A stretch of 64,000 bases of DNA, taken from an uncultured Candidatus Saccharibacteria bacterium (GTDB taxonomy: Bacteria > Patescibacteriota > Minisyncoccia > Phycocordibacterales > EsbW-18). The stretch spans positions 185,727-249,726 of the forward strand of contig CAYUSN010000001.1 of NCBI GenBank assembly GCA_964447415.1, in the 5' to 3' direction. Each line of letters starts with the position of its first letter. Position 1 is the stretch's first letter. Shown in pieces: positions 1 to 64,000 of this stretch. Position numbers and translations under genes: made by a program. The notes below the pieces were generated by a model. It was not told the DNA's origin, searched no databases, and saw only the letters and a list, made by a program, of their open reading frames with translations.

Positions 1-10
1 ACACCGTCGC

Positions 11-418
11 TTGCACTTGCATAACTTTTCTATGGACCAACCATCACAATTAAAAATTCTCATGGTCGACGATGACCAGTTTCTTATCTCGCTGTACAAG
101 AAAAAAGGGGAGACGAGCGGTATTGAATTGCGGACCGCAACGTCGGGACAGGAGGCACTCGATATTCTGAAAAGCGGATTTGCACCTGATGTGGTGGCGC
201 TTGATATCACGATGGCGGGGATGAGCGGTATTGATGTGCTCAAGTACATGCGTTCAAACAAACTCGCGCCGGAGGCAAGCGTGGCCATTCTTTCCAACAC
301 CGCCGACGAGACCGTGATGAACGAGGCGAAGTCGCTCGGTGCGGACAAATTTATCTTCAAGGCGTCACTTCTGCCGTCGCAGGTGTTTGACGAACTGCTC
401 TCGATTGTGAAGAAATAA
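11..418 (+). CDS. Response regulator receiver-domain protein (stand-alone CheY-like)
   Basis: ORF track translation with LIMVDDD...DVVALDITMAGMSGIDVLKYMR receiver motifs (phospho-acceptor Asp context); followed by a hairpin terminator. Confidence 0.8.
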   Translation: MHLHNFSMDQPSQLKILMVDDDQFLISLYKKKGETSGIELRTATSGQEALDILKSGFAPDVVALDITMAGMSGIDVLKYMRSNKLAPEASVAILSNTADETVMNEAKSLGADKFIFKASLLPSQVFDELLSIVKK

Positions 419-440
419 CAACTGCTTGGAAAAAAGAAAC

Positions 441-476
441 GCCCCGCACGCAAATGCCGTGCGGGGCGTTTCGCGT
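441..476. terminator. GC-rich hairpin (cccgcacg...cgtgcgggg), likely bidirectional terminator between convergent genes
   Basis: Inverted repeat seen directly after the receiver gene stop and the convergent desaturase gene stop. Confidence 0.5.
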
Positions 477-487
477 GCGGGGCGGGG

Positions 488-1330
488 TCATTGCGCAACA
501 CTGCTCTTCGGTCGCCGTTTCTTGGCGCGAAGGGCGAGCTCGTCGAGCCACCCGATGAAGCGGGGCGTCGGCGGCGTAAACGTCGTCGGGATGGCAACGC
601 TTCCGTGCGGGTAGAGCGTCTCGGAGCGTACGTACGTGCCGAAGACCCAGTCGGGAATCGGCAGTCCGAAGAATCCGGAGACGGACTCATTGGACAGCAC
701 ATTGGCGTGGTGACGGAGATGAAATCCGTACACCTGCTTCCAGAACGCGCCGTACTTCGGGTGTTCCAGCAGCGGCAGCCACTTCTCAAGCGGTTTGTGC
801 TCGAGCATGTGGAAGATCTCGTACATGAGCATGTTGCAGGTGATTCCCACGATGCCCCCGAGGAACACGGGAGCCGACGGCAGGAGCCACTGCACCAGCG
901 CGTACACCGGAGAAAGTACGCCGGTGAGCACCACGAGTGTGTACCACGGGAAGAACGATGCTTCGTGCTGCGGATCCTCGAGGATGGGGTAGATGTTTTC
1001 CACCCGTCCTGCCTCCGTGGAGGAGACCACACGCTTCATGCGCACGCGCGTGAGCGCGTGGTGGAGCGTGTGCTGCCGATAGAAGTACGACAGGAAGGGG
1101 ACGAGCGGCGCGTGGAGCACGTAGCGGTGGAAGAAGAACTCCACGAAGGCGTTTGCGAAGACCGCGACGCATACCGCCGCAAGCTGCGCCCACCACACTG
1201 CTTCAAGCTGTGTGCGCCAGAAGTCCGGTGCGGCAAATGCCAGGAGCGTCAGCAGGAAAGCGAGTGAGAGCGTGTTGATGATGACAAAGATCGGCAGGGA
1301 AAATTTCCTGCCTGTGTATTCGCGAGGCAT
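488..1330 (-). CDS. Fatty acid hydroxylase / sterol desaturase superfamily membrane protein (His-box di-iron enzyme)
   Basis: His-box motifs HRYVLHAP, HxxHH (QHTLHH), HMLEHK/HLRHH in translation. Start moved to MPREYTG (codon counting from ORF 488..1513) with GGGAGG SD and upstream terminator hairpin. Confidence 0.6.
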   Translation of the reverse strand: MPREYTGRKFSLPIFVIINTLSLAFLLTLLAFAAPDFWRTQLEAVWWAQLAAVCVAVFANAFVEFFFHRYVLHAPLVPFLSYFYRQHTLHHALTRVRMKRVVSSTEAGRVENIYPILEDPQHEASFFPWYTLVVLTGVLSPVYALVQWLLPSAPVFLGGIVGITCNMLMYEIFHMLEHKPLEKWLPLLEHPKYGAFWKQVYGFHLRHHANVLSNESVSGFFGLPIPDWVFGTYVRSETLYPHGSVAIPTTFTPPTPRFIGWLDELALRAKKRRPKSSVAQ

Positions 1331-1439
1331 GGGAAACCTCCCTTTTTTCGCGAGCGCACTGTATGTGTGCAGGCGGGTCTGTATAGAGTGTACCACCAAG
1401 AAATACGAAACCCCGCACGCGAGAAGCCGTGCGGGGCAG

Positions 1440-1655
1440 CTACCAGACGTTGAGGATAATTCGTCCTTCGATGGTGACCTCTCTGGTTGCAAATGTCGCC
1501 GTTTCCTCCCCATTCTCTACCGTCCACGTCCCGTCGGATTCTCCGCGCAGTATTCCGAAGAATCGTGCACCAACGTGACCGGTGTCGTCGCAATTGAGGA
1601 CCTTGTAGAGAACCCGTTTCCCCACAAGGTCGGCAAGCATCTTCTCAATGTCCAT
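1440..1655 (-). CDS. Small protein with Sm-like (LSm/Hfq-like) sequence pattern, function unknown
   Basis: 71-aa ORF; N-terminal helix then beta-rich pattern (KRVLYKVLN...GARFFGIL...TWTVENGE...TREVTIEGRII) reminiscent of the Sm fold; followed by hairpin near 1408-1438. Confidence 0.35.
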   Translation of the reverse strand: MDIEKMLADLVGKRVLYKVLNCDDTGHVGARFFGILRGESDGTWTVENGEETATFATREVTIEGRIILNVW

Positions 1656-1759
1656 ACGGCCTCCGTTCTGTGGGTGCGTGTGTCTGAGTGCATCCTCTCA
1701 TATGGGGCACATAAAAGCGAATTCACGAATTCGATTGCCCCAAGTGGTATGATGACATC

Positions 1760-2206
1760 ATGGCTCCATTGGTACAGAACAAAAAAGCCCTGCGCGATTA
1801 CGCCGTTCTCGAAACCTTCGAGGCGGGTGTGGTGCTGTCGGGGCAGGAGGTGAAGTCGCTGCGCGGCGGACGCGGGGAGCTTTCGGGTGCGTACGTGGTG
1901 ATTCGCGGGGGCGAGGCGTATCTCGTCGGCGCAACCATTCCTCCGTATCAGCCGAACAACACTCCGAAAGACTACGAACCCGACCGGACGCGTAAACTGC
2001 TCTTATCAAAGAAAGAAATCCTCACACTGCTCAACGAGGGAGAGAAGGTGGGCTTGACAATTGTGCCTTTATCGGTGTATAATAGGAAACACAAGATAAA
2101 GATAGAAATCGCGCTTGTACGCGGAAGGAAAAAACACGACAAACGTGAGGCGCTTAAGAAGCGCGAGGCGCAGAAAGATATCAGACGTACTTTGAAAAGA
2201 GAATAG
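1760..2206 (+). CDS. smpB: SsrA-binding protein SmpB
   Basis: Full-length SmpB-like translation (ALRDYAVLETFEAGVVLSGQEVKSLR...KLLLSKKEI) with typical basic C-terminal tail; tmRNA gene lies immediately downstream. Confidence 0.9.
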   Translation: MAPLVQNKKALRDYAVLETFEAGVVLSGQEVKSLRGGRGELSGAYVVIRGGEAYLVGATIPPYQPNNTPKDYEPDRTRKLLLSKKEILTLLNEGEKVGLTIVPLSVYNRKHKIKIEIALVRGRKKHDKREALKKREAQKDIRRTLKRE

Positions 2207-2218
2207 AAGAGGCATTCG

Positions 2219-2321
2219 CCCAGCACTTATTTTGCTGAATATCGGAAAAAAAATTTTTCGTGCAGGTTTTTCATACTTCTCTGAATTGATACACAGAGAA
2301 AAATGCAAAATAAGTGCTGGG
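2219..2321. promoter_or_regulatory. Palindromic element A: 17-bp inverted arms (cccagcacttattttgc / gcaaaataagtgctggg) flanking ~68 nt; member of the CCAGCAC hairpin family; right arm abuts the tmRNA 5' end
   Basis: Perfect inverted repeat read directly; fills the smpB-ssrA spacer. Confidence 0.5.
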
Positions 2322-2704
2322 GGGATGCCTCGTTTCGACAATGTGATGACTGTGGTACGTGCGTTATGGAAGGGTGTCGCCTTCCTTAAAACGACACACA
2401 CATAACTGCAAAATCAGCAGTACAAAGTCCGTACTTTACAGCACGTGACTTCGCGTTCGCTCTTGCATAAAGACGCCTCGCGACATCTCGTTCGTCCCTG
2501 ATTGAGGGGCGGATGACGGTGTAAACCATTCAATCTTACGAACAGCGGACTGACTCCGACGCGGTTCGGACACTAAGCGGATCTGGCGCGCTTTCGTTTC
2601 GCACATCTTTTAGTGAGCGCGTGAGACTTCAAGATGACGCTAGATAACGTAGATTCGTACAACATCGCATATTGGACGTGGTTTCAACACCACCATCTCC
2701 ACCA
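2321..2704 (+). ncRNA. ssrA: tmRNA (transfer-messenger RNA, SsrA)
   Basis: 5' GGGGATG pairs with 3' CATCTCC followed by A-CCA (encoded CCA), including G3:U identity pair for Ala charging; T-arm-like GGTTTCAACACC before acceptor 3' strand; internal tag ORF GCA AAA ... CTT GCA TAA (predicted tag AKSAVQSPYFTARDFAFALA) ~87 nt from 5' end; adjacent to smpB; followed by intrinsic terminator. Confidence 0.8.
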
Positions 2705-2715
2705 TAAACAGAAAA

Positions 2716-2737
2716 AACCGCCTTCGGGCGGTTTTTT
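2716..2737 (+). terminator. Rho-independent terminator (accgccttcgggcggtttttt) after tmRNA
   Basis: GC stem with UUCG-like loop followed by T-run. Confidence 0.75.
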
Positions 2738-2799
2738 CGTTGACTTTTGGCGAACCAGGGACTAGAGTCTCACGCAGGTAACTTCCCAGAGGAGGGAGC

Positions 2800-3060
2800 A
2801 TGTTCCAAACCATCCTGTTGTGGGTAGGTGGGCTCGGCATCGGCATCTTCGCGTGGCTTCTGATGGAGCTGTACACCCCAGACTGGGTTTCCGACCGTGT
2901 GCTCGCAATCATCGCGGTCATCGTCTGGGTCGTGGTGGTGTGGTTCCAGCAGACCTCGGGAGCTCCACTCGGCGGATTCCTCGTGGTCTCCGGCATCTGC
3001 TGGTTCCTCGACCTGCTCGCGGGACTTTCGATATTTGTCATCGTCGGGGGCGATGACTAA
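2800..3060 (+). CDS. Small integral membrane protein (2-3 TM), hypothetical
   Basis: 86-aa ORF, GGAGGGA SD 6 nt upstream of ATG, hydrophobic segments; followed by hairpin terminator 3078-3113. Confidence 0.45.
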   Translation: MFQTILLWVGGLGIGIFAWLLMELYTPDWVSDRVLAIIAVIVWVVVVWFQQTSGAPLGGFLVVSGICWFLDLLAGLSIFVIVGGDD

Positions 3061-3158
3061 CCAGCGCAGTCCGCGTGCCGCGCCCGCCTTCGTACGAAGG
3101 CGGGCGCGTTTCATTTTCTCTTTATTCTTTTCGGTGCTCCCTATATACTGTACGGACT

Positions 3159-5069
3159 ATGACGGATTCTCCCCGCAAAAGAGGGCCCGGACAGGGCATG
3201 CCGAAAATACCGCTTACGCCGAAGCGTTCATTTTGGACGAATGTCGGCTTCACTATTCTTCTGTTTTTACTTCTGTCGCTTCTGTACTCGGGCTTTTCAG
3301 ATATACAAAAGTCGGAAGAAATTCCCGTGTCACGCCTTGCCGCTGATGTGGTTGCGGGTACGGTGACGACAATTACCGTGCGCGGAGACAAGCTTGAAGT
3401 TACGTATACCGATGAGACGGTAAAACTTTCACAGAAAGAAACAGACGTATCGCTTGCCGAGACGCTTGCTTCATACGGTGTGACGCAGGAACAACTCGCA
3501 AGCACGTCTATTGCGATACAAAGCGAATCAGGGTTCTGGTATTGGATGCTTAATCTCGCGCCGATTATTATTCCGGTGCTGTTTATTGTATTTCTCATCT
3601 GGATGCTCTCACGGCAGGTAAAAGGTGCGGGTATGCAGGCGCTGAACTTCGGACAGTCGCGTGCGCGGTTCTTTGACCCGAAGGATAAACAAAAAGTGAC
3701 GTTCAAAGACGTTGCGGGTGTCAAAGAAGCGAAAGAAGAACTGCTTGAAATCGTGGACTTCCTCAAAAATCCGAAAAAGTTTCTCAAAATCGGCGCGCAG
3801 ATTCCGAAGGGCGTGCTGTTGATGGGTTCTCCGGGGACGGGGAAGACCCTGTTGGCGCGCGCGGTTGCAGGCGAAGCCAATGTGCCGTTTTTCTCCATCT
3901 CAGGTTCTGAGTTTGTGGAGATGTTTGTCGGTGTGGGCGCGTCGCGCGTGCGCGACTTGTTTCAGACGGTCAAAAAGGCCGCGCCCGCCATCATTTTTAT
4001 AGACGAGATTGACGCGGTCGGTCGCGTGCGCGGTGCGGGACTGGGAGGCGGCAACGACGAGCGCGAACAGACACTCAACCAGATTCTTGTGGAGATGGAC
4101 GGGTTTGAACCGCATCAGGAAGTCATTGTGATGGCGGCGACAAACCGTCCCGATGTGCTGGACCCGGCGCTGTTGCGCCCCGGACGCTTTGACCGGCGCG
4201 TACGCTTGGATTTGCCCGACCGCGCGGACCGCGAGGCGATTCTTGCCGTGCACTCAAAAGAAAAACCGCTCGCCGAAGACGTGAATCTCAAAGTGGTTGC
4301 GGAGCGTACGCCCGGATTCTCAGGGGCTGACCTGCAGTCGCTTACCAATGAAGCGGCGATTTTGGCGGCACGCGAAAACCGCAGTAAGGTGTCGCAATTT
4401 GATTTGGTGCGCTCCATTGAAAAAGTAATGCTCGGACCGGAACGCAGAAGCCACATTCTCTCTGAACGCGAGAAAAAAATCACTGCATACCACGAAGCGG
4501 GACATGCACTCGTTGCATCCGTCCTGCCGAATGCCGACCCGATACATAAAGTATCCATCATCGCGCGCGGCCACGCCGGCGGCTACACGCTCTCGTTGCC
4601 GCTTGAAGAGAAGCGTCTGCTTTCCAAAAAAGAATTCGTCGATCGTTTGGCGATGATTCTTGGCGGATACGCTGCTGAGCAGGAAATTTTCGGCGATGTG
4701 ACAACGGGTCCGTCCAATGATTTACAGGTAGCAAGTGCTCTTGCGCGCGACATGGTTGCTCGCTACGGCATGTCGAAAAAAGTCGGGCCGGTGGCGTTCC
4801 ATGATGACGAAGTACACGCGGCTGCAGGCGGTATGATTGTAGAGGGCAAGGAGTACTCGGAGAAAGTCGCGGCTCTTATTGACGAAGAGGTCCGTGAGTT
4901 TGTGGACACCGCGCTTTCGGAGGCGACGGCAGTTCTCAAAAAACACCGTCCGGCGCTCGAGGCGATTGTGGCGCACTTGCTTGAGAAAGAAACCATCGAG
5001 CAAATCGAGTTTGAGGCGCTTTTGCGCGCGCACGGGATTGCCGTGAAAAGCGTGGAGAAGAAGGTATAA
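3159..5069 (+). CDS. ftsH: ATP-dependent zinc metalloprotease FtsH
   Basis: N-terminal TM helices, AAA+ Walker A GSPGTGKT, Walker [12 protein letters not shown], zinc motif HEAGHAL; start moved to MTDSPRKRG (ORF-track start overlaps upstream terminator hairpin). Confidence 0.9.
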
Positions 5070-5103
5070 TAAGTCTCATATTATTTCATAACCTAAATAC
5101 CCT

Positions 5104-5454
5104 ATGTTTGAAATCTTTAAAAGACGAAGTGATGAAGGAATTACCGCAAAAGATGTAGTACCCGAAATTGCAACACCGCAGGAGCCGGTACGGGCAGAAG
5201 GCGAACGTTTCGGACGCATTAAGGCGGGTATAGAAAAAATTATGGAAGACGGGCCCGGTTTTTCAGTGCAAGACATGCTCGGGCGCCAGGACTTTTTTGC
5301 GGAGAAGCTTGTTGAAAACAAAATACTTTCTCCGCAAGATATCGGATTCCCCGGAATTATGAATGAAATTGTAGAAGCTGCCCGTGAAGTTTCTAAAGGG
5401 GGTGTTGAAAGTGTTGGCCGTGACCCGAACTGGAAAAAGGAAAAATCCGCGTAG
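5104..5454 (+). CDS. Hypothetical protein
   Basis: 116-aa ORF directly after ftsH; no recognisable motifs. Confidence 0.4.
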   Translation: MFEIFKRRSDEGITAKDVVPEIATPQEPVRAEGERFGRIKAGIEKIMEDGPGFSVQDMLGRQDFFAEKLVENKILSPQDIGFPGIMNEIVEAAREVSKGGVESVGRDPNWKKEKSA

Positions 5455-5525
5455 TTATTGACTTTTTTGGAACAATCTGGTACATTTGCAACCAGTAGCG
5501 GTACCTTACCCTCATGAGGTGAACT

Positions 5526-5789
5526 ATGGCTCTCGGTGCCAAATCGGACCGTCGTGGCCTTCACCTTGTGAAGGCCGGCAGTTTCCTGCTCCAAAACCCG
5601 TTGTCGCCGGATGCCCAGAAGGTTCGAAGGGCACTCAACCGGTTCGGCGTTACCACGGAGGACATGCGCCAAGCATATCTCGTTCTTCTCGAACTGGATT
5701 GCCTGCCGGACGGATCGGCGGAACGGTTCCTTTTCGGAGGTCTTCGCGAACTCGAAGAGAGAGCCGGTGGCCACATCGTGGAGCTCTGA
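5526..5789 (+). CDS. Hypothetical protein (GC-rich ORFan)
   Basis: 87-aa ORF with GAGGTGA SD; high GC3 codon usage distinct from flanking genes; preferred over overlapping Arg/Ser-rich 5486..5809 frame. Confidence 0.35.
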   Translation: MALGAKSDRRGLHLVKAGSFLLQNPLSPDAQKVRRALNRFGVTTEDMRQAYLVLLELDCLPDGSAERFLFGGLRELEERAGGHIVEL

Positions 5790-5842
5790 GGAGCTCCGAC
5801 ACGCAGTAAAGCAGGCGATTCCATCGCCTGCTGCATCATTTC

Positions 5843-6157
5843 ATGACCACCCCTAAAAAATTTCAACGCACAAAGGAGGACTTCACCTGCGGAGAGTGCG
5901 GTTTTTTTGTACACGGAAACGGATACACCAACCACTGCCCGAAATGTCTCTGGAGCAAACATGTGGACGTGCGTCCCGGTGATCGGCGTGCAACATGCCA
6001 CGGACTTATGGAACCCGTCAGTGTGGAACTCCGCGGAGGAGACCATGTGATTGTACACCGATGTGTCCGCTGCGGTTTTGAAAAACGAAACAAGACGGAA
6101 AAGGGTGATGATTTCAACGTCATCGTGCAGCTTTCAAGCAACCCGACAAAACACTAA
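5843..6157 (+). CDS. RNHCP-domain zinc-ribbon protein
   Basis: CGECG...NHCPKC...CVRCG Cys clusters matching the RNHCP domain signature. Confidence 0.6.
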   Translation: MTTPKKFQRTKEDFTCGECGFFVHGNGYTNHCPKCLWSKHVDVRPGDRRATCHGLMEPVSVELRGGDHVIVHRCVRCGFEKRNKTEKGDDFNVIVQLSSNPTKH

Positions 6158-6159
6158 TA

Positions 6160-7347
6160 CTAGTGTGCCTCCGCTTGTATGATGCGGTCCAGTGCTACAA
6201 GCGCGGAGATGTTGTGCTGTACGTAGTCAATGCGGATGTCGTACTCATCAAGACTTTCGTGAAATCCGCCGAAGCCCGCGCGCGCGGCGTTTAGCTCACG
6301 GAGTTTTTGTCCGGTGAACTGCGTCTTTATTTGAAATACAGCGGCACTTTCCATGGCAAAGCGCGCGGCGGCGGCGTAGAGGTCGTCGCCGTTTCTTTTG
6401 AAAATATAATATGCGGCGCCGAGTCCTTCCGCGCGCGTGGCGGTCGGTGTGGAGCGCGGAGGATTGTAAAATCCGCCGTTCCAGTCACGTTGATCACCCG
6501 TTTTTCCCGAGTGCTGGGTCGAGAGGATAGATTCGGCGGTCCGTTTTGCGTGCGTGAAATAGAGGTCTTCCGGCTGATGCGCGTACAGTTCATTGAGTGC
6601 GTAGAGAAGCCAGTGGTCGTGGATGAGATCTTTCGTCGGCACGTCTTTGTCGCGCACTTCAATGAGCCAATGTGCGCCGAGATGCGCCGCGTCAATCCAC
6701 TGTTCGTCGCCGTCCACCGCATAGAGGCGCGCAAGCGCGAACAGCGCCTCGCCCGGATAGTATTCCGATTCAAAATCGGTGCGCGCGCCGGTGTCCGCGG
6801 TGATTTTATGCACCGAAAACTCGCCGTTGTGTGTTTGTACGTTCGTCAGGAATGTCGCAAGTTTTTGTGCAAGCGATACGTACTCCGATGCGGCATCCGG
6901 CGCGCCGAGAGCGCGCATCAGCGCGGCGTACTTGGAGAGCGCAAGCACCGCAAGCGCATTACCGCCGAGTTTTATTTCATTGTCTTCTTCAACGCACAGC
7001 GCGTCGGACATGCCGGGACACTCAACCACATGGTCGGTGAGAAATACCAACGCGCGCTCCGCCGCCCGCAGATACTTTTGTTTACCGGTCGCTTCGTAGA
7101 GTTCAAGAAGCGCGTAGGTCGTGCCCGCGTGACGAAGGATGTTGTATGAAGAGGAAGTTTTTCCGGTGACGGGATTGTACTGATACACAAACGAACCGTC
7201 AGTATTCGTGTGGCGTACGAGATAGTCGCCACCGAGTTGTGCTGATCTCAAGTAGGTACTCTCACGCGCGGAAAACCACCACACACCTGCAGAAAGCAGG
7301 AGAACGCCGACAACAATCAGTGCTATACCACGCTGTTTTTTCATCAT
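6160..7347 (-). CDS. Membrane-anchored prenyltransferase/squalene-cyclase-like alpha/alpha-toroid repeat protein
   Basis: N-terminal TM anchor (IALIVVGVLLLSAGVWWF); repeated TDGSF / HNGEF / GDQRDWNGGF motifs typical of terpene cyclase/prenyltransferase repeats; start moved to MMKKQ so as not to overlap the adjacent tRNA. Confidence 0.55.
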   Translation of the reverse strand: MMKKQRGIALIVVGVLLLSAGVWWFSARESTYLRSAQLGGDYLVRHTNTDGSFVYQYNPVTGKTSSSYNILRHAGTTYALLELYEATGKQKYLRAAERALVFLTDHVVECPGMSDALCVEEDNEIKLGGNALAVLALSKYAALMRALGAPDAASEYVSLAQKLATFLTNVQTHNGEFSVHKITADTGARTDFESEYYPGEALFALARLYAVDGDEQWIDAAHLGAHWLIEVRDKDVPTKDLIHDHWLLYALNELYAHQPEDLYFTHAKRTAESILSTQHSGKTGDQRDWNGGFYNPPRSTPTATRAEGLGAAYYIFKRNGDDLYAAAARFAMESAAVFQIKTQFTGQKLRELNAARAGFGGFHESLDEYDIRIDYVQHNISALVALDRIIQAEAH

Positions 7348-7352
7348 ATATG

Positions 7353-7424
7353 TGGGCATGCTAGGATTCGAACCTAGAACCGGCCGTGTATAAGACGGCT
7401 GCTCTACCGTTGAGCTACATGCCC
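7353..7424 (-). tRNA. tRNA with anticodon UAU (AUA-decoding isoleucine-type tRNA)
   Basis: Manual fold of reverse strand: acceptor GGGCATG/CATGCCC, D-arm GCTC-AACGGTA-GAGC, anticodon stem GCCGT/ACGGC with loop CTTATAC (U33-UAU-A37), T-arm CTAGG-TTCGAAT-CCTAG, discriminator A; CCA not encoded. Confidence 0.65.
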
Positions 7425-7480
7425 GAAGATACCTACGTCATTGTGATATCGCCGGCACTTAATTGCAACTTGAGAGGCGC

Positions 7481-7508
7481 AAAAAATCCCCAGGTATCGG
7501 GGATTTTT
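7481..7508. terminator. Bidirectional intrinsic terminator (aaaaatccccaggtatcggggatttttt)
   Basis: Stem flanked by A-run and T-run. Confidence 0.6.
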
Positions 7509-7511
7509 TGT

Positions 7512-7634
7512 GCTACATTTTCTTGTTCTTCTGAATCCAAACCCAGAGTGCGTAGCCGACAAGCGCGAGGTCGACGAACACAAGTAGCTGCATGAGCCAC
7601 ATGAACCCGTAGCTGCCCCCAAAGTATCCCATCA
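7512..7634 (-). CDS. Putative 40-aa hydrophobic micro-protein (MMGYFGGSYGFMWLMQLLVFVDLALVGYALWVWIQKNKKM)
   Basis: Below ORF-track cutoff; found by manual translation of minus strand between terminator and hairpin B; single TM-like helix; no SD. Confidence 0.25.
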
Positions 7635-7661
7635 TAGGTAGTGTGTGTTAAAAGGGGTAAA

Positions 7662-7684
7662 CCCAGCACTTTAACAAAGTGCTG
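7662..7684. promoter_or_regulatory. Palindromic element B (ccagcacttt-aac-aaagtgctgg) upstream of the ECF sigma factor gene
   Basis: Perfect 10-bp inverted repeat with CCAGCAC core, 64 nt before the sigma-factor ATG. Confidence 0.45.
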
Positions 7685-7747
7685 GACACGCGACCTTTCT
7701 GTTCCCATTCTAGCGTAACCTTTGTACAATAGGAACACATTCTCCAT

Positions 7748-8290
7748 ATGAACGTTCCATTACAATGGCAAAAAGGACTCCGGGACGCCCTCGTCCGAGC
7801 CGGGCAGGGAGATGAAGGCGCGTATCGTGCGGTGTATGACCACCTCATTGACCGCGTGTTTACCTTTGTCCGAGCCCGAGCCCGTTCACGTGAGGAAGCA
7901 ATCGACATCGTTCAAGATGTGTTTGTTGACCTCTGGGGGGCACTGCCGAATTTCCGGTATATGTCAGATGCGCATTTTTACAGTTTCGTTTTTACTATTG
8001 CGAAACGAAAGCTCATCCGGCACTACAACACGCGTACGCACGATTCACTCGATGATATCGATATACACGTTCATCCGAGTGTTGATGCGGACGTGCGCGA
8101 CCCGGACGGCGTGCGTGTGCTAGTAGCACAACTGCCTGAAAAATACCGCGACGTGGTGGAATTGCGTTACTGGTCAGGTCTCTCGTTTGCCGAAATCGGG
8201 CAACAGTTGGGACTTACCGAGAACAACGCGAAGGTTCGCCATCACCGTGCTATGAAGGAATTGGAACGTCTTATACACAACCATGCGTAA
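7748..8290 (+). CDS. ECF-type RNA polymerase sigma factor (sigma-70 regions 2 and 4)
   Basis: Region 2 (IDIVQDVFVDLW) and region 4 HTH (LSFAEIGQQLGLTENNAKVRHHRAMKEL); stop overlaps start of downstream membrane protein. Confidence 0.8.
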   Translation: MNVPLQWQKGLRDALVRAGQGDEGAYRAVYDHLIDRVFTFVRARARSREEAIDIVQDVFVDLWGALPNFRYMSDAHFYSFVFTIAKRKLIRHYNTRTHDSLDDIDIHVHPSVDADVRDPDGVRVLVAQLPEKYRDVVELRYWSGLSFAEIGQQLGLTENNAKVRHHRAMKELERLIHNHA

Positions 8291-9653
8291 CGAACGCACC
8301 ACAGCAGAAAACAGTCTCGAAAAAATCTCCGTAGAACGTCTCTCCGGAGAAGAGCGGGAGCACCTGTGGAGCTCCGTTACAACGGCGCACGCGCGTACCC
8401 CGCGCGTCATCCCATCCCCGTACAGCGGATGGATTATCAGCAGAGTTACTCATTCATATTCTATGATTACAGCAGCAATTGCACTTATGCTCGCGCTTTC
8501 AGCGGGAGCAACCGTAGTCGCCGCGGACGATTCCCGTCCCGGTGACGCATTATTCGCTATCGACCGCGCAACGGAAAATATTCGTATTGTGTTTGCGGGC
8601 GACGACAAAAAAGATGAACTCCGTGTCCGTTTTGCAGAAGAACGGGCGGCGGAAGTTGAATCCATTATTGATGAAGAAGGGGAGCGCGTGCGGCTCTCCA
8701 TGGAGGTTCGGGCAAAATCCTCCGGTGATGCTGCGCCCGAAGCGGCGCTGATGGCGGTTTCCTCAGATGACAGCGATGATACATCTGGCGACAATGATGA
8801 TCGCGACGACTCAGATGACGATGGCGATTCAGATGATGACGGCAACGAGCGCATTGCAAACGGTCTCTCGGTTGCAATCGGCTATCTCACGGAAGTATCA
8901 GCGGAGCTTGAAGCAAAAGGAAACATACAGGCAAAAGAGTCGGTTGACGCGGTTATTGCGCGCCTGAACTCAAAAATCGGTGAGATACCGGAAGAACTCC
9001 GTGTTCGTCTGCGGCTCGACAACGACGGTGATGACGACAAGATTCGTGTTCGCGTACGCACCGAAGGAGAAGGTGATGATGACGACGACGTCGAGGTTCG
9101 CGGAGACGGCGTACGGACGAAGGTGGAGTTCAGGAACGGTGAAATCAGAATTGAAAGCAGGATGGATGACGATTCAGACGATGACTCAGATGATGACGAT
9201 TCCTCAAGTGCCGAACTTGAAATTGAAGCGGACGTGTTCACCGACAAGACAATCGTCAAAGTTGAACGCAACGGTATTAAAGAACTCTTTACCACGACGG
9301 CAAAAACTCGCGCAGAGGTTGTGGCGGCAATTGCCGTGAAGTTCGGTATGACCGAAGCAGAAGTTGATGCGGTGCTTGATTTTGAAATTGAAAATCGCGC
9401 AAGTGTCCAAAATGATCTGTTCTTCTCCGGTTCAAGCGAAAGCGGTTCCGACGACAACAATACCGATGATTCTGAGGGAAGCAAGAGCGGCTCGGGGAGC
9501 GGACTTGGAGGCGGTCTTCTCGGAGGATTGCTCGGTGATGATTCAGATGACGATTCGGATGACGATGACGACTCAGATGATGATTCCGACGATGATGATG
9601 ACGATGATGACGATTTGGATGACGACGATGATGATGAAGAAGACGACGACTAA
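8283..9653 (+). CDS. Anti-sigma-factor-like single-pass membrane protein with extremely acidic poly-Asp/Ser extracytoplasmic domain
   Basis: Translationally coupled to the ECF sigma gene (ATGCGTAA overlap). Charged N-terminus, TM helix ITAAIALMLALSAGATVVAA, then repeated DDSDDD tracts and C-terminal run DDDSDDDDDDDDDLDDDDDDEEDDD. Confidence 0.5.
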   Translation: MRNERTTAENSLEKISVERLSGEEREHLWSSVTTAHARTPRVIPSPYSGWIISRVTHSYSMITAAIALMLALSAGATVVAADDSRPGDALFAIDRATENIRIVFAGDDKKDELRVRFAEERAAEVESIIDEEGERVRLSMEVRAKSSGDAAPEAALMAVSSDDSDDTSGDNDDRDDSDDDGDSDDDGNERIANGLSVAIGYLTEVSAELEAKGNIQAKESVDAVIARLNSKIGEIPEELRVRLRLDNDGDDDKIRVRVRTEGEGDDDDDVEVRGDGVRTKVEFRNGEIRIESRMDDDSDDDSDDDDSSSAELEIEADVFTDKTIVKVERNGIKELFTTTAKTRAEVVAAIAVKFGMTEAEVDAVLDFEIENRASVQNDLFFSGSSESGSDDNNTDDSEGSKSGSGSGLGGGLLGGLLGDDSDDDSDDDDDSDDDSDDDDDDDDDLDDDDDDEEDDD

Positions 9654-9667
9654 TTATTAAAAACTGA

Positions 9668-9709
9668 AAAAACCCTCTCTAGTTCGCGCGAATTAGAGAG
9701 GGTTTTTAT
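9668..9709. terminator. Bidirectional intrinsic terminator (aaaccctctctagttcgcgcgaattagagagggttttt)
   Basis: 11-bp stem between convergent genes with flanking A/T runs. Confidence 0.65.
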
Positions 9710-9781
9710 GTTAAAAGTAAAAACAAAACCGCGTCTACCCATGCGGGCGGACGCGGCGGTGGAAAAAGCCGGGGGTTCAGC

Positions 9782-10270
9782 TTAGCAGGGAAGCGGCGCC
9801 GTGGATGCGGCCGCTCGCTCCTTCGCGCGGCGAATCTGACGCAGCGCGTCCACGTCTTCCTGTACGACGGAATTGCAGAGCCGTCGCACGAAAGACCGCA
9901 CGTCGTCCTCCGGGATGTCGCTGCCGGCGACGTCGCCGACGAAGAGGTCCTCGAGCTCCCCGATGGAAAGCTTGTCGCGGGTACGGTGGCGCACGCGCGC
10001 ACAGAGCACCTGCAGCGAGATCTCCTCCTGCGACTTCTGTGGGATGCGGGACAGCATCCGCGTACGCTGGTCTTCTTCGGGTTCGAGAATTGCCGCGAGG
10101 AACTGCTCGACGGGCTCGGTAACGAGCCCCATCCGCGCCATGAGGCGCCAGATGGCTTCCCGAAACGCGGGCGACGTGCGGGTGAGCCCGCAGCGGTCAC
10201 ACTGGTCGACCTTCCCGGCAACGATTGCCGAGAAAATCTGCAACGCCATGGCGCCGTCCTTTTTGGTCAT
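9782..10270 (-). CDS. Hypothetical protein (GC-rich ORFan, 162 aa)
   Basis: Start moved to MTKKDG with AAAGGAGGGG SD; high GC3 codon usage; downstream of recG on same strand. Confidence 0.4.
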   Translation of the reverse strand: MTKKDGAMALQIFSAIVAGKVDQCDRCGLTRTSPAFREAIWRLMARMGLVTEPVEQFLAAILEPEEDQRTRMLSRIPQKSQEEISLQVLCARVRHRTRDKLSIGELEDLFVGDVAGSDIPEDDVRSFVRRLCNSVVQEDVDALRQIRRAKERAAASTAPLPC

Positions 10271-10371
10271 CGTATCCCCTCCTTTGAATGCGGCAGTTAC
10301 CATAACTGTCGCGGTGCATCTATTCGGTACGGTACGCTGTTGGTTAAAAAAAGTCAAAGTTTTCCCAATCT

Positions 10372-12570
10372 TTATTCAAAGTGAACTGATGCACGCGAAC
10401 GCACCGCTTCCGCAAGGAGCGGTGTGTTTGTCAATTCAGGGTCTTTCTCGATGAGTGTTCGTGCTTCAGTGCGCGCCGCTTCAACCATTTTGAGATTTTT
10501 GAGCGCTTCCATGCCGACGTCGGTGATGCCCCACTGACGTCCGCCGTACAACTCGCCTGAACCGCGCAGTTCCAAATCTTTTTCTGCGAGTTCAAACCCG
10601 TTTGCCGACGCGGCAAGCGCCTTCAGACGGTCAAGTGTTCCTGCACCGTGTGCTTCGGTGAAGAGGTAGCAGTATGCCTGATGACTTGAGCGCAGGACGC
10701 GGCCGCGGAGCTGGTGGAGCTGGGCGAGTCCGAACCGGTCGGCGCCTTCAATAATGATTGCGGTTGCGTTCGGGACATTCACGCCGACTTCAATCACCGA
10801 TGTGGCGACCAAAATATCAATATCTCCGTCAGCAAACACTTTCATCACGTCTTCTTTTTCGGCAGGTTTCATTTTTCCGTGCACCATGCCGATGCGTGCT
10901 TTAGGAAACACGTCTTTTTTGAGACGCCGCGCTTCTTCCACCACTGATTTCGCGCGCAAGGCGGTTTCTTTTTTCGGGTCCGGCTCATCAATGCGCGGAC
11001 ATACCACAAATACCTGCCGTCCTTCGTCTATGAGTGTCTGGATGTGTGCGTATGTTTTTGCGCGCCCTGATGGGGTAACAATCTCCGTTTTAATTTCTTT
11101 GCGTCCCTTCGGCTGTTCGTCCAACAACGTGAGGTCAAGGTCGCCGTACACGGTGAGCGCGAGCGTTCTCGGGATAGGTGTTGCGGTCATGGAGAGCAAG
11201 TGAGGCATACGCCAAGTGCTGGTGTCGGGTACGTCCGTTTTTTTTGCGAGTCCGGCGCGCTGATTGGTGCCGAAGCGATGTTGTTCATCGATAATCACGT
11301 ATGCGAGGTGTTTGAATTTCACGGTTTTCTGGATGAGCGCGTGTGTGCCGATGAGAATCGGAATCTCTCCGTTTGCAACCCATTTAAGCAACTGTGGGCG
11401 GGAAATATCGGTCCATCCGTTGCGGTTTACTTTTGACGGAAACTTTTTGCATCCCGATGAGGTGATGAGACCGATTTGAATCGGTAAATCTTTAAAGAAT
11501 TCTATGAATGACTCAAAGTGTTGCTGTGCAAGAATCTCGGTGGGTGCCATGTACGCAACCTGCAAATTGCCGAAATCCTGTGTTTTTCCCTCTGCATTTT
11601 TCGGACGGCTCGTCACCACACAATATGCAGTTGCTGCGGCGACGAATGTCTTTCCCGAACCGACGTCTCCTTCAAGGAGGCGCGACATCGCATGCGGCGA
11701 AGCAAAGTTTTCAAGAATATGTTCTATAGCGCGTGTTTGCGCACCGGTCGGTGTAAACGGAAAGCGTTTAATAAAGGCAGAGAGCTCTTTTTTTGATACC
11801 GCGATATCCCATGTCGGCAGGGCATCGGCCTCCGCGCGCTCCTGCTGTTTTTGAAGCTGGATGAAAAATACCTCTTCAAATGCGAACCGTTTGCGTGCGG
11901 CGACCGCATCCGTTTCGGTTTTCGGTGTGTGCATCCACACCAGTGCGGTGGCGAGTGCAGGTAAATTGTATTTTTTCAAGATGTCTTTCGGAATCGGATC
12001 GGAGAGTGTTTCCAGTAATTCTTTCGTGAGTATTTTTTGTATTGCATAGAAAAACCAGCGTGAGGTCACCCCGCGGCTTTCATGGTATACGGGCAGAAAC
12101 GGTAAGTCAGGATATTCTTCCGTTTGTGAAGTAAACAGCGGGCTTCCTGCGAGCGCCTTGTTTCTGTCAGCGTGCGTAATCTCAGGGTTAATCATTGAAC
12201 GCTTGCCGTCTTTTTCTTTTATTTTTCCGGCGACCACAACCAGCGACCCCTCAGGAAACATTTTTGAAATGTAGGGCTGGTGGAGCCACAAGAGATGCAA
12301 ACTGCCTGACTCGTCTTTGAGTGTCGCTTCCGTCATCGGGATTTTACTTTTCCACGCCTTACGCGCCTTTGTTTTTGAAATAACACCGACGACGGACACC
12401 ATGTCTCCGGATGCGGCGGTTTGAATCACGCCCTCATTGGAAGATGAGATGTAACGTGCGGGGAAGTGATAGAGTAAATCACGTAACGTGACCACGCCGA
12501 GTTTCTTGAGCGCTTTTACTTGAAAGTCGGAAAGGCGAAAGCGTTTTGTAACGGGCTGACTGAGTTCCAT
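10372..12570 (-). CDS. recG: ATP-dependent DNA helicase RecG
   Basis: Wedge/OB N-domain followed by superfamily-2 helicase motifs (GDVGSGKT, DEQHRFG, TATPIPRT, helicase C-terminal QLHQLRGRV); start moved to MELSQPV by codon counting. Confidence 0.85.
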   Translation of the reverse strand: MELSQPVTKRFRLSDFQVKALKKLGVVTLRDLLYHFPARYISSSNEGVIQTAASGDMVSVVGVISKTKARKAWKSKIPMTEATLKDESGSLHLLWLHQPYISKMFPEGSLVVVAGKIKEKDGKRSMINPEITHADRNKALAGSPLFTSQTEEYPDLPFLPVYHESRGVTSRWFFYAIQKILTKELLETLSDPIPKDILKKYNLPALATALVWMHTPKTETDAVAARKRFAFEEVFFIQLQKQQERAEADALPTWDIAVSKKELSAFIKRFPFTPTGAQTRAIEHILENFASPHAMSRLLEGDVGSGKTFVAAATAYCVVTSRPKNAEGKTQDFGNLQVAYMAPTEILAQQHFESFIEFFKDLPIQIGLITSSGCKKFPSKVNRNGWTDISRPQLLKWVANGEIPILIGTHALIQKTVKFKHLAYVIIDEQHRFGTNQRAGLAKKTDVPDTSTWRMPHLLSMTATPIPRTLALTVYGDLDLTLLDEQPKGRKEIKTEIVTPSGRAKTYAHIQTLIDEGRQVFVVCPRIDEPDPKKETALRAKSVVEEARRLKKDVFPKARIGMVHGKMKPAEKEDVMKVFADGDIDILVATSVIEVGVNVPNATAIIIEGADRFGLAQLHQLRGRVLRSSHQAYCYLFTEAHGAGTLDRLKALAASANGFELAEKDLELRGSGELYGGRQWGITDVGMEALKNLKMVEAARTEARTLIEKDPELTNTPLLAEAVRSRASVHFE

Positions 12571-12672
12571 ACGTCCATTGTACCTCAGGGGTGTGAAGTA
12601 TTTCTTGTTTGACGAACCGTTTATCAGAGCGTACCCTCGTTTTTGGAGATGTACCTGACAAGGAGGATTCTT

Positions 12673-12780
12673 ATGCAACAACTGCTTCAGGCAAGTGCTG
12701 TGTTCGGCATCATTGCGCTCATCATCTGGGGGATGTGGAGGGTCACATTCCTCGGTTTCCGAGAAGGAGGACAACGATGA
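12673..12780 (+). CDS. Putative 35-aa membrane peptide (MQQLLQASAVFGIIALIIWGMWRVTFLGFREGGQR)
   Basis: Manual translation; AAGGAGGA SD 7 nt upstream; stop overlaps downstream ATG (ATGA); GC-rich codon usage. Confidence 0.3.
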   Translation: MQQLLQASAVFGIIALIIWGMWRVTFLGFREGGQR

Positions 12781-13007
12781 GGGTTTATGAAGAGAAGGGG
12801 GTGCGTCTCACGTACGTGCCGATGGCGGTCGCGGCAGCGACGCTCATCGCCGCCGGATGGGTCGGATTTCTCGTGCTGCGTAAGACGAGATTCCGCCGTG
12901 CCGCCCGCGTCGCACGGAAAGTGGAGGTCGCGGGCCAGAGAGTGCTCAACCTCGCGGAGCACCCTGATGTGCGGCCGATGTTCTCCGAGGACGAGACCGC
13001 CGCGTGA
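12777..13007 (+). CDS. Small single-TM protein (76 aa), hypothetical
   Basis: AGGAGGA SD; start MRVYEEKG within ORF 12609..13007; TM segment AVAAATLIAAGWVGFLVL; coupled to upstream micro-ORF. Confidence 0.35.
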   Translation: MRVYEEKGVRLTYVPMAVAAATLIAAGWVGFLVLRKTRFRRAARVARKVEVAGQRVLNLAEHPDVRPMFSEDETAA

Positions 13008-13236
13008 CGCCTCGCTCCGCCGTTTTCCCGCCGGGGGCCTTGTGCCGCCGGCGGTGCTTTATATATTGGCGTTTTTGCTGTCCACCGACTTTCCCCAACG
13101 GCGCAGAAACGGCTTGACAGAGGCGTTTTCACGAATATAATGAGTGCTCCTACAGTGATCAGCAACCCCGTTCCGGTTTTGCTGGGACGGGGTAAAAAAT
13201 TGCGGTAGGGGATGCACGTTGATAATCACATAATTC

Positions 13237-13331
13237 ATCCAGCACTCAATTTGGCACTGTTGTCATGTCGAACGAATGACGCACAACAGTGAATCTACAA
13301 CGAAGAGATAGTGCCAAATTGAGTGCTGGAT
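13237..13331. promoter_or_regulatory. Palindromic element C: 21-bp perfect inverted arms (atccagcactcaatttggcac / gtgccaaattgagtgctggat) flanking 53 nt, upstream of the 16S rRNA gene
   Basis: Read directly; followed by three further strong hairpins (13345-13460) in the rRNA leader region. Confidence 0.5.
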
Positions 13332-13543
13332 AAAAAAGTCGTGCGATGGCCACCGCTGTCGCACGCACAATCAGAGTTAACCGGATAGCAGCCGGAGCAC
13401 TCTGATTAACCCGTCTATGAGAGACAGACCGTAGTACAGTCTGTCTCATCCAAGACAAAATTAAGAACGGAGAAAAAAGCTAATCACATTTTTTCTTTTG
13501 TTCTGCTCAACTAAGTGAAGCATTTATGTTTCACTTTATATGT

Positions 13544-15196
<1,653 letters not shown>

Positions 15197-15365
15197 AGTC
15201 AAATGACAATCGGTATTTGTCTCTCAAGGACAATACTCTAGGCGGTCGATATCGTGCACTGCAATTGAGTGCATGATGGATGCGGCACAGCATCCTTAAA
15301 ACCGTGCCGGGCATCCGGGAAAGACCGGAAAAATGAGCAGAACAAAAGAAAGAACGTGATATAAA

Positions 15366-15398
15366 AACCGCCCCGCGCCTAACGCGCGGGGCGGTTTT
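15366..15398. terminator. Bidirectional intrinsic terminator (aaaaaccgccccgcgcctaacgcgcggggcggtttt)
   Basis: Perfect GC-rich stem flanked by A-run and T-run between 16S and the convergent gene. Confidence 0.7.
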
Positions 15399-15406
15399 GC
15401 GTTCTC

Positions 15407-16573
15407 TTAGAGTTCGTCGAGCGCGTCTTCGGCAAGTTCCTCCGCCTCTTGTGCCAGGTCAATCGCTTCGTCGTAATCTTCATCGTCGAACGCATCCCAC
15501 GCGTCGGCAACCAAGTCCTCCGCCTCATCAAGCAGGTCTTCAGCGTCGGATGTGTCGCCGTTTGTGTCATCAACCTCATCCCAGGCATCATCAATTGCGT
15601 CTTCCGCGTCGGCAATTGCGTCTTCCGCGTCTCCCTCATCCCCCCTTCGGTGGCTTCTCGGATTTATTTCATCAACGGCCTCGTCCGCGAGATCCTGTGC
15701 TTCTTCCGCAAGATCAATCGCATCGTCATAGTTGCCGTCATCAAACTCATCCCATGCTTCATCAAGCAGATCTTGTGCTTCATCAAGTAGATCCTGTGCG
15801 TCATCAACATCATCACCGTCATCTTCCGCGTCGTCTATTTCATCTTGCGCATCATCAATCGCATCTTCTGCTTCGTCCAGCGCATCCTCTGCCTCTTCAT
15901 CGCCACCGCCGAGATCATCGATAATATCCTGTGCGTCATCAAGCGCACGCTCTCCCTTTTTGAGTGCCTCTTCGTAATCCTCTTCGATAAACGCGTACAG
16001 AGCGTCGAGCAGACGTTCTTTGGCGTCATCAAGGTCATTCTCAAAGCTTGAGGTGGTTTCACCGTTGTCTTGTGCGTCTTCTATCTCGTCCTCCGCATCA
16101 TCGATTGCATTAATTGCATCTTGCAGAATATTCCGTGCGTCCTCTTCATCGGATGAGTTATTGTCATCATCGTCATCATCACTGTCATCATCATCAGAAT
16201 CCGTCTGCGGCGGAGCAATTACCGGTGTAGGCGCCGCGCCGCTCATGAGTTCAAGATATTTTCTCTGTGATACGGGTCCGAAATATCCTGTCGCCGGCAT
16301 AATGCCGTTCACGGTCTGCCATGCCGCAACCGCAATTTGTGTTTTTTCACGGAAGAGCGATGTTTCTTGCCCCGGCGCGCCGGGACCATCCTGTGCAATC
16401 GTGATGCCCGCTGAGTTGAGGTACCTCTGCAGACAACGGATGTCTTCTCCTTGCATGCCGAGCTCCAAGTCGCGGTCAAAGGTGCACGAAACGACCGCCT
16501 GTGCAGACGGAGCAAATGACAAAAACGCTGCAGTGATAATACCCGCTAGCAATAGTGTTGTGTGTGTGCGCAT
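15407..16573 (-). CDS. Secreted peptidoglycan-binding-domain protein with long acidic Asp/Glu/Ala repeat C-terminal region
   Basis: Signal peptide MRTHTTLLLAGIITAAFLSFAPSAQA; PG_binding_1-like segment (LELGMQGEDIRCLQRYLNSAG...TGYFGPVSQRKYLEL); ~250 aa of repeats such as DDAQDLLDEAEDLVADAWDEFDD; start moved to MRTHTT. Confidence 0.6.
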   Translation of the reverse strand: MRTHTTLLLAGIITAAFLSFAPSAQAVVSCTFDRDLELGMQGEDIRCLQRYLNSAGITIAQDGPGAPGQETSLFREKTQIAVAAWQTVNGIMPATGYFGPVSQRKYLELMSGAAPTPVIAPPQTDSDDDDSDDDDDDNNSSDEEDARNILQDAINAIDDAEDEIEDAQDNGETTSSFENDLDDAKERLLDALYAFIEEDYEEALKKGERALDDAQDIIDDLGGGDEEAEDALDEAEDAIDDAQDEIDDAEDDGDDVDDAQDLLDEAQDLLDEAWDEFDDGNYDDAIDLAEEAQDLADEAVDEINPRSHRRGDEGDAEDAIADAEDAIDDAWDEVDDTNGDTSDAEDLLDEAEDLVADAWDAFDDEDYDEAIDLAQEAEELAEDALDEL

Positions 16574-16772
16574 AGCAAAAAAGTTATGTGGTAAATGACC
16601 TGATTGTTCCTGCACAAAGAGGAATGTAATCGGTGCTTACAGTATATCAAGTGGCTCGTCATGCTGAGGTGCCGGGCGGGGGATAATGAGCGCCCGCAAA
16701 GGTATTGGAAACCACATTCTTGACAAATTCATATAATATGATGTATACTGTACATCAGAAAAGGAGGTTGCC

Positions 16773-17024
16773 ATGAAGGCCACGGTGTCGAACTATGGTC
16801 TGATGTACAGTCCGACGGTGATGGGTGGGCTCGTCTCACTCGAACCGTTCGAGGTCATCGCCAAGGCGGTCGGACCGTGCAACTGCGGGTTCGAGGAACC
16901 CGACAGTCCGCGGATGGGGCACGCATCAAGCTGTCCAACGCAGTACGCGATGATCGAGGTGCAGGGGCACACGATCGTGGTGTACCTGCCCAACATCGAA
17001 ATCATGGAGGAGGTGACCGCATGA
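16773..17024 (+). CDS. Hypothetical small protein (83 aa, Cys/His-containing), GC-rich ORFan
   Basis: Strong AAAAGGAGG SD; stop overlaps downstream ATG (ATGA). Confidence 0.4.
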   Translation: MKATVSNYGLMYSPTVMGGLVSLEPFEVIAKAVGPCNCGFEEPDSPRMGHASSCPTQYAMIEVQGHTIVVYLPNIEIMEEVTA

Positions 17025-17272
17025 CTCGACAGTACTACCGCCCGCAGGAGCTGCCGCGGCAGAAGGTCGTGCAGCGCGAGAGGAACCAGATGAACACGGC
17101 TTCGGTGGTGTGCGCGGTTCTTGCACTCATCTTCACGATGGGCGCGGCGTCCGAATACACCACCACCGTCGCGGCGGTCGCTTGCGTTCTCCTGGCCCTG
17201 GTCTTCGGGGTCGGGGCGTGGCTTCTCTCCACCCGTTGCGGATTTCGCATCCGCATCGAGCGCGACCGCTGA
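17021..17272 (+). CDS. Small 2-TM membrane protein (83 aa), hypothetical
   Basis: Start at ATG overlapping upstream stop; two hydrophobic helices (VVCAVLALIFTMGAA, VACVLLALVFGVGAWLL). Confidence 0.4.
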   Translation: MTRQYYRPQELPRQKVVQRERNQMNTASVVCAVLALIFTMGAASEYTTTVAAVACVLLALVFGVGAWLLSTRCGFRIRIERDR

Positions 17273-17381
17273 CAGTGCTTCGCCGGTTCAAGCCCGGCAA
17301 CGACAGTCGTTTCCTTCGGGGGGCGGCTGTTTTTCTTTATTGAGAAAAACCGGCAATTTTGGTATAGTCCACGTTGCAAAC

Positions 17382-17455
17382 GCGCGTGTAGCTCAGCTGG
17401 TTAGAGCACGTCACTGATAATGACGAGGCCGAAGGTTCGAGTCCTTCCACGCGCA
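17382..17455 (+). tRNA. tRNA-Ile (anticodon GAU)
   Basis: Cloverleaf: GCGCGTG/CACGCGC acceptor, D-arm GCTC-AGCTGGTTA-GAGC, anticodon loop CTGATAA, T-arm GAAGG-TTCGAGT-CCTTC, discriminator A. Confidence 0.85.
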
Positions 17456-17479
17456 CAAAACGAAGTTTGAGTATAAGAA

Positions 17480-17510
17480 AACGGGCGACCTTTTGAGGGG
17501 TCGCCCGTGA
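17480..17510. terminator. Bidirectional intrinsic terminator (aaaacgggcgaccttttgaggggtcgcccgtgaaa)
   Basis: 8-bp GC stem with flanking A/T runs between tRNA-Ile and convergent gene. Confidence 0.6.
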
Positions 17511-17530
17511 AATCAACTGCGATTCACTGC

Positions 17531-18790
17531 TTACGGAGCCGTTGCGCTCCAGATGCCGGTGTCTCCGAGTTCGAAGCCGTCGGCGAAGATGCGTCCGATG
17601 CCGTGGATGTACCCGGCACCTGCATCGACCCCGTCGATATCCGAGTAAGGGGCGCCGCCGGCGAAGTTGCCACCGTAGGCTGCCGACGACCAACCGTTGC
17701 GGTAGTCGGTGTCAACGTCGGCAGGAATGATTTCCTGCGCGAACGACCACGGGTTCGTGGCTTCCTGCAGGAAAAGCATCCATCTGCCGGCGTTGTTCGT
17801 GCCGGGGATGTCGCGCCACGCCTCACCAACGAGTGCCTGGTGGGCATTGAGCGCGACGGACCATCCAAACTGCGCCCCTGCCTGCGGCACGGGTGCGGCG
17901 AGTGCTTGTTCCAGCGTCCAGCCGTTGCCATCCTGATGGATGACAACGCTGTAGGCGGCACCTCGACTGTCGTCGGGTTGCAATCCGGATTCTCCCGGGG
18001 CGCCGAGCAGGACACGTCGTCCGCTCGCGGAGACAGCGAAGCCGAGTTTGTAGGCGCCGTTGATGACGCCTTTGAAGCTCTGCCCCCACTGGTTCGTTCC
18101 TCCCAAGTTCTGCTTGAAGAGGAAGAACGAACCCATCCATGAGATGTTGCCGCTGTAGTCCAACGGAGCAGTGGCGACGAGCCACTGGTTTCCGATGAAC
18201 GCGAGACCGAAGCCCGCATACGAATCGGCCGGGTTAGCGATGTTGAGGAAGGTAAGCTTCTTACCTTCCCAGCCGCCGGCGGTGTCCCAGTAAACGTTCA
18301 CCTTCCCGTGCGGGAAGGCGCCACAGGCGGCGCTGGTGCCGCTCTTGGAGACCGCGACCGACTGGCCGCTTTCGTCACCTGCGACGGCGTGCGCATCTTC
18401 CAGTGCGGCATCGAAGGTGTAGTCTCCGTCGCTGCCGTTGAAGACGTAGCACCGGCCGGCGTTCGCGCCGAGCGTGTCGTCGTAGGGCGCGCCCACGATG
18501 AGGCGCGCGCAATCCGGAGACACGGCGAGCGCTTCGCCGAAGCGAGCACCGCCTTGGGCACCCGGATAGAAGACCTCGTCGATGAGGTCCGTGCCACGGT
18601 ATACCGCGACGGAACCGGAGGCGGCGTCGTACGGACGACCGACGAAGGACAGACCGTCGCACTTCGCGACGGACTTCCCGAAGTTCTCGCCCGGGAAGGG
18701 CGAGGGGTGCGGGAGCGCGGTGGGTTCCACCGCGCTCAGGGGCGCCGCGAGAATCGCGAGCGCCATGAAGGTCCAGCGGGCGATTCTCAT
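17531..18790 (-). CDS. Secreted FG-GAP repeat (integrin-alpha-like beta-propeller) protein
   Basis: Signal peptide MRIARWTFMALAILAAPLSA; repeated FG...SVA...G...D(L)IVGAP...G motifs (ENFGKSVA, ARFGEALAVSPDCARLIVGAPYDD, AQFGWSVAL...LVGEAWRD); start moved to MRIARW; high GC3. Confidence 0.6.
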   Translation of the reverse strand: MRIARWTFMALAILAAPLSAVEPTALPHPSPFPGENFGKSVAKCDGLSFVGRPYDAASGSVAVYRGTDLIDEVFYPGAQGGARFGEALAVSPDCARLIVGAPYDDTLGANAGRCYVFNGSDGDYTFDAALEDAHAVAGDESGQSVAVSKSGTSAACGAFPHGKVNVYWDTAGGWEGKKLTFLNIANPADSYAGFGLAFIGNQWLVATAPLDYSGNISWMGSFFLFKQNLGGTNQWGQSFKGVINGAYKLGFAVSASGRRVLLGAPGESGLQPDDSRGAAYSVVIHQDGNGWTLEQALAAPVPQAGAQFGWSVALNAHQALVGEAWRDIPGTNNAGRWMLFLQEATNPWSFAQEIIPADVDTDYRNGWSSAAYGGNFAGGAPYSDIDGVDAGAGYIHGIGRIFADGFELGDTGIWSATAP

Positions 18791-18965
18791 GGCGACTAAC
18801 TTCCTTTCTCCGTCTATCGACGGTGCCTGCATGAATCGTTATGAATCGTTGTTGATTGTAAATCTGCGTCTGGTAACATCCTATCAGAATAAACATGAAT
18901 TGTCAAGAGTTCTGAGCGGGAAAAAGGTACGTTTTTTAGGGCATATTTGGTACTATGCTCTTGTC

Positions 18966-19047
18966 GGGCACGTGGCGGAATTGGTATACGCGTACGCTTC
19001 AGGAGCGTATGTCGCAAGACTTGAGGGTTCGAGTCCCTCCGTGCCCA
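18966..19047 (+). tRNA. tRNA-Leu (anticodon CAG), type II with long variable arm
   Basis: GGGCACG/CGTGCCC acceptor, anticodon stem TACGC/GCGTA with loop TTCAGGA, 13-nt variable arm, T-arm GAGGG-TTCGAGT-CCCTC, discriminator A. Confidence 0.8.
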
Positions 19048-19048
19048 C

Positions 19049-20176
19049 ATGAGATCCCTTTTTCGATTTCTTCGCGCCAAACGCTTTGCCTACGAGCCGC
19101 TGGTAACGGTTGAGGTTTCACGCAAAAACATTCTAAAAAACCTTGAGATGTTTCTTGAGCATGTCTCGCCGTGGGGTGTTGCGCCGGTGCTGAAGGCAAA
19201 TGCATACGGACACGGACTTATTGAAGTCGCGCGTATTGTTGATGCACACGCACATGTGCCGTTTGTGGTGGTTGATTCGTACTATGAAGCACTCCGGCTT
19301 CGTAACGAGCACGTCACGTCGCCGATTCTCGTCATCGGACACACGCTCTCACACAACATCAAAAAAAACACGATGCATGGCATTTCGTTTTCCGTCGGAT
19401 CGCTGCACCAATTGAAAGAAATCGCGGAGACGAACGCGCCGGTGTCCGTACATCTGAAGTTTGACACCGGTATGCATCGGCAGGGAATTATGCCGAAAGA
19501 ACTTTCACGTGCGGTTGAAATTGTCGCGTCACACCCGCATCTGCATGTGGAAGGCATCTGCTCGCACCTTGCGGACGCCGACGGTGATGATGAGATACTG
19601 ACGACGGCGCAAATAAAACTCTGGAATGATATCGCATCGAAGTGGCGGAAGGCGTTTTCACAGACGAAGTATTTTCATCTGTCGGCGACCGCGGGCGTTC
19701 GACTTGCCGGAAAGATTGACGCGAATGTGGGAAGGCTCGGCATCGGACTGTACGGCATTTCAGATGTGATTCCCGGTCTTGCCCCCGCACTTTCTATGAA
19801 AACCTCCGTCACAGGATTGCGAACCATACAGAAGGGGGAGCGTGTCGGGTACGGTTTTTCATGGACGGCGGCGCGCGACACACGTGTGGCAACAATCCCT
19901 GTCGGCTACTACGAAGGTATTGACCGCCGGCTTTCAAACAAAGGGTTCGTGCGCGTGCGCGGAAAAGAGTGTCCGATTATCGGACGAGTATCGATGAACA
20001 TGACAACTGTTGATGTCACGGACGTACCCGATGTAAAAGAAGGAGACGGAGTGGAAGTCATAAGTACGAAATTCGAAGCACGAAATTCGATTACATACAT
20101 GGCGGAGCTGTGCGACACAATCCCGTACGATATTTTGGTGCACATTCCGTCTGCACTTCGACGCACGGTCATCTGA
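19049..20176 (+). CDS. alr: Alanine racemase
   Basis: PLP-lysine motif VLKANAYGHG near N-terminus and overall alanine racemase architecture (N-terminal TIM barrel, C-terminal beta domain with YxxG...M). Confidence 0.85.
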   Translation: MRSLFRFLRAKRFAYEPLVTVEVSRKNILKNLEMFLEHVSPWGVAPVLKANAYGHGLIEVARIVDAHAHVPFVVVDSYYEALRLRNEHVTSPILVIGHTLSHNIKKNTMHGISFSVGSLHQLKEIAETNAPVSVHLKFDTGMHRQGIMPKELSRAVEIVASHPHLHVEGICSHLADADGDDEILTTAQIKLWNDIASKWRKAFSQTKYFHLSATAGVRLAGKIDANVGRLGIGLYGISDVIPGLAPALSMKTSVTGLRTIQKGERVGYGFSWTAARDTRVATIPVGYYEGIDRRLSNKGFVRVRGKECPIIGRVSMNMTTVDVTDVPDVKEGDGVEVISTKFEARNSITYMAELCDTIPYDILVHIPSALRRTVI

Positions 20177-20279
20177 AATGCCAAGGAGTTGACAAACCAT
20201 TTTAAACTGATATAATACCCACCAGGAAATAGCGCATCGGTCGGATTCAACCGCCGATGAACAAGAGAGGGAGGTCAGT

Positions 20280-20657
20280 ATGACCGTCAAAAAGCAGGCT
20301 CCCGAAGAGACCCCCGCCACGCCCCAGACGGCGCCCGACGACAACAAGCGTTTCGAGATGTGCGGGTGCAACGGCAAGCCGCACGGGTACTACGTGCGGA
20401 GCAACGGGGAGAAGTTCCCGGCCGTCATCGTGTCGGTGCGCGCCGGCAAGTTCGTCCTCGACGGACCGGTCGAGGAGGGCGGCGGGCTCGTCAAGACCGA
20501 GGACAAGGCGCGCGCAGTCGCCCAGATGGAGGCCTCCGGTCTCCCGGCAGAGCGCGAGGACGACATCGAGGTGGCCGCGCAGAGCGCCGTCCATGCGCTG
20601 GCCTCCGAGGTGTTCCTGCTGGAGATCCTGGCGCAGGCGATGACCCGCAACAAGTAG
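20280..20657 (+). CDS. Hypothetical protein (GC-rich ORFan, 125 aa)
   Basis: GAGGGAGG SD; very high GC3 (aag/gag/gac/ggc codons); followed by intrinsic terminator ~20686-20720. Confidence 0.4.
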   Translation: MTVKKQAPEETPATPQTAPDDNKRFEMCGCNGKPHGYYVRSNGEKFPAVIVSVRAGKFVLDGPVEEGGGLVKTEDKARAVAQMEASGLPAEREDDIEVAAQSAVHALASEVFLLEILAQAMTRNK

Positions 20658-20755
20658 AACGCGCCGATAGACGTCCATCTGTCACCAAGCCCCCACGCGA
20701 AAGCGCGGGGGCTTCAATATTATATGGAAACAAAAAACACACGGAGTTGTCGTGA

Positions 20756-20802
20756 TATAACCCGCACTTACTTTTGGTACAAAAGTAAGTGCGGGTTATA
20801 GT
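20756..20802 (+). promoter_or_regulatory. Palindromic element F (tataacccgcacttactttt-ggtac-aaaagtaagtgcgggttata) embedded in sigma70-like promoter: -35 TTGGTA, 17-nt spacer = 3' arm, -10 TATAGT
   Basis: Perfect 20-bp inverted repeat; -10 ends ~9 nt before the murC ATG, implying a (near-)leaderless transcript. Confidence 0.5.
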
Positions 20803-20810
20803 TGGTATGT

Positions 20811-22097
20811 ATGGGAACACTCGACTTTGCACGGCACATTCACTTCATCGGCATCGGCGGAATCGGTGTCTCCGCGCTTGCCCGTTTGATGAAACACCAC
20901 GGGAAACATGTTTCCGGTTCCGACCGAGACATGACGCGGTTGACGCGTGAGCTTGAACGAGAAGGTATCCGTGTGCGTCCCGGACATGACGAACACCACG
21001 TGCCGCTGTTTGCTGATTTTATTGTGCATTCACCGGCGATTCCGTCTGATAATCCTGAACTGATGAAGGCGCGCGAACTCGGAATTCCCTCAATGTCGTA
21101 TCCCGAAGCGCTCGGCGCGGTGACACGTGACACGTTTACGGTTGCTGTATCGGGCACGCATGGAAAGACCACAACGACAGCAATGCTCGCTGAAGTTCTC
21201 AAGGAAAGTGTCAATCCGACGGTTATCGTGGGTTCACTGCTTTCCGGAGGCCGCAGTAACTTTGTCGCGGGTCATCCGAAGCGTTTTGTGGTGGAGGCGT
21301 GCGAATACAAACGCTCATTCCTCAACTTGCATCCTGACATTCTCGTCATCACCAATATTGATGAGGATCACCTCGACTACTACCGCGACTTGGAGGACAT
21401 CAAGAGCGCCTTTCGTGAGATGGTGCAAAAGGTTCCCGTATACGGCGCCGTTGTGTGTGACCTCTCCGACCCGAATATTGCAGATGTTGTGTCTGAGAGC
21501 CGCGCACCCATCATCAACTACATGGCGTTTTATGACGATGCGCGCAAACTCTCGGTATTTGGCGAGCACAATTTGCGCAACGCGGCCGCGGCGCACGCGG
21601 TTGCCGACTATTTCAATATTCCGGAGACAGAGGTAAACCGTGCACTCTTGAAATTTACCGGCACATGGCGCCGGAGTGAGTACAAAGGACGTACAACGCG
21701 TGGTGCAGACGTGTATGACGACTACGCGCATCACCCGAGAGAGATCCGCACGACACTCTCAGGTTTCAGAAAGCGATATCCCGATAAAAACCTGGTCGTC
21801 GCGTTTCAACCGCACCTCTATTCGCGCACAAAGACGCTCTTTGATGATTTTATCGACAGTTTTCACAACGCCGACCGGCTACTGCTCGCCCCGATTTACG
21901 CGGCACGCGAAGCGTATGACCCGACCATCTCGCACCACCAACTCGGTGATGCGATACGAGAGTATGGCGGCCGCGTTGAATCGTACGAAACACTGCACGC
22001 GCTGTCACACGAGCTCGCGCGCGGACTCACCCAGGATGACATTGTCATCACGATGGGTGCGGGTGATATCTACACAGTCGGCGAGAAACTTTTGTAA
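20811..22097 (+). CDS. murC: UDP-N-acetylmuramate--L-alanine ligase MurC
   Basis: IHFIGIGGIGVSALA N-terminal Rossmann motif, GTHGKTTTTAML P-loop, Mur ligase middle/C domains; ORF-track start at 20802 is TTG, first in-frame ATG (MGTLDF) used. Confidence 0.85.
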   Translation: MGTLDFARHIHFIGIGGIGVSALARLMKHHGKHVSGSDRDMTRLTRELEREGIRVRPGHDEHHVPLFADFIVHSPAIPSDNPELMKARELGIPSMSYPEALGAVTRDTFTVAVSGTHGKTTTTAMLAEVLKESVNPTVIVGSLLSGGRSNFVAGHPKRFVVEACEYKRSFLNLHPDILVITNIDEDHLDYYRDLEDIKSAFREMVQKVPVYGAVVCDLSDPNIADVVSESRAPIINYMAFYDDARKLSVFGEHNLRNAAAAHAVADYFNIPETEVNRALLKFTGTWRRSEYKGRTTRGADVYDDYAHHPREIRTTLSGFRKRYPDKNLVVAFQPHLYSRTKTLFDDFIDSFHNADRLLLAPIYAAREAYDPTISHHQLGDAIREYGGRVESYETLHALSHELARGLTQDDIVITMGAGDIYTVGEKLL

Positions 22098-22187
22098 ACG
22101 TATTGCAGGAAATACTTGACACCTCCTATTTTTTGGAGTATTTTCCTGACAGAGCTTGGTCTTCAAACAACGAAACGGAGGCAACAA

Positions 22188-22871
22188 ATGTTCGAGCATC
22201 TCCCGTCGTTCTACAGCGATTTGCATTGGAAGCGGACCGGTTTCTTCTCGAAGCTCCTGCTTTTCATCATGGCGGTTCTGAAGTTCGTGCCGGAGGCATT
22301 GCTCTTCGGCGCCATCTCGGCTCTCGTGTCGTTCTCGAGCACGACGTACAGCATCGCGGGGACGATGGACGCGAAGTTCAAGGAAGTGGGCGAGAGTGGT
22401 GGTATCCCGGCTTTCTCGGTGTGGTTCTGGGGTCCACTCATGATTGTGTGCGGGATTCTCGCATTCGTCTCTGCACTTGTTGTAGTGATTTTCAAGTCAT
22501 TCCTGACCGCGAATCAGTGCGACGTCGTATCGCGGATTCTGCAGAAGAGTCGGTTGCGCGCCCTTGCGACACTTGTTGTCCAGGAAGGCATCTGGCGAAA
22601 CCCACAGGAACACACGGAAGCGTTTCTACGCATCCGTGCCATCGTGATGAATTCCTACAAGGAAGCGGCGCTTCCTGCGCTTTATGAAATCGAAGCCAAG
22701 GCCAAGGATTTTTCCGACAGGAAGCAGATGGTTCGCGTCTACAAGCAGCTCGCCGAAGCGTACACCTCATACGGCGATGAGAGGAGCGCCCGTAGGACTC
22801 TCGGGTATGCGCGTGCTCTCGGTGAGGAGTTGGATCTCGATGATCAGTTGCTCAAGACATACGTCGTCTAA
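22188..22871 (+). CDS. Hypothetical membrane protein (2-3 TM) with C-terminal helical/TPR-like soluble region
   Basis: ACGGAGG SD before MFEHLPS; hydrophobic helices; high GC3; followed by terminator hairpin ~22885-22915. Confidence 0.45.
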   Translation: MFEHLPSFYSDLHWKRTGFFSKLLLFIMAVLKFVPEALLFGAISALVSFSSTTYSIAGTMDAKFKEVGESGGIPAFSVWFWGPLMIVCGILAFVSALVVVIFKSFLTANQCDVVSRILQKSRLRALATLVVQEGIWRNPQEHTEAFLRIRAIVMNSYKEAALPALYEIEAKAKDFSDRKQMVRVYKQLAEAYTSYGDERSARRTLGYARALGEELDLDDQLLKTYVV

Positions 22872-22938
22872 CCTCCGTTCGTTTCGCGCCCCGCGAGGAT
22901 TCCTCGCGGGGCGTTTCGGTTTCATGTATAGTGCCCGT

Positions 22939-23634
22939 ATGACAAGTGAAATACTCGGAACGCTTTACGTGGTGGGAACGCCGATAGGCAACTTGGAAGA
23001 CGTGACGCTCCGCGCGTTGCGCATTTTGAAAGAGGCGGACGTTATTTTCTGCGAAGACACGCGCGTAACGAAGCGCCTGCTGGATAAGTACGACATTCAC
23101 ACACGCACGACATCTTTGAATGCGCGCACCGAACACGCAAAAATCGGCTCAGTGATGGGAGCACTAACTGAGGGGAAGAAGGTTGCGCTCGTCTCTGATG
23201 CAGGAACGCCGGGCGTATCGGACCCGGGCGGGCTCGTGGTGTCAGTCGTTCGGGAGAAAATGCCGGATGTTCGCATTGAAGTTATTCCCGGTCCTTCGGC
23301 GCTCACTGCAGCGCTCTCCATTGCAAGCGTGCCCGTTGCGGATTTTGTGTTCTTAGGGTTTTTGCCGCACAAAAAAGGACGCCAAACACTCTTCAAAGAG
23401 ATTGCGGAGAGTAAGCGCGCGATGATTTTCTATGAATCACCGCACCGCATTATGAAGACACTCGCCTCGCTTAGAGATGTGTTAGAAGACGACAGAATCG
23501 TCGGTATCGCACGCGAACTAACGAAAATTTACGAAGAAATCGTCCGCGGCAGCGCCACAGAGGTGCTTTCATACTTCGAAACGAACAAGGAAAAACAGAA
23601 GGGGGAGTTTGTGGTGATTGTCTCCGGAAAATAA
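22939..23634 (+). CDS. rsmI: 16S rRNA (cytidine1402-2'-O)-methyltransferase RsmI (tetrapyrrole methylase fold)
   Basis: GTLYVVGTPIGNLEDVTLRALRIL...DVIFCEDTR...ESPHR motifs; start at MTSEILG (alternative MYSARM at 22924). Confidence 0.8.
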   Translation: MTSEILGTLYVVGTPIGNLEDVTLRALRILKEADVIFCEDTRVTKRLLDKYDIHTRTTSLNARTEHAKIGSVMGALTEGKKVALVSDAGTPGVSDPGGLVVSVVREKMPDVRIEVIPGPSALTAALSIASVPVADFVFLGFLPHKKGRQTLFKEIAESKRAMIFYESPHRIMKTLASLRDVLEDDRIVGIARELTKIYEEIVRGSATEVLSYFETNKEKQKGEFVVIVSGK

Positions 23635-23702
23635 AGAGAGGCAGGCTTTTTTGCCCTGTTTTGCACTACCATGCCCGCATAATTCGTGCGATACTACTGC
23701 GC

Positions 23703-23903
23703 ATGCAGAAGGCACAGACACGCATAATTATCATCACCGGAGCGGCACTCGCACTCTTGCAGGTACTCGGTATTCCGCTGTCATGGAAGTTGTGGCTTTC
23801 TTCTGCAATCGGGTTATTTTTTATCGGATGGGGGCTGTACCTCCGATACGGCCGCAGAACAGCGCATGACCAACCGCATGACGACACACACATCACACAA
23901 TAA
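23703..23903 (+). CDS. Small 2-TM membrane protein, hypothetical
   Basis: Within ORF 23661..23903; hydrophobic helices IIIITGAALALLQVLGI and SSAIGLFFIGWGLYL; start uncertain. Confidence 0.3.
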   Translation: MQKAQTRIIIITGAALALLQVLGIPLSWKLWLSSAIGLFFIGWGLYLRYGRRTAHDQPHDDTHITQ

Positions 23904-25236
23904 AAAACGTTTTTCAATTTCACCTGTTTTTTTATGGGTGTCGTTGGGTGCAGTAGTGGTTTTGTTTCTCGGTTATTTTGTCGGTCCGTCAATTTTTTCC
24001 CACACCTATACGCAGACCGAAGTCACCGCTGAGGTACTCGCCGAAGAAATAGAAGAAGAAGACGTTCCGTCTGTCACACACCTTCCGACACCTGCCGCAG
24101 TTAAGGCAATTTACATGTCGCAGTGCGTCGCGGGGACGCCTTCGTTTCGCGACAAACTTATCACGCTCATTGATGACACGGAATTAAACGCGGTCATCAT
24201 CGACATAAAAGATTTCTCCGGAAAAATCGGATTTACCACCGATAATCCGGCACTTGCGCCGTCGGTGTCGGATGCGTGCGGTGCGCGTGATATGAAGGAA
24301 TTTATAAAACGGCTTCACGACAAAAATATTTACGTTATCGGACGTATCACGGTATTCCAAGATCCGTTTTACTCGAAACTGCACCCTGAATTGGCGGTGA
24401 AAAAAGAAAGCGATACGTCGGTGGTATGGACCGATCACAAAGGACTTTCGTTTATTGATGTCGGGGCGCGGGCGTTTTGGGACTACATCGTGGAACTTTC
24501 CCGCGAATCGTACGCAATCGGATTCGATGAACTCAATTACGATTACGTGCGCTATCCGTCTGACGGCAACATGAAAGACATCGCCTTCACGCTCTCGGAA
24601 GGAAAACCGAAGGACGTCGAGTTGGAAGCATTTTTCTCGTATTTGTACGAGGCGCTTGATACGGGCGAGACGCCGACGTCGGGACTGCGCTCCGTTCGCA
24701 ACATGTTTAAGGGAGGGTCGGCCCGTCCCGTGCTGTCCGTTGATTTATTCGGCTACACCACGACAAATTATGACGATCTCGGCATCGGGCAGCTGCTTGA
24801 ACGCGCGCTTCCGTATTTCGATTACGTCATGCCGATGGTGTATCCGTCGCACTACAACTCGGGATTCATCGGTATCGCCAAACCGGCGACACAACCATAT
24901 GAGGTGGTGAAATATTCCATGGACGCCTCAGTTCGTCGCGTGCGGGCGCTCGCAGATGCAAAAAACTCCACCGCAACCTCAACGGATATGGTGTTTTTGC
25001 GGGAACAGGCAAACAAAGGACACGGCAATATTCACGTACAGCAGATGCGCCCGTGGCTGCAGGATTTTGATTTAGGAGCACAGTACACGCCGGAGATGGT
25101 GCGTGCGCAAATTCAAGCAACATATGACGCAGGGCTCACCTCATGGGCGCTGTGGGATGCAGGTAACACGTACACTCGTGCGGCGCTCGCAAACGAAGAG
25201 GAACCGCTTTCTTCTTTGACACCGGTTTCGCGATAG
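23866..25236 (+). CDS. Membrane-anchored putative glycoside hydrolase (TIM-barrel, DUF4015-like family)
   Basis: N-terminal TM anchor; conserved blocks NAVIIDIKD, IYVIGRITVFQDP, FDELNYDYVRYP, VMPMVYPSHY typical of the uncharacterised GH-like family. Confidence 0.5.
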   Translation: MTNRMTTHTSHNKKRFSISPVFLWVSLGAVVVLFLGYFVGPSIFSHTYTQTEVTAEVLAEEIEEEDVPSVTHLPTPAAVKAIYMSQCVAGTPSFRDKLITLIDDTELNAVIIDIKDFSGKIGFTTDNPALAPSVSDACGARDMKEFIKRLHDKNIYVIGRITVFQDPFYSKLHPELAVKKESDTSVVWTDHKGLSFIDVGARAFWDYIVELSRESYAIGFDELNYDYVRYPSDGNMKDIAFTLSEGKPKDVELEAFFSYLYEALDTGETPTSGLRSVRNMFKGGSARPVLSVDLFGYTTTNYDDLGIGQLLERALPYFDYVMPMVYPSHYNSGFIGIAKPATQPYEVVKYSMDASVRRVRALADAKNSTATSTDMVFLREQANKGHGNIHVQQMRPWLQDFDLGAQYTPEMVRAQIQATYDAGLTSWALWDAGNTYTRAALANEEEPLSSLTPVSR

Positions 25237-25296
25237 GGCACTGTGGTGTCAGATCATACAAAACCGTAGTTCAAACCGATGAGATCGGAGGAAACA

Positions 25297-25557
25297 ATGA
25301 TCGTCGTTTCGATTGAGCAGTACCGTGACTGTCAGAACAACCGTGCGTACGCACTCTCGTTACTGGAGGATCCCATCAGGATCTCCTTGTTGACGACGGG
25401 TTCCTGGGAGTCTCCGGCGGGATTGCCTGCCGACGTGCTCAGTTTCATCGCCGCTTCATATCGAGAGCGGGGGTGGAAGGTGACGTGGAAGAACGGCTCC
25501 AAGCGCATCCGCATCTGGCACCAGGAGAAGGTGTGCGTTACGCGCGCGAAGCGCTAA
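25297..25557 (+). CDS. Hypothetical small protein (86 aa), GC-rich ORFan
   Basis: GGAGGA SD 6 nt before ATG (MIVVSIEQ); within ORF 25279..25557. Confidence 0.35.
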   Translation: MIVVSIEQYRDCQNNRAYALSLLEDPIRISLLTTGSWESPAGLPADVLSFIAASYRERGWKVTWKNGSKRIRIWHQEKVCVTRAKR

Positions 25558-25766
25558 GGGTCGCGCTGAGCGGCGCGGGGTTTCTGTTTGCGCCGCTGCT
25601 GATCGTCACCGTCGCATGGTTTCTGTACGCACTATCCGTTGCGCTCGTCGCCGGTCTTACCGACACATCAGCAATGCTCTGGAAAGAGGCGCTTGGTCTC
25701 AAGGTTGTCTGGGTTATTGTCGCAGTGCGCGGACACCACAGGCTCAGGGCCGGGTGCCAAGAGTGA
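25473..25766 (+). CDS. Small 2-TM membrane protein, hypothetical (start uncertain; may begin at GTG ~25532)
   Basis: Overlaps 3' end of upstream gene in another frame; hydrophobic helices FLFAPLLIVTVAWFLYALSVALVAGL and VVWVIVAV. Confidence 0.3.
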   Translation: MEGDVEERLQAHPHLAPGEGVRYAREALRVALSGAGFLFAPLLIVTVAWFLYALSVALVAGLTDTSAMLWKEALGLKVVWVIVAVRGHHRLRAGCQE

Positions 25767-25904
25767 CCCCCGTTCTTTTCCAAGCCGTTCCTTCGGGGGC
25801 GGCTTGTTTATTACACAAACATTGACACCTTGCCTTTTTCGGTTTGAAAGAGTAAGGTGTTTTCCGGACAGGGTCTTTTTATATCTATACACGGAAAGGG
25901 GGTG

Positions 25905-26366
25905 ATGCCTCTGTCTGCTGTGCTGGTCACCAAACATGCCGTCGAGCGGTATGAGTACTGGCGCGACCTGCGGCATGAATACCTCGGCGAACAGCCGATT
26001 TCCTCCGTTCTGTCGTCAGAGGAGCAGATCGCTCTCATGACACTGCTCGCAGAGGAGTCGTCGGACATACCCGACCATGTCGTTCGCTGCCGGAAAGATC
26101 GGCACAATGGTGTGGATGTTCTGTATCTTGAGAACGACACGTACCGCATCGTGTGCCACTCAAACGGTTCTGTAGTGACTGTGTTTACGGTAGAACCGAA
26201 CACAGCGCACCACGACCCGCGTAGGTGGGCCGGTGTACCGCCGGCGCTAGCGCACACGGTGACCCATACGTGGCCGATCTACGTGCTGACGGGCGGCATC
26301 ATCAAAGTCGGGCGCAGGAGGCGTCCGACAAATGGAGCGCAACCCAAGGAGGAGGCACGGTGTTAG
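25905..26366 (+). CDS. Hypothetical protein (153 aa), GC-rich ORFan
   Basis: AAAGGGGG SD before MPLSAVL; within ORF 25857..26366. Confidence 0.4.
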   Translation: MPLSAVLVTKHAVERYEYWRDLRHEYLGEQPISSVLSSEEQIALMTLLAEESSDIPDHVVRCRKDRHNGVDVLYLENDTYRIVCHSNGSVVTVFTVEPNTAHHDPRRWAGVPPALAHTVTHTWPIYVLTGGIIKVGRRRRPTNGAQPKEEARC

Positions 26367-26668
26367 ACACCGACAACAAGTTTGCCGCAGTAGAGAAGGG
26401 TGATGTCGTGTTCCTGCAGGTAAGTCACAAGGACGGTAATGTGACCGCCTGCATGGAGCGCAACGGTTCGGTGCTGTACTGGGCGCACGAAACACCGGTA
26501 AGCATCGTGCGCACGGGCACAGAGACGTTCAAGGGCATCATGTGCCCGGAGGAGCTCAAGCGGGCGCTGATGTTCGTCGCACGTGCGTTCAACCTGCGCG
26601 GCGTCGAACCTCACGAGCCACCCGAAGCATTCAAGAAGACGGGGTGGGTCGCATTCCGGTTCGTCTGA
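26360..26668 (+). CDS. Hypothetical protein (102 aa), GC-rich ORFan, GTG start
   Basis: AGGAGGAGG SD then GTG overlapping upstream stop; followed by strong terminator (gcgccgggcaggtctgtag-ttt-acagaccggcccggcgcttttt, ~26690-26735). Confidence 0.4.
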   Translation: MLDTDNKFAAVEKGDVVFLQVSHKDGNVTACMERNGSVLYWAHETPVSIVRTGTETFKGIMCPEELKRALMFVARAFNLRGVEPHEPPEAFKKTGWVAFRFV

Positions 26669-26810
26669 GACGGCGCATCCGACAGAAGTCCGCGCCGGGC
26701 AGGTCTGTAGTTTACAGACCGGCCCGGCGCTTTTTCTTTTTTGTTTCTGTTTTATACTACACACAGCGCACCTGCATCTGTGCAGGTCATCAGTCTTTGA
26801 AATACAACCC

Positions 26811-28616
26811 ATGTCTCTTTACGATCCAAATCGCATCACGTACATCGGCGAGACCGATTACCGCAATAAGCGCGTGAAATTCGGCATCAAGGCGAAGGAT
26901 CGTCCGCGCCACATCTACGCCATCGGAAAGACCGGAACCGGTAAGTCAACGCTCTTGGAGAATATGGCGGTGCAGGATATTCAAAATGGCGAAGGGTTTG
27001 CATTTATCGACCCGCACGGAAAGTCGGCAGATTTGCTTCTCGACTACATTCCCAAAGAACGCGTTGACGACGTACTCTATTTTGCGCCGTTTGATCTGGC
27101 AAACCCGGTGTCGTTTAACGTTATGGAAGACGTCGGTCCTGATAAACGACATCTTGTTGCCGCAGGACTTATGTCGGCGTTCAAAAAAATCTGGGTGGAC
27201 GCGTGGAGCGCCCGCATGGAATACATCCTCAACAACACCATCCTTGCACTTCTTGAATATCCCGACTCCACCCTCTTGGGCGTGAACCGCATGCTTGTGG
27301 ACAAGGAGTACCGCAAAGATGTCGTTGCGCACGTCACCGATCCGGGCGTGAAAGCCTTCTGGGAGGGAGAGTTTGCCAACTACACAGACCGATTTGCGCA
27401 GGACGCGACGCCGGCGATTCAAAACAAGGTTGGGCAATTCACCGCAAACCCCGTTATCCGCAACATCATCGGACAGCCGAAGTCCACGTTCAACATCCGT
27501 GAAATCATGGACCAGAAAAAGATTCTCATCATCAACCTCTCAAAAGGGCAGGTGGGGGAAGATAGCGCCAACCTTTTGGGTTCCATGCTTATCACAAAAA
27601 TTTATCTGGCGGCAATGTCACGCGCCGACTTGCGCGAACAGGAACTCGGCAAGCTGCCGAACTTCTATCTCTATGTGGACGAATTTCAGTCATTCGCGAA
27701 CGAATCGTTTGCCGACATTTTGTCTGAAGCGCGAAAATACAAACTGAATCTCACGATTGCGCACCAATACATCGAGCAGATGAGCGATGAAGTGCGCGCG
27801 GCGGTGTTCGGCAACGTCGGCACGATGGTGTCGTACCGCGTCGGCGCCATTGACGCGGAGTATTTGGAAAAAGAATTTGCGCCGGCGTTTACCGCCGAAG
27901 ATCTCGTGAACATCGGCGCCTTTAAGATGTACCTGAAACTTATGATAGACGGCATGGCGTCAGCGCCGTTTTCTGCAAGCGGACTGCCGCCGATTAAACC
28001 GCCTTCGGTTTCGTACCGCGACGTGGTCATTGCCCATTCTCGCGCTCAGTTTTCCCGACCGCGCGCCGTGGTCGAAAATGAAATTCTTAAATGGCACCAG
28101 AAAGAATTCGGCAAAGGAGGCGGCGGGCGCAGCGACGAGTCGGAGCGCGCACGTCACGGGGGCCGCAGGGAAGATGCGCCGAGAGGCGAGCGGCCACGCG
28201 AGCAGAGGTCGGAACCTCGAAAAGATGATCGAAGAGCGGGCCAGAGGAACGATCGGAGAGAGGAAAAGCCTGCAGTTGACCGCGAGACACAACTTCGTCA
28301 GGCGGTGTCGCTTTCAAGTCTTAGACACAGCGATACCCCCCACAAACACAGACATAAAAGCGTGAAAAAAGACAAAGGACCGTCGCAGGCGCACCTTTCG
28401 GATTTGCGCTCGGCGCTTTCGGCGGTGTTGGGCGATGTGGCACAGACGGTTCCGATGCCGGAACCTCAAAAAACAGCTCCCGCGCCGCAGCAAAAACAGG
28501 AGCCGAAGAACGCACCGCAGGCAACCCAGGAACCGCAGGCAAAAAAACAGCACAAAGAAGTTCCCGAGCACGTACTCAAAGAACTCTTCAAACGCGAGGA
28601 AAAAAACGAAGGGTAA
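26811..28616 (+). CDS. FtsK/HerA/TraG-VirD4-superfamily P-loop ATPase (type-IV coupling-protein-like) with long basic disordered C-terminal tail
   Basis: Walker A AIGKTGTGKST, Walker B LYVDEFQSF, no N-terminal TM; C-terminal ~170 aa rich in R/E/K/Q/P; start moved to MSLYDPN (ORF-track start overlaps upstream terminator). Confidence 0.55.
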   Translation: MSLYDPNRITYIGETDYRNKRVKFGIKAKDRPRHIYAIGKTGTGKSTLLENMAVQDIQNGEGFAFIDPHGKSADLLLDYIPKERVDDVLYFAPFDLANPVSFNVMEDVGPDKRHLVAAGLMSAFKKIWVDAWSARMEYILNNTILALLEYPDSTLLGVNRMLVDKEYRKDVVAHVTDPGVKAFWEGEFANYTDRFAQDATPAIQNKVGQFTANPVIRNIIGQPKSTFNIREIMDQKKILIINLSKGQVGEDSANLLGSMLITKIYLAAMSRADLREQELGKLPNFYLYVDEFQSFANESFADILSEARKYKLNLTIAHQYIEQMSDEVRAAVFGNVGTMVSYRVGAIDAEYLEKEFAPAFTAEDLVNIGAFKMYLKLMIDGMASAPFSASGLPPIKPPSVSYRDVVIAHSRAQFSRPRAVVENEILKWHQKEFGKGGGGRSDESERARHGGRREDAPRGERPREQRSEPRKDDRRAGQRNDRREEKPAVDRETQLRQAVSLSSLRHSDTPHKHRHKSVKKDKGPSQAHLSDLRSALSAVLGDVAQTVPMPEPQKTAPAPQQKQEPKNAPQATQEPQAKKQHKEVPEHVLKELFKREEKNEG

Positions 28617-28658
28617 TTTTATCTTTCTTTCATAGAAGGTTTCGTACAGTGTGCGCAT

Positions 28659-29804
28659 ATGAGATACGCACTGTTTTTTATTTGTACCGCTGCGTGTACG
28701 CCGTTGTTTGCGCATGCGTCGGTTGTTATCAACGAGGTCGCATGGATGGGAACGGCGGTATCTGCAAACGACGAATGGATTGAGTTGTACAACGACGGCG
28801 CTGAGACAGTAGTGCTTGACGGGTGGGTGCTGAAAGGGGAGGACGGCACACCGAATATTGCGCTGTCCGGAACCGTCAACAGCGGTGACTATTTTTTATT
28901 GGAACGCACTGACGATGAAACAGTACCGAGTATTCCCGCGGACGTCATATATTCGGGAGCGCTCGGAAATGAAACCGAAAACCTTTCGCTTGTTGATGCT
29001 GGAGGCGCAATAATCGATTCGATACAGAGCGGAGAGAACTGGTCACTCGGCGGGGACAACACAACGAAACATACTGCACAACGGCAGGCAGACGGGTCGT
29101 GGATTACGGGAGTGCCGTCACCGCGCGCGGCAAACAGCACGGAAAACACGAAAACGGCGGAAACGCCAGGAGGGGAAGTTGCGGGAACAAGCACGAGCAA
29201 AAAAACTTCCGCAAAAACAACGGGTGGGTATACGCAAAAAGTGCATGCATATGCAGGTCAGGATTTTGAAACGGTCGCGGGGGCGTACGCGTTTTTTGAA
29301 GGGTACGGTGTTGATGAGAAGAGCGAACGTCTTGGTTTTGTGCGCTACACGTGGACGTTCGGTGACGGAGCCACGGGGCGCGGAGAAAGCATGCGTCATA
29401 TCTACCATTTTCCCGGCACGTACACCGCGGTGCTGTCGGTATCGGGAGAAAATCAAAAATCACGCGATAAGGTGATGGTTTCTGTTACGGAACCGCTTGT
29501 GGCGATACCGCATGTGGTGTACGGAGCGCGCGGCTATATCGCGGTGCGCAATGAAAGCGCACGTGAGCTTGATCTCTCGGGTTGGCGGTTGCGCCTCAAA
29601 TCCGAAACCAAAGACAGCGCGACATTTACCTTCCCGCACGCGACTTTGATTGCACCCCATACCACAATTCCGTTTCCGTCGGCGGTAACCGATATAAAGC
29701 CGAAAGATTCCGATAGAATTTCACTGATATTGCCCAATGGAAAAACAATCGCAAAATACGTGGGGTCCGCGTATGTTGCGCCCGATATTGAGAAAGAAAA
29801 ATAA
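28659..29804 (+). CDS. Secreted protein with N-terminal lamin-tail domain, central PKD domain and C-terminal LTD-like domain
   Basis: Signal peptide MRYALFFICTAACTPLFAHA; LTD motifs VVINEVAWMGT...NDEWIELYNDG...GWVLKG; PKD-like YTWTFGDGATG...GTYTAVLSVSG; second YIAVRNESARELDLSGWRLRL. Confidence 0.7.
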   Translation: MRYALFFICTAACTPLFAHASVVINEVAWMGTAVSANDEWIELYNDGAETVVLDGWVLKGEDGTPNIALSGTVNSGDYFLLERTDDETVPSIPADVIYSGALGNETENLSLVDAGGAIIDSIQSGENWSLGGDNTTKHTAQRQADGSWITGVPSPRAANSTENTKTAETPGGEVAGTSTSKKTSAKTTGGYTQKVHAYAGQDFETVAGAYAFFEGYGVDEKSERLGFVRYTWTFGDGATGRGESMRHIYHFPGTYTAVLSVSGENQKSRDKVMVSVTEPLVAIPHVVYGARGYIAVRNESARELDLSGWRLRLKSETKDSATFTFPHATLIAPHTTIPFPSAVTDIKPKDSDRISLILPNGKTIAKYVGSAYVAPDIEKEK

Positions 29805-29805
29805 T

Positions 29806-29946
29806 ATGCTGTGGGTGATTGCAATCGGGGTGCTTGGCGGTGTCTGTTTGGTACGTGCGGTGCACTATTTTGAAGCGCTCGAAAAAACACACGAGCCGTC
29901 GCTCTCCGACGGCATCGAAATCATAGAAGAGGATGTGTTAGGATGA
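29806..29946 (+). CDS. Putative 46-aa single-TM micro-protein
   Basis: ATG 1 nt after upstream stop; hydrophobic MLWVIAIGVLGGVCLV; low confidence. Confidence 0.25.
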   Translation: MLWVIAIGVLGGVCLVRAVHYFEALEKTHEPSLSDGIEIIEEDVLG

Positions 29947-29950
29947 AAGG

Positions 29951-31144
29951 GTGGAACCCAAACGAATCCTTATTTTTTCCCTTTTTTACGGTCCTTTTTG
30001 GGGCGGGGCGGAGCTTGCGGTGAAAGAAATCACCAACCGGATTGCACCTGAAGACATGGAATTTGACATGGTGACGCTCCGTGCGGACGCGAGTCTACCT
30101 GCAGTTGAAAAAGTCGGAAATATTACCGTGTATCGTATCGGTCCTTCAAAACACGGCATGACACACGAAGCACTGAAGCGTTTTCCGTGGTACTTCATCA
30201 AAGTGCTGTTTCCGGTGCTGGCTGCGCTTAAGGCAAAAAAACTTTCCAAAAAAAATACGTACAGCGCCATGTGGAGTCTTATGACGTACATGGGATTTCC
30301 CGCGGTTCTTGCTCGAATGTTCGGTTTTCGCGTGCCGTATGTGTTGACGTTGCAGGACGGGGACACGGTCGGGCATATCACCGACCGTGCGCGCATCAGG
30401 TTTGTGTTTCCGCTTCTGAAAAAAGTGTTCCGTGACGCGGCGCGCGTGCAGGTCATTTCAAACTACCTCGGCGTATTTGCAAAACACATGGGGTGTCGTG
30501 CGGATCCGGTGCTTATTCCCAACGGCGTAGATATCGCGCGGTTTACGAACGTTGACCGCGGTGACGTTGAAAAGGTTACCGCCGAACTTCACAAAAAAGA
30601 AGGCGAGTTGTTTCTGGTGACGACATCGCGTCTTGTTGAAAAAAACGGCATTGCCGACGTTATAGACGCACTCCACGATATTTCCGGCGTGCGGTTTCTT
30701 ATACTCGGTGACGGTCATCTGCGCGCGGCGCTGGAACAACGCGCGCGCGAGAAAAATGTCTCGGATAAGGTCGTTTTTCTCGGGCACATATCACCGGACA
30801 AAATCCCCACATATCTTCATGCGTCAGATATTTTTATCAGGGCCTCGCTTTCCGAAGGGTTGGGAAGCAGTTTTCTGGAAGCGATGTGTGCGGGACTACC
30901 GGTAATTGCAACGCCCGTCGGCGGTATCCCCGATTTTTTGTTTGACATAGAAGAGTACGGAGAAAAAGCAACAGGTGTCTTTTGTGAACCGAATAATCCC
31001 GAAAGTGTTGCGTTTGCGGTAAAACGATTAGTGCAGGACGCAGGCATGCGGCAAAGAATCTCAAAAAATGCTCGGAACATGGTACTTTCGTCGTACGATT
31101 GGGACGATATTGCCGTCCGGATGCGCGACGTGCTTACCGCTTGA
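29951..31144 (+). CDS. Glycosyltransferase family 4 (GT-B fold)
   Basis: C-terminal GT4 signature EGLGSSFLEAMCAGLPVIATPVGG. Confidence 0.8.
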   Translation: MEPKRILIFSLFYGPFWGGAELAVKEITNRIAPEDMEFDMVTLRADASLPAVEKVGNITVYRIGPSKHGMTHEALKRFPWYFIKVLFPVLAALKAKKLSKKNTYSAMWSLMTYMGFPAVLARMFGFRVPYVLTLQDGDTVGHITDRARIRFVFPLLKKVFRDAARVQVISNYLGVFAKHMGCRADPVLIPNGVDIARFTNVDRGDVEKVTAELHKKEGELFLVTTSRLVEKNGIADVIDALHDISGVRFLILGDGHLRAALEQRAREKNVSDKVVFLGHISPDKIPTYLHASDIFIRASLSEGLGSSFLEAMCAGLPVIATPVGGIPDFLFDIEEYGEKATGVFCEPNNPESVAFAVKRLVQDAGMRQRISKNARNMVLSSYDWDDIAVRMRDVLTA

Positions 31145-31149
31145 TTTTT

Positions 31150-31362
31150 TTGTCACCCTCACGTACTGTGGCGGTGCCCTCCGTGGTCGCTTGTGACGGA
31201 TCTCGGTTGCGTCGAAGCTGTGGTTCCCCCGGTCGAAACTCCGTCGGCCGCACGTTGCGCGGGAACGCAGCACCCCCCTCCGCCGTCTCCTTTCAGGGGA
31301 TATAGGCGGATGGCGCGGACGCATCCGACCCTCGCACTCGATGCACGGAGGGTCTTTTTTTG
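31150..31362 (+). promoter_or_regulatory. GC-rich ~200-nt structured non-coding region ending in an intrinsic terminator (gaccctcgcactcgatgcacggagggtcttttttt), upstream of a glycosyltransferase gene
   Basis: No credible ORF (only an Arg/Ser-rich frame); multiple G/C runs and a canonical terminator at ~31327-31362 just 15 nt before the next gene start. Confidence 0.3.
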
Positions 31363-31376
31363 TGTACTATAGGACT

Positions 31377-32396
31377 ATGCGCATCTTGATTGCCACAGGT
31401 ATTTATCCTCCGCAGGCAGGAGGGCCGTCGTACTACTCAAAGAGTCTCAAAGAAGCCCTTGAAAAACTGGGGCATAAGGTTTCGGTGCGAACCTTTACCG
31501 TTGAACGGCATCTTCCGACGGGGGTACGCCATGTGGTGTATTTTCTTAAAACACTTCCCGCATACTGGTGGGCGGATGCGGCAATTGTGATGGACACCTT
31601 TTCGGTTGCGGTGCCGGTTGCACTCATGAAAAAGTGGTTTGGAGGAAAAATGATTATCCGCACCGGCGGTGATTTTTTATGGGAACAGTTTGTGGAGCGG
31701 ACCGGACAGAAGGTGTTGTTCTCGGAGTTTTACACAGGGCACCGCTACCTTACAAAAAAAGAACAGATGATTCTGCGCCTGACCCGCTGGGCGCTCTCGT
31801 TTGCCGACCACATCGTATTTAACTCGGAATACCAGCGTCGGGTGTGGAAAGAACCGTACAATCTCGCATCCAAACACACCTCGGTCATCGAAAATGCGTT
31901 TAACCCGGAGGTGGGACAGTCGCAGTTGCCGACTGTTAAGAATTTTGTGTGTGTGTCGCGGCGGATAAAACTAAAAAACATCGAGGCGCTTGAAGAGGCG
32001 TTTCGTCAGGCGCAAAAAAAAGCACCCGGCATTCGTTTGGATGTGTACTATGATATTCCGCACAAAGAAGCGATGGAAAAACTGGCTGCATGCTACTGCG
32101 CAGTGCTGGTTTCTTTAAGCGACATTGCTCCGAATTTTGCCCTGGAGGCACTCACGCTCGGCAAGCCGATCATTCTTACCAAAGAAAACGGACTCTCTGA
32201 GCGTATCGGAAACGCAGCGCTGTACGTAAACCCTTTGAATATCGCAGAAATCACGGATGCCATCGTACAGATGGCAAATGACACTATATATGCCACATAT
32301 CTACAGCGTGTGGAGGAGTTTTCGCACGAGCGTTCGTATCAAAATATTGCACGTGAGTTTATCCACGTACTGACGAAAAAAGAGGGGACCGTCTAA
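31377..32396 (+). CDS. Glycosyltransferase (GT-B, GT4-like)
   Basis: N-terminal MRILIATGIYPPQAGGPSYY typical of GT4 N-domain; start moved from ORF-track 31341. Confidence 0.7.
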   Translation: MRILIATGIYPPQAGGPSYYSKSLKEALEKLGHKVSVRTFTVERHLPTGVRHVVYFLKTLPAYWWADAAIVMDTFSVAVPVALMKKWFGGKMIIRTGGDFLWEQFVERTGQKVLFSEFYTGHRYLTKKEQMILRLTRWALSFADHIVFNSEYQRRVWKEPYNLASKHTSVIENAFNPEVGQSQLPTVKNFVCVSRRIKLKNIEALEEAFRQAQKKAPGIRLDVYYDIPHKEAMEKLAACYCAVLVSLSDIAPNFALEALTLGKPIILTKENGLSERIGNAALYVNPLNIAEITDAIVQMANDTIYATYLQRVEEFSHERSYQNIAREFIHVLTKKEGTV

Positions 32397-33298
32397 AGAG
32401 ACAAGGTTTTCATCCACTCGTATGTTGCCGCAAGGCCCTGGTCCCACGGCGTTGCCGCTTTCCAACCGAGCAGGTGTTCGGCCTTCGACGCGTCAACATC
32501 TTCCAGGATAGTTTGATTCTTACGTTGTGGAATAAAAGTGATTTCTGAAGATGAACCAGTGAGTGCTTTTATGTCGGTTGCCATCTTAATTGCTGAAACA
32601 CGCTCGGTTGTCGAAAGGTTAAAAATTTGTCCCAAGGAGACTTCTTTGTGTGAGAGTGGAGCTACCGTTCCTTCAACAAGATCGTCAACAAACGTGAGTG
32701 TTCTTTCCTGTTTGCCGTCGCCATGTACGGTGATGGGCTCTTTTTTCATTGCTTGTTTGAAGAACACAAACACCCCGAGCGCTTCGCGCATACCTTCGCC
32801 GTAGATGGTGGCGTATCGCAAAATTGTCCACGGCATACCGTAGTTGAGACCATATCCCCGCACAATCCATTCACCCGCATACTTACTGCACGCATACAAT
32901 TCAGACGGGTTCGGTAGCGTCACGTCTTCTTTTTCCGGGTGGTCTTTAACGTTACCGTAGACACAACACGTTGAGGTGTAGATGAGCCACTTGCCGTGTT
33001 TCGCGCAGGCGTATGCGACGTTGTGGGTGCCGTCGACATTAACCACAGTGCCCTTGAAACTGCCGGTCAAATCAACCATGCGCGTCATGTCAGCCTCCGC
33101 TGCGACATGAAGCACCGCATCGACACCCTCCACGGCTTTTTCCACCGCGTCGCGGTCCAAAAGATCAAAACCATCCAATATGTCAAACCCGACGACCTCA
33201 TGGCCGAGCTCTTTGAGTCGCTGTTCCACTTTGCGGGCGATGAATCCGCGATTACCGGTAAGGAGTATTCTAAGTTTGTCTTTTTTCAAAAAATCCAT
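32393..33298 (-). CDS. NAD-dependent epimerase/dehydratase (SDR family)
   Basis: N-terminal Rossmann ILLTGNRGFIARKV; catalytic YxxxK (YACSKYAGE); start moved to MDFLKK (ORF-track N-extension is a hydrophobic read-through). Confidence 0.85.
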   Translation of the reverse strand: MDFLKKDKLRILLTGNRGFIARKVEQRLKELGHEVVGFDILDGFDLLDRDAVEKAVEGVDAVLHVAAEADMTRMVDLTGSFKGTVVNVDGTHNVAYACAKHGKWLIYTSTCCVYGNVKDHPEKEDVTLPNPSELYACSKYAGEWIVRGYGLNYGMPWTILRYATIYGEGMREALGVFVFFKQAMKKEPITVHGDGKQERTLTFVDDLVEGTVAPLSHKEVSLGQIFNLSTTERVSAIKMATDIKALTGSSSEITFIPQRKNQTILEDVDASKAEHLLGWKAATPWDQGLAATYEWMKTLSL

Positions 33299-33414
33299 AT
33301 AAATCGCATCATAATTAAACTTGTATATAAACCACCGTAGAGAGTACCACCACCAATGCACAATGAGAAGAAGCGTAGAGTATACTGGTGGTATCCTTGC
33401 AGTAATACACATGT

Positions 33415-34512
33415 ATGACCTTGAACATTCTTTCTATCGGCTCGGATAAGAACCTGTTAGTACCGGGAAGCGCTGTGCGTGAGCGCATGGCGCTGTACGG
33501 TCAGGCATGTGACGAACTGCACATCATTATTCCCGGACTCGGAGGGACGGAAAAAATTTCCGACAATGTGTTTGTGCATCCGACAGGCACTGTAAATCCG
33601 CTCAAGCGGATGTCCGCTGCAGTTGCCGCAGGAAAAAAAATCGGGAACGTTGATTTGATTACCGCGCAGGATCCGTTTGAATACGGATTTGCGGCGCTGA
33701 AGCTGGGTAGAAAACTCGGTGTTCCGGTGGAGTTGCAGGTGCACACTGATATCAGCAGTCCGTATTTTAAAAAAGATCTCAAAAACAAGACGCGCATGGT
33801 GAATATCAAGAGGCGTCTGGCGCGTGCGGCGAGCGTCCGCGTGGTGTCCGAACGGGTTGCGCATGCGGTTGAGAAACTCGCCGTGCCGCGCGGGCGCATT
33901 TCGGTACTCCCCGTATTTGTGGATGCAAAGAAATTTATTGCTGTGTCACACATACCTTCTGAGAAGGAAAAAATTATTCTCATGGCGGGTCGATTAGAGA
34001 AAGAAAAAGAGTATCCGTCGGCACTCAAGGCGTTTGCCCGTGTGCACGCGCACATTTCTGAGGCGCGTTTGCATATTGCCGGCGACGGAGCGCTCAAAGT
34101 ACCGCTTGTCGCTCAGGCGCGGATGCTCGGAGTTGCCGGCGCGGTCGTGTTTCTCGGCGCGGTGAAAGAAGTGACCACACATTTGGCGCAGGCGCATGTG
34201 TTTTTGCACACGTCGCAATATGAAGGCTTCGGCGCGGTATTGGCGGAGGCGGCGCTCGCGGGTGTGCCGATTGTCTCAACCGACGTCGGTATTGCCGGAA
34301 CACTCTTGAAAGACGGAGAACATGCGCGAGTTGTTCCGGTCGGCGATATTGATACACTGACGGGCGCACTGCTTGAAACAATTACCCGACCACACAAAGC
34401 GCACGAACGGGCGCTTGCCGCGTCTGCGTGGATGCACAAAAATCTGCTGTCGCCGGATGAGTATGTTGCAAAATTGAAATCAATTTGGCAGAAAACTGCG
34501 GAAAAGAAATAG
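33415..34512 (+). CDS. Glycosyltransferase family 4
   Basis: EGFGAVLAEAALAGVPIVSTDVG motif. Confidence 0.8.
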   Translation: MTLNILSIGSDKNLLVPGSAVRERMALYGQACDELHIIIPGLGGTEKISDNVFVHPTGTVNPLKRMSAAVAAGKKIGNVDLITAQDPFEYGFAALKLGRKLGVPVELQVHTDISSPYFKKDLKNKTRMVNIKRRLARAASVRVVSERVAHAVEKLAVPRGRISVLPVFVDAKKFIAVSHIPSEKEKIILMAGRLEKEKEYPSALKAFARVHAHISEARLHIAGDGALKVPLVAQARMLGVAGAVVFLGAVKEVTTHLAQAHVFLHTSQYEGFGAVLAEAALAGVPIVSTDVGIAGTLLKDGEHARVVPVGDIDTLTGALLETITRPHKAHERALAASAWMHKNLLSPDEYVAKLKSIWQKTAEKK

Positions 34513-34540
34513 GTACGCGTCCCGTTAGAGTTCAAAAAGT

Positions 34541-34804
34541 ATGTTTTACGTCTACATAATCAGAAGCAGTACAACGGGTCGTTTGTATACCGGAAGCACA
34601 GGAGACCTACGGAAACGCTTGTATGAGCACAACACTGCGAACAAGCGATCGTGGACAAAAGGTGGCCGTCCGTGGAAAGTCATCTATTATGAAGCATGTT
34701 TAAATGAAGATGACGCGCAGTCGAGAGAAAAATACCTTAAATCTGGACCTGGCAAACGTTTTATCAAAAATCGCATCAAGCGTTTCCTAACTCTAACGGG
34801 ATGA
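34541..34804 (+). CDS. GIY-YIG nuclease-family small protein (UPF0213/YhbQ-like)
   Basis: FYVYIIRSSTTGRLYTGSTGDLRKRLYEH...REKYLKSG matches GIY-YIG catalytic motifs. Confidence 0.75.
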   Translation: MFYVYIIRSSTTGRLYTGSTGDLRKRLYEHNTANKRSWTKGGRPWKVIYYEACLNEDDAQSREKYLKSGPGKRFIKNRIKRFLTLTG

Positions 34805-35847
34805 GGCTTCTTATCATCACACAAGTTGTTGACTCCACGCATCCTATCTTGGGTTTTTTTCATCGGTGGCTTGAAGAATTTGCACAGCATTGCAAAGGGG
34901 TCATTGTGATTTGTCTGTACGAGGGCACGCATGACCTGCCGAAAAACGTGCGGGTGTTGTCGCTCGGAAAGGAGAGCGGTGTGTCGCGGTTGAAATACCT
35001 CAAACGATTTTTTGCGTATATTTGGAACGAGCGAAAAAATTATGATGCGGTGTTTGTCCACATGAATCAAATCTACGTGCTGCTCGGCGGTTTGTTGTGG
35101 CGGCTTTTAGGTAAGCGCGTTGCGCTGTGGTATGCGCACGGCTCCGTTCCTTTTTCACTTCTCCTTTCAATTCCGCTTGTGCATACCGTTTTTACTTCGA
35201 CAAGACACGGATTTCGCGTTGCCACCCGAAAGCGACGGATTGTAGGTCAGGGTATAGACCTCTCGGAGTTCCCATACCATGAACACAACGGCGCCGATGC
35301 ATTTCGTCTCATTACTGTCGGTAGGATTTCTCCGGTAAAGCATCTTGAAATTCTTATTGATGCCGTGGCGCTCATGCACAGCAGGGAAGCGCCATGTGTC
35401 TTTACCATTGTCGGTGATGCCGACGGCGCGCGTGCGCGCGCATACAAATATAAACTTATTGAGCAGGTGCGCGGACGTGATTTAGAGAGTGCGGTGACGT
35501 GGAAGGGCTCACAGCCGCACGACACCATTGCGTCGCTTGTCGGCGCGCACGACGTGTTTTTGCATGCGAGTCGCACGGGAAGTCTGGACAAATCGGTGCT
35601 CGAGGCGCTTGCGGTAGGTACCTTGCCGGTGACCTGCGATGCGACACTTGCACGTGAATTACCTGATGCTTTGAAAGCATTGTGTGTGGTGTCAGGACAC
35701 GATGTGAAATCGTATGTCCGCGCGCTCATGAATATCCGCGCACTCTCTGATTCAGAAAGTGACCGTCTTCGCGCAATGGGCCGTGAATATGTGGCAAAAA
35801 ATCACTCAATTAACCGTCTTGTTCCGCGAATAATGTCTTCTTTGTAG
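34801..35847 (+). CDS. Glycosyltransferase (GT-B fold)
   Basis: C-terminal GT-B nucleotide-binding pattern (HDVFLHASRTGSLDKSVLEALAVGTLPV). Confidence 0.65.
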   Translation: MRLLIITQVVDSTHPILGFFHRWLEEFAQHCKGVIVICLYEGTHDLPKNVRVLSLGKESGVSRLKYLKRFFAYIWNERKNYDAVFVHMNQIYVLLGGLLWRLLGKRVALWYAHGSVPFSLLLSIPLVHTVFTSTRHGFRVATRKRRIVGQGIDLSEFPYHEHNGADAFRLITVGRISPVKHLEILIDAVALMHSREAPCVFTIVGDADGARARAYKYKLIEQVRGRDLESAVTWKGSQPHDTIASLVGAHDVFLHASRTGSLDKSVLEALAVGTLPVTCDATLARELPDALKALCVVSGHDVKSYVRALMNIRALSDSESDRLRAMGREYVAKNHSINRLVPRIMSSL

Positions 35848-35876
35848 TGTAAAAAACGCCGACACGGCGTGGTATA

Positions 35877-36518
35877 GTGCTCTCTATGGATGCGCAAAAA
35901 TTTGAGAATGCACGCTGGCGTTCAGGAGACCAAAAACGGCAGTTTCGTCATCTCGCATGTGTCGGTTTAATCGACGGCGGAAGTGTGCTTGATGTCGGCT
36001 GTGGTGACGGGCTCCTGCTCTCAATGTTGCGTGAAAAAGGGGTAACCGGCGAAGGTGTCGATTTTTCAGACGAAGCAATTAAAAAGTGCACCGAAAAAAA
36101 TATCAAAGCAACACAGCATGATCTTTCTGAGAGGTTTCCGTTTGCGGACGGCTCATTTGACTGCGTGATTGCGCTTGACGTACTGGAACACCAGTTTAAT
36201 CCGCTTGCGGTTCTTCGTGAAATGACGCGTGTATCACGGAAAAACATTATCGTCGGGGTACCGAATTTTTCATCGCTTCCGGCGCGGCTGCAGATGCTGT
36301 TTGGGGGGGTTCCCGAAAACAACAAGCCAAACAAGGGTCATGTGTACTGGTTTAACTACCATGTATTGAAAAACCTTACCGACCAATCAGGGTTGACGGT
36401 GAAGGCATATCGGGCAAATACATTCAGACCGCTGTCTTTCTTCGGGAACTTTTTCCAGAATACTTTTCCAAACTCCTGCGCGCTGTCATTTGTCGTTCAT
36501 TTTGTTAAAAAAACATGA
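35877..36518 (+). CDS. Class I SAM-dependent methyltransferase
   Basis: Motif I VLDVGCGDG; motif post-I/II present. Confidence 0.75.
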   Translation: MLSMDAQKFENARWRSGDQKRQFRHLACVGLIDGGSVLDVGCGDGLLLSMLREKGVTGEGVDFSDEAIKKCTEKNIKATQHDLSERFPFADGSFDCVIALDVLEHQFNPLAVLREMTRVSRKNIIVGVPNFSSLPARLQMLFGGVPENNKPNKGHVYWFNYHVLKNLTDQSGLTVKAYRANTFRPLSFFGNFFQNTFPNSCALSFVVHFVKKT

Positions 36519-37120
36519 ACCCGAAACAACTCTCACTATCTATTTTTACCCGCACAGGTTTTCCGAAAGAGAACCCGTTTCCCGGAAAACGCATCCTGCA
36601 CATCGGGTGCGGGCACGATAAACTTCCCGGCGCGGTCGGTATGGACATGCTCTCGCTTCCGGAAGTAGACACCGTACACAACCTTGATATCGTTCCGTGG
36701 CCGCTGAAAGACGCCTCATTTGATGTGATTTTCGGTCATAGTGTGTTGGAGCACGTAACGGACATTGTGGGGTTCATGGATGAGGCGTGGCGCGTGCTTG
36801 CTCCGGGCGGACGGCTTATTGTTGCCGTTCCGTATTTCCGTTCAACGGACAGTTTTACCGACATCACACACAAACATTTTTTCACCTCTGAGTCGATGGA
36901 ATATTTTTTTGAAAACAACTCATCAAAATCAAAATTCGATTACAGCCGGTATAAATGGAAAAAAATAGGTTTTTGGTACGGATGGCCCGCATCTTCAAAA
37001 AATATACTTACACGTCTGTTCAAAAGCTTTATTCAGAGACACCCGTTATGGTATGACCGCACGCTCTCAATTTTTGTTCCGGTGAAGAACCTTGTGTGGG
37101 AAGCGGAGCCGAAGAAGTAA
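36515..37120 (+). CDS. Class I SAM-dependent methyltransferase
   Basis: ILHIGCGHD motif I; VLEHV; overlaps upstream stop. Confidence 0.75.
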   Translation: MNPKQLSLSIFTRTGFPKENPFPGKRILHIGCGHDKLPGAVGMDMLSLPEVDTVHNLDIVPWPLKDASFDVIFGHSVLEHVTDIVGFMDEAWRVLAPGGRLIVAVPYFRSTDSFTDITHKHFFTSESMEYFFENNSSKSKFDYSRYKWKKIGFWYGWPASSKNILTRLFKSFIQRHPLWYDRTLSIFVPVKNLVWEAEPKK

Positions 37121-38239
37121 ATGGAGAAATACGTACGACATGTCGGGATTATCGTTGAACCCTACGAGACCGCCGAACCGTCGGGGCTTGCGTACGTGAC
37201 CGTCGAATATACCCGCGGACTTGTTGCGCTTAACAGTGACGCGCGGATGACGGTGTACTCAAAACAACCGTTCAACCTTTTTCCTCTTCCTGTGCATGTC
37301 CGCAACGTGATTGTGCCGAAGTCGCTTCTCGGAAAGAACTGGTATTTTTTGAAACGGTATCTGTGTGCGCGGCACGAACTGCCCGATGTGCTGGTATTCA
37401 ACATGCCGCTTCTGCCGTTTTTCCTCCCGAAAGCGCTGAAGACGGTCATTTTTTGTCATGAGGTGCTCTTTGAATCAGATATCTCGAATCTGTTCTCGCG
37501 CGTACGGAATGTGATATGGCGCCTGCTCGCACACCGAACCGTCTCCGCCGCCGCGGTGGTATGCACCGCAACACACGCGACCGCAAAAGAGGTGAGTGAA
37601 ACATACGGCATTCCTGAAGCGAACATCCGCGTTATTCCGCACGGTATCCGCACACTTCCGAAAGACATTGCGTCAAAAAAGGACTTCGGCGTTCCGTACT
37701 TTATATTTACCGGCAGGACGAAATACAAGAAAAATATGCACGGTATCATCGAAGGTTTTCTGCGCTTTAAAGAAAGAACGGGAAGTCCGCACGTGCTGTG
37801 TCTTGCGGGGAGAACGAAAGACACGCCGTATCTCATGCACTGGCTCTCTGAGGCGCAGCGTCGCGGATACGGAGATGTGATTGTGCGAACAGGGTATCTT
37901 CCCGAACCCGAACTGCTTTCTGCTATAAAAGGAGCCGATGCACTGGTATTTTGCAGTTTAGCCGAGGGTTTCGGACTTCCGGTTGCCGAGGCGATGAGTA
38001 TGGGGGTTCCTGTTATTACCTCTACGATTCCCGTGCTCGCAGAGGTCGCCGGTGACGCCGCACTACTCGTTGATCCGAAAGACCCTGACGCAATCGCACG
38101 TGCAATGACGGCGATTGCCGGTGACTCCTCACTTCGCGAGGAACTGTCACGCAAAGGACGTATACAGGCAGCGCAATTTACATGGCTCAACGCGCAGCGT
38201 GGGCTGCAGGATGCGGTAAATAGTGCCTATACGGTATGA
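37121..38239 (+). CDS. Glycosyltransferase family 4
   Basis: EGFGLPVAEAMSMGVPVITS motif. Confidence 0.8.
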   Translation: MEKYVRHVGIIVEPYETAEPSGLAYVTVEYTRGLVALNSDARMTVYSKQPFNLFPLPVHVRNVIVPKSLLGKNWYFLKRYLCARHELPDVLVFNMPLLPFFLPKALKTVIFCHEVLFESDISNLFSRVRNVIWRLLAHRTVSAAAVVCTATHATAKEVSETYGIPEANIRVIPHGIRTLPKDIASKKDFGVPYFIFTGRTKYKKNMHGIIEGFLRFKERTGSPHVLCLAGRTKDTPYLMHWLSEAQRRGYGDVIVRTGYLPEPELLSAIKGADALVFCSLAEGFGLPVAEAMSMGVPVITSTIPVLAEVAGDAALLVDPKDPDAIARAMTAIAGDSSLREELSRKGRIQAAQFTWLNAQRGLQDAVNSAYTV

Positions 38240-39303
38240 CAAAACTCATCTTGTACATCGATCCGAAACTGAAAGATTTGGCGCTTCGCGCGTCTCCGCT
38301 CGTGTATCCTCTCTGGGAGAGACGCGCGTACGATACTGTATCGTTCGGAGGCGCATTCACCCGGCATCCGTTTGACGTTGCACATTATCAAAGCACGGGC
38401 GATCCTGATGCCTGCGACGTGCATTTCTGGCCGTTCAACTACTGGGCGACGCTAAAGAGCGGACACAAAGAAAAAGTAGATGCGGCGTATGCATTTGCCC
38501 GCACGCACGGAAAAAAACTTCTCATTGATGCGTTTGGTGACACGATGGATACGGTTCCATATGAAGACGCTACTGTACTTCGATTTGCGCAGTATCGCCG
38601 TTATCTGAAAGAAAACGACATCATTATTCCGGCATACATCGAGGATTTACTCGAGACATATCGCGAAGGAAGTCTTTCAATACGGAAAAAAAACAAGAAG
38701 CCGTCCGTCGGGTTTGCAGGGTGGGGCCGTCTGCCGTTTTGGAAACATGTGCGCTCGTATATTAAGGAGGCGCCGGTTTTCCTTTGGTCGTTTATTTTCC
38801 GTCGGGACGGCGTGTTTCGCAAAGGAGTGTTTCTCCGCGCGCAGGCGCTTTCAGTACTTTCCCGTTCTTCGCGCGTTGAGACAAATTTTCTTATCCGAAA
38901 ATCATATTCAGGAAACGTGCGAACAGCCGAAAAAAGTACCGAGGAGCTGCGGCGCGAATTTGTGGACAACATAGACCATACCGACTGCACACTCTGCCAG
39001 AAAGGGGACGCCAATCAGTCTACCCGCGTGTTTGAGGTGTTCTCAATGGGGAGGATTCCGTTGATTATCGACACCGAATGCGTATTTCCTCTTGAGAATA
39101 AGATTTCATACAAAGATTTTTGCATATTCGTCAACAATACCGATATTCAAAAAACGGCAGACATCCTTGCCGATACATACGCGCACATAACGGAAGAGCA
39201 GTTTGAGTATATGCAGAGAAAAGCCCGCGAAACGTATGAGAAGTATCTCCGTATCGATTCCTTCACCCCGTTCCTTATGGAGGAAATACGAAGACGGCTC
39301 TAG
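38236..39303 (+). CDS. Hypothetical protein, possibly exostosin-like/GT-associated
   Basis: 355-aa ORF inside the glycan locus; C-terminal FEVFSMGRIPLIID reminiscent of exostosin-type GT; weak. Confidence 0.4.
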   Translation: MTKLILYIDPKLKDLALRASPLVYPLWERRAYDTVSFGGAFTRHPFDVAHYQSTGDPDACDVHFWPFNYWATLKSGHKEKVDAAYAFARTHGKKLLIDAFGDTMDTVPYEDATVLRFAQYRRYLKENDIIIPAYIEDLLETYREGSLSIRKKNKKPSVGFAGWGRLPFWKHVRSYIKEAPVFLWSFIFRRDGVFRKGVFLRAQALSVLSRSSRVETNFLIRKSYSGNVRTAEKSTEELRREFVDNIDHTDCTLCQKGDANQSTRVFEVFSMGRIPLIIDTECVFPLENKISYKDFCIFVNNTDIQKTADILADTYAHITEEQFEYMQRKARETYEKYLRIDSFTPFLMEEIRRRL

Positions 39304-39431
39304 TCCAGCACCTAGTTTGCCGACACCTTTTGTTGTGTTTGTTTCTGCTTAAAAACAAACTACCAGAAACGGTGTCTCTGGAACTTTTGCCAGTTACATA
39401 GTGTAGAAACCTCGGCAAACTAAGTGCTGGA
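39304..39431. promoter_or_regulatory. Palindromic element D: 20-bp arms (tccagcacctagtttgccga / tcggcaaactaagtgctgga, 1 mismatch) flanking ~88 nt; ends 22 nt before next ATG
   Basis: Read directly; GTGCTGG recurs once more at ~39446 just before the ATG. Confidence 0.5.
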
Positions 39432-39453
39432 TGAAATGCTATGATGTGCTGGT

Positions 39454-40263
39454 ATGAAAGAAATTTCAGGGGATAGGCCGCTCTCTCGGGTTCAAAAACT
39501 GCGCTATTTGGCTGTTAACTTCGTACGGAATCTGTGTGGCATACGTTTTCCCGGAAAAACTGTTTTTCGGTACTTCACCGTTGGTTCCAAGGCCCCCGAA
39601 AGTCCTGCGCGGGAATACCTTGATGCGTTCATGCGAGAGATGATGCCGTCTGTTCTTCCAACCGGCACAATTTCAGTGTGTGACATCGGATGCGGAACCG
39701 CGTACATGCGCTCAATTCTTTCTGGTGCGGGATATGCGGGAGAATATGTCGGGATTGATATTGTTCGTGAGCCGAAACTCGATGAGAAGTCTGTCCCGTC
39801 ATTTTCAATGACGTTTGTGCAAAACGATATATGTACGTACCGGTCACCGCGCCGGTTTGATCTTGTGCTTTCAAACACATCACTCGAACATATCCCCGAT
39901 GATTTTGCCGCTGTACAGAAGGCTTATGAGTTGTGCGCGGAAAACGGTGTAGAGGTGCATATTGTGCCGAGTCACTGGGCGCTGCCGCTGTATTTGTGGC
40001 ACGGGTACCGGCAATATACGCCGGCGCGTCTGAGGCGGATGTTTTCAGGGACACCACACACCATATATCGGCTCGGCGGTTTTGTGTCATGGTGTGTACA
40101 TTTCTTTTGTATTACCGTACCGGAACGGATATTCGGGGTATCTTCGTTCCGAAGGGGGGCGCTTTACCCAAAAGTAAAGAGGTGGGCAAACAAAGCAGAT
40201 CGTTTTTTGCCATTTTGGTCAGTACTATATGCTGTCGTCGTGTTTCATGGAAATCGCACCTAA
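39454..40263 (+). CDS. Class I SAM-dependent methyltransferase
   Basis: VCDIGCGTAYM motif I. Confidence 0.7.
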   Translation: MKEISGDRPLSRVQKLRYLAVNFVRNLCGIRFPGKTVFRYFTVGSKAPESPAREYLDAFMREMMPSVLPTGTISVCDIGCGTAYMRSILSGAGYAGEYVGIDIVREPKLDEKSVPSFSMTFVQNDICTYRSPRRFDLVLSNTSLEHIPDDFAAVQKAYELCAENGVEVHIVPSHWALPLYLWHGYRQYTPARLRRMFSGTPHTIYRLGGFVSWCVHFFCITVPERIFGVSSFRRGALYPKVKRWANKADRFLPFWSVLYAVVVFHGNRT

Positions 40264-40276
40264 AAAAACACACGTG

Positions 40277-41386
40277 ATGTTTGTGCTGCCGAGTCTGCTT
40301 CCCGGCGGTATTGAGAAGCACACGCTGAAATTACTCAGACACTTTAATCGAGAAAAACTTTCTTTTTCACTCGTCACACTTTTTGACCGACCGAACAGAC
40401 CTGATTTGTTTGGTGAGGTGCCGGGTGATGTGGTGGTTTACCGTCTCGCATTTGGAACGGGAATAGATATTTCAGGGTGGGGGAAGCTGTACACGCTCTT
40501 AAAAAAAGAGAGACCGGATATCGTGGTGTCGAGTATGTTCTCCGCCAATACAATTGCTCGACTGCTTAAACCGCTTCTCGGATATCACGTGGTTACACGT
40601 GAACACAATATATACGGCGAAAAAAACATCTTCCAGCGGTTTATTGACATGACGCTTTCACCGCTATCGGACGTTATCGTCGCAGTTTCTTCGTCCGTTG
40701 CAGACTTTTTTTCCAAACAAGCATGGGTAAATCGTAAAAAAATCACCGTGATTCATAACGGGGTGGATATTGAGGCAATTAACGCATTTCTTCAGGAGAA
40801 AGGAGAGAGTGAGATACAGCGTGTGCGTCAGGAACTTGGACTGGAAGCAGAGGAAAAAATAATTCTGAACGTCGCACGTCTGAAGCCGCAAAAAAATCAT
40901 GAGCTGCTTATCGCAGCATTCCAACTGTTTGTGAAAGAAAACCCTTCATATCATCTTGTGATACTTGGTGATGGGGCAGAAAAAGGTCGTCTGCTGCAGC
41001 TGATAGCGGACCGCGGACTGAAAGATGTTGTTCATCTGCTCGGATACCGCGACGACGTGTTCTCGTGGTATGTGGCATCTGATTTTTTTGTGTTGACGTC
41101 AAAACATGAAGGGTTTCCGAATGTGGGGGTGGAGGCGATGGCATTCGGTGTGCCGCTTGTCTCAACGAGCGTACCCGGGGTAGATGAGTTTTTGGATAGC
41201 GGTAAGAACGGACAGCTCGTAAAAGATCAGCCCAAGGAAGTGCTTGCGGGCATGGTGAGCCTCTCCAGTTTGTCGTCTGAAGAGAAACAACAGCATCGCG
41301 ACGCGTGTCGCACGACCGCTATGAGATTCGATATCCGACGTATTACAGAAGAATATGAAAATATTTTTGAACAGATTTCTGAATAG
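40277..41386 (+). CDS. Glycosyltransferase family 4 (start uncertain, 40247 or 40277)
   Basis: EGFPNVGVEAMAFGVPLVSTSVPG motif. Confidence 0.75.
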   Translation: MFVLPSLLPGGIEKHTLKLLRHFNREKLSFSLVTLFDRPNRPDLFGEVPGDVVVYRLAFGTGIDISGWGKLYTLLKKERPDIVVSSMFSANTIARLLKPLLGYHVVTREHNIYGEKNIFQRFIDMTLSPLSDVIVAVSSSVADFFSKQAWVNRKKITVIHNGVDIEAINAFLQEKGESEIQRVRQELGLEAEEKIILNVARLKPQKNHELLIAAFQLFVKENPSYHLVILGDGAEKGRLLQLIADRGLKDVVHLLGYRDDVFSWYVASDFFVLTSKHEGFPNVGVEAMAFGVPLVSTSVPGVDEFLDSGKNGQLVKDQPKEVLAGMVSLSSLSSEEKQQHRDACRTTAMRFDIRRITEEYENIFEQISE

Positions 41387-42161
41387 GTTGCGTGAAAGCC
41401 TCATGCTTGCCTCGCTTGGTGATGGGTGGTTGTATCGCGGAGTTTTGTTTTTAAAACTTTTTTTTAGATTCGGGTTTCATCCTATTTCGATGCATCTCCG
41501 TGCGAACGGTGTTTCATTCTTACTTTCTGTTCGTTCCCACGAAGAGCTGATGCTCTTGTACGAAATTTTCTGCCGTCGAATATACGACTTTTCCCTCGCG
41601 TCTGATGCGGAGTATGTGGTCGACTGCGGGGCAAACTGCGGCATATCCTCACTGTTTCTGTACACGTTGTATCCGAGCGCGCGTATTCTTGCCGTAGAAC
41701 CGAACCCCGCGCTTTTCCCGCGTCTCCAAGAAACGGTCCGGCCGTACAAAAACATACTACCCGTACAGTGTGCGGTCGGCGCCGTCGACGGAGAGGCTTC
41801 CTTCTTCGTCTCTCCGCATGCGACCACCGCGTCATCTCTTTTACAGCGTTCCTCCGAGGACAAAGAGTACAGAGTTCCGGTTAAAACACTTAAGACAATC
41901 CTAACTGAGCACGGATTTCCCCGTGTGGATGTGCTTAAGTTTGATATCGAGGGCGCTGAGGAACACCTGTTTACCGACTCTAATACGAAAGATAAGATAC
42001 GGTTTTGTGTGGGTGAGGTGCACGAAGATCTTATGGGTGTATCTTTACAAGAATTTTTGTCTACAGTGCAATCGGGTTTTAGTGTGTCTTTAGTGCCGAC
42101 AAAAAAACAAAAACGGTTTATTATGTCAGCACATACTATCGCAGAAAAAAGTAATCCATGA
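41355..42161 (+). CDS. FkbM-family methyltransferase
   Basis: VVDCGANCGISSLF motif characteristic of FkbM MTases; start may be internal (~41403). Confidence 0.65.
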   Translation: MKIFLNRFLNRLRESLMLASLGDGWLYRGVLFLKLFFRFGFHPISMHLRANGVSFLLSVRSHEELMLLYEIFCRRIYDFSLASDAEYVVDCGANCGISSLFLYTLYPSARILAVEPNPALFPRLQETVRPYKNILPVQCAVGAVDGEASFFVSPHATTASSLLQRSSEDKEYRVPVKTLKTILTEHGFPRVDVLKFDIEGAEEHLFTDSNTKDKIRFCVGEVHEDLMGVSLQEFLSTVQSGFSVSLVPTKKQKRFIMSAHTIAEKSNP

Positions 42162-43054
42162 TTTCCGTAGTAATCGCAACATATAATCGAGCGCACACGA
42201 TAGCGCGATCACTTGAAAGCGTGCTGCGACAGACGCATCGCGACATCGAAGTATTGGTGATAGATGACGGCTCAATGGATGGAACTGATGAGGTAATAAG
42301 AAAAATTACTGACTCGCGCGTGCGATGTGTTAAATTGGAAAAAAATCAGGGGGCTTCTGTGGCACGCAACCGCGGGATTAAGGAGGCGAATGGGGACTAT
42401 ATTCTCATATGGGACAGCGATGATGTGCTGTACCCTAATGCATTGGAAAAAATTCTGGACGTTTTTAAAAAACACCCTGAATATTCCGTCGTGTCTGCTC
42501 CTGCACATGTGATGTCTGACGGCAGGGAGGTAAAATATCCGGAATTTTCTCAAGGGGAGGTTGTACTCGCTGATATTTTGCTCAAAAGACTTCCGAGCAA
42601 CGAGAAGATTCGTATCGCGAAAACATCCGTGATGAAACAGGTATCATACAAAGCCCGCAACATCGATTTTTTGGTAAACGTGGAACTAATTGAACAGGGC
42701 AGATGGTTCCATTTTCAGGAATATCTCGGAGAGGTATATAACGACTCAAAAAAAGGCTCGCTTACATCGCTTCGAAAAAAAAGAAGCGCACAGCGTTCCG
42801 TTGAACGCGCACCGTACCTTGCGCACTTTCTGGAAAAACACGGTGAATATCTCAAAAAAATAAGCCCGACACGATATGCCGACCACTGTTATGGTGCGGC
42901 GACGGGGTTTTTACTGATCGGTGACACATCGCGCGCGCGTCGGTATGCAAGAGACGCAGCAAAAAATCACCCGGTGTATATCTCATACTGGCTTCTATAC
43001 ACTCTGGCGTATCTGCCGGGTGGCTGGGTGGTCCTAAGGCTTTTTTACCGGTGA
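42158..43054 (+). CDS. Glycosyltransferase family 2
   Basis: ISVVIATYNR...VLVIDDGSMDGT...DSDD motifs. Confidence 0.85.
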   Translation: MISVVIATYNRAHTIARSLESVLRQTHRDIEVLVIDDGSMDGTDEVIRKITDSRVRCVKLEKNQGASVARNRGIKEANGDYILIWDSDDVLYPNALEKILDVFKKHPEYSVVSAPAHVMSDGREVKYPEFSQGEVVLADILLKRLPSNEKIRIAKTSVMKQVSYKARNIDFLVNVELIEQGRWFHFQEYLGEVYNDSKKGSLTSLRKKRSAQRSVERAPYLAHFLEKHGEYLKKISPTRYADHCYGAATGFLLIGDTSRARRYARDAAKNHPVYISYWLLYTLAYLPGGWVVLRLFYR

Positions 43055-43086
43055 CAGGTCGAAGGGTGGTCAGAAGGATTATGCGA

Positions 43087-44358
43087 CTAAACAATATCTC
43101 TGATGTGTCTGTATGCTAAAAATTTGAACATACTCACAATAGTAATCATACGAAACACCTCCATTCCCAGAATTGCATACAGTGCACCGAGAATTCCATA
43201 CAGCGGAAGTAAAATAAAAAGAAGGACAATTTTTACCAAAGGAACAACTGTTTGGAGGACATACAAAGATCGCTGTTTCATCTGTCCGACGAGAAATTGC
43301 TGAAAAAGCGTTGCGGGGAAAAATAATATGACCAGTGAAAATATCTGCGAGTACCTGACAGCTTCCATATAGTCGGGAAAAAAGAGTTTAAAAAAAAGTG
43401 GTGCGACAAGTATATAAAAAATAACAATTACAATCGATACGAGAAACACCAGAAAAGCTTTGCGCGGTATTGATCTGTATAGATCAGATGTATTGGTACC
43501 GCTGAATTTCGGCAATGCCATCTGTGCGAGTAGCTTACTACCGAACCGAAGTTGTTGGGGAACGGCAAGTGCGATGACGTATAATGCCATTTGAAGAGCG
43601 CCGAGATAGTGGAATACCAACAGGCGGTCCATTTGGGTGGAGATCATCCCCAAAACATTCATGAGACTCAGATGTTTTCCGTACGAAAGCGTTTGGGCAC
43701 TGTGGGATTCTTGGGGTTTGAATTTTTTAATGACACCTATATATAAAAACATCGTGACGACAACACTTGTTCCAAAGAAAGCCAGTACCAAAAAAGGTGT
43801 TATCTCAGTGAGGAGTGCGGTAACACCTACGGCGAACATTGGTGCAATCGTTGCGATGATACCGTATTGTGTCTCGCGTCGGAAATCTTTTTTTCCAATC
43901 AAAAACGAGCTATAGAACCCTCCGCCTGAAAAGGGAAGAACAGCGCCAATAATAAAAAGGGACCAACCGAGCATCACATTGCCGTTTAAAAAGTAATAGA
44001 TGGAGATTCCCCATGCGACAATGGTCATAAGTACGCCCCACCGCATGAATGTCTTAAACCCGCCGATGAGTGCTCCTTCATTGCCTCGGGCGACTGCTTG
44101 TATGACAGCCGTTCCCATACCGGTGAGAGAGAATGCAGTTACAATACCCGCGAGTGATTGGACGAACTTGTACGTACCGAACGCTTCTTTTGAGATAACA
44201 TTAGCGAGTATAAGTGTCAGCAGAAAACCCGACCCCGCGCTGACCATGCGGCCGATGGTAATCCAAAAACCGCCTTTGGCGAGGTATACCATGTCAGTGC
44301 GGGTGTATTTTTCGCTCCACCGCAACGCATTTAACACCACCTCTTTTAGTGGATTCAT
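43087..44358 (-). CDS. Polysaccharide biosynthesis protein / oligosaccharide flippase (Wzx, MOP superfamily)
   Basis: ~12 predicted TM helices, 423 aa, typical Wzx length and hydrophobicity pattern. Confidence 0.75.
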   Translation of the reverse strand: MNPLKEVVLNALRWSEKYTRTDMVYLAKGGFWITIGRMVSAGSGFLLTLILANVISKEAFGTYKFVQSLAGIVTAFSLTGMGTAVIQAVARGNEGALIGGFKTFMRWGVLMTIVAWGISIYYFLNGNVMLGWSLFIIGAVLPFSGGGFYSSFLIGKKDFRRETQYGIIATIAPMFAVGVTALLTEITPFLVLAFFGTSVVVTMFLYIGVIKKFKPQESHSAQTLSYGKHLSLMNVLGMISTQMDRLLVFHYLGALQMALYVIALAVPQQLRFGSKLLAQMALPKFSGTNTSDLYRSIPRKAFLVFLVSIVIVIFYILVAPLFFKLFFPDYMEAVRYSQIFSLVILFFPATLFQQFLVGQMKQRSLYVLQTVVPLVKIVLLFILLPLYGILGALYAILGMEVFRMITIVSMFKFLAYRHIRDIV

Positions 44359-44461
44359 ATGAGTCGTAGTGTAACGTACACTGTTCCTTTTGTCCCTATT
44401 TCCAGTTCTTCTTGTGTGCTACCATCTCATTTGAAAATAAAGATAAAACGGTTGGATTTTT

Positions 44462-45193
44462 TTGGTGCCTATGGAAAAAATATTTGATAGCAAGTACGGT
44501 AGATTTACATTTGATGTAAACACCAACATAAGAATGGCGCGTATTTTTGAAAAGACCGGTTTTTTTTATTCTGAAAATATCGACATAATGTTGAAACACG
44601 TCTCTTCCGACAGTGTTGTCTTCGATATAGGGGCACATGTGGGCACAACTGTTGTTCCTTTAGCCAAGGCCTCACGTAAGGTACATGCTTTTGAGCCGGT
44701 TCCGGAAAACAGGAAGTATCTCTATAAAAATATAGAGCAAAACAAAATAACCAATGTTGAGGTTCACGAATGTGCACTGGGGGCAAAAGAGGGAACGGTG
44801 ACCATGGTAACTCCCGAACCTACAAACACCGGCGCGTTCGAAATTAAGGAGGGGGGCACTGTGCCACTTAAAACATTGGATAGTCTTAATTTGGGTTATG
44901 TGGACTTTATTAAGATTGATGTAGAGGGGCACGAACCCGAAGTATTCGAAGGGGCAAAAAACACAATTGAACAGTACAAGCCCCTCATTTTTTTTGAGTT
45001 TTTTTTGCCGGGTCTGAGGAAAAACTACAAACACCCACTTACAAAAATTCGCAACGCCCTCAAAGGTTACAAATTTTATGTTAAAGGACACAGGTTCCTT
45101 TACTTATGGATGATTGTTTTTTGGTACGAACCAAGGCTGTTTTTAACCAACCGTGGGGGAATCGTACTTGACGTGCTCGCTGTCCCTCGTTGA
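44462..45193 (+). CDS. FkbM-family methyltransferase
   Basis: VFDIGAHVGTTVVPLAK motif. Confidence 0.7.
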   Translation: MVPMEKIFDSKYGRFTFDVNTNIRMARIFEKTGFFYSENIDIMLKHVSSDSVVFDIGAHVGTTVVPLAKASRKVHAFEPVPENRKYLYKNIEQNKITNVEVHECALGAKEGTVTMVTPEPTNTGAFEIKEGGTVPLKTLDSLNLGYVDFIKIDVEGHEPEVFEGAKNTIEQYKPLIFFEFFLPGLRKNYKHPLTKIRNALKGYKFYVKGHRFLYLWMIVFWYEPRLFLTNRGGIVLDVLAVPR

Positions 45194-45254
45194 AAAGTGT
45201 GAATAGCATCATTCCAAGAATATTTCTCGCCAAGGGTTTCCAACTGGGCATATA

Positions 45255-45983
45255 ATGTATTGTATGAATCCGAAAGAATTTTTTATTGCACATATTGCGC
45301 AGGAACTGGGGGTGGGGCAGGCGACGCGAATCGTGGATTTAGGCAGCGGACAGTCACGCAACTTCCTACCGCTTCTAAAACGATTCCCGAAACTCTTATA
45401 TGTCGGCGTGGAACCGCGAAAGGAAGATGCCGATGCCGCACAGGCGCTTCTTTCGCATTTTCCTAATGCGCGTATCTATAACCAACTTGCGTATGAACCG
45501 CTTCCTGATGAGGCGCCGTTTGATATCTGTGTATCCCTTAGCGTACTTGAACACGTGAAGCACCTTGAGTGGTTTTTAAAAAACAGCGTCCGGCTGACAA
45601 AAAACGGCGGACATATCATTCATCGCTACGATCTCGGTCACGCGCTTTCTCCGTCATCACTGAAGGAACGTCTGCAGGTTTTTTTGGGAAATAACCTTCC
45701 GTTTCTTTTGTCTGAGAAAAAATACGTGTGTTATCTTGACCCTGAAAAAGTCGGACACATTCTTGAACGAGAAGGGGCACACGTGACGCATACAACGTAT
45801 CACCAGATGCCAAATCATAAACGTTTCCTCCAAACGTTCGTTGCCGACTCGGAAGAAAAGAAGGCACTTACCGAGAGAATTCTTCAATGGGAACTTGATG
45901 TGTCACCCCACCTCTCGGGCATGTCTAAAACTGAGCGTGAGGCGCTGTTTCCTGCCATCGCGCTATGGGCGCAGAAGCGGTAA
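45255..45983 (+). CDS. Class I SAM-dependent methyltransferase
   Basis: IVDLGSGQS motif I, LSVLEHV. Confidence 0.7.
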   Translation: MYCMNPKEFFIAHIAQELGVGQATRIVDLGSGQSRNFLPLLKRFPKLLYVGVEPRKEDADAAQALLSHFPNARIYNQLAYEPLPDEAPFDICVSLSVLEHVKHLEWFLKNSVRLTKNGGHIIHRYDLGHALSPSSLKERLQVFLGNNLPFLLSEKKYVCYLDPEKVGHILEREGAHVTHTTYHQMPNHKRFLQTFVADSEEKKALTERILQWELDVSPHLSGMSKTEREALFPAIALWAQKR

Positions 45984-46155
45984 CCCTATTTTCGGCGGAG
46001 TCTCTACCTGTGGTATAGTGTTTTCCGTATGCATCCCGTTAGAGATTACTCACGTATGTTCGTGTCTAATATTCAAAAAATGTCGACATATTGTTCGTGT
46101 GCACACGAGGGTGTGATAACGATGGAAACGCACCGCGTTTCTTATCTCTAACGGG

Positions 46156-48411
46156 ATGAAAAAAACACTTGAACGGGGAATCCTTTTTCTTCTGTTTTTG
46201 ATTCCGTTTGTTCCGTTTGTTGTTGCGCGGTCAATGTATTTCCCGTTTATCACGGGAAAGGCGTTCGCGTTCCGTGTTTTGGTCGGTATCGCACTTGCGC
46301 TCTGGCTTGCGCTTATGGTGTATGACCGGTCGTATGTTCCGAAGAAAAGCCCGGTGTTCTGGTCGGTGCTGCTGTTTTTCGGTGTGGTGGCTCTTGCGGA
46401 TATTTTCGGGGTAAATTTTGAGCGAAGTCTGTGGAGTAATTTTGAGCGCATGGAAGGACTCGTAACGTTTCTATATCTCTGTGCGTTTTTCCTGATGAGC
46501 TCTACGGTGTTAACAAAGACAAATAAGTGGCCGGCATTTTGGAATACGTCAATTGTTGCATCCGTCGGACTCGCATTCTTCGCACTTTTTCAGGTGATGG
46601 GATTTATCGGGATTTCTCAGGGCGGTGCGCGTGTGGATGCAACGCTTGGTAACTCCATCTATCTGGCGGTGTACATGCTCTTTCATATCTTCCTGACGCT
46701 CTGGTTGTTGTATGAAAAGCGCACATCACGTTCGCTCTCGATTTTTTACGCCGTGGCGGTGGTGCTGCAGACAGCGGCGTTGTACTACACCGGAACCCGC
46801 GGCGCGATGCTCGGACTTCTCGGGGGCCTGGGACTCTCAGCACTTCTCGTTGTGTGGCGTGGAAAAGAACACCCGCGGTTGAGAAAAATATCTCTTGGCG
46901 CGATGGTCGCTATTGTACTCGTGGTCGGTTTGTTTGCTTCCATCAAAAATACGCAGTTTGTGCAGGGAAGCGAAATGCTACGGCGTTTTACGAACATTTC
47001 ATTTACTGATGGAACAGTACAATCGCGCCTTGTGTTGTGGAGCGGTGTGGCGCTTCCCGGTTTTTACGAGCGGCCGATTCTCGGATGGGGGCAGGATAAC
47101 TTTATCGTGGTGTTCGGCAAACATTATGATGCGCGCATGTACAAACAGGAACCGTGGTTTGACCGTGCTCACAACGTGTTCTTCGACTGGCTCATTTCCG
47201 CCGGTATTCTCGGACTGCTGTCGTATCTCTCGCTGTTCGGAGTTGCACTTTTTGTGCTTTGGAAAAAATCAGCACATCTCTCTGTTCCTGAACGAAGCTT
47301 AGGTACGGGACTGCTTGCCGGTTACTTTGTGCACAACATTTTTGTGTTCGATAACCTTATCAGCTACATTTTTTTCCTTCTGTTTCTCGGATTTGTCGCA
47401 TCCGCATATGCACGGGAAGAAGGTGGTGCGGAACACAAGGAGACAAAAACAAGGGGTGCAGAGAGCCTTATCTCTGACCCGACACTTCGCAGAACGGCAG
47501 CTATCGGAACTTCTGTTATTGCGCTCGTTGCAATGTATGCAACTACCGTTCCGCACATTCAAGCGTCACAAAACATCATCAAAAGCATCACAGGACTGCA
47601 GGCGGGTGATTTTACGGGACCGCTTGAGCGTTTTGAAGATGCAATAGACGATCCGGTGGCGGACGAAGAGGCGCGGTTTCAGCTAAGCCGCGTTGCCTTT
47701 ACCGTCGCTGCGGCAACGAACCCAGCCGTGACGGAAGAGATAAAACAACAATACCTCCAAAAAACCTTTGAAGAACTCAAAAAAAGCGTCGCGGAAGACC
47801 CGACAAGTACCCGCCCGAAATATTTCCTTGCAACGTTTCACGCGCGCACGGGTAATTTTCCGGAAGCCATCCGCTTGTTCGGGGAACTACTTTCGGTGAA
47901 CCCTGACCGTCAGATATTTTTGAGCGAATACGGTCTTCTTCTTGAGCTGGTCGGTGATACACAGAAGTCAGAAGAAGTGCTGAAACACTTTCTTGAGATT
48001 TCTCCGGAAAGCGATGAGGCGGCAACACGGTACTCCGCGGTATTGTTTGCACATGGAAAAACAGCCGAGGCAAACGGCGTTCTCACGGAGTATACGGGGG
48101 AGATTCTCGGCGATCGCCCGATAGCACTCTCTGCATACCCGCGTCCTGCAAAATTTGAAGATGCGTTGAAAATCACAAGCTTTGAAGTCATGCGCCTCCA
48201 GCTTCGACGCGAGAATGTCGGGTTCGGCGAATACCTGGTGCGTATTCGTGACCTGGCAAACGGTGGAAATAAGACAGAGGCTTTGATTTTGACGGACGAT
48301 GCGGCTGCGTTCTATCCGGAATATACAGATAAAACCGATGCGTTAAAAACAGCGATTCGTGCAGGTAAAGAGATTGCAATTGAAGATCCGTCTTCCGCTC
48401 CGGCAAACTAA
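46156..48411 (+). CDS. O-antigen ligase/polymerase-like (Wzy_C) membrane domain fused to C-terminal TPR repeats
   Basis: N-terminal ~450 aa polytopic membrane domain with the Wzy_C-type large loop; C-terminal TPR-like helical repeats. Confidence 0.7.
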   Translation: MKKTLERGILFLLFLIPFVPFVVARSMYFPFITGKAFAFRVLVGIALALWLALMVYDRSYVPKKSPVFWSVLLFFGVVALADIFGVNFERSLWSNFERMEGLVTFLYLCAFFLMSSTVLTKTNKWPAFWNTSIVASVGLAFFALFQVMGFIGISQGGARVDATLGNSIYLAVYMLFHIFLTLWLLYEKRTSRSLSIFYAVAVVLQTAALYYTGTRGAMLGLLGGLGLSALLVVWRGKEHPRLRKISLGAMVAIVLVVGLFASIKNTQFVQGSEMLRRFTNISFTDGTVQSRLVLWSGVALPGFYERPILGWGQDNFIVVFGKHYDARMYKQEPWFDRAHNVFFDWLISAGILGLLSYLSLFGVALFVLWKKSAHLSVPERSLGTGLLAGYFVHNIFVFDNLISYIFFLLFLGFVASAYAREEGGAEHKETKTRGAESLISDPTLRRTAAIGTSVIALVAMYATTVPHIQASQNIIKSITGLQAGDFTGPLERFEDAIDDPVADEEARFQLSRVAFTVAAATNPAVTEEIKQQYLQKTFEELKKSVAEDPTSTRPKYFLATFHARTGNFPEAIRLFGELLSVNPDRQIFLSEYGLLLELVGDTQKSEEVLKHFLEISPESDEAATRYSAVLFAHGKTAEANGVLTEYTGEILGDRPIALSAYPRPAKFEDALKITSFEVMRLQLRRENVGFGEYLVRIRDLANGGNKTEALILTDDAAAFYPEYTDKTDALKTAIRAGKEIAIEDPSSAPAN

Positions 48412-48668
48412 ACAGAAAGTGACGTTTCACGGTGTTGCTTTTAAAAACATTTCGTGATATACTGCTCGGCGTGAGTGCAGAAGCATGTTAAGCTTCTTCA
48501 CAGATGTTCTACAAAAGCTCCGCGCTCTGCGCGGGGTTTTTGTATTTTCAACGCTTAATTCACACACGCTTTTGTTGCCGATTACTGTTCGTATATACTG
48601 TGTGTACACAAATATTAGTAACTTTTTACCCGCGCTTCTGTACGGGTATATCTTTAATCTCAATTACT

Positions 48669-49148
48669 ATGCGAAAACCAACAGGACTTTCAATTTTACT
48701 CGGCATTATTCTCGGCGGTCTGTTCGGCGGACTTGTCTGGTACACGTACCGCTCAACGCTTGATACGGACGCGGCGCTTCTGGGCAGCAATACCTATGTC
48801 GCAACATTTCTCGACACAAACCAGGTGTTCTTCGGAAGGGTAACCTCGCTCGGATATGACTACGTGGTGCTCAAAGACGTGTACTATCTCCAGCAAACCG
48901 ATGCGGCAGGTCAGCAGGGATTTGTGCTCCAGAAAAGCGGTTCTGAATTACACGGTCCGCGTGATGAAATGCACATTAACCGGGACCATATCCTGCTTAT
49001 CCAGCCTCTCCGGGCCGATTCTCAGGTAATCGCGACCATAAAACAGTACGAGGAGAACCTTAAGAATGCGGATGCAACGCAACAGGAACAGCAGGCGCAG
49101 CCGACTGCTCCTGAGGTGCCCGAGGTAATGGAAGAAGTAACGGAATAA
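48669..49148 (+). CDS. Membrane-anchored hypothetical protein
   Basis: Start moved to MRKPTG (TM helix LSILLGIILGGLFGGLVWY); within ORF 48504..49148. Confidence 0.4.
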   Translation: MRKPTGLSILLGIILGGLFGGLVWYTYRSTLDTDAALLGSNTYVATFLDTNQVFFGRVTSLGYDYVVLKDVYYLQQTDAAGQQGFVLQKSGSELHGPRDEMHINRDHILLIQPLRADSQVIATIKQYEENLKNADATQQEQQAQPTAPEVPEVMEEVTE

Positions 49149-49270
49149 CGGCAAAAACTTTTGTGCGACGACCCCCATAAATGTATAATGGGGGTCGTTT
49201 CTTTTTGTACACGGCCGGCGGCTGCACTCACATAGAACATCACTTGGAGCTTCGCACCCGCCGGTCATGT

Positions 49271-50281
49271 ATGGACGGAAAAACGAATGTTGTGCTTGCT
49301 CCGTATACCACCTTTCGAGTCGGCGGTCCCGCCGATATTTTTTATGAAGTCATTTCAGTTGAAGAACTGAAGAGTATAGTTCGTCGGCATCGCGGGGAAC
49401 GTATCACCGTGCTCGGCGGCGGTTCAAACGTATTGATATCCGATGCGGGAATACGCGGTGTGGTGATACGCATTGCAATTCCCGGCCGCGCATACGAAGA
49501 GGAAGGAGGAAGTATTCGCGCAGTCGTCGGTGCGGGAGAATCATGGGATGCGTTTGTTGCAGACTCGGTTGTAAAAAAGTATTCAGGACTTGAAAATCTT
49601 TCCGGAATTCCCGGAACCGTCGGCGCGTCGCCGATTCAAAACATCGGCGCCTACGGAACCGAAGTAAAAAATATCGTCGAGCGGGTTGAGGCGCTGAACT
49701 CGGAGACGTGTGAGGTTGAACAAATAAAGTGTGATGCGTGTGTGTTCGGATACCGCGACAGTTTTTTTAAAAAACCGGAGGGTAAAAAATATATCGTGAC
49801 TGGCGTTTCGTTTCGGCTCTCAAAGGAATTCGCACCGAACATCGCCTATAAGGACCTCGCGCTGTTTTTCGGTGATGCCATGCCGAATAATGCGCTGGCC
49901 GTTCGGGAGGCCGTGCTTTCTATAAGGAAAAAGAAATTTCCCGATATGCATGAAATAGGAACCGCCGGATCTTTCTTCAAAAACCCCGTTGTTTCCGAGG
50001 GTGTGTTTGCCTCGCTGCGTGAGCGGTACCCTGAGGTGCAGGGATATCCGTCCGGTGAGGGGCAGGTGAAAGTGTCACTGGCGTGGATACTGGATCACGT
50101 GCTGCATCTCAACGGTGTGGCGATGGGAAATATTTTTTTCAACCGCACACAACCGCTCGTGTTGTGTGCGCACAAGAGCGCGACAGCAGAAGAGATTGAT
50201 GCGGCGGCGAAAAACGTCGAGAGTATGGTGCACGACGCAACCGGCATTACTATTGAGCGTGAAGTACGCGCGCTTTCGTGA
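49271..50281 (+). CDS. murB: UDP-N-acetylenolpyruvoylglucosamine reductase MurB
   Basis: FAD-binding N-domain (APYTTFRVGGPADIF, VLGGGSNVLISDAG) and MurB C-domain; start moved to MDGKTN. Confidence 0.85.
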   Translation: MDGKTNVVLAPYTTFRVGGPADIFYEVISVEELKSIVRRHRGERITVLGGGSNVLISDAGIRGVVIRIAIPGRAYEEEGGSIRAVVGAGESWDAFVADSVVKKYSGLENLSGIPGTVGASPIQNIGAYGTEVKNIVERVEALNSETCEVEQIKCDACVFGYRDSFFKKPEGKKYIVTGVSFRLSKEFAPNIAYKDLALFFGDAMPNNALAVREAVLSIRKKKFPDMHEIGTAGSFFKNPVVSEGVFASLRERYPEVQGYPSGEGQVKVSLAWILDHVLHLNGVAMGNIFFNRTQPLVLCAHKSATAEEIDAAAKNVESMVHDATGITIEREVRALS

Positions 50282-50448
50282 GTGAAGTGCGATGCGTGTG
50301 AAAGGTTATCCACACTTTTCTTCAAAACGCATTGTATTGTGATGTCATATGACCGATACTTTTATGTAGAACATACACACAACAGTTGTGTGTTCGTGTT
50401 GGTCGATGTTTACCAAACACTACTTAGTCGTGGTACCACGACAAACAT

Positions 50449-50529
50449 ATGGCAAAAAAGAAAAAAGCAGCAAAGAAGCGAAAAGTTGCTAAGAAAGCCA
50501 AGAAGACGGCAAAGCGACGCCGCGCGTAA
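50449..50529 (+). CDS. Putative 26-aa highly basic peptide (MAKKKKAAKKRKVAKKAKKTAKRRRA)
   Basis: Manual translation; preceded by palindrome gtcgtggtaccacgac and followed by intrinsic terminator (aagaaatccccttcgggggatttttt, ~50552-50580); no SD. Confidence 0.25.
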   Translation: MAKKKKAAKKRKVAKKAKKTAKRRRA

Positions 50530-50671
50530 GCGCTCCGCTTTGTCCCACATACAAGAAATCCCCTTCGGGGGATTTTTTGTATACACGTATTTTAATATCC
50601 GTCCGTTAAAAGCGGGCATCACCGCCGAAAAGCGGGTTTTGTGGTATTATGTCCTGCATAAGCCTTAAAAT

Positions 50672-53215
50672 ATGAAGCTTTTACAGAGAATTTTCGGGGA
50701 TGAAGCGTCAAAAACAGTTGCCCGGCTGCAGAAAAGAGTCGCCGAAATTAATGCGTTGGAGCCGGTAATTGAGAAACTTTCTGACGGCGATTTGCGTGCA
50801 AAGACAGACGAACTGAAACAACGCCTGAAAGGCGGTGCGACACTCGATGACATTCTTCCCGAAGCGTTTGCGCTTGTCCGCGAAGCGGCGAAACGTACGC
50901 TCAAGCAGCGTCACTACGATGTGCAGCTTGTCGGTGGGATGATTCTCCACGAGCGAGCGATTGCCGAGATGCGCACCGGAGAAGGAAAGACGCTTGTCGC
51001 CACACTTCCCGCATATCTCAACGCGCTTGAAGAACGCGGTGTGCACATCGTGACCGTCAATGATTATCTCGCGCGACGTGATGCGGTGTGGATGGGACAA
51101 GTGTATGCGCTTCTCGGTCTCTCCGTCGGCGTGGTGAACAGTCAGCGTCAATCATTCGTGTACGATCCGTCGCACTCGGATGCCGACTCGGAACGCGACC
51201 GTGTCGGTGCGTTTAAAGTTGTCTACGAATTTTTGCGTCCGTGTGAGAAAAAGGAGGCATATGCAGCTGACATCACCTACGGAACGAACAGTGAATTCGG
51301 ATTTGACTATCTGCGCGACAACACCGTGTATCGAAAAGAGGATCTTTCCCAGCGAGAACCGGAAAAAGGCGGGCACCACTTCGCCATTGTCGACGAAATA
51401 GACTCAATTCTTATTGATGAGGCGCGTACGCCGCTTATTATTTCAATTGCGACGCGGGAAAGCGAGAAGCTGTACACCACCTTTGCCCAGATTGCCGCAC
51501 GGCTTAAGGAGGATGAAGATTATGAGACGGATGAGAAGAAACACGCCGTCCTCTTGACCGATGCGGGCATCGAAAAAGCCCAGAAAATGCTCGGTATTGA
51601 GAACATTTATACCGATGCCGGCATCCGATACGTCCATCTTCTTGAAACAGCGGTCCGTGCGAAGGCGCTGTATCGCCGCGACAAAGAATACATCGTCCGC
51701 GACGGTGAAGTTGTCATCGTGGATGAGTTTACCGGACGGCTGCAGCCGGGCAGGCGGTGGTCTGAAGGATTGCATCAGGCAATTGAAGCAAAAGAAGGCG
51801 CGCGTATTCAGGAAGAATCACGAACGCTTGCCTCTGTCACATACCAGAACTTTTTCCGCATGTACAAAAAACTGTCCGGTATGACCGGAACAGCGATAAC
51901 GAGTGAAGAGGAATTTTACAAAGTGTACGGGTTGACCGTGGTGCCGGTACCGACGCACCGGCCGTCTGCGCGTGTTGATCACAACGACTACGTGTATCAG
52001 ACCGAGAAAGGAAAATTTGAAGCGATTGCAAAACGGGTGAAGGAAGCAAATGAAAAAGGTCAGCCGGTGCTCATCGGTACGGTTTCCGTTGAAAAAAACG
52101 AATTGCTCTCGTTGCATCTGAACAAGGAGGGTATACAACACACGGTGCTTAACGCAAAAAAACATGAACAAGAAGGAGAGGTTATCGCGCAGGCGGGACG
52201 AAAGGGTGCGGTGACGGTTGCGACGAACATGGCCGGCCGCGGTGTCGACATTAAACTCGGCGGTGCCAGCGCGACAAAAGAAGAACACGATGAAATAAAA
52301 AAACTCGGCGGACTGTTTGTGCTCGGCACCGAGCGCCACGAAGCGCGGCGCATTGACGACCAGCTGCGCGGACGTTCCGGCCGTCAGGGAGACCCGGGAG
52401 AAACGCAGTTTTTTGTGTCGCTTGAAGACTCGCTCATGCGCGTGTTTGCATCCGATGCGGTGAAACGCATGATGGGACGCTTCGGTATTCCCGAAGACGT
52501 GCCGATTGAAAACAGGTTTATCAACCGATCGCTTGAGAGTGCGCAGAAAAAAATCGAAGGGCTCAACTTTGACGTTCGCAAACACGTACTTGAGTTCGAC
52601 GATGTCATCAACACACAGCGTACGTCCGTGTATGGCAAACGGCGCACGCTTCTGCTGGGAACGCACGAAGACATTGAACGCGAACTTCTGGAAATAATCG
52701 GTGATGAGGAGGGAATAGAAGCGCGTATCGCTGAGAAAAAAACGTCGCTGGGCGAGGAAGCCTTTTTTGAGGCGGTCCGCCGGCTCATGCTGCAAACGAT
52801 AGACATTATGTGGATTGACCATCTGGATCTTATGGATTACGCCCGCAGCAGCGTCAATTTACGGGCGTACGGGCAGCGCGACCCGCTTGTGGAGTATCAG
52901 AAAGAAGGAATGCGCGCATTTCGCTCCATGCAGGCGGCAATACGTGCCAATATTCTTGCGATGCTGCCGCAAATCGGCGCGGGCGCATTTGCGAAAGAAG
53001 AGGAGCAACTGCGGCGCGAGCGCGCAAAACTGCAGATGATCGGCGGGGACACGTCGGCAGGCGGAGGCGGCGCACCGCAGGCAAAAGCACATGATAAAAT
53101 CGGACGCAACGACATCGTGACCATCACTAACGGAACGGAAACTAAACAGATGAAATTCAAAAAAGCAGAAGATTTGCTTGCTGACGGCACCTGGAAAATT
53201 GTAGCCGCGTCGTAG
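50672..53215 (+). CDS. secA: Preprotein translocase ATPase SecA
   Basis: DEAD-motor Walker A MRTGEGKTLVATL, Walker B DEIDSILIDEARTPLIIS, PPXD, helical scaffold/wing domains; 847 aa. Confidence 0.9.
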   Translation: MKLLQRIFGDEASKTVARLQKRVAEINALEPVIEKLSDGDLRAKTDELKQRLKGGATLDDILPEAFALVREAAKRTLKQRHYDVQLVGGMILHERAIAEMRTGEGKTLVATLPAYLNALEERGVHIVTVNDYLARRDAVWMGQVYALLGLSVGVVNSQRQSFVYDPSHSDADSERDRVGAFKVVYEFLRPCEKKEAYAADITYGTNSEFGFDYLRDNTVYRKEDLSQREPEKGGHHFAIVDEIDSILIDEARTPLIISIATRESEKLYTTFAQIAARLKEDEDYETDEKKHAVLLTDAGIEKAQKMLGIENIYTDAGIRYVHLLETAVRAKALYRRDKEYIVRDGEVVIVDEFTGRLQPGRRWSEGLHQAIEAKEGARIQEESRTLASVTYQNFFRMYKKLSGMTGTAITSEEEFYKVYGLTVVPVPTHRPSARVDHNDYVYQTEKGKFEAIAKRVKEANEKGQPVLIGTVSVEKNELLSLHLNKEGIQHTVLNAKKHEQEGEVIAQAGRKGAVTVATNMAGRGVDIKLGGASATKEEHDEIKKLGGLFVLGTERHEARRIDDQLRGRSGRQGDPGETQFFVSLEDSLMRVFASDAVKRMMGRFGIPEDVPIENRFINRSLESAQKKIEGLNFDVRKHVLEFDDVINTQRTSVYGKRRTLLLGTHEDIERELLEIIGDEEGIEARIAEKKTSLGEEAFFEAVRRLMLQTIDIMWIDHLDLMDYARSSVNLRAYGQRDPLVEYQKEGMRAFRSMQAAIRANILAMLPQIGAGAFAKEEEQLRRERAKLQMIGGDTSAGGGGAPQAKAHDKIGRNDIVTITNGTETKQMKFKKAEDLLADGTWKIVAAS

Positions 53216-53219
53216 TGTC

Positions 53220-53897
53220 ATGATTAACGGGCTTTTTTCTTTCATTCATACCGTGTTTCAGGCGCTCGGCCCGTGGGGTGTGTTTGTGCTCGGATTTGCG
53301 CAGGAAATTATTCCGCCGATTCCTTCAACACTGGTGACGGTGTCGGCCGGATTTGTGTTTCTGGCGGGCGACGCGCTCGGGTGGGCATCGTTTTTAAAAT
53401 TGTTTCTGTATGTCGGATTGCCGATTGCTGCCGGACTGACACTGGGCTCGCTGGTGGTGTACGGTGTTGTCTATTGGGGAGGCAAACCACTTATTGATCG
53501 GTACGGAAAGTACACCGGACTGTCATGGAGTGATGTGGAAAAGATGCAGTCATACATGCGCGGGCATGTGTGGGATGATGTGGTATTTTTTGCGGCGCGG
53601 TCGTTTCCGCTTATGCCGTCGATAGCCATTAACGTATTTTCAGGGTTGGTTCGATGGCCGGTGGGTAAGTTTGTTGCGTATACTTTTTTCGGAACAATCA
53701 TTCGTTCAATGTGGTCGGGATTTATCGGCTGGGAGTTTGCACACGTGTATCAGACGTATGTGCAACAGTACGCGGTGACCGTTGAAAATGTCCAAAACGC
53801 GATCTTTCTTGCGGTTGTCGTTGCAGTCGGTGTCTATTTGTACCGTCGAAAAAAACGAAAAGCAGCCGGGCAGATGCCGCAGGAGAAAGTGCTATAA
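53220..53897 (+). CDS. DedA/SNARE-associated (VTT-domain) family membrane protein
   Basis: Polytopic; conserved IPPIPSTLVTVSAGFVF region typical of DedA family. Confidence 0.55.
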   Translation: MINGLFSFIHTVFQALGPWGVFVLGFAQEIIPPIPSTLVTVSAGFVFLAGDALGWASFLKLFLYVGLPIAAGLTLGSLVVYGVVYWGGKPLIDRYGKYTGLSWSDVEKMQSYMRGHVWDDVVFFAARSFPLMPSIAINVFSGLVRWPVGKFVAYTFFGTIIRSMWSGFIGWEFAHVYQTYVQQYAVTVENVQNAIFLAVVVAVGVYLYRRKKRKAAGQMPQEKVL

Positions 53898-53929
53898 TGT
53901 TTGCGTTATAAGTAGTGTAAAAAATTTCT

Positions 53930-54277
53930 ATGCGTATCATTTTTAAGATTATTCTTACGGCACTTGCGGTACTTGCGGCGTCATACCTGCTCCCGCAGTT
54001 TGTTTCCGTTGAGAGCTTCTATGTTGCCCTTATTGTGGCGGTGGTATTGGCGGTGCTCAACCTTATCGTCAAGCCGATTATCGTGCTTTTGACGCTCCCA
54101 ATTAACCTCGTGACGCTCGGACTTTTCACGCTTGTCATTAATGCGGGACTTTTCTGGCTTGCGTCATATTTCGTCGACGGATTTAACGTCATCGGTTTTG
54201 CGGGCGCGTTCTTAGGTGCCCTGCTTGTATCCGTGGTGGTGTGGGTCGGCCACAAACTGCTTCCTGATAACGACTAA
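53930..54277 (+). CDS. Phage-holin-family 4-TM membrane protein (Phage_holin_4_2-like)
   Basis: 115 aa, four TM helices, pattern ILTALAVLAASYLLP...ALIVAVVLAVLNLIVKPII matching the holin-X/4_2 family. Confidence 0.5.
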   Translation: MRIIFKIILTALAVLAASYLLPQFVSVESFYVALIVAVVLAVLNLIVKPIIVLLTLPINLVTLGLFTLVINAGLFWLASYFVDGFNVIGFAGAFLGALLVSVVVWVGHKLLPDND

Positions 54278-54278
54278 A

Positions 54279-55187
54279 ATGTTTTCAAAAAAGACTCGTA
54301 TTGTGACGCATAGCGGCAAGTTTCATGCCGATGATGTGTTTTCTGTTGCCGCACTCTTCCTTTCACTGGGAGACGGCAATGTTGAGGTGATTCGCACGCG
54401 TGATGACACTATCATTAGCACAGGTGACATTGTTGTGGACGTTGGAAATGTGTATGACGTCAATACCAAACGATTTGACCATCACCAAGAAGAAGGCGCG
54501 GGCAGGCGCGACAACGGTGTCCCATACGCTTCCTTCGGCTTGGTGTGGAAAACACATGGGGAGGAAATTTGTGGAGACGCAGGGGTTGCCGCGGCTGTTG
54601 ATCGCGACCTCGTACAGTCAATCGACGCGAACGATAACGGTGTTGATATTTGCATGCCAGGGGTGCAGGGGGTGTTTCCGTTTGGAATCGGGAGTGTAAT
54701 CGACCTGTTTCGCCCGACACACCTTGAAGGAGAGAATTATGACGAGGCTTTCATGCGTGCTGTGGCGTGGGCGCGTTGGGTGCTCGAGCGATTAATTAAA
54801 ATAACGCGAGACGCGAGCTCAGGAAAAGAACTTGTTAAATCGTGTTATGCCGCCGCAAAAGATAAACGACTTGTTATCTTCGATACGTCGAACGTTCTTG
54901 GTAGAGAACTCACCACCTCATTTCTTATGGAGTATCCGGAGGTGTTGTATGCGATTATTTATCGTAAGGATGTGGACTCGTGGCAGCTCATCGCTATTAA
55001 TGAAACGGAGGGAACATACCGTGTCCGCAAACCACTTCCGGAACACTGGGCAGGGAAGCGCGACGGAGAGTTTGCGAAATTGACCGGTGTTGCTGACGCC
55101 CTATTCTGTCATCGCGGGCTTTTTATGGCTGTCGCAAAATCAAAAGAAGGTGCGATTGCGCTTGCAGAGATTGCGCTCGCACAGTAA
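54279..55187 (+). CDS. MYG1/UPF0160-family metal-dependent hydrolase
   Basis: N-terminal THSGKFHADDVFSVAAL motif; start moved to MFSKKTR. Confidence 0.6.
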   Translation: MFSKKTRIVTHSGKFHADDVFSVAALFLSLGDGNVEVIRTRDDTIISTGDIVVDVGNVYDVNTKRFDHHQEEGAGRRDNGVPYASFGLVWKTHGEEICGDAGVAAAVDRDLVQSIDANDNGVDICMPGVQGVFPFGIGSVIDLFRPTHLEGENYDEAFMRAVAWARWVLERLIKITRDASSGKELVKSCYAAAKDKRLVIFDTSNVLGRELTTSFLMEYPEVLYAIIYRKDVDSWQLIAINETEGTYRVRKPLPEHWAGKRDGEFAKLTGVADALFCHRGLFMAVAKSKEGAIALAEIALAQ

Positions 55188-55199
55188 GCTTGCTCTCCC

Positions 55200-56192
55200 A
55201 TGGCATTCATCGATGAACTACATTTACACCTGAAGGCGGGCCGCGGCGGCAACGGCGTGGTGCGCTGGCTGCATCTTAAAGGAAAAGACCTGTCCGGCGC
55301 TGCAGGAGGAAACGGCGGACGCGGCGGCGACGTGGTGGCTGAAGGTATCCGCGATATCGGCGCGTTGCTGCGGTATCGTGATCAAAACCACTACGCGGCG
55401 GGCGACGGAGCGCCCGGAGGCAGCCGAAGCAAGGAGGGAAGAAACGGCAAAGATTTTGTATTTAAATTTCCGCTCGGCACGGTAATTTCGCGCACACGAC
55501 TCGGCGAGCGCTGGGAGATTCTTGAAGAAGGACAACGCGAAGTGCTGTTGAAAGGCGGCAACGGCGGATACGGAAACGAGCACTTCAAGGGTTCGCGAAA
55601 CGTCACGCCGATGCAGTCGACGAAAGGAAAGCCCGGAGACGAAGATGATTTTGAAATCGAACTGCAGTTGGTTGTTGATGCGGGACTCATCGGTATGCCG
55701 AATGCGGGGAAGTCGAGTCTGCTCAACGCGCTTACCGGCGCGCATGCAAAAGTCGGCGCGTATGAGTTTACGACGCTCAACCCGAACCTCGGGGTTATAT
55801 ACGGATACGTACTTGCCGATATTCCGGGACTTATTGAGGGTGCGGCGGAAGGACGCGGACTCGGGCATAAATTTTTGCGTCACATCAAGCGCACAAAAAT
55901 GCTCGTCCATTGTGTGTCATTTGAAAATGAAGATTTGGCAGGAGCGTACGCAACAGTGAGAAAGGAACTCTCCAAATACTCCGGAGAGTTGGCGGATAAG
56001 AGCGAGATTGTGTTGCTCACAAAATCAGACATTCTACAACCAGACGAAGTTCCTCAAAAAATAAAGGAATTTTCTGCACAAAGTGGTGTTTCTGAAGACA
56101 TGATTTTTACCGTTTCCATATACGACGATGTGTCGCTGAAGGCATTTTCCGACGCTCTGACAAAGAAAATGGGCGAATTAAAGGAGTGCTAG
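55200..56192 (+). CDS. obg: GTPase Obg
   Basis: Glycine-rich Obg fold N-domain (GGNGGRGGDVV), G1 GMPNAGKSSL, G3 DIPG, G4 TKSD. Confidence 0.9.
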   Translation: MAFIDELHLHLKAGRGGNGVVRWLHLKGKDLSGAAGGNGGRGGDVVAEGIRDIGALLRYRDQNHYAAGDGAPGGSRSKEGRNGKDFVFKFPLGTVISRTRLGERWEILEEGQREVLLKGGNGGYGNEHFKGSRNVTPMQSTKGKPGDEDDFEIELQLVVDAGLIGMPNAGKSSLLNALTGAHAKVGAYEFTTLNPNLGVIYGYVLADIPGLIEGAAEGRGLGHKFLRHIKRTKMLVHCVSFENEDLAGAYATVRKELSKYSGELADKSEIVLLTKSDILQPDEVPQKIKEFSAQSGVSEDMIFTVSIYDDVSLKAFSDALTKKMGELKEC

Positions 56193-56391
56193 TACACGGG
56201 TGTTAGCACGTGGGGTCTGACCCAACACTATACTATTGACACATCACATAAAAAGGTGTATTATATGCATGAAAGTTCTTTGAAAGTTCAGTTGCAAATT
56301 TGACCGTGGTTTTGAGCGCCTTTCAGGCCTTCAAAACCACGGTCAACGAAGACCGATGGTTACTCCGGGCAACAAAGCCCAAGGAGGTAAC

Positions 56392-57006
56392 ATGAGTTTC
56401 TCATTTCTGCTTTTCCTGTTTCTGATCCTGTTGTTGGTGGGAGTGGTCGGGACGACTTTCCTCATTTATTGTGGGGGGTCCAGCGAGCAATCCAAACAGC
56501 AGGATGAGACCTTCAAGGAGTTCACGGTGTCCAATGCCGCCACAACCAAGGAGGACTTCTTCGTCGCGTTCCCCTCGTTGAGAAGGTATCGGCACAAACC
56601 AGAATACGACAACCTAGAATTTTATCTCTGCGATTTATCGAAAGTGAGTCCCTTTATCAGTTTTAATGGAATTTCTCCCAGAGATGCTAAGGGGTTGGTT
56701 GAGCAGAAGGGATTCAGGAACGCAACACCAGAAGAATTCGTCTACTATGTCAAGAAACAAGCCCTTCTTGGGGAGAAGGGGGAGAGCTTCGGTTCTAGCG
56801 TGGTTGCGTTGGGGAAGTATGCCAATCGCACTACGGACTACCACGACACGGGGATTCTCATCTACAGCTGCTTCTATCCAGGAAGATGCTTTATCCAGAA
56901 CTGGGGCTGTAGCATGAATTTCATCCTTTACGGAGGTTTTTCCGTAGACAACACCTTTTTTCTTGGTGTGCGGGAAAAGAAGTCTAAGGAGGAATCATGT
57001 TCCTGA
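56392..57006 (+). CDS. Membrane-anchored hypothetical protein (GC-rich ORFan)
   Basis: AAGGAGG SD; N-terminal TM FLLFLFLILLLVGVVGTTFLIY; start at M13 of ORF 56356..57006. Confidence 0.4.
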   Translation: MSFSFLLFLFLILLLVGVVGTTFLIYCGGSSEQSKQQDETFKEFTVSNAATTKEDFFVAFPSLRRYRHKPEYDNLEFYLCDLSKVSPFISFNGISPRDAKGLVEQKGFRNATPEEFVYYVKKQALLGEKGESFGSSVVALGKYANRTTDYHDTGILIYSCFYPGRCFIQNWGCSMNFILYGGFSVDNTFFLGVREKKSKEESCS

Positions 57007-57563
57007 TCAAGGACGTTCCCGTCGGTCGCCTCAACGCGCTGGTCAAGAAGATCGGCGGGTTGCAGGTGATGGATGGCATTCTCGACGGCACGCTGAAGCT
57101 CACCGTCGAAAAGATCGTCGAGCCCACACCAGCCGACCTCGCTGTTTTCTTCACTACTCGGCCTGGCCTCTTGGTCACCGACGGGTTCTGGCAGCAGATT
57201 CTTGCTCTGGCGCTTGCGATGCCCGAGACGGCACCGGCCTCAGTCGGAGAGCCGTACGACCTTCGGAAGGACATGTACGATACCGAGATTCGTCAGAAAC
57301 TCGGTGAGAACCACATCTTCGAGAATGCCCGCGCGTTTTGTCGCTACCTCCAGAGGGCTCTCTCCGCGCAGTTGGGAGGTACCGAGGGGGACCTGCGCAC
57401 CTTTGGCCACGAGAACATCTTCTATGTTCGTGGCGGGGACGGGGCTGTCTTCGTGGTCTCCGTCAAGTGGAATGCCAATGGCCGAAATTGGTCCATCAGC
57501 GCCGATCATCTGCTCGACGCTGACCGGTGGTACCACGGTACTCGGGCTTTCCCTCGCAACTGA
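56997..57563 (+). CDS. Hypothetical protein (GC-rich ORFan, 188 aa)
   Basis: AAGGAGGA SD; overlaps upstream stop; high GC3; followed by terminator (ccccgcgtggcttttattggcacgcgggggcgtttt, ~57620-57655). Confidence 0.4.
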   Translation: MFLIKDVPVGRLNALVKKIGGLQVMDGILDGTLKLTVEKIVEPTPADLAVFFTTRPGLLVTDGFWQQILALALAMPETAPASVGEPYDLRKDMYDTEIRQKLGENHIFENARAFCRYLQRALSAQLGGTEGDLRTFGHENIFYVRGGDGAVFVVSVKWNANGRNWSISADHLLDADRWYHGTRAFPRN

Positions 57564-57734
57564 TCCTTGAACCCCTGGCATCTTGGCGCTTGCGTCTTGA
57601 TACCTTGGAAATCTTTCGCCCCCGCGTGGCTTTTATTGGCACGCGGGGGCGTTTTCGTATCTGACTTTAAATACAATTCAAAAATAAAGGTTCGACAGGT
57701 ATAATGATTTTGGAGGCTCATCCTTCAAAAATAT

Positions 57735-57785
57735 CATGACATCCTACATACCGACAATTGGACTTGAAATTTTCACCCAGCACTA
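57735..57785 (+). pseudogene. Relic/duplicate of the gatB N-terminus (MTSYIPTIGLEIFTQH*), divergent at synonymous sites from the functional start 90 nt downstream
   Basis: Manual translation: MTSYIPTIGLEI vs functional MTEYKPTIGLEI; nucleotide identity low despite peptide conservation; terminates inside hairpin E. Confidence 0.3.
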
Positions 57786-57804
57786 AAGCGAAGCTTAGTG
57801 CTGG
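57775..57804. promoter_or_regulatory. Palindromic element E (cccagcactaaagc-gaa-gcttagtgctggg) 23 nt upstream of gatB
   Basis: Inverted repeat with CCAGCAC core read directly. Confidence 0.45.
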
Positions 57805-57826
57805 GCAGGCGCAGTAAACCATCATC

Positions 57827-59227
57827 ATGACAGAATATAAACCTACAATAGGGCTCGAGATACACGCGGAGTTGAAAACGCAGACGAAAATGTTCTGCGA
57901 CTCTAAGAATGACCCGGACGAGAAGCGTCCGAACTGGAACGTGTGTCCGGTGTGCATGGCGCACCCCGGCACGCTCCCCGTCATCAACCGCGAGGCGGTG
58001 AAGCACGTGCTCAAAGTCGGCGTTGCCGTCGGCGGTACCATTGCCGACTACACGGAATTTGACCGAAAAAACTATTTTTACCCCGACATTCCAAAAGGGT
58101 ACCAAATCAGTCAGTATGCCTTTCCGCTTGTAACAAAAGGAGAGCTACACGGTATTGCACTTACACGCATTCATCTTGAGGAAGATACCGCGCGCTCTCA
58201 GCACGAGGGTGACCACTCGCTCGTTGATTTTAACCGTGCAGGCGTGCCGCTGATGGAATTGGTTACCGAACCGGTTATCAAGAGTGCAAAAGAGGCGGGG
58301 GATTTCGCACGTGAGCTGCAACTTTTATTGCGGTATCTCGGCGTGTCGGATGCGGACATGGAGAAAGGACATTTGCGCGTGGAGGTGAATATCTCTGTTT
58401 CAAAAGACGGCACACTTGGAACAAAGACGGAAATAAAAAATATCAACTCGTTCCGTGCGGCGGAAAAGGCGATTGAATTTGAAACACAACGGCAGACGGA
58501 GGCGCTTGAAGCGGGAGAGAAAATAGTGCAGGAGACACGCGGATGGGATGATGCGAAAGGAGAAACGTTTTCTCAGCGCGAGAAAGAATCGTCGCACGAT
58601 TACCGTTATTTTCCGGAACCCGATTTACCGAAGCTAAAAATCTCAGAGATTCCGGAATTTTCCGCCGAGGCGCTTAAAAAAGAATTACCGGAACTGCCGT
58701 GGCAGAAACGGGAACGGTATCTTGCACTCGGACTGAAAAAAGAGGACGCGAATATGTTTGTGGGCGACCCCGCATACGGAAACTTTTTTGAACAGGTTGC
58801 GGGAGAGTTGGGCGGTGACCCGAAAAAGATTCTCCTTGCGACTAATTATATTGCAGCTGACCTCGCGGGACTTTTGAAAGGAAACGAGATTTCGTTGTCC
58901 GCGAAATATTTTGCCGAACTCATCGGAATGCTTTCAGACGGTAGCGTATCTTCGCGCGGAGGAAAAGATATTCTTGCACTCATGATTAAAAAAGATGCCT
59001 CCCCGAAAAAGATTGCGGAGAAAGAGGGGTTGTTGCAGCAAAGTGACGAAGGTGCCATCGGTACAATTGTTGATGATGTCATCGCGCAAAACGAGAGTGT
59101 AGTTGCAGAATATAAAAAAGGAAAAGAAGCATCACTGCAGTTTCTTGTGGGGCAGGGCATGAAGCTTTCGAAAGGTTCGGCAAATCCGGGGGTGCTTGCA
59201 AAACTCCTCAAAGAAAAACTTTCATAA
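57827..59227 (+). CDS. gatB: Aspartyl/glutamyl-tRNA(Asn/Gln) amidotransferase subunit B
   Basis: N-terminal PTIGLEIHAELKT, GatB catalytic domain and C-terminal GatB/YqeY domain; terminator (cgccgccaaaagtcttggcggcggttt) follows. Confidence 0.9.
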   Translation: MTEYKPTIGLEIHAELKTQTKMFCDSKNDPDEKRPNWNVCPVCMAHPGTLPVINREAVKHVLKVGVAVGGTIADYTEFDRKNYFYPDIPKGYQISQYAFPLVTKGELHGIALTRIHLEEDTARSQHEGDHSLVDFNRAGVPLMELVTEPVIKSAKEAGDFARELQLLLRYLGVSDADMEKGHLRVEVNISVSKDGTLGTKTEIKNINSFRAAEKAIEFETQRQTEALEAGEKIVQETRGWDDAKGETFSQREKESSHDYRYFPEPDLPKLKISEIPEFSAEALKKELPELPWQKRERYLALGLKKEDANMFVGDPAYGNFFEQVAGELGGDPKKILLATNYIAADLAGLLKGNEISLSAKYFAELIGMLSDGSVSSRGGKDILALMIKKDASPKKIAEKEGLLQQSDEGAIGTIVDDVIAQNESVVAEYKKGKEASLQFLVGQGMKLSKGSANPGVLAKLLKEKLS

Positions 59228-59280
59228 AAACGAACGCCGCCAAAAGTCTTGGCGGCGGTTTCACGCACGGTGCGTGACGG

Positions 59281-59562
59281 TCAGGAGAGGCCGATGACCT
59301 CGTCGGGAATTCCCGAGTTCTTGGCAAACCATGCCGTGAACTCGAAAAAGAGCTCGTCGCTCCGGTCACCCAACAGCACGGAATCGCCGTCCAGCGGCAA
59401 CTCCACCGTCTCCGGCGGCAGACCGTTCTCCCTCACGATGGCCTCGTGTACCTTCTGGGCCATCTTGTTGAACTCGGCCTCGAACTCGGGGTTGACCCCG
59501 AAGAGGCCCATGTCCAGGCGCTTCTCGTAGAGGAACCGCCGGACTTCTCTTAACGTTGTCAT
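59281..59562 (-). CDS. Hypothetical protein (93 aa, GC-rich ORFan)
   Basis: Start moved to MTTLREV within ORF 59281..59619; high GC3. Confidence 0.35.
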   Translation of the reverse strand: MTTLREVRRFLYEKRLDMGLFGVNPEFEAEFNKMAQKVHEAIVRENGLPPETVELPLDGDSVLLGDRSDELFFEFTAWFAKNSGIPDEVIGLS

Positions 59563-59641
59563 GTGTCGTCTCCTATGGAATCCTGGGCGATTATACAACA
59601 ATATACTGCAAGGTGTCAATTATTTATTTGGAGCGTGATTT

Positions 59642-59685
59642 ACCCCGCACTCAACTTTGGAGCAACGTTGAGTGCGGGGTATACT
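59642..59685 (+). promoter_or_regulatory. Palindromic element G (accccgcactcaac-tttggagcaac-gttgagtgcggggt) embedded in sigma70-like promoter: -35 TTGGAG, 17-nt spacer = 3' arm, -10 TATACT
   Basis: Read directly; ~40 nt upstream of gap ATG. Confidence 0.5.
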
Positions 59686-59724
59686 TTTTATGCAGGATTA
59701 TTCTTCTCATTTACTCTCATTTGT

Positions 59725-60744
59725 ATGGCTCGCATCGCAATTAACGGTTTCGGACGTATCGGCAGAGCGTTTTTCAAACTCGCACTTAAGTATCCCGAAC
59801 TCGACGTGGTGGTGGTAAACGATCTCGGTGATGCGCACAACCTCGCGTATCTGCTCAAGTTTGATTCGGCATACGGAAAATCAGGTCTTGATGTGGAGTC
59901 AAAAGACGGGACACTGACCGTCAACGGAAAAGATATTGCGTTTCTTCAGGAAAAAGAAGCAAAAAATCTGCCGTGGAAAAAACTCGACATTGATATCGTT
60001 ATTGAAAGTTCAGGACACTACACGAAATACGAGGATGCCAAGCAACATCTTGATGCGGGCGCAAAGCGTGTGGTGATTACCGCACCGGCAAAAGGAGACG
60101 CGGTTCCGGGAATTGAAGTGGGGACGGTATTGATGGGAATTAACGAAGAGAAGTTGAAAACATGCGATATCACTTCTAACGCATCGTGCACGACCAACGC
60201 GGCATCACCGGTGATTCAGGTGATTCATGAGGCGCTTGGTGTGGAGAAAGCGGTGCTTAACACAGTGCACGGATACACGCAGTCACAGGAACTGCAGGAT
60301 GCGCCGAATGCGCGCGGATGGCGTGAAGGACGCGCTGCGGCGGCAAACATCGTGCCGACAACCACCGGTGCGGCAATTGCGGTCACAAAAGCAATTACCG
60401 ATCTCGAAGGAAAGTTTGACGGCATCGCGGTTCGCGTACCCGTGCTGGTCGGTTCAATTGCGGACACTACAATGGTGGTCGGGCGCGATACGACGGCGGA
60501 GGAAGTAAACGATATTCTGAAAAAAGCTGCGGGCGACGACCGTTGGCAGGGGATTCTGAAAGTGTCCGACGACGAGCTTGTTTCGTCAGATATCGTCGGT
60601 GAACCGTACGGTGCGATTGTGGATGCTCAAATGACGCGTGTGGTCGGCGGCAATCTCGTGAAGGTGATGTCGTGGTATGACAACGAGGCGGGATATGCGG
60701 CGACACTGGTGCAGCACGCGCGAAAAATGTCGGCACTTTTGTAA
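59725..60744 (+). CDS. gap: Glyceraldehyde-3-phosphate dehydrogenase (type I)
   Basis: ARIAINGFGRIGR NAD-binding start, catalytic SNASCTTNA; start moved from ORF-track 59563 to MARIAING. Confidence 0.9.
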   Translation: MARIAINGFGRIGRAFFKLALKYPELDVVVVNDLGDAHNLAYLLKFDSAYGKSGLDVESKDGTLTVNGKDIAFLQEKEAKNLPWKKLDIDIVIESSGHYTKYEDAKQHLDAGAKRVVITAPAKGDAVPGIEVGTVLMGINEEKLKTCDITSNASCTTNAASPVIQVIHEALGVEKAVLNTVHGYTQSQELQDAPNARGWREGRAAAANIVPTTTGAAIAVTKAITDLEGKFDGIAVRVPVLVGSIADTTMVVGRDTTAEEVNDILKKAAGDDRWQGILKVSDDELVSSDIVGEPYGAIVDAQMTRVVGGNLVKVMSWYDNEAGYAATLVQHARKMSALL

Positions 60745-60751
60745 GTACGTT

Positions 60752-61054
60752 ATGACCCCCTACAACAAACTCGTTCGAGACAAGATTCCTGAGATTTTGG
60801 ATGCAAAAGGCATCGCGTATAAAGCCCGCACCGCTTCGCCGGAAGAATTTAAAGAGGAACTGATAAAAAAATTGGGCGAAGAGGTGAAAGAATTCAGTCA
60901 AAACAGCAGTGTAGAAGAACTTGCGGATGTGCTTGAAGTTATTGAATCTCCGAAAACTCTTTCAGAGTATGGTGGGGTGGAAAAAACCAGATTGCAAAAA
61001 CGGGAAGAGCGCGGTGGTTTTGATAAACGAATAATCGCACAGGGCGAAAAATAA
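60752..61054 (+). CDS. MazG-like nucleotide pyrophosphohydrolase domain protein (HisE/PRA-PH-like)
   Basis: KLVRDKIPEI...EELGEEVKE...EELADVLEV pattern of all-alpha NTP pyrophosphatases; start moved to MTPYNKL. Confidence 0.5.
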   Translation: MTPYNKLVRDKIPEILDAKGIAYKARTASPEEFKEELIKKLGEEVKEFSQNSSVEELADVLEVIESPKTLSEYGGVEKTRLQKREERGGFDKRIIAQGEK

Positions 61055-61055
61055 T

Positions 61056-61496
61056 ATGAAAATTGCACTCGGAGCAGATCACGCAGGGTTTAAACTTAAG
61101 GAACAGATGAGAGATTTTCTTGTTTCACTCGGACACGAGGTGGTGGACAAGGGCGCGTTTTCTTTTGACCCCGCCGATGATTACCCTGATTTTATTTTTC
61201 CTGTTGCACATGCTGTGGCAGACGGTGAAGTGGAGCGAGGTGTAGTCTTCGGTAAATCAGGACAAGGGGAGGCAATGGCTGCTAACCGCGTGAAAGGTGT
61301 GCGCGCGGCACTGTATCTCGGCGAAGATGTGGAGGTTGCCAAATTATCCCGCGAACACAACGACGCGAACGTGCTTTCACTGGGAACCGATTTTGTAAAT
61401 CAGGATGCGGCACAGGATATTGTTTCGTTGTGGTTGGATACTCCGTTTTCAGAAGAAGAGCGCCATGTACGGCGCATAAAAAAACTGGACGCATGA
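61056..61496 (+). CDS. rpiB: Ribose-5-phosphate isomerase B (RpiB/LacAB family)
   Basis: MKIALGADHAGFKLKE start and RpiB core. Confidence 0.85.
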   Translation: MKIALGADHAGFKLKEQMRDFLVSLGHEVVDKGAFSFDPADDYPDFIFPVAHAVADGEVERGVVFGKSGQGEAMAANRVKGVRAALYLGEDVEVAKLSREHNDANVLSLGTDFVNQDAAQDIVSLWLDTPFSEEERHVRRIKKLDA

Positions 61497-62161
61497 TAGA
61501 CGTCGTTCCCGCAATTCTTCCTTCGTCTTTTGACGAACTCTCCGCAAAAGCGGCGTTGGTTCGCGGACTGGTGCGGCGCGTGCAGCTGGATGTCGCCGAC
61601 GGTTCATATGCGTCGTCAAAAACATGGCCGTATGCCGAAGCAGGCCACTTTGAAAGTCTGTTGGAGGAAAGCGAAGGGTTACCGTTCTGGGACGAAATAG
61701 ACTACGAGGTTGATCTACTCATCAAAGAACCTGAAAAAGAAATTGATAAGTGGATTCAGGCCGGGGTTGCTGCGGCAGTGGTGCATATTGAAAGCACCGA
61801 ACATGTGCACGACATCATCAAAAAATTGCATGAGGTAAATGCGGAGGCGGGACTCGGCATCAAACCGAGTACATCGAACGAAGAATTGTTCAAGCACATT
61901 ACAGACGTGGATTTCGTGCAGTGCATGGGCAACGATCGGATCGGTTATCACGGTGTTGAGCTTGATGAGACCGTATACGAAAAAATCCGTGAGATTCATG
62001 CGCGGTATCCTGAACTGCCTATTGCTGTTGATATAGGTGTCAACGAGGAGACCGCGCCGCTTCTTGTGGATGCGGGCGCAACGAAACTTGTCTCCGGTTC
62101 GGCAATTTTCGGAAGCGATACTGTCAAAGAAACCATACAACACCTCCAGAATCTCGGGTAA
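61493..62161 (+). CDS. rpe: Ribulose-phosphate 3-epimerase
   Basis: TIM-barrel rpe motifs (VQLDVADGSY, MGNDRIGYHG, SGSAIFG); ATGA overlap with rpiB stop. Confidence 0.85.
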   Translation: MIDVVPAILPSSFDELSAKAALVRGLVRRVQLDVADGSYASSKTWPYAEAGHFESLLEESEGLPFWDEIDYEVDLLIKEPEKEIDKWIQAGVAAAVVHIESTEHVHDIIKKLHEVNAEAGLGIKPSTSNEELFKHITDVDFVQCMGNDRIGYHGVELDETVYEKIREIHARYPELPIAVDIGVNEETAPLLVDAGATKLVSGSAIFGSDTVKETIQHLQNLG

Positions 62162-62180
62162 TGTTTGCTATACTCTTTGT

Positions 62181-63044
62181 ATGGCGCATCTCTCTGACGA
62201 CAAGATTAAAGAGCTTGAGTTGAAAGCAAACGAAATTCGCATCTCGCTGATCGATATGCTTGAAGATGCGGGGAGCGGACATACCGCCGGGCCGTTGGAC
62301 ATGGCCGACATTTTTACCGCATTTTATTTTCATATTCTCAAACACGACCCGAAAAATCCCGAATGGGAAGAACGTGACCGGCTCTTTCTTTCAAACGGGC
62401 ACATTACACCGGTGCGGTACTCTGCGATGGCGCACGCGGGATATTTTCCGCTCTCCGAACTGAAGACACTCCGAAAATTCGGGTCACGTTTGCAGGGACA
62501 CCCCGAGCGCGAGCGTTTGCCGGGAGTTGAGACCACTTCAGGACCGCTTGGATCGGGACTTTCACAGGCGGCGGGATATGCATACACTGCGCGCATGGAC
62601 GGAAAAAAGTGGCGCACATACTGTCTGATGTCCGACGGGGAGCTGCAGGCGGGTAATACGTGGGAGGGTGCCATGTTTGCCGGCAACAACAAACTTTCAA
62701 ATCTCACCGCGGTAATTGACCGCAACAATATTCAAATCAGCGGTACGACCGAGCACGTAATGCCGCTAGAACCGTTGGCGGATAAGTGGCGCGCATTCAA
62801 CTGGCATGTCATTGAGGTGGACGGACACAACATTATGGCGTTTTGTGACGCGGTGGATGAGGCGCGCGCGATTTCAGAGCGTCCGACGGTTATTATTGCG
62901 CACACAATCGCCGGCAAGGGAATCAAAGAGATTGAATACGACTACCGTTGGCACGGCAAACCGCCGACAAAAGAAGAGGAAAAAAAGTTTTTGAAAGAAC
63001 TGCGCACACTTAAAGGAAAAATTGAGGCATCACACAATGATTAA
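62181..63044 (+). CDS. tktA: Transketolase, N-terminal (TPP-binding) subunit
   Basis: GSGHTAGPLDMADI, RDRLFLSNGH, TPP-binding GDGE...N motifs; start moved to MAHLSDD. Confidence 0.85.
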   Translation: MAHLSDDKIKELELKANEIRISLIDMLEDAGSGHTAGPLDMADIFTAFYFHILKHDPKNPEWEERDRLFLSNGHITPVRYSAMAHAGYFPLSELKTLRKFGSRLQGHPERERLPGVETTSGPLGSGLSQAAGYAYTARMDGKKWRTYCLMSDGELQAGNTWEGAMFAGNNKLSNLTAVIDRNNIQISGTTEHVMPLEPLADKWRAFNWHVIEVDGHNIMAFCDAVDEARAISERPTVIIAHTIAGKGIKEIEYDYRWHGKPPTKEEEKKFLKELRTLKGKIEASHND

Positions 63045-64000
63045 CGAAGAGCAAAAACTTATTGATGATATTTTCAGCGCGGATATCAAAAAAGTGCCCA
63101 TCCGCGACGGTTTTGGGTATGGATTGGTGGAAGCAGGAAAGAAAGATGAACGTGTTGTGGTGGTGTGCGCCGATTTGGAAGAGTCCACCCGCGCAGAATG
63201 GTTTCACAAAGAATTTCCGGACCGTTTTGTGGAGGTGGGTGTCGCCGAACAAAACCTCGCAACAGTCGCCTCGGGCATGGCCAACTACGGAAAAATTCCG
63301 TTTATCACCTCGTACGCGACGTTTTCTCCCGGACGCAATAATGAGCAGATTCGCACGACGATTGCGCTCAACAATGTGCCGGTAAAAATCGCAGGAAGCC
63401 ACGCAGGTGTCTCGGTCGGTCCTGACGGCGCAACACACCAGGCGCTTGAAGACATCGGACTGATGCGTATGCTGCCGAATATGACGGTGGTGGTGCCTGC
63501 CGATAGTGAGGAGGCCAAGAAAGCGACGATGGCGATTGCGCAGACCACAAGTCCCGCATATATACGTCTCGGGCGGGCGGGGACACCGTCGTTTACGACT
63601 TCGGAAACACCGTTTGCACTCGGCCGCGCGGAGATTTTGTGGCAGTCGGAGAATCCTGCTGTTGCATTGATTGCATGCGGTGCGCTCACGCACAACGCGC
63701 TTATTGCCGCAAAAAAACTACAGGACGCAGGTGTCGGCTCAATTGTAGTGAACAACCACACCATCAAGCCGATGGATGAAAAAACAATTGTGGATGTCGC
63801 AACAAAATGCGGGGCAGTGGTGACAGTTGAAGAACACCAGATTGCCGGAGGTATGGGTTCGGCAGTTGCGGAGATTCTTGCACAACAGCACCTTGTACCA
63901 ATTGAGTTCATTGGTGTGCATGACCAATTCGGACAATCAGGAACACCCGACGAACTTATTGCCCACTACAAAATGGACGCCGACTCGATTGTTGAAGCCG
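63037..64000 (+). CDS. tktB: Transketolase, C-terminal (pyrimidine-binding) subunit; partial, runs off window end
   Basis: Manual translation from ATG overlapping upstream stop: MINEEQKLIDDIFSADIKKVPIRDGFGYGLVEAG...EQNLATVASGMANYGKIPF; not in ORF track because no stop inside window. Confidence 0.85.
   Translation, partial: MINEEQKLIDDIFSADIKKVPIRDGFGYGLVEAGKKDERVVVVCADLEESTRAEWFHKEFPDRFVEVGVAEQNLATVASGMANYGKIPFITSYATFSPGRNNEQIRTTIALNNVPVKIAGSHAGVSVGPDGATHQALEDIGLMRMLPNMTVVVPADSEEAKKATMAIAQTTSPAYIRLGRAGTPSFTTSETPFALGRAEILWQSENPAVALIACGALTHNALIAAKKLQDAGVGSIVVNNHTIKPMDEKTIVDVATKCGAVVTVEEHQIAGGMGSAVAEILAQQHLVPIEFIGVHDQFGQSGTPDELIAHYKMDADSIVEA

Follow-up and report, generated by a model that had tools for sequence, protein, structure and literature searches.

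A mini-ORF that mirrors the GatB N-terminus is probably part of a conserved, translationally coupled gatB leader in Patescibacteria

In a 64,000-nucleotide stretch of DNA from an uncultured Candidatus Saccharibacteria bacterium (the window), the gene gatB is preceded by what looks like an abandoned copy of its own beginning. The apparent relic is probably the start of an upstream open reading frame (uORF) in a conserved leader cassette, translationally coupled to gatB. Counting the window's own, we identified 15 leaders of this architecture, the other 14 at distinct gatB loci of Patescibacteria. Patescibacteria are uncultured, ribosome-reduced bacteria, and to our knowledge the way in which translation starts on their internal genes is essentially unknown.

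The mini-ORF occupies positions 57736 to 57786 of the forward strand, on which all features described here lie. It opens ATGACATCCTACATACCGACAATTGGACTTGAAATT TTCACCCAGCAC TAA and encodes MTSYIPTIGLEIFTQH*; its codons 1 to 12 (57736-57771) are a copy of the GatB N-terminus. The gene itself spans 57827-59227, starts ATGA and encodes a protein of 466 residues with GatB_N and GatB_Yqey domains. Its true ATG at 57827 (MTEYKPTIGLEIH...) lies 91 nt 3' of the mini-ORF start, so the mirror image of the functional start is as the original prediction described it, save that the start is 57736 (not 57735) and the spacing 91 nt (not 90). A repeat search returned 57733-57770 against 57824-57861 (38 nt, 74% identical) as the top direct repeat, and sequences resembling the GatB N-terminus occur in the window twice only, at 57736 and 57827. 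The two peptides share 10 of 12 residues, and 7 of about 6.5 synonymous sites differ, in keeping with the earlier observation that most synonymous positions are changed. Because silent sites are saturated between the copies, the mini-ORF is not the product of a recent tandem duplication, as had also been argued. We scanned every gene on both strands of 864 kb (the window plus all non-viral loci) for N-terminal repeats of at least 8 of 11 residues lying up to 220 nt upstream; the matches were the gatB leaders and one low-complexity serine run only. A GatB N-terminal copy upstream of gatB far exceeds chance.

Downstream of the copied codons lies a hairpin, P2 (57776-57805; CCCAGCACUAA(A)GC-GAA-GCUUAGUGCUGGG, 13 bp), previously picked out as palindrome E. 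Its core is a perfect 11-bp palindrome pairing 57776-57786 with 57795-57805, which extends to 13 bp around a GAA loop. It had been placed exactly between the two copies. The palindrome is there, but the mini-ORF stop TAA (57784-57786) falls inside its 5' arm, so the last codons of the upstream ORF run into the palindrome, which is not cleanly placed between the copies. Folding of the window's P2 gives -19.1 kcal/mol (z -6.6). The hairpin is stable in 9 of the 11 leaders tested (z -3.2 to -7.1) and weak in loci L184 and L185; the leader of L198 is degenerate. Across 14 leaders, 92% of cells pair, against 81% in shuffles (0 of 500 reach the observed value) and 37-45% with slid partners, and eight pairs have changed on both sides, with covariation in the inner stem, in an alignment of these leaders that was fitted to the model. 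In clade B the hairpin is near-identical and about half of the flanking silent sites have changed. A second helix, P1, would pair CUUG at 57763-57766, within the Leu and Glu codons of the mini-ORF, with CAGG at 57806-57809. The mini-ORF Leu codon is CTT in 9 of 15 mini-ORFs and in 0 of 15 true starts (p = 0.0007). P1 fails in three to four of 15 leaders, and its support is weaker than that of P2 because its changes are one-sided only.

Immediately 3' of P2 is a conserved motif, CAGGCGCAG at 57806-57814, with the family consensus CARGYRC-N-G followed by AAY. The CARGYRC part is invariant across leaders. In the window the motif stands 21 nt before the gatB AUG (family range 11-23 nt), and in the 11 leaders where distance was measured the AUG lies 13-23 nt 3' of the hairpin stem. 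We considered tethering of the TURBS kind and rejected it: CAGGCGCAG pairs with the window's 16S rRNA at 7 of 9 positions at best, and 79% of shuffled motifs do equally well. Structure predictions gave no alternative pairing of the leader RNA. Neither is this a multicopy palindromic element of the REP, MITE or RPE kind, for the motif occurs once in the 64 kb of the window and the covariance model matches gatB upstream regions only in 516 kb. A permissive search of viral contigs for the motif returned 95 matches, about the number expected by chance. Rfam yielded no family at gathering score, and at permissive thresholds 57560-57900 gave only snoRNA-type noise at E > 3.

The order of elements in the family is promoter, mini-ORF, a CAY/CCCC junction, a hairpin of 12-13 bp, GGGG-CARGYRC-N-G-AAY and the gatB AUG, and the first 11-15 codons of each mini-ORF are a paralogous copy of the GatB N-terminus (..Y-x-P-T-I-G-L-E-I-H). 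The cassette is distributed patchily in Patescibacteria (Paceibacteria/Parcubacteria). Two leaders are in the genome loci L010 and L014. In a survey that was small and partly motif-ascertained, a pattern built from the 3' motif and the true gatB codons, and from nothing else, had 12 metagenome matches, every one of which bore the upstream N-terminal copy as well, and three more leaders and two absences were correctly predicted from the protein N-terminus alone. The leader lies directly 3' of obg in L178, L187 and L199; elsewhere it follows SecA, DHFR or Tmk.

The mini-ORF changes over time in the manner of a coding sequence. Its pN/pS is 0.19, against 0.16 for real GatB N-termini, and entropy by codon position is 0.25/0.07/1.55 in the mini-ORF and 0.20/0.07/1.26 at the true start. 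Its stop also keeps close company with the gatB start: at +1 (ATGA) in 8 of 15 leaders, at +5 or +8 in five and at -7 in one, hence within 8 nt in 14 of 15, with the window as the exception. This proximity is kept in three different frames across the 3' motif, and gatB starts ATGA at all 15 leader loci, compared with about 25-35% of relatives. We also asked whether the two copies are selected to differ at silent sites and dropped the idea (0.24 identical codons versus 0.31 in cross pairs, p = 0.17).

All this takes place in cells that start translation without the usual signal. The window's 16S rRNA lacks CCUCC, Shine-Dalgarno (SD)-like motifs precede 4 of 46 genes in a curated set (7 of 63 unfiltered ORFs), relatives have 0-1 per locus, and gatB in the window has no SD upstream. 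The anti-SD has been lost in about half of Parcubacteria (PMC9297842). In 8 of 12 leaders the uORF AUG has a -10 box of the leaderless type 6-10 nt ahead of it, and one precedes the gatB AUG in 5 of 5 relatives that lack the leader. Taken together, the sequences suggest a path for the ribosome. Ribosomes would load on the 5'-proximal mini-ORF AUG, usually leaderless and a native-type gatB start, and would translate through the hairpin, unwinding it. They would then terminate on the stop that overlaps or abuts the gatB AUG (ATGA) and re-initiate at that AUG. Termination-reinitiation of this kind would couple GatB synthesis to mini-ORF translation, which would gate it.

Coupling alone leaves the conservation of the ..TIGLEI(H) peptide unaccounted for; any ORF would serve. 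It is conceivable, if doubtful, that the nascent ..TIGLEIH peptide or its codons act as a sensor at the foot of the hairpin, and that this keeps the mini-ORF a GatB look-alike. Gln (CAG/CAA) and Asn (AAY) codons, which 9 of 15 leaders read just ahead of the uORF stop, might act together with the nascent peptide, and gatB re-initiation could then be adjusted to GatB assembly or to how much Gln-tRNAGln and Asn-tRNAAsn is available. As a general mechanism we rejected a Gln/Asn-codon sensor, since the motif is conserved even where it falls in other frames (6 of 15).

The copy in the window is the outlier of its family, with a stop at -43 and a start that is not leaderless. It shares with L179 and L183 a TT insertion (57772-57773) between the Ile codon and CAC, and its C run has three residues (57776-57778) where other leaders have four. 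Together these put the mini-ORF out of register with the canonical frame, so that its stop falls in the hairpin, 43 nt before the gatB AUG. The canonical coupled frame is still intact: from CAC it runs over 57774-57830, reads HPALKRSLVLGRRSKPSS*, and its TGA (57828-57830) overlaps the gatB ATG (57827-57829). Most other leaders start leaderless, unlike this one, for which a sigma-70-like promoter at 57677-57705 (TTCAAA-17-TATAAT), serving leader and gatB, points to a 5' UTR of about 24 nt with a small hairpin in it (57708-57730). The window cassette is complete, and its uORF-gatB coupling has probably been weakened or lost.

How the cassette came to the window is suggested by its neighbours. 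The obg stop codon is at 56190-56192, and promoter-like signals follow at 56229-56264: a TATACT (56229-56234), the same -10 box that stands 6-9 nt before the gatB ATG in relatives lacking the leader, and TTGACA-17-TATTAT (56236-56264), pointing into an islet. This is likely the left edge of an insert of about 1.6 kb. A 9-nt sequence there, ATCACATAA at 56243-56251, resembles ATGACAGAA only weakly; as a second decayed gatB start, TATACT plus ATCACATAA was too weak to accept. A long hairpin with 22-nt arms follows in the islet 5' UTR (56300-56346; -33 kcal/mol, z -6.5), and then the two-gene islet itself (56392-57563; ORFs 56392-57006 and 56997-57563), which is absent from all relatives. Both ORFs have AAGGAGG SD sites in a host without an anti-SD, the GC content of the second gene is 58-60%, and the proteins are orphans, all of which marks the islet as clearly foreign in character. 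Its proteins gave no Pfam, PHROG or PADLOC match and include no integrase or recombinase; the second has two distant homologues. An intrinsic-terminator-like hairpin closes the islet (57617-57658), with a 12-bp GC-rich stem (57617-57628/57640-57651) followed by TTTTCG (-30.6 kcal/mol, z -6.1).

Aligning the obg-gatB interval with relatives, as the original prediction had proposed, showed islet, mini-ORF and hairpin to be jointly absent from the five closest (L190-L194; GatB identity 80-92%), which keep the MYG1-obg-gatB-GAPDH synteny with an obg-gatB gap of 15-72 nt. The window lineage therefore gained the insert, and the cassette was acquired with or beside the islet as part of it. The route was likely recombination with DNA of a leader-bearing relative. 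The earlier suggestion of a junction with a homologous donor segment is plausible, and just such an event is visible in a sister pair, L180 with the leader and L195 without, whose sequences are identical at 1358 of 1361 nt from about gatB codon 43 onward and unrelated upstream: by its sequence, a 5' cassette swap by recombination inside gatB. Within the window's gatB no breakpoint is visible against L190-L194 at that divergence. The search for a donor of the window's leader named none. Its identities to all other leaders are 58-72%, and only the TT insertion and a GCGAAGC apex tie it to L179 and L183.

Could the cassette be selfish? A homing-like hairpin mini-cassette, carrying its own start and the first 13 gatB codons, would insert after the gatB His13 codon and leave the resident start behind as the mini-ORF. 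The stop/start overlap would be mere compensation, keeping an essential gene expressed, and the mini-ORF would look conserved because cassettes come and go quickly, gained by recombination and lost through deletions between the copies, and not because the peptide has a function. All leaders do have the insertion at one and the same point, within the GatB motif that is most conserved, and distribution is patchy even among near-identical strains (GatB of L180 and L195 is 98.8% identical, that of the window and L190 92%). The mini-ORFs are of native type (MEKKYYPT, MANKYYPT), and the downstream copies are all derived and one residue shorter (M[TN]KYYPT). Moreover, the single N-terminus of L195 is relic-like, with a CTT Leu codon and 17 of 17 nt equal to the 3' part of the L180 mini-ORF, and relatives' true starts match the window mini-ORF slightly better (23 of 27 nt) than they match the window's own true start (20 of 27). 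However, the cassette comes with neither an endonuclease nor a recombinase. In clade B the silent sites of the downstream copy have diverged to the same extent as those of the mini-ORF and of the remaining gatB sequence (identical-codon fractions 0.59, 0.47 and 0.52, respectively), so hairpin plus copy are not a recently spread unit, and the saturation of silent sites within genomes means that any local duplication is not of recent date. A host-level function would predict just such strong conservation as the hairpin sequence and the ATGA overlap show. On balance we think a selfish origin fairly unlikely.

The original model, in which the islet is an integrative element that entered gatB at its 5' end and brought a surrogate end with it, leaving the mini-ORF as a displaced, decaying pseudo-start, draws on the same insert: islet, mini-ORF and hairpin are missing together from the five closest relatives, the islet looks foreign, the old -10 box persists beside obg and the window mini-ORF is truncated. 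The geometry is wrong, however. Both GatB-like starts lie on the gatB flank of the islet, with the mini-ORF standing where this model would put the surrogate end and not the displaced one, and there is neither an integrase in the islet nor an att-like repeat or gatB-start copy at its left end. Islet-free mini-ORFs with hairpins, under purifying selection and with stop/start overlap, occur in at least 10 other lineages, and such a conserved, apparently translated leader without any islet, an outcome that the original prediction had itself named as refuting, largely refutes the model, which we now hold to be very improbable. Programmed bypassing is harder still to credit. Here ribosomes that began at the mini-ORF would leave at the His codon by the hairpin foot and resume on its counterpart in the second copy, giving GatB the upstream N-terminus. 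The hairpin does begin inside the take-off codon (CA[C-CCC...]), 11 of 15 leaders have matching His codons (CAY) on the two sides of the gap, and selection on both copies at the protein level would be accounted for. Yet the take-off codon is followed by CCC, not a stop, the gap holds a complete, conserved ATG and N-terminus, and the uORF, in whichever of three frames it leaves the hairpin, is kept ending at the AUG, a constraint that bypassing would not impose. Leaders of the TT type (window, L179, L183) have a Phe codon where the catalytic His would be, and in L198 the His codon is missing. Fused proteins with a double N-terminus were absent among the window's 120 closest GatB relatives.

The coupled leader has partial counterparts elsewhere. 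Termination-reinitiation at overlapping stop/start codons (ATGA), reviewed in PMC12548453, includes short-uORF cases, among them the leader of E. coli iraD (PMC5574718) and, in RNA phage GA, the coat-lysis junction (PMC9955659). As in those systems, a short uORF ends at or near the main start, the main ORF has no SD of its own and RNA structure lies upstream. Unlike them, the gatB uORF is a conserved paralogue of the main gene's N-terminus with hairpin and motif inside, the host lacks SD and anti-SD, the uORF is usually leaderless, and the window copy has lost the overlap. Mycobacteria have leaderless short ORFs as first cistrons, such as polycysteine uORF attenuators (bioRxiv 10.1101/834739). 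There too the message begins with a leaderless 5'-terminal AUG, from which a short regulatory ORF is read ahead of an operon gene; an amino acid is sensed in those uORFs by way of codon runs, whereas the gatB leader has no such run and its peptide mimics the downstream protein.

Other comparisons are looser. The erm, cat and cmlA leaders work by leader-peptide translation attenuation, and share with gatB a short leader ORF and then a hairpin upstream of the regulated start; in the gatB leader, by contrast, the start is not sequestered by the hairpin but lies 11-23 nt beyond the stem, alternative pairings are absent and no inducer is known. T4 gene 60 bypass, mitochondrial byp elements and Rickettsia palindromic elements are hairpin inserts within coding sequences. 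The likeness is a hairpin insert whose site, in a gene that is essential or conserved, does not vary, but gatB owes its expression to a complete second start with its N-terminus where those rely on hopping or in-frame read-through, and its element is single-copy and gatB-specific. Integration offers a last parallel: e14 and phage 21 integrate in the 3' end of E. coli icd, islands in tRNA genes, and the replacement ends carry many silent differences. The window likewise has a duplicated gene end with mainly silent differences beside foreign DNA missing in relatives. Unlike the icd/e14 type, the gatB leader lacks integrase and att repeats, has its copy on the wrong side of the islet and is conserved across genera without an island.

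As far as our Rfam and literature searches show, a uORF under protein-level selection that copies the N-terminus of its own gene has not been described. For annotation there is a warning here, that gene-start relics beside islands need not be integration scars. In these organisms 5' gene cassettes are swapped at the level of alleles by recombination, as L180 and L195 show, and the gatB leader raises the question of whether the peptide is sensed or the cassette is in a flux of gain and loss. If the sensor reading were true, the leader would be a feedback attenuator for the tRNA-dependent amidotransferase in SD-less bacteria. It appears to lead ribosomes that entered at a leaderless AUG through a structured element and on to an essential gene, and so offers a concrete, conserved and testable case of how an essential gene may be started without SD in Patescibacteria.

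The true gatB start in the window is an ATG at 57827 (MTEYKPTIGLEIH...), which opens a 466-residue protein with GatB_N and GatB_Yqey domains. Upstream of it, a mini-ORF runs from an ATG at 57736 to a TAA at 57784-57786 and encodes MTSYIPTIGLEIFTQH*. The two copies of the GatB N-terminus emerged from a repeat search as the top direct repeat of the region (74% identity over 38 nt, at a spacing of 91 nt); they share 10 of 12 residues and differ at essentially all silent sites. The mini-ORF stop falls inside the 5' arm of a palindrome (57776-57786/57795-57805) with 11 bp perfectly matched, or 13 bp when extended around a GAA loop. The original prediction had described both the copy and the palindrome correctly from the window sequence. 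When we scanned 864 kb on both strands for an N-terminus repeated just upstream of its own gene, the matches were gatB loci and one low-complexity run only, so the duplication is not chance. That sole non-gatB match is a serine/alanine-rich ORF (about 15855-16600, plus strand, start 16065) just 3' of the 16S gene, with internal SSASS-type repeats.

The host is a Patescibacterium whose GatB is 64% identical to those of the best representative genomes. In 80 retrieved gatB loci we found two, both distant, with another GatB-like N-terminus 85-88 nt upstream: L010 (Nomurabacteria) and L014. They share with the window the flanks GARATY-CAYCCC[stem]GGGRCAGGCGCWG-AAC..ATG around hairpins of differing sequence. 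A metagenome scan whose pattern specified the 3' motif (CARGYRC-N-G) and the true gatB codons, but not the upstream copy, found 12 loci (9 distinct); all 12 had both the upstream copy and a hairpin. In the Nomurabacteria clade, GatBs that have no leader start MEKKYYPT or MANKYYPT, the N-terminus encoded by the mini-ORFs, and true starts downstream of a leader read M[TN]KYYPT. Predictions from this signature were correct for five of five contigs, three leader-bearing and two leader-less. The three predicted leaders bear the motif variants CAAGCAC and CAGGTGC, so a scan for the exact motif misses members of the family, which we take here as 15 distinct leaders. A covariance model trained on these sequences gives 14 of the leaders 34-87 bits; its only other matches in 516 kb, at 14-20 bits, fall on the coding portion of true N-termini. 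No Rfam family matches the leader, and our literature searches found no description of one like it. Leaders are found at five or more separate points of the GatB tree, with the window nested among leader-less relatives.

Nine of 11 leaders fold into a stable hairpin (z -3.2 to -7.1), and there are at least five different inner stems. In an alignment of 14 leaders fitted to the model, 92% of cells are paired vs 81% in shuffles (0 of 500 as high) and 37-45% with slid partners, and eight hairpin pairs have changes on both sides, among them the basal C-G, which becomes U-A in L010, whose His codon is CAT. On these comparative grounds the hairpin is real. In clade B it is almost invariant and about half of the silent sites on either side have changed, so its primary sequence must be constrained as well. 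Folding also suggests a short helix, P1, between G-CUUG of the mini-ORF and CARGY of the 3' motif. The Leu codon CTT, used in 9 of 15 mini-ORFs and in none of 15 true starts (p = 0.0007), counts for P1, whose changes are one-sided only. The motif is read in different frames and is therefore conserved as nucleic acid; its complementarity to 16S rRNA does not go beyond chance.

The mini-ORF evolves as protein-coding sequence. Its entropy at the three codon positions is 0.25/0.07/1.55, vs 0.20/0.07/1.26 in true starts; among mini-ORFs pN/pS is 0.19, among true starts 0.16; and between a mini-ORF and its own gene pS is 0.97 and pN 0.10. Its frame passes through the hairpin and ends at the gatB start, an overlap kept in three different frames across the motif. 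Stop and start overlap as ATGA in 8 of 15 leaders; in five more the mini-ORF ends 5 or 8 nt into gatB, in one it ends 7 nt before the AUG, and only in the window does it end 43 nt short. All 15 leader loci start gatB with ATGA, but about one relative in three or four does so.

Shine-Dalgarno (SD) signals are scarce in this setting. The window 16S gene (13537-15204, 3' end near 15165-15204) ends ...GGATTTAGTCAAAT / ...GGAAGCTGGTCGTGGATTTAGTCAAAT, and CCUCC is absent from that end; about half of Parcubacteria have lost the anti-Shine-Dalgarno (PMC9297842). The Rfam match to this gene, 1668 nt against a 1533-nt model, suggests an insertion. SD-like motifs precede about 4 of the window's 46 long ORFs, in at least 10 of which a -10 box lies 5-10 nt ahead of the ATG, and loci of relatives are equally SD-poor. 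The window also encodes tRNA-Ile with anticodon TAT (7352-7424), which reads AUA directly, and tRNA-Ile(GAT) (17382-17456). In the five closest relatives TATACT or TATAAT lies 6-9 nt before the gatB ATG, which implies a leaderless mRNA; 8 of 12 mini-ORFs show the same layout, which marks the mini-ORF as the native type of leaderless gatB start. The downstream copy is the derived one, a residue shorter in clade B and always starting ATGA.

The mechanism we propose is read from sequence only. Ribosomes would load at the 5'-proximal AUG of the mini-ORF, unwind P1 and the hairpin as they translate, terminate at the stop overlapping the gatB AUG and re-initiate on gatB. The stem foot lies 13-14 nt before that AUG in 6 of 11 leaders, about where the trailing edge of a ribosome positioned on the AUG falls, so the hairpin could, speculatively, impede ribosomes entering independently and also re-form in the wake of the terminating one. 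Such coupling requires an ORF, not specifically a GatB-like peptide of the TIGLEI(H) type. Neither gene conversion nor RNA pairing explains why the peptide is conserved, and codon repulsion was not significant. One idea is a nascent-chain effect in cis. Another is flux between leader-bearing and leader-less alleles, the mini-ORF periodically becoming the real N-terminus; the N-terminus of L195, a leader-less locus, is relic-like, as flux would have it. Sensing through Gln and Asn codons, which 9 of 15 leaders have in frame immediately ahead of the stop, is conceivable too, but the motif's conservation in other frames weakens the idea.

The window's own leader is out of register: it carries TT at 57772-57773 and three Cs, not the CCCC of other leaders, and its mini-ORF reaches the TAA within the stem. 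The frame from CAC at 57774 reads HPALKRSLVLGRRSKPSS* and places its TGA on the gatB ATG, so this leader is one indel from canonical, and its coupling is probably impaired. Its mini-ORF follows a UTR of about 24 nt and is not leaderless. The five relatives closest to the window (GatB 92-80% identical) keep the order holin-MYG1-obg-gatB-GAPDH-rpiB and have 15-72 nt between obg and gatB, vs 1634 nt in the window; islet, mini-ORF and hairpin are jointly absent there, as anticipated. The insert comprises a leftover TATACT adjoining obg, a strong promoter (TTGACA-17-TATTAT, 56236-64), a long hairpin with 22-nt arms (56300-56346), an islet (56392-57563) whose two ORFs, both orphans, overlap (204 or 216 aa, then 188 aa) and have perfect AAGGAGG sites, a terminator, a promoter and the leader. 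The islet ORFs are higher in GC, the second at 58-60%, and the host genome cannot use their SD sites. The islet has two homologues only, distant and on tiny contigs; it contains no recombinase, matches no family and has no counterpart in any other locus compared.

The original prediction took the mini-ORF for a gene end displaced when an integrative element supplied a surrogate 5' end, which founders on recombinase, repeats and geometry. The conserved leader also occurs without an islet, an outcome that the prediction itself had named as refuting, directly after obg in L178, L187 and L199, and elsewhere after SecA, DHFR, Tmk, an ABC ATPase, a divergent transposase or a PaaX-like gene, so it is not tied to the island. 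In two clade-B lineages (L188 1249-2286, L197 1721-2659) obg is separated from the leader by a gene for a PaaX_M protein, with a Cas2-like domain, plus a small uncharacterised ORF, which makes this interval a recurrent insertion spot. Close relative L193 has a 23S rRNA intervening-sequence protein gene (PF05635; 2613-2951) between MYG1 and obg. In L179 a small free-standing GIY-YIG nuclease gene (1309-1581) precedes secA, at a distance of 2.8 kb from the leader. Recombination with a related donor, the other origin suggested, is plausible. Comparing L180 1-1600, which has the leader, with L195 2880-4480, which has none, we found 1358 of 1361 nt identical (99.8%) from about gatB codon 43 onward and unrelated sequence before it, including the promoter and the neighbouring gene, a transposase in one and obg in the other. 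By this alignment they are a near-isogenic pair, with a 5' cassette swapped by homologous recombination and a crossover inside an essential gene. In L186, the same leader-bearing allele as L180, a divergent DDE transposase (rve + rve_3; 8256-9329, minus strand) lies 81 nt upstream of the leader. For the window's gatB itself no breakpoint was resolved against relatives, and no donor can be named, the links to L179 and L183 being the TT insertion and a GCGAAGC apex only. The window carries a family member that was acquired horizontally and is slightly broken.

The gatB leader works like known uORFs and stop/start coupling but differs in having a uORF that copies its own gene, a conserved internal hairpin and motif, and an SD-less, leaderless setting, features that are new as far as our searches show. 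At the level of the family the finding is surprising, and it is directly testable.
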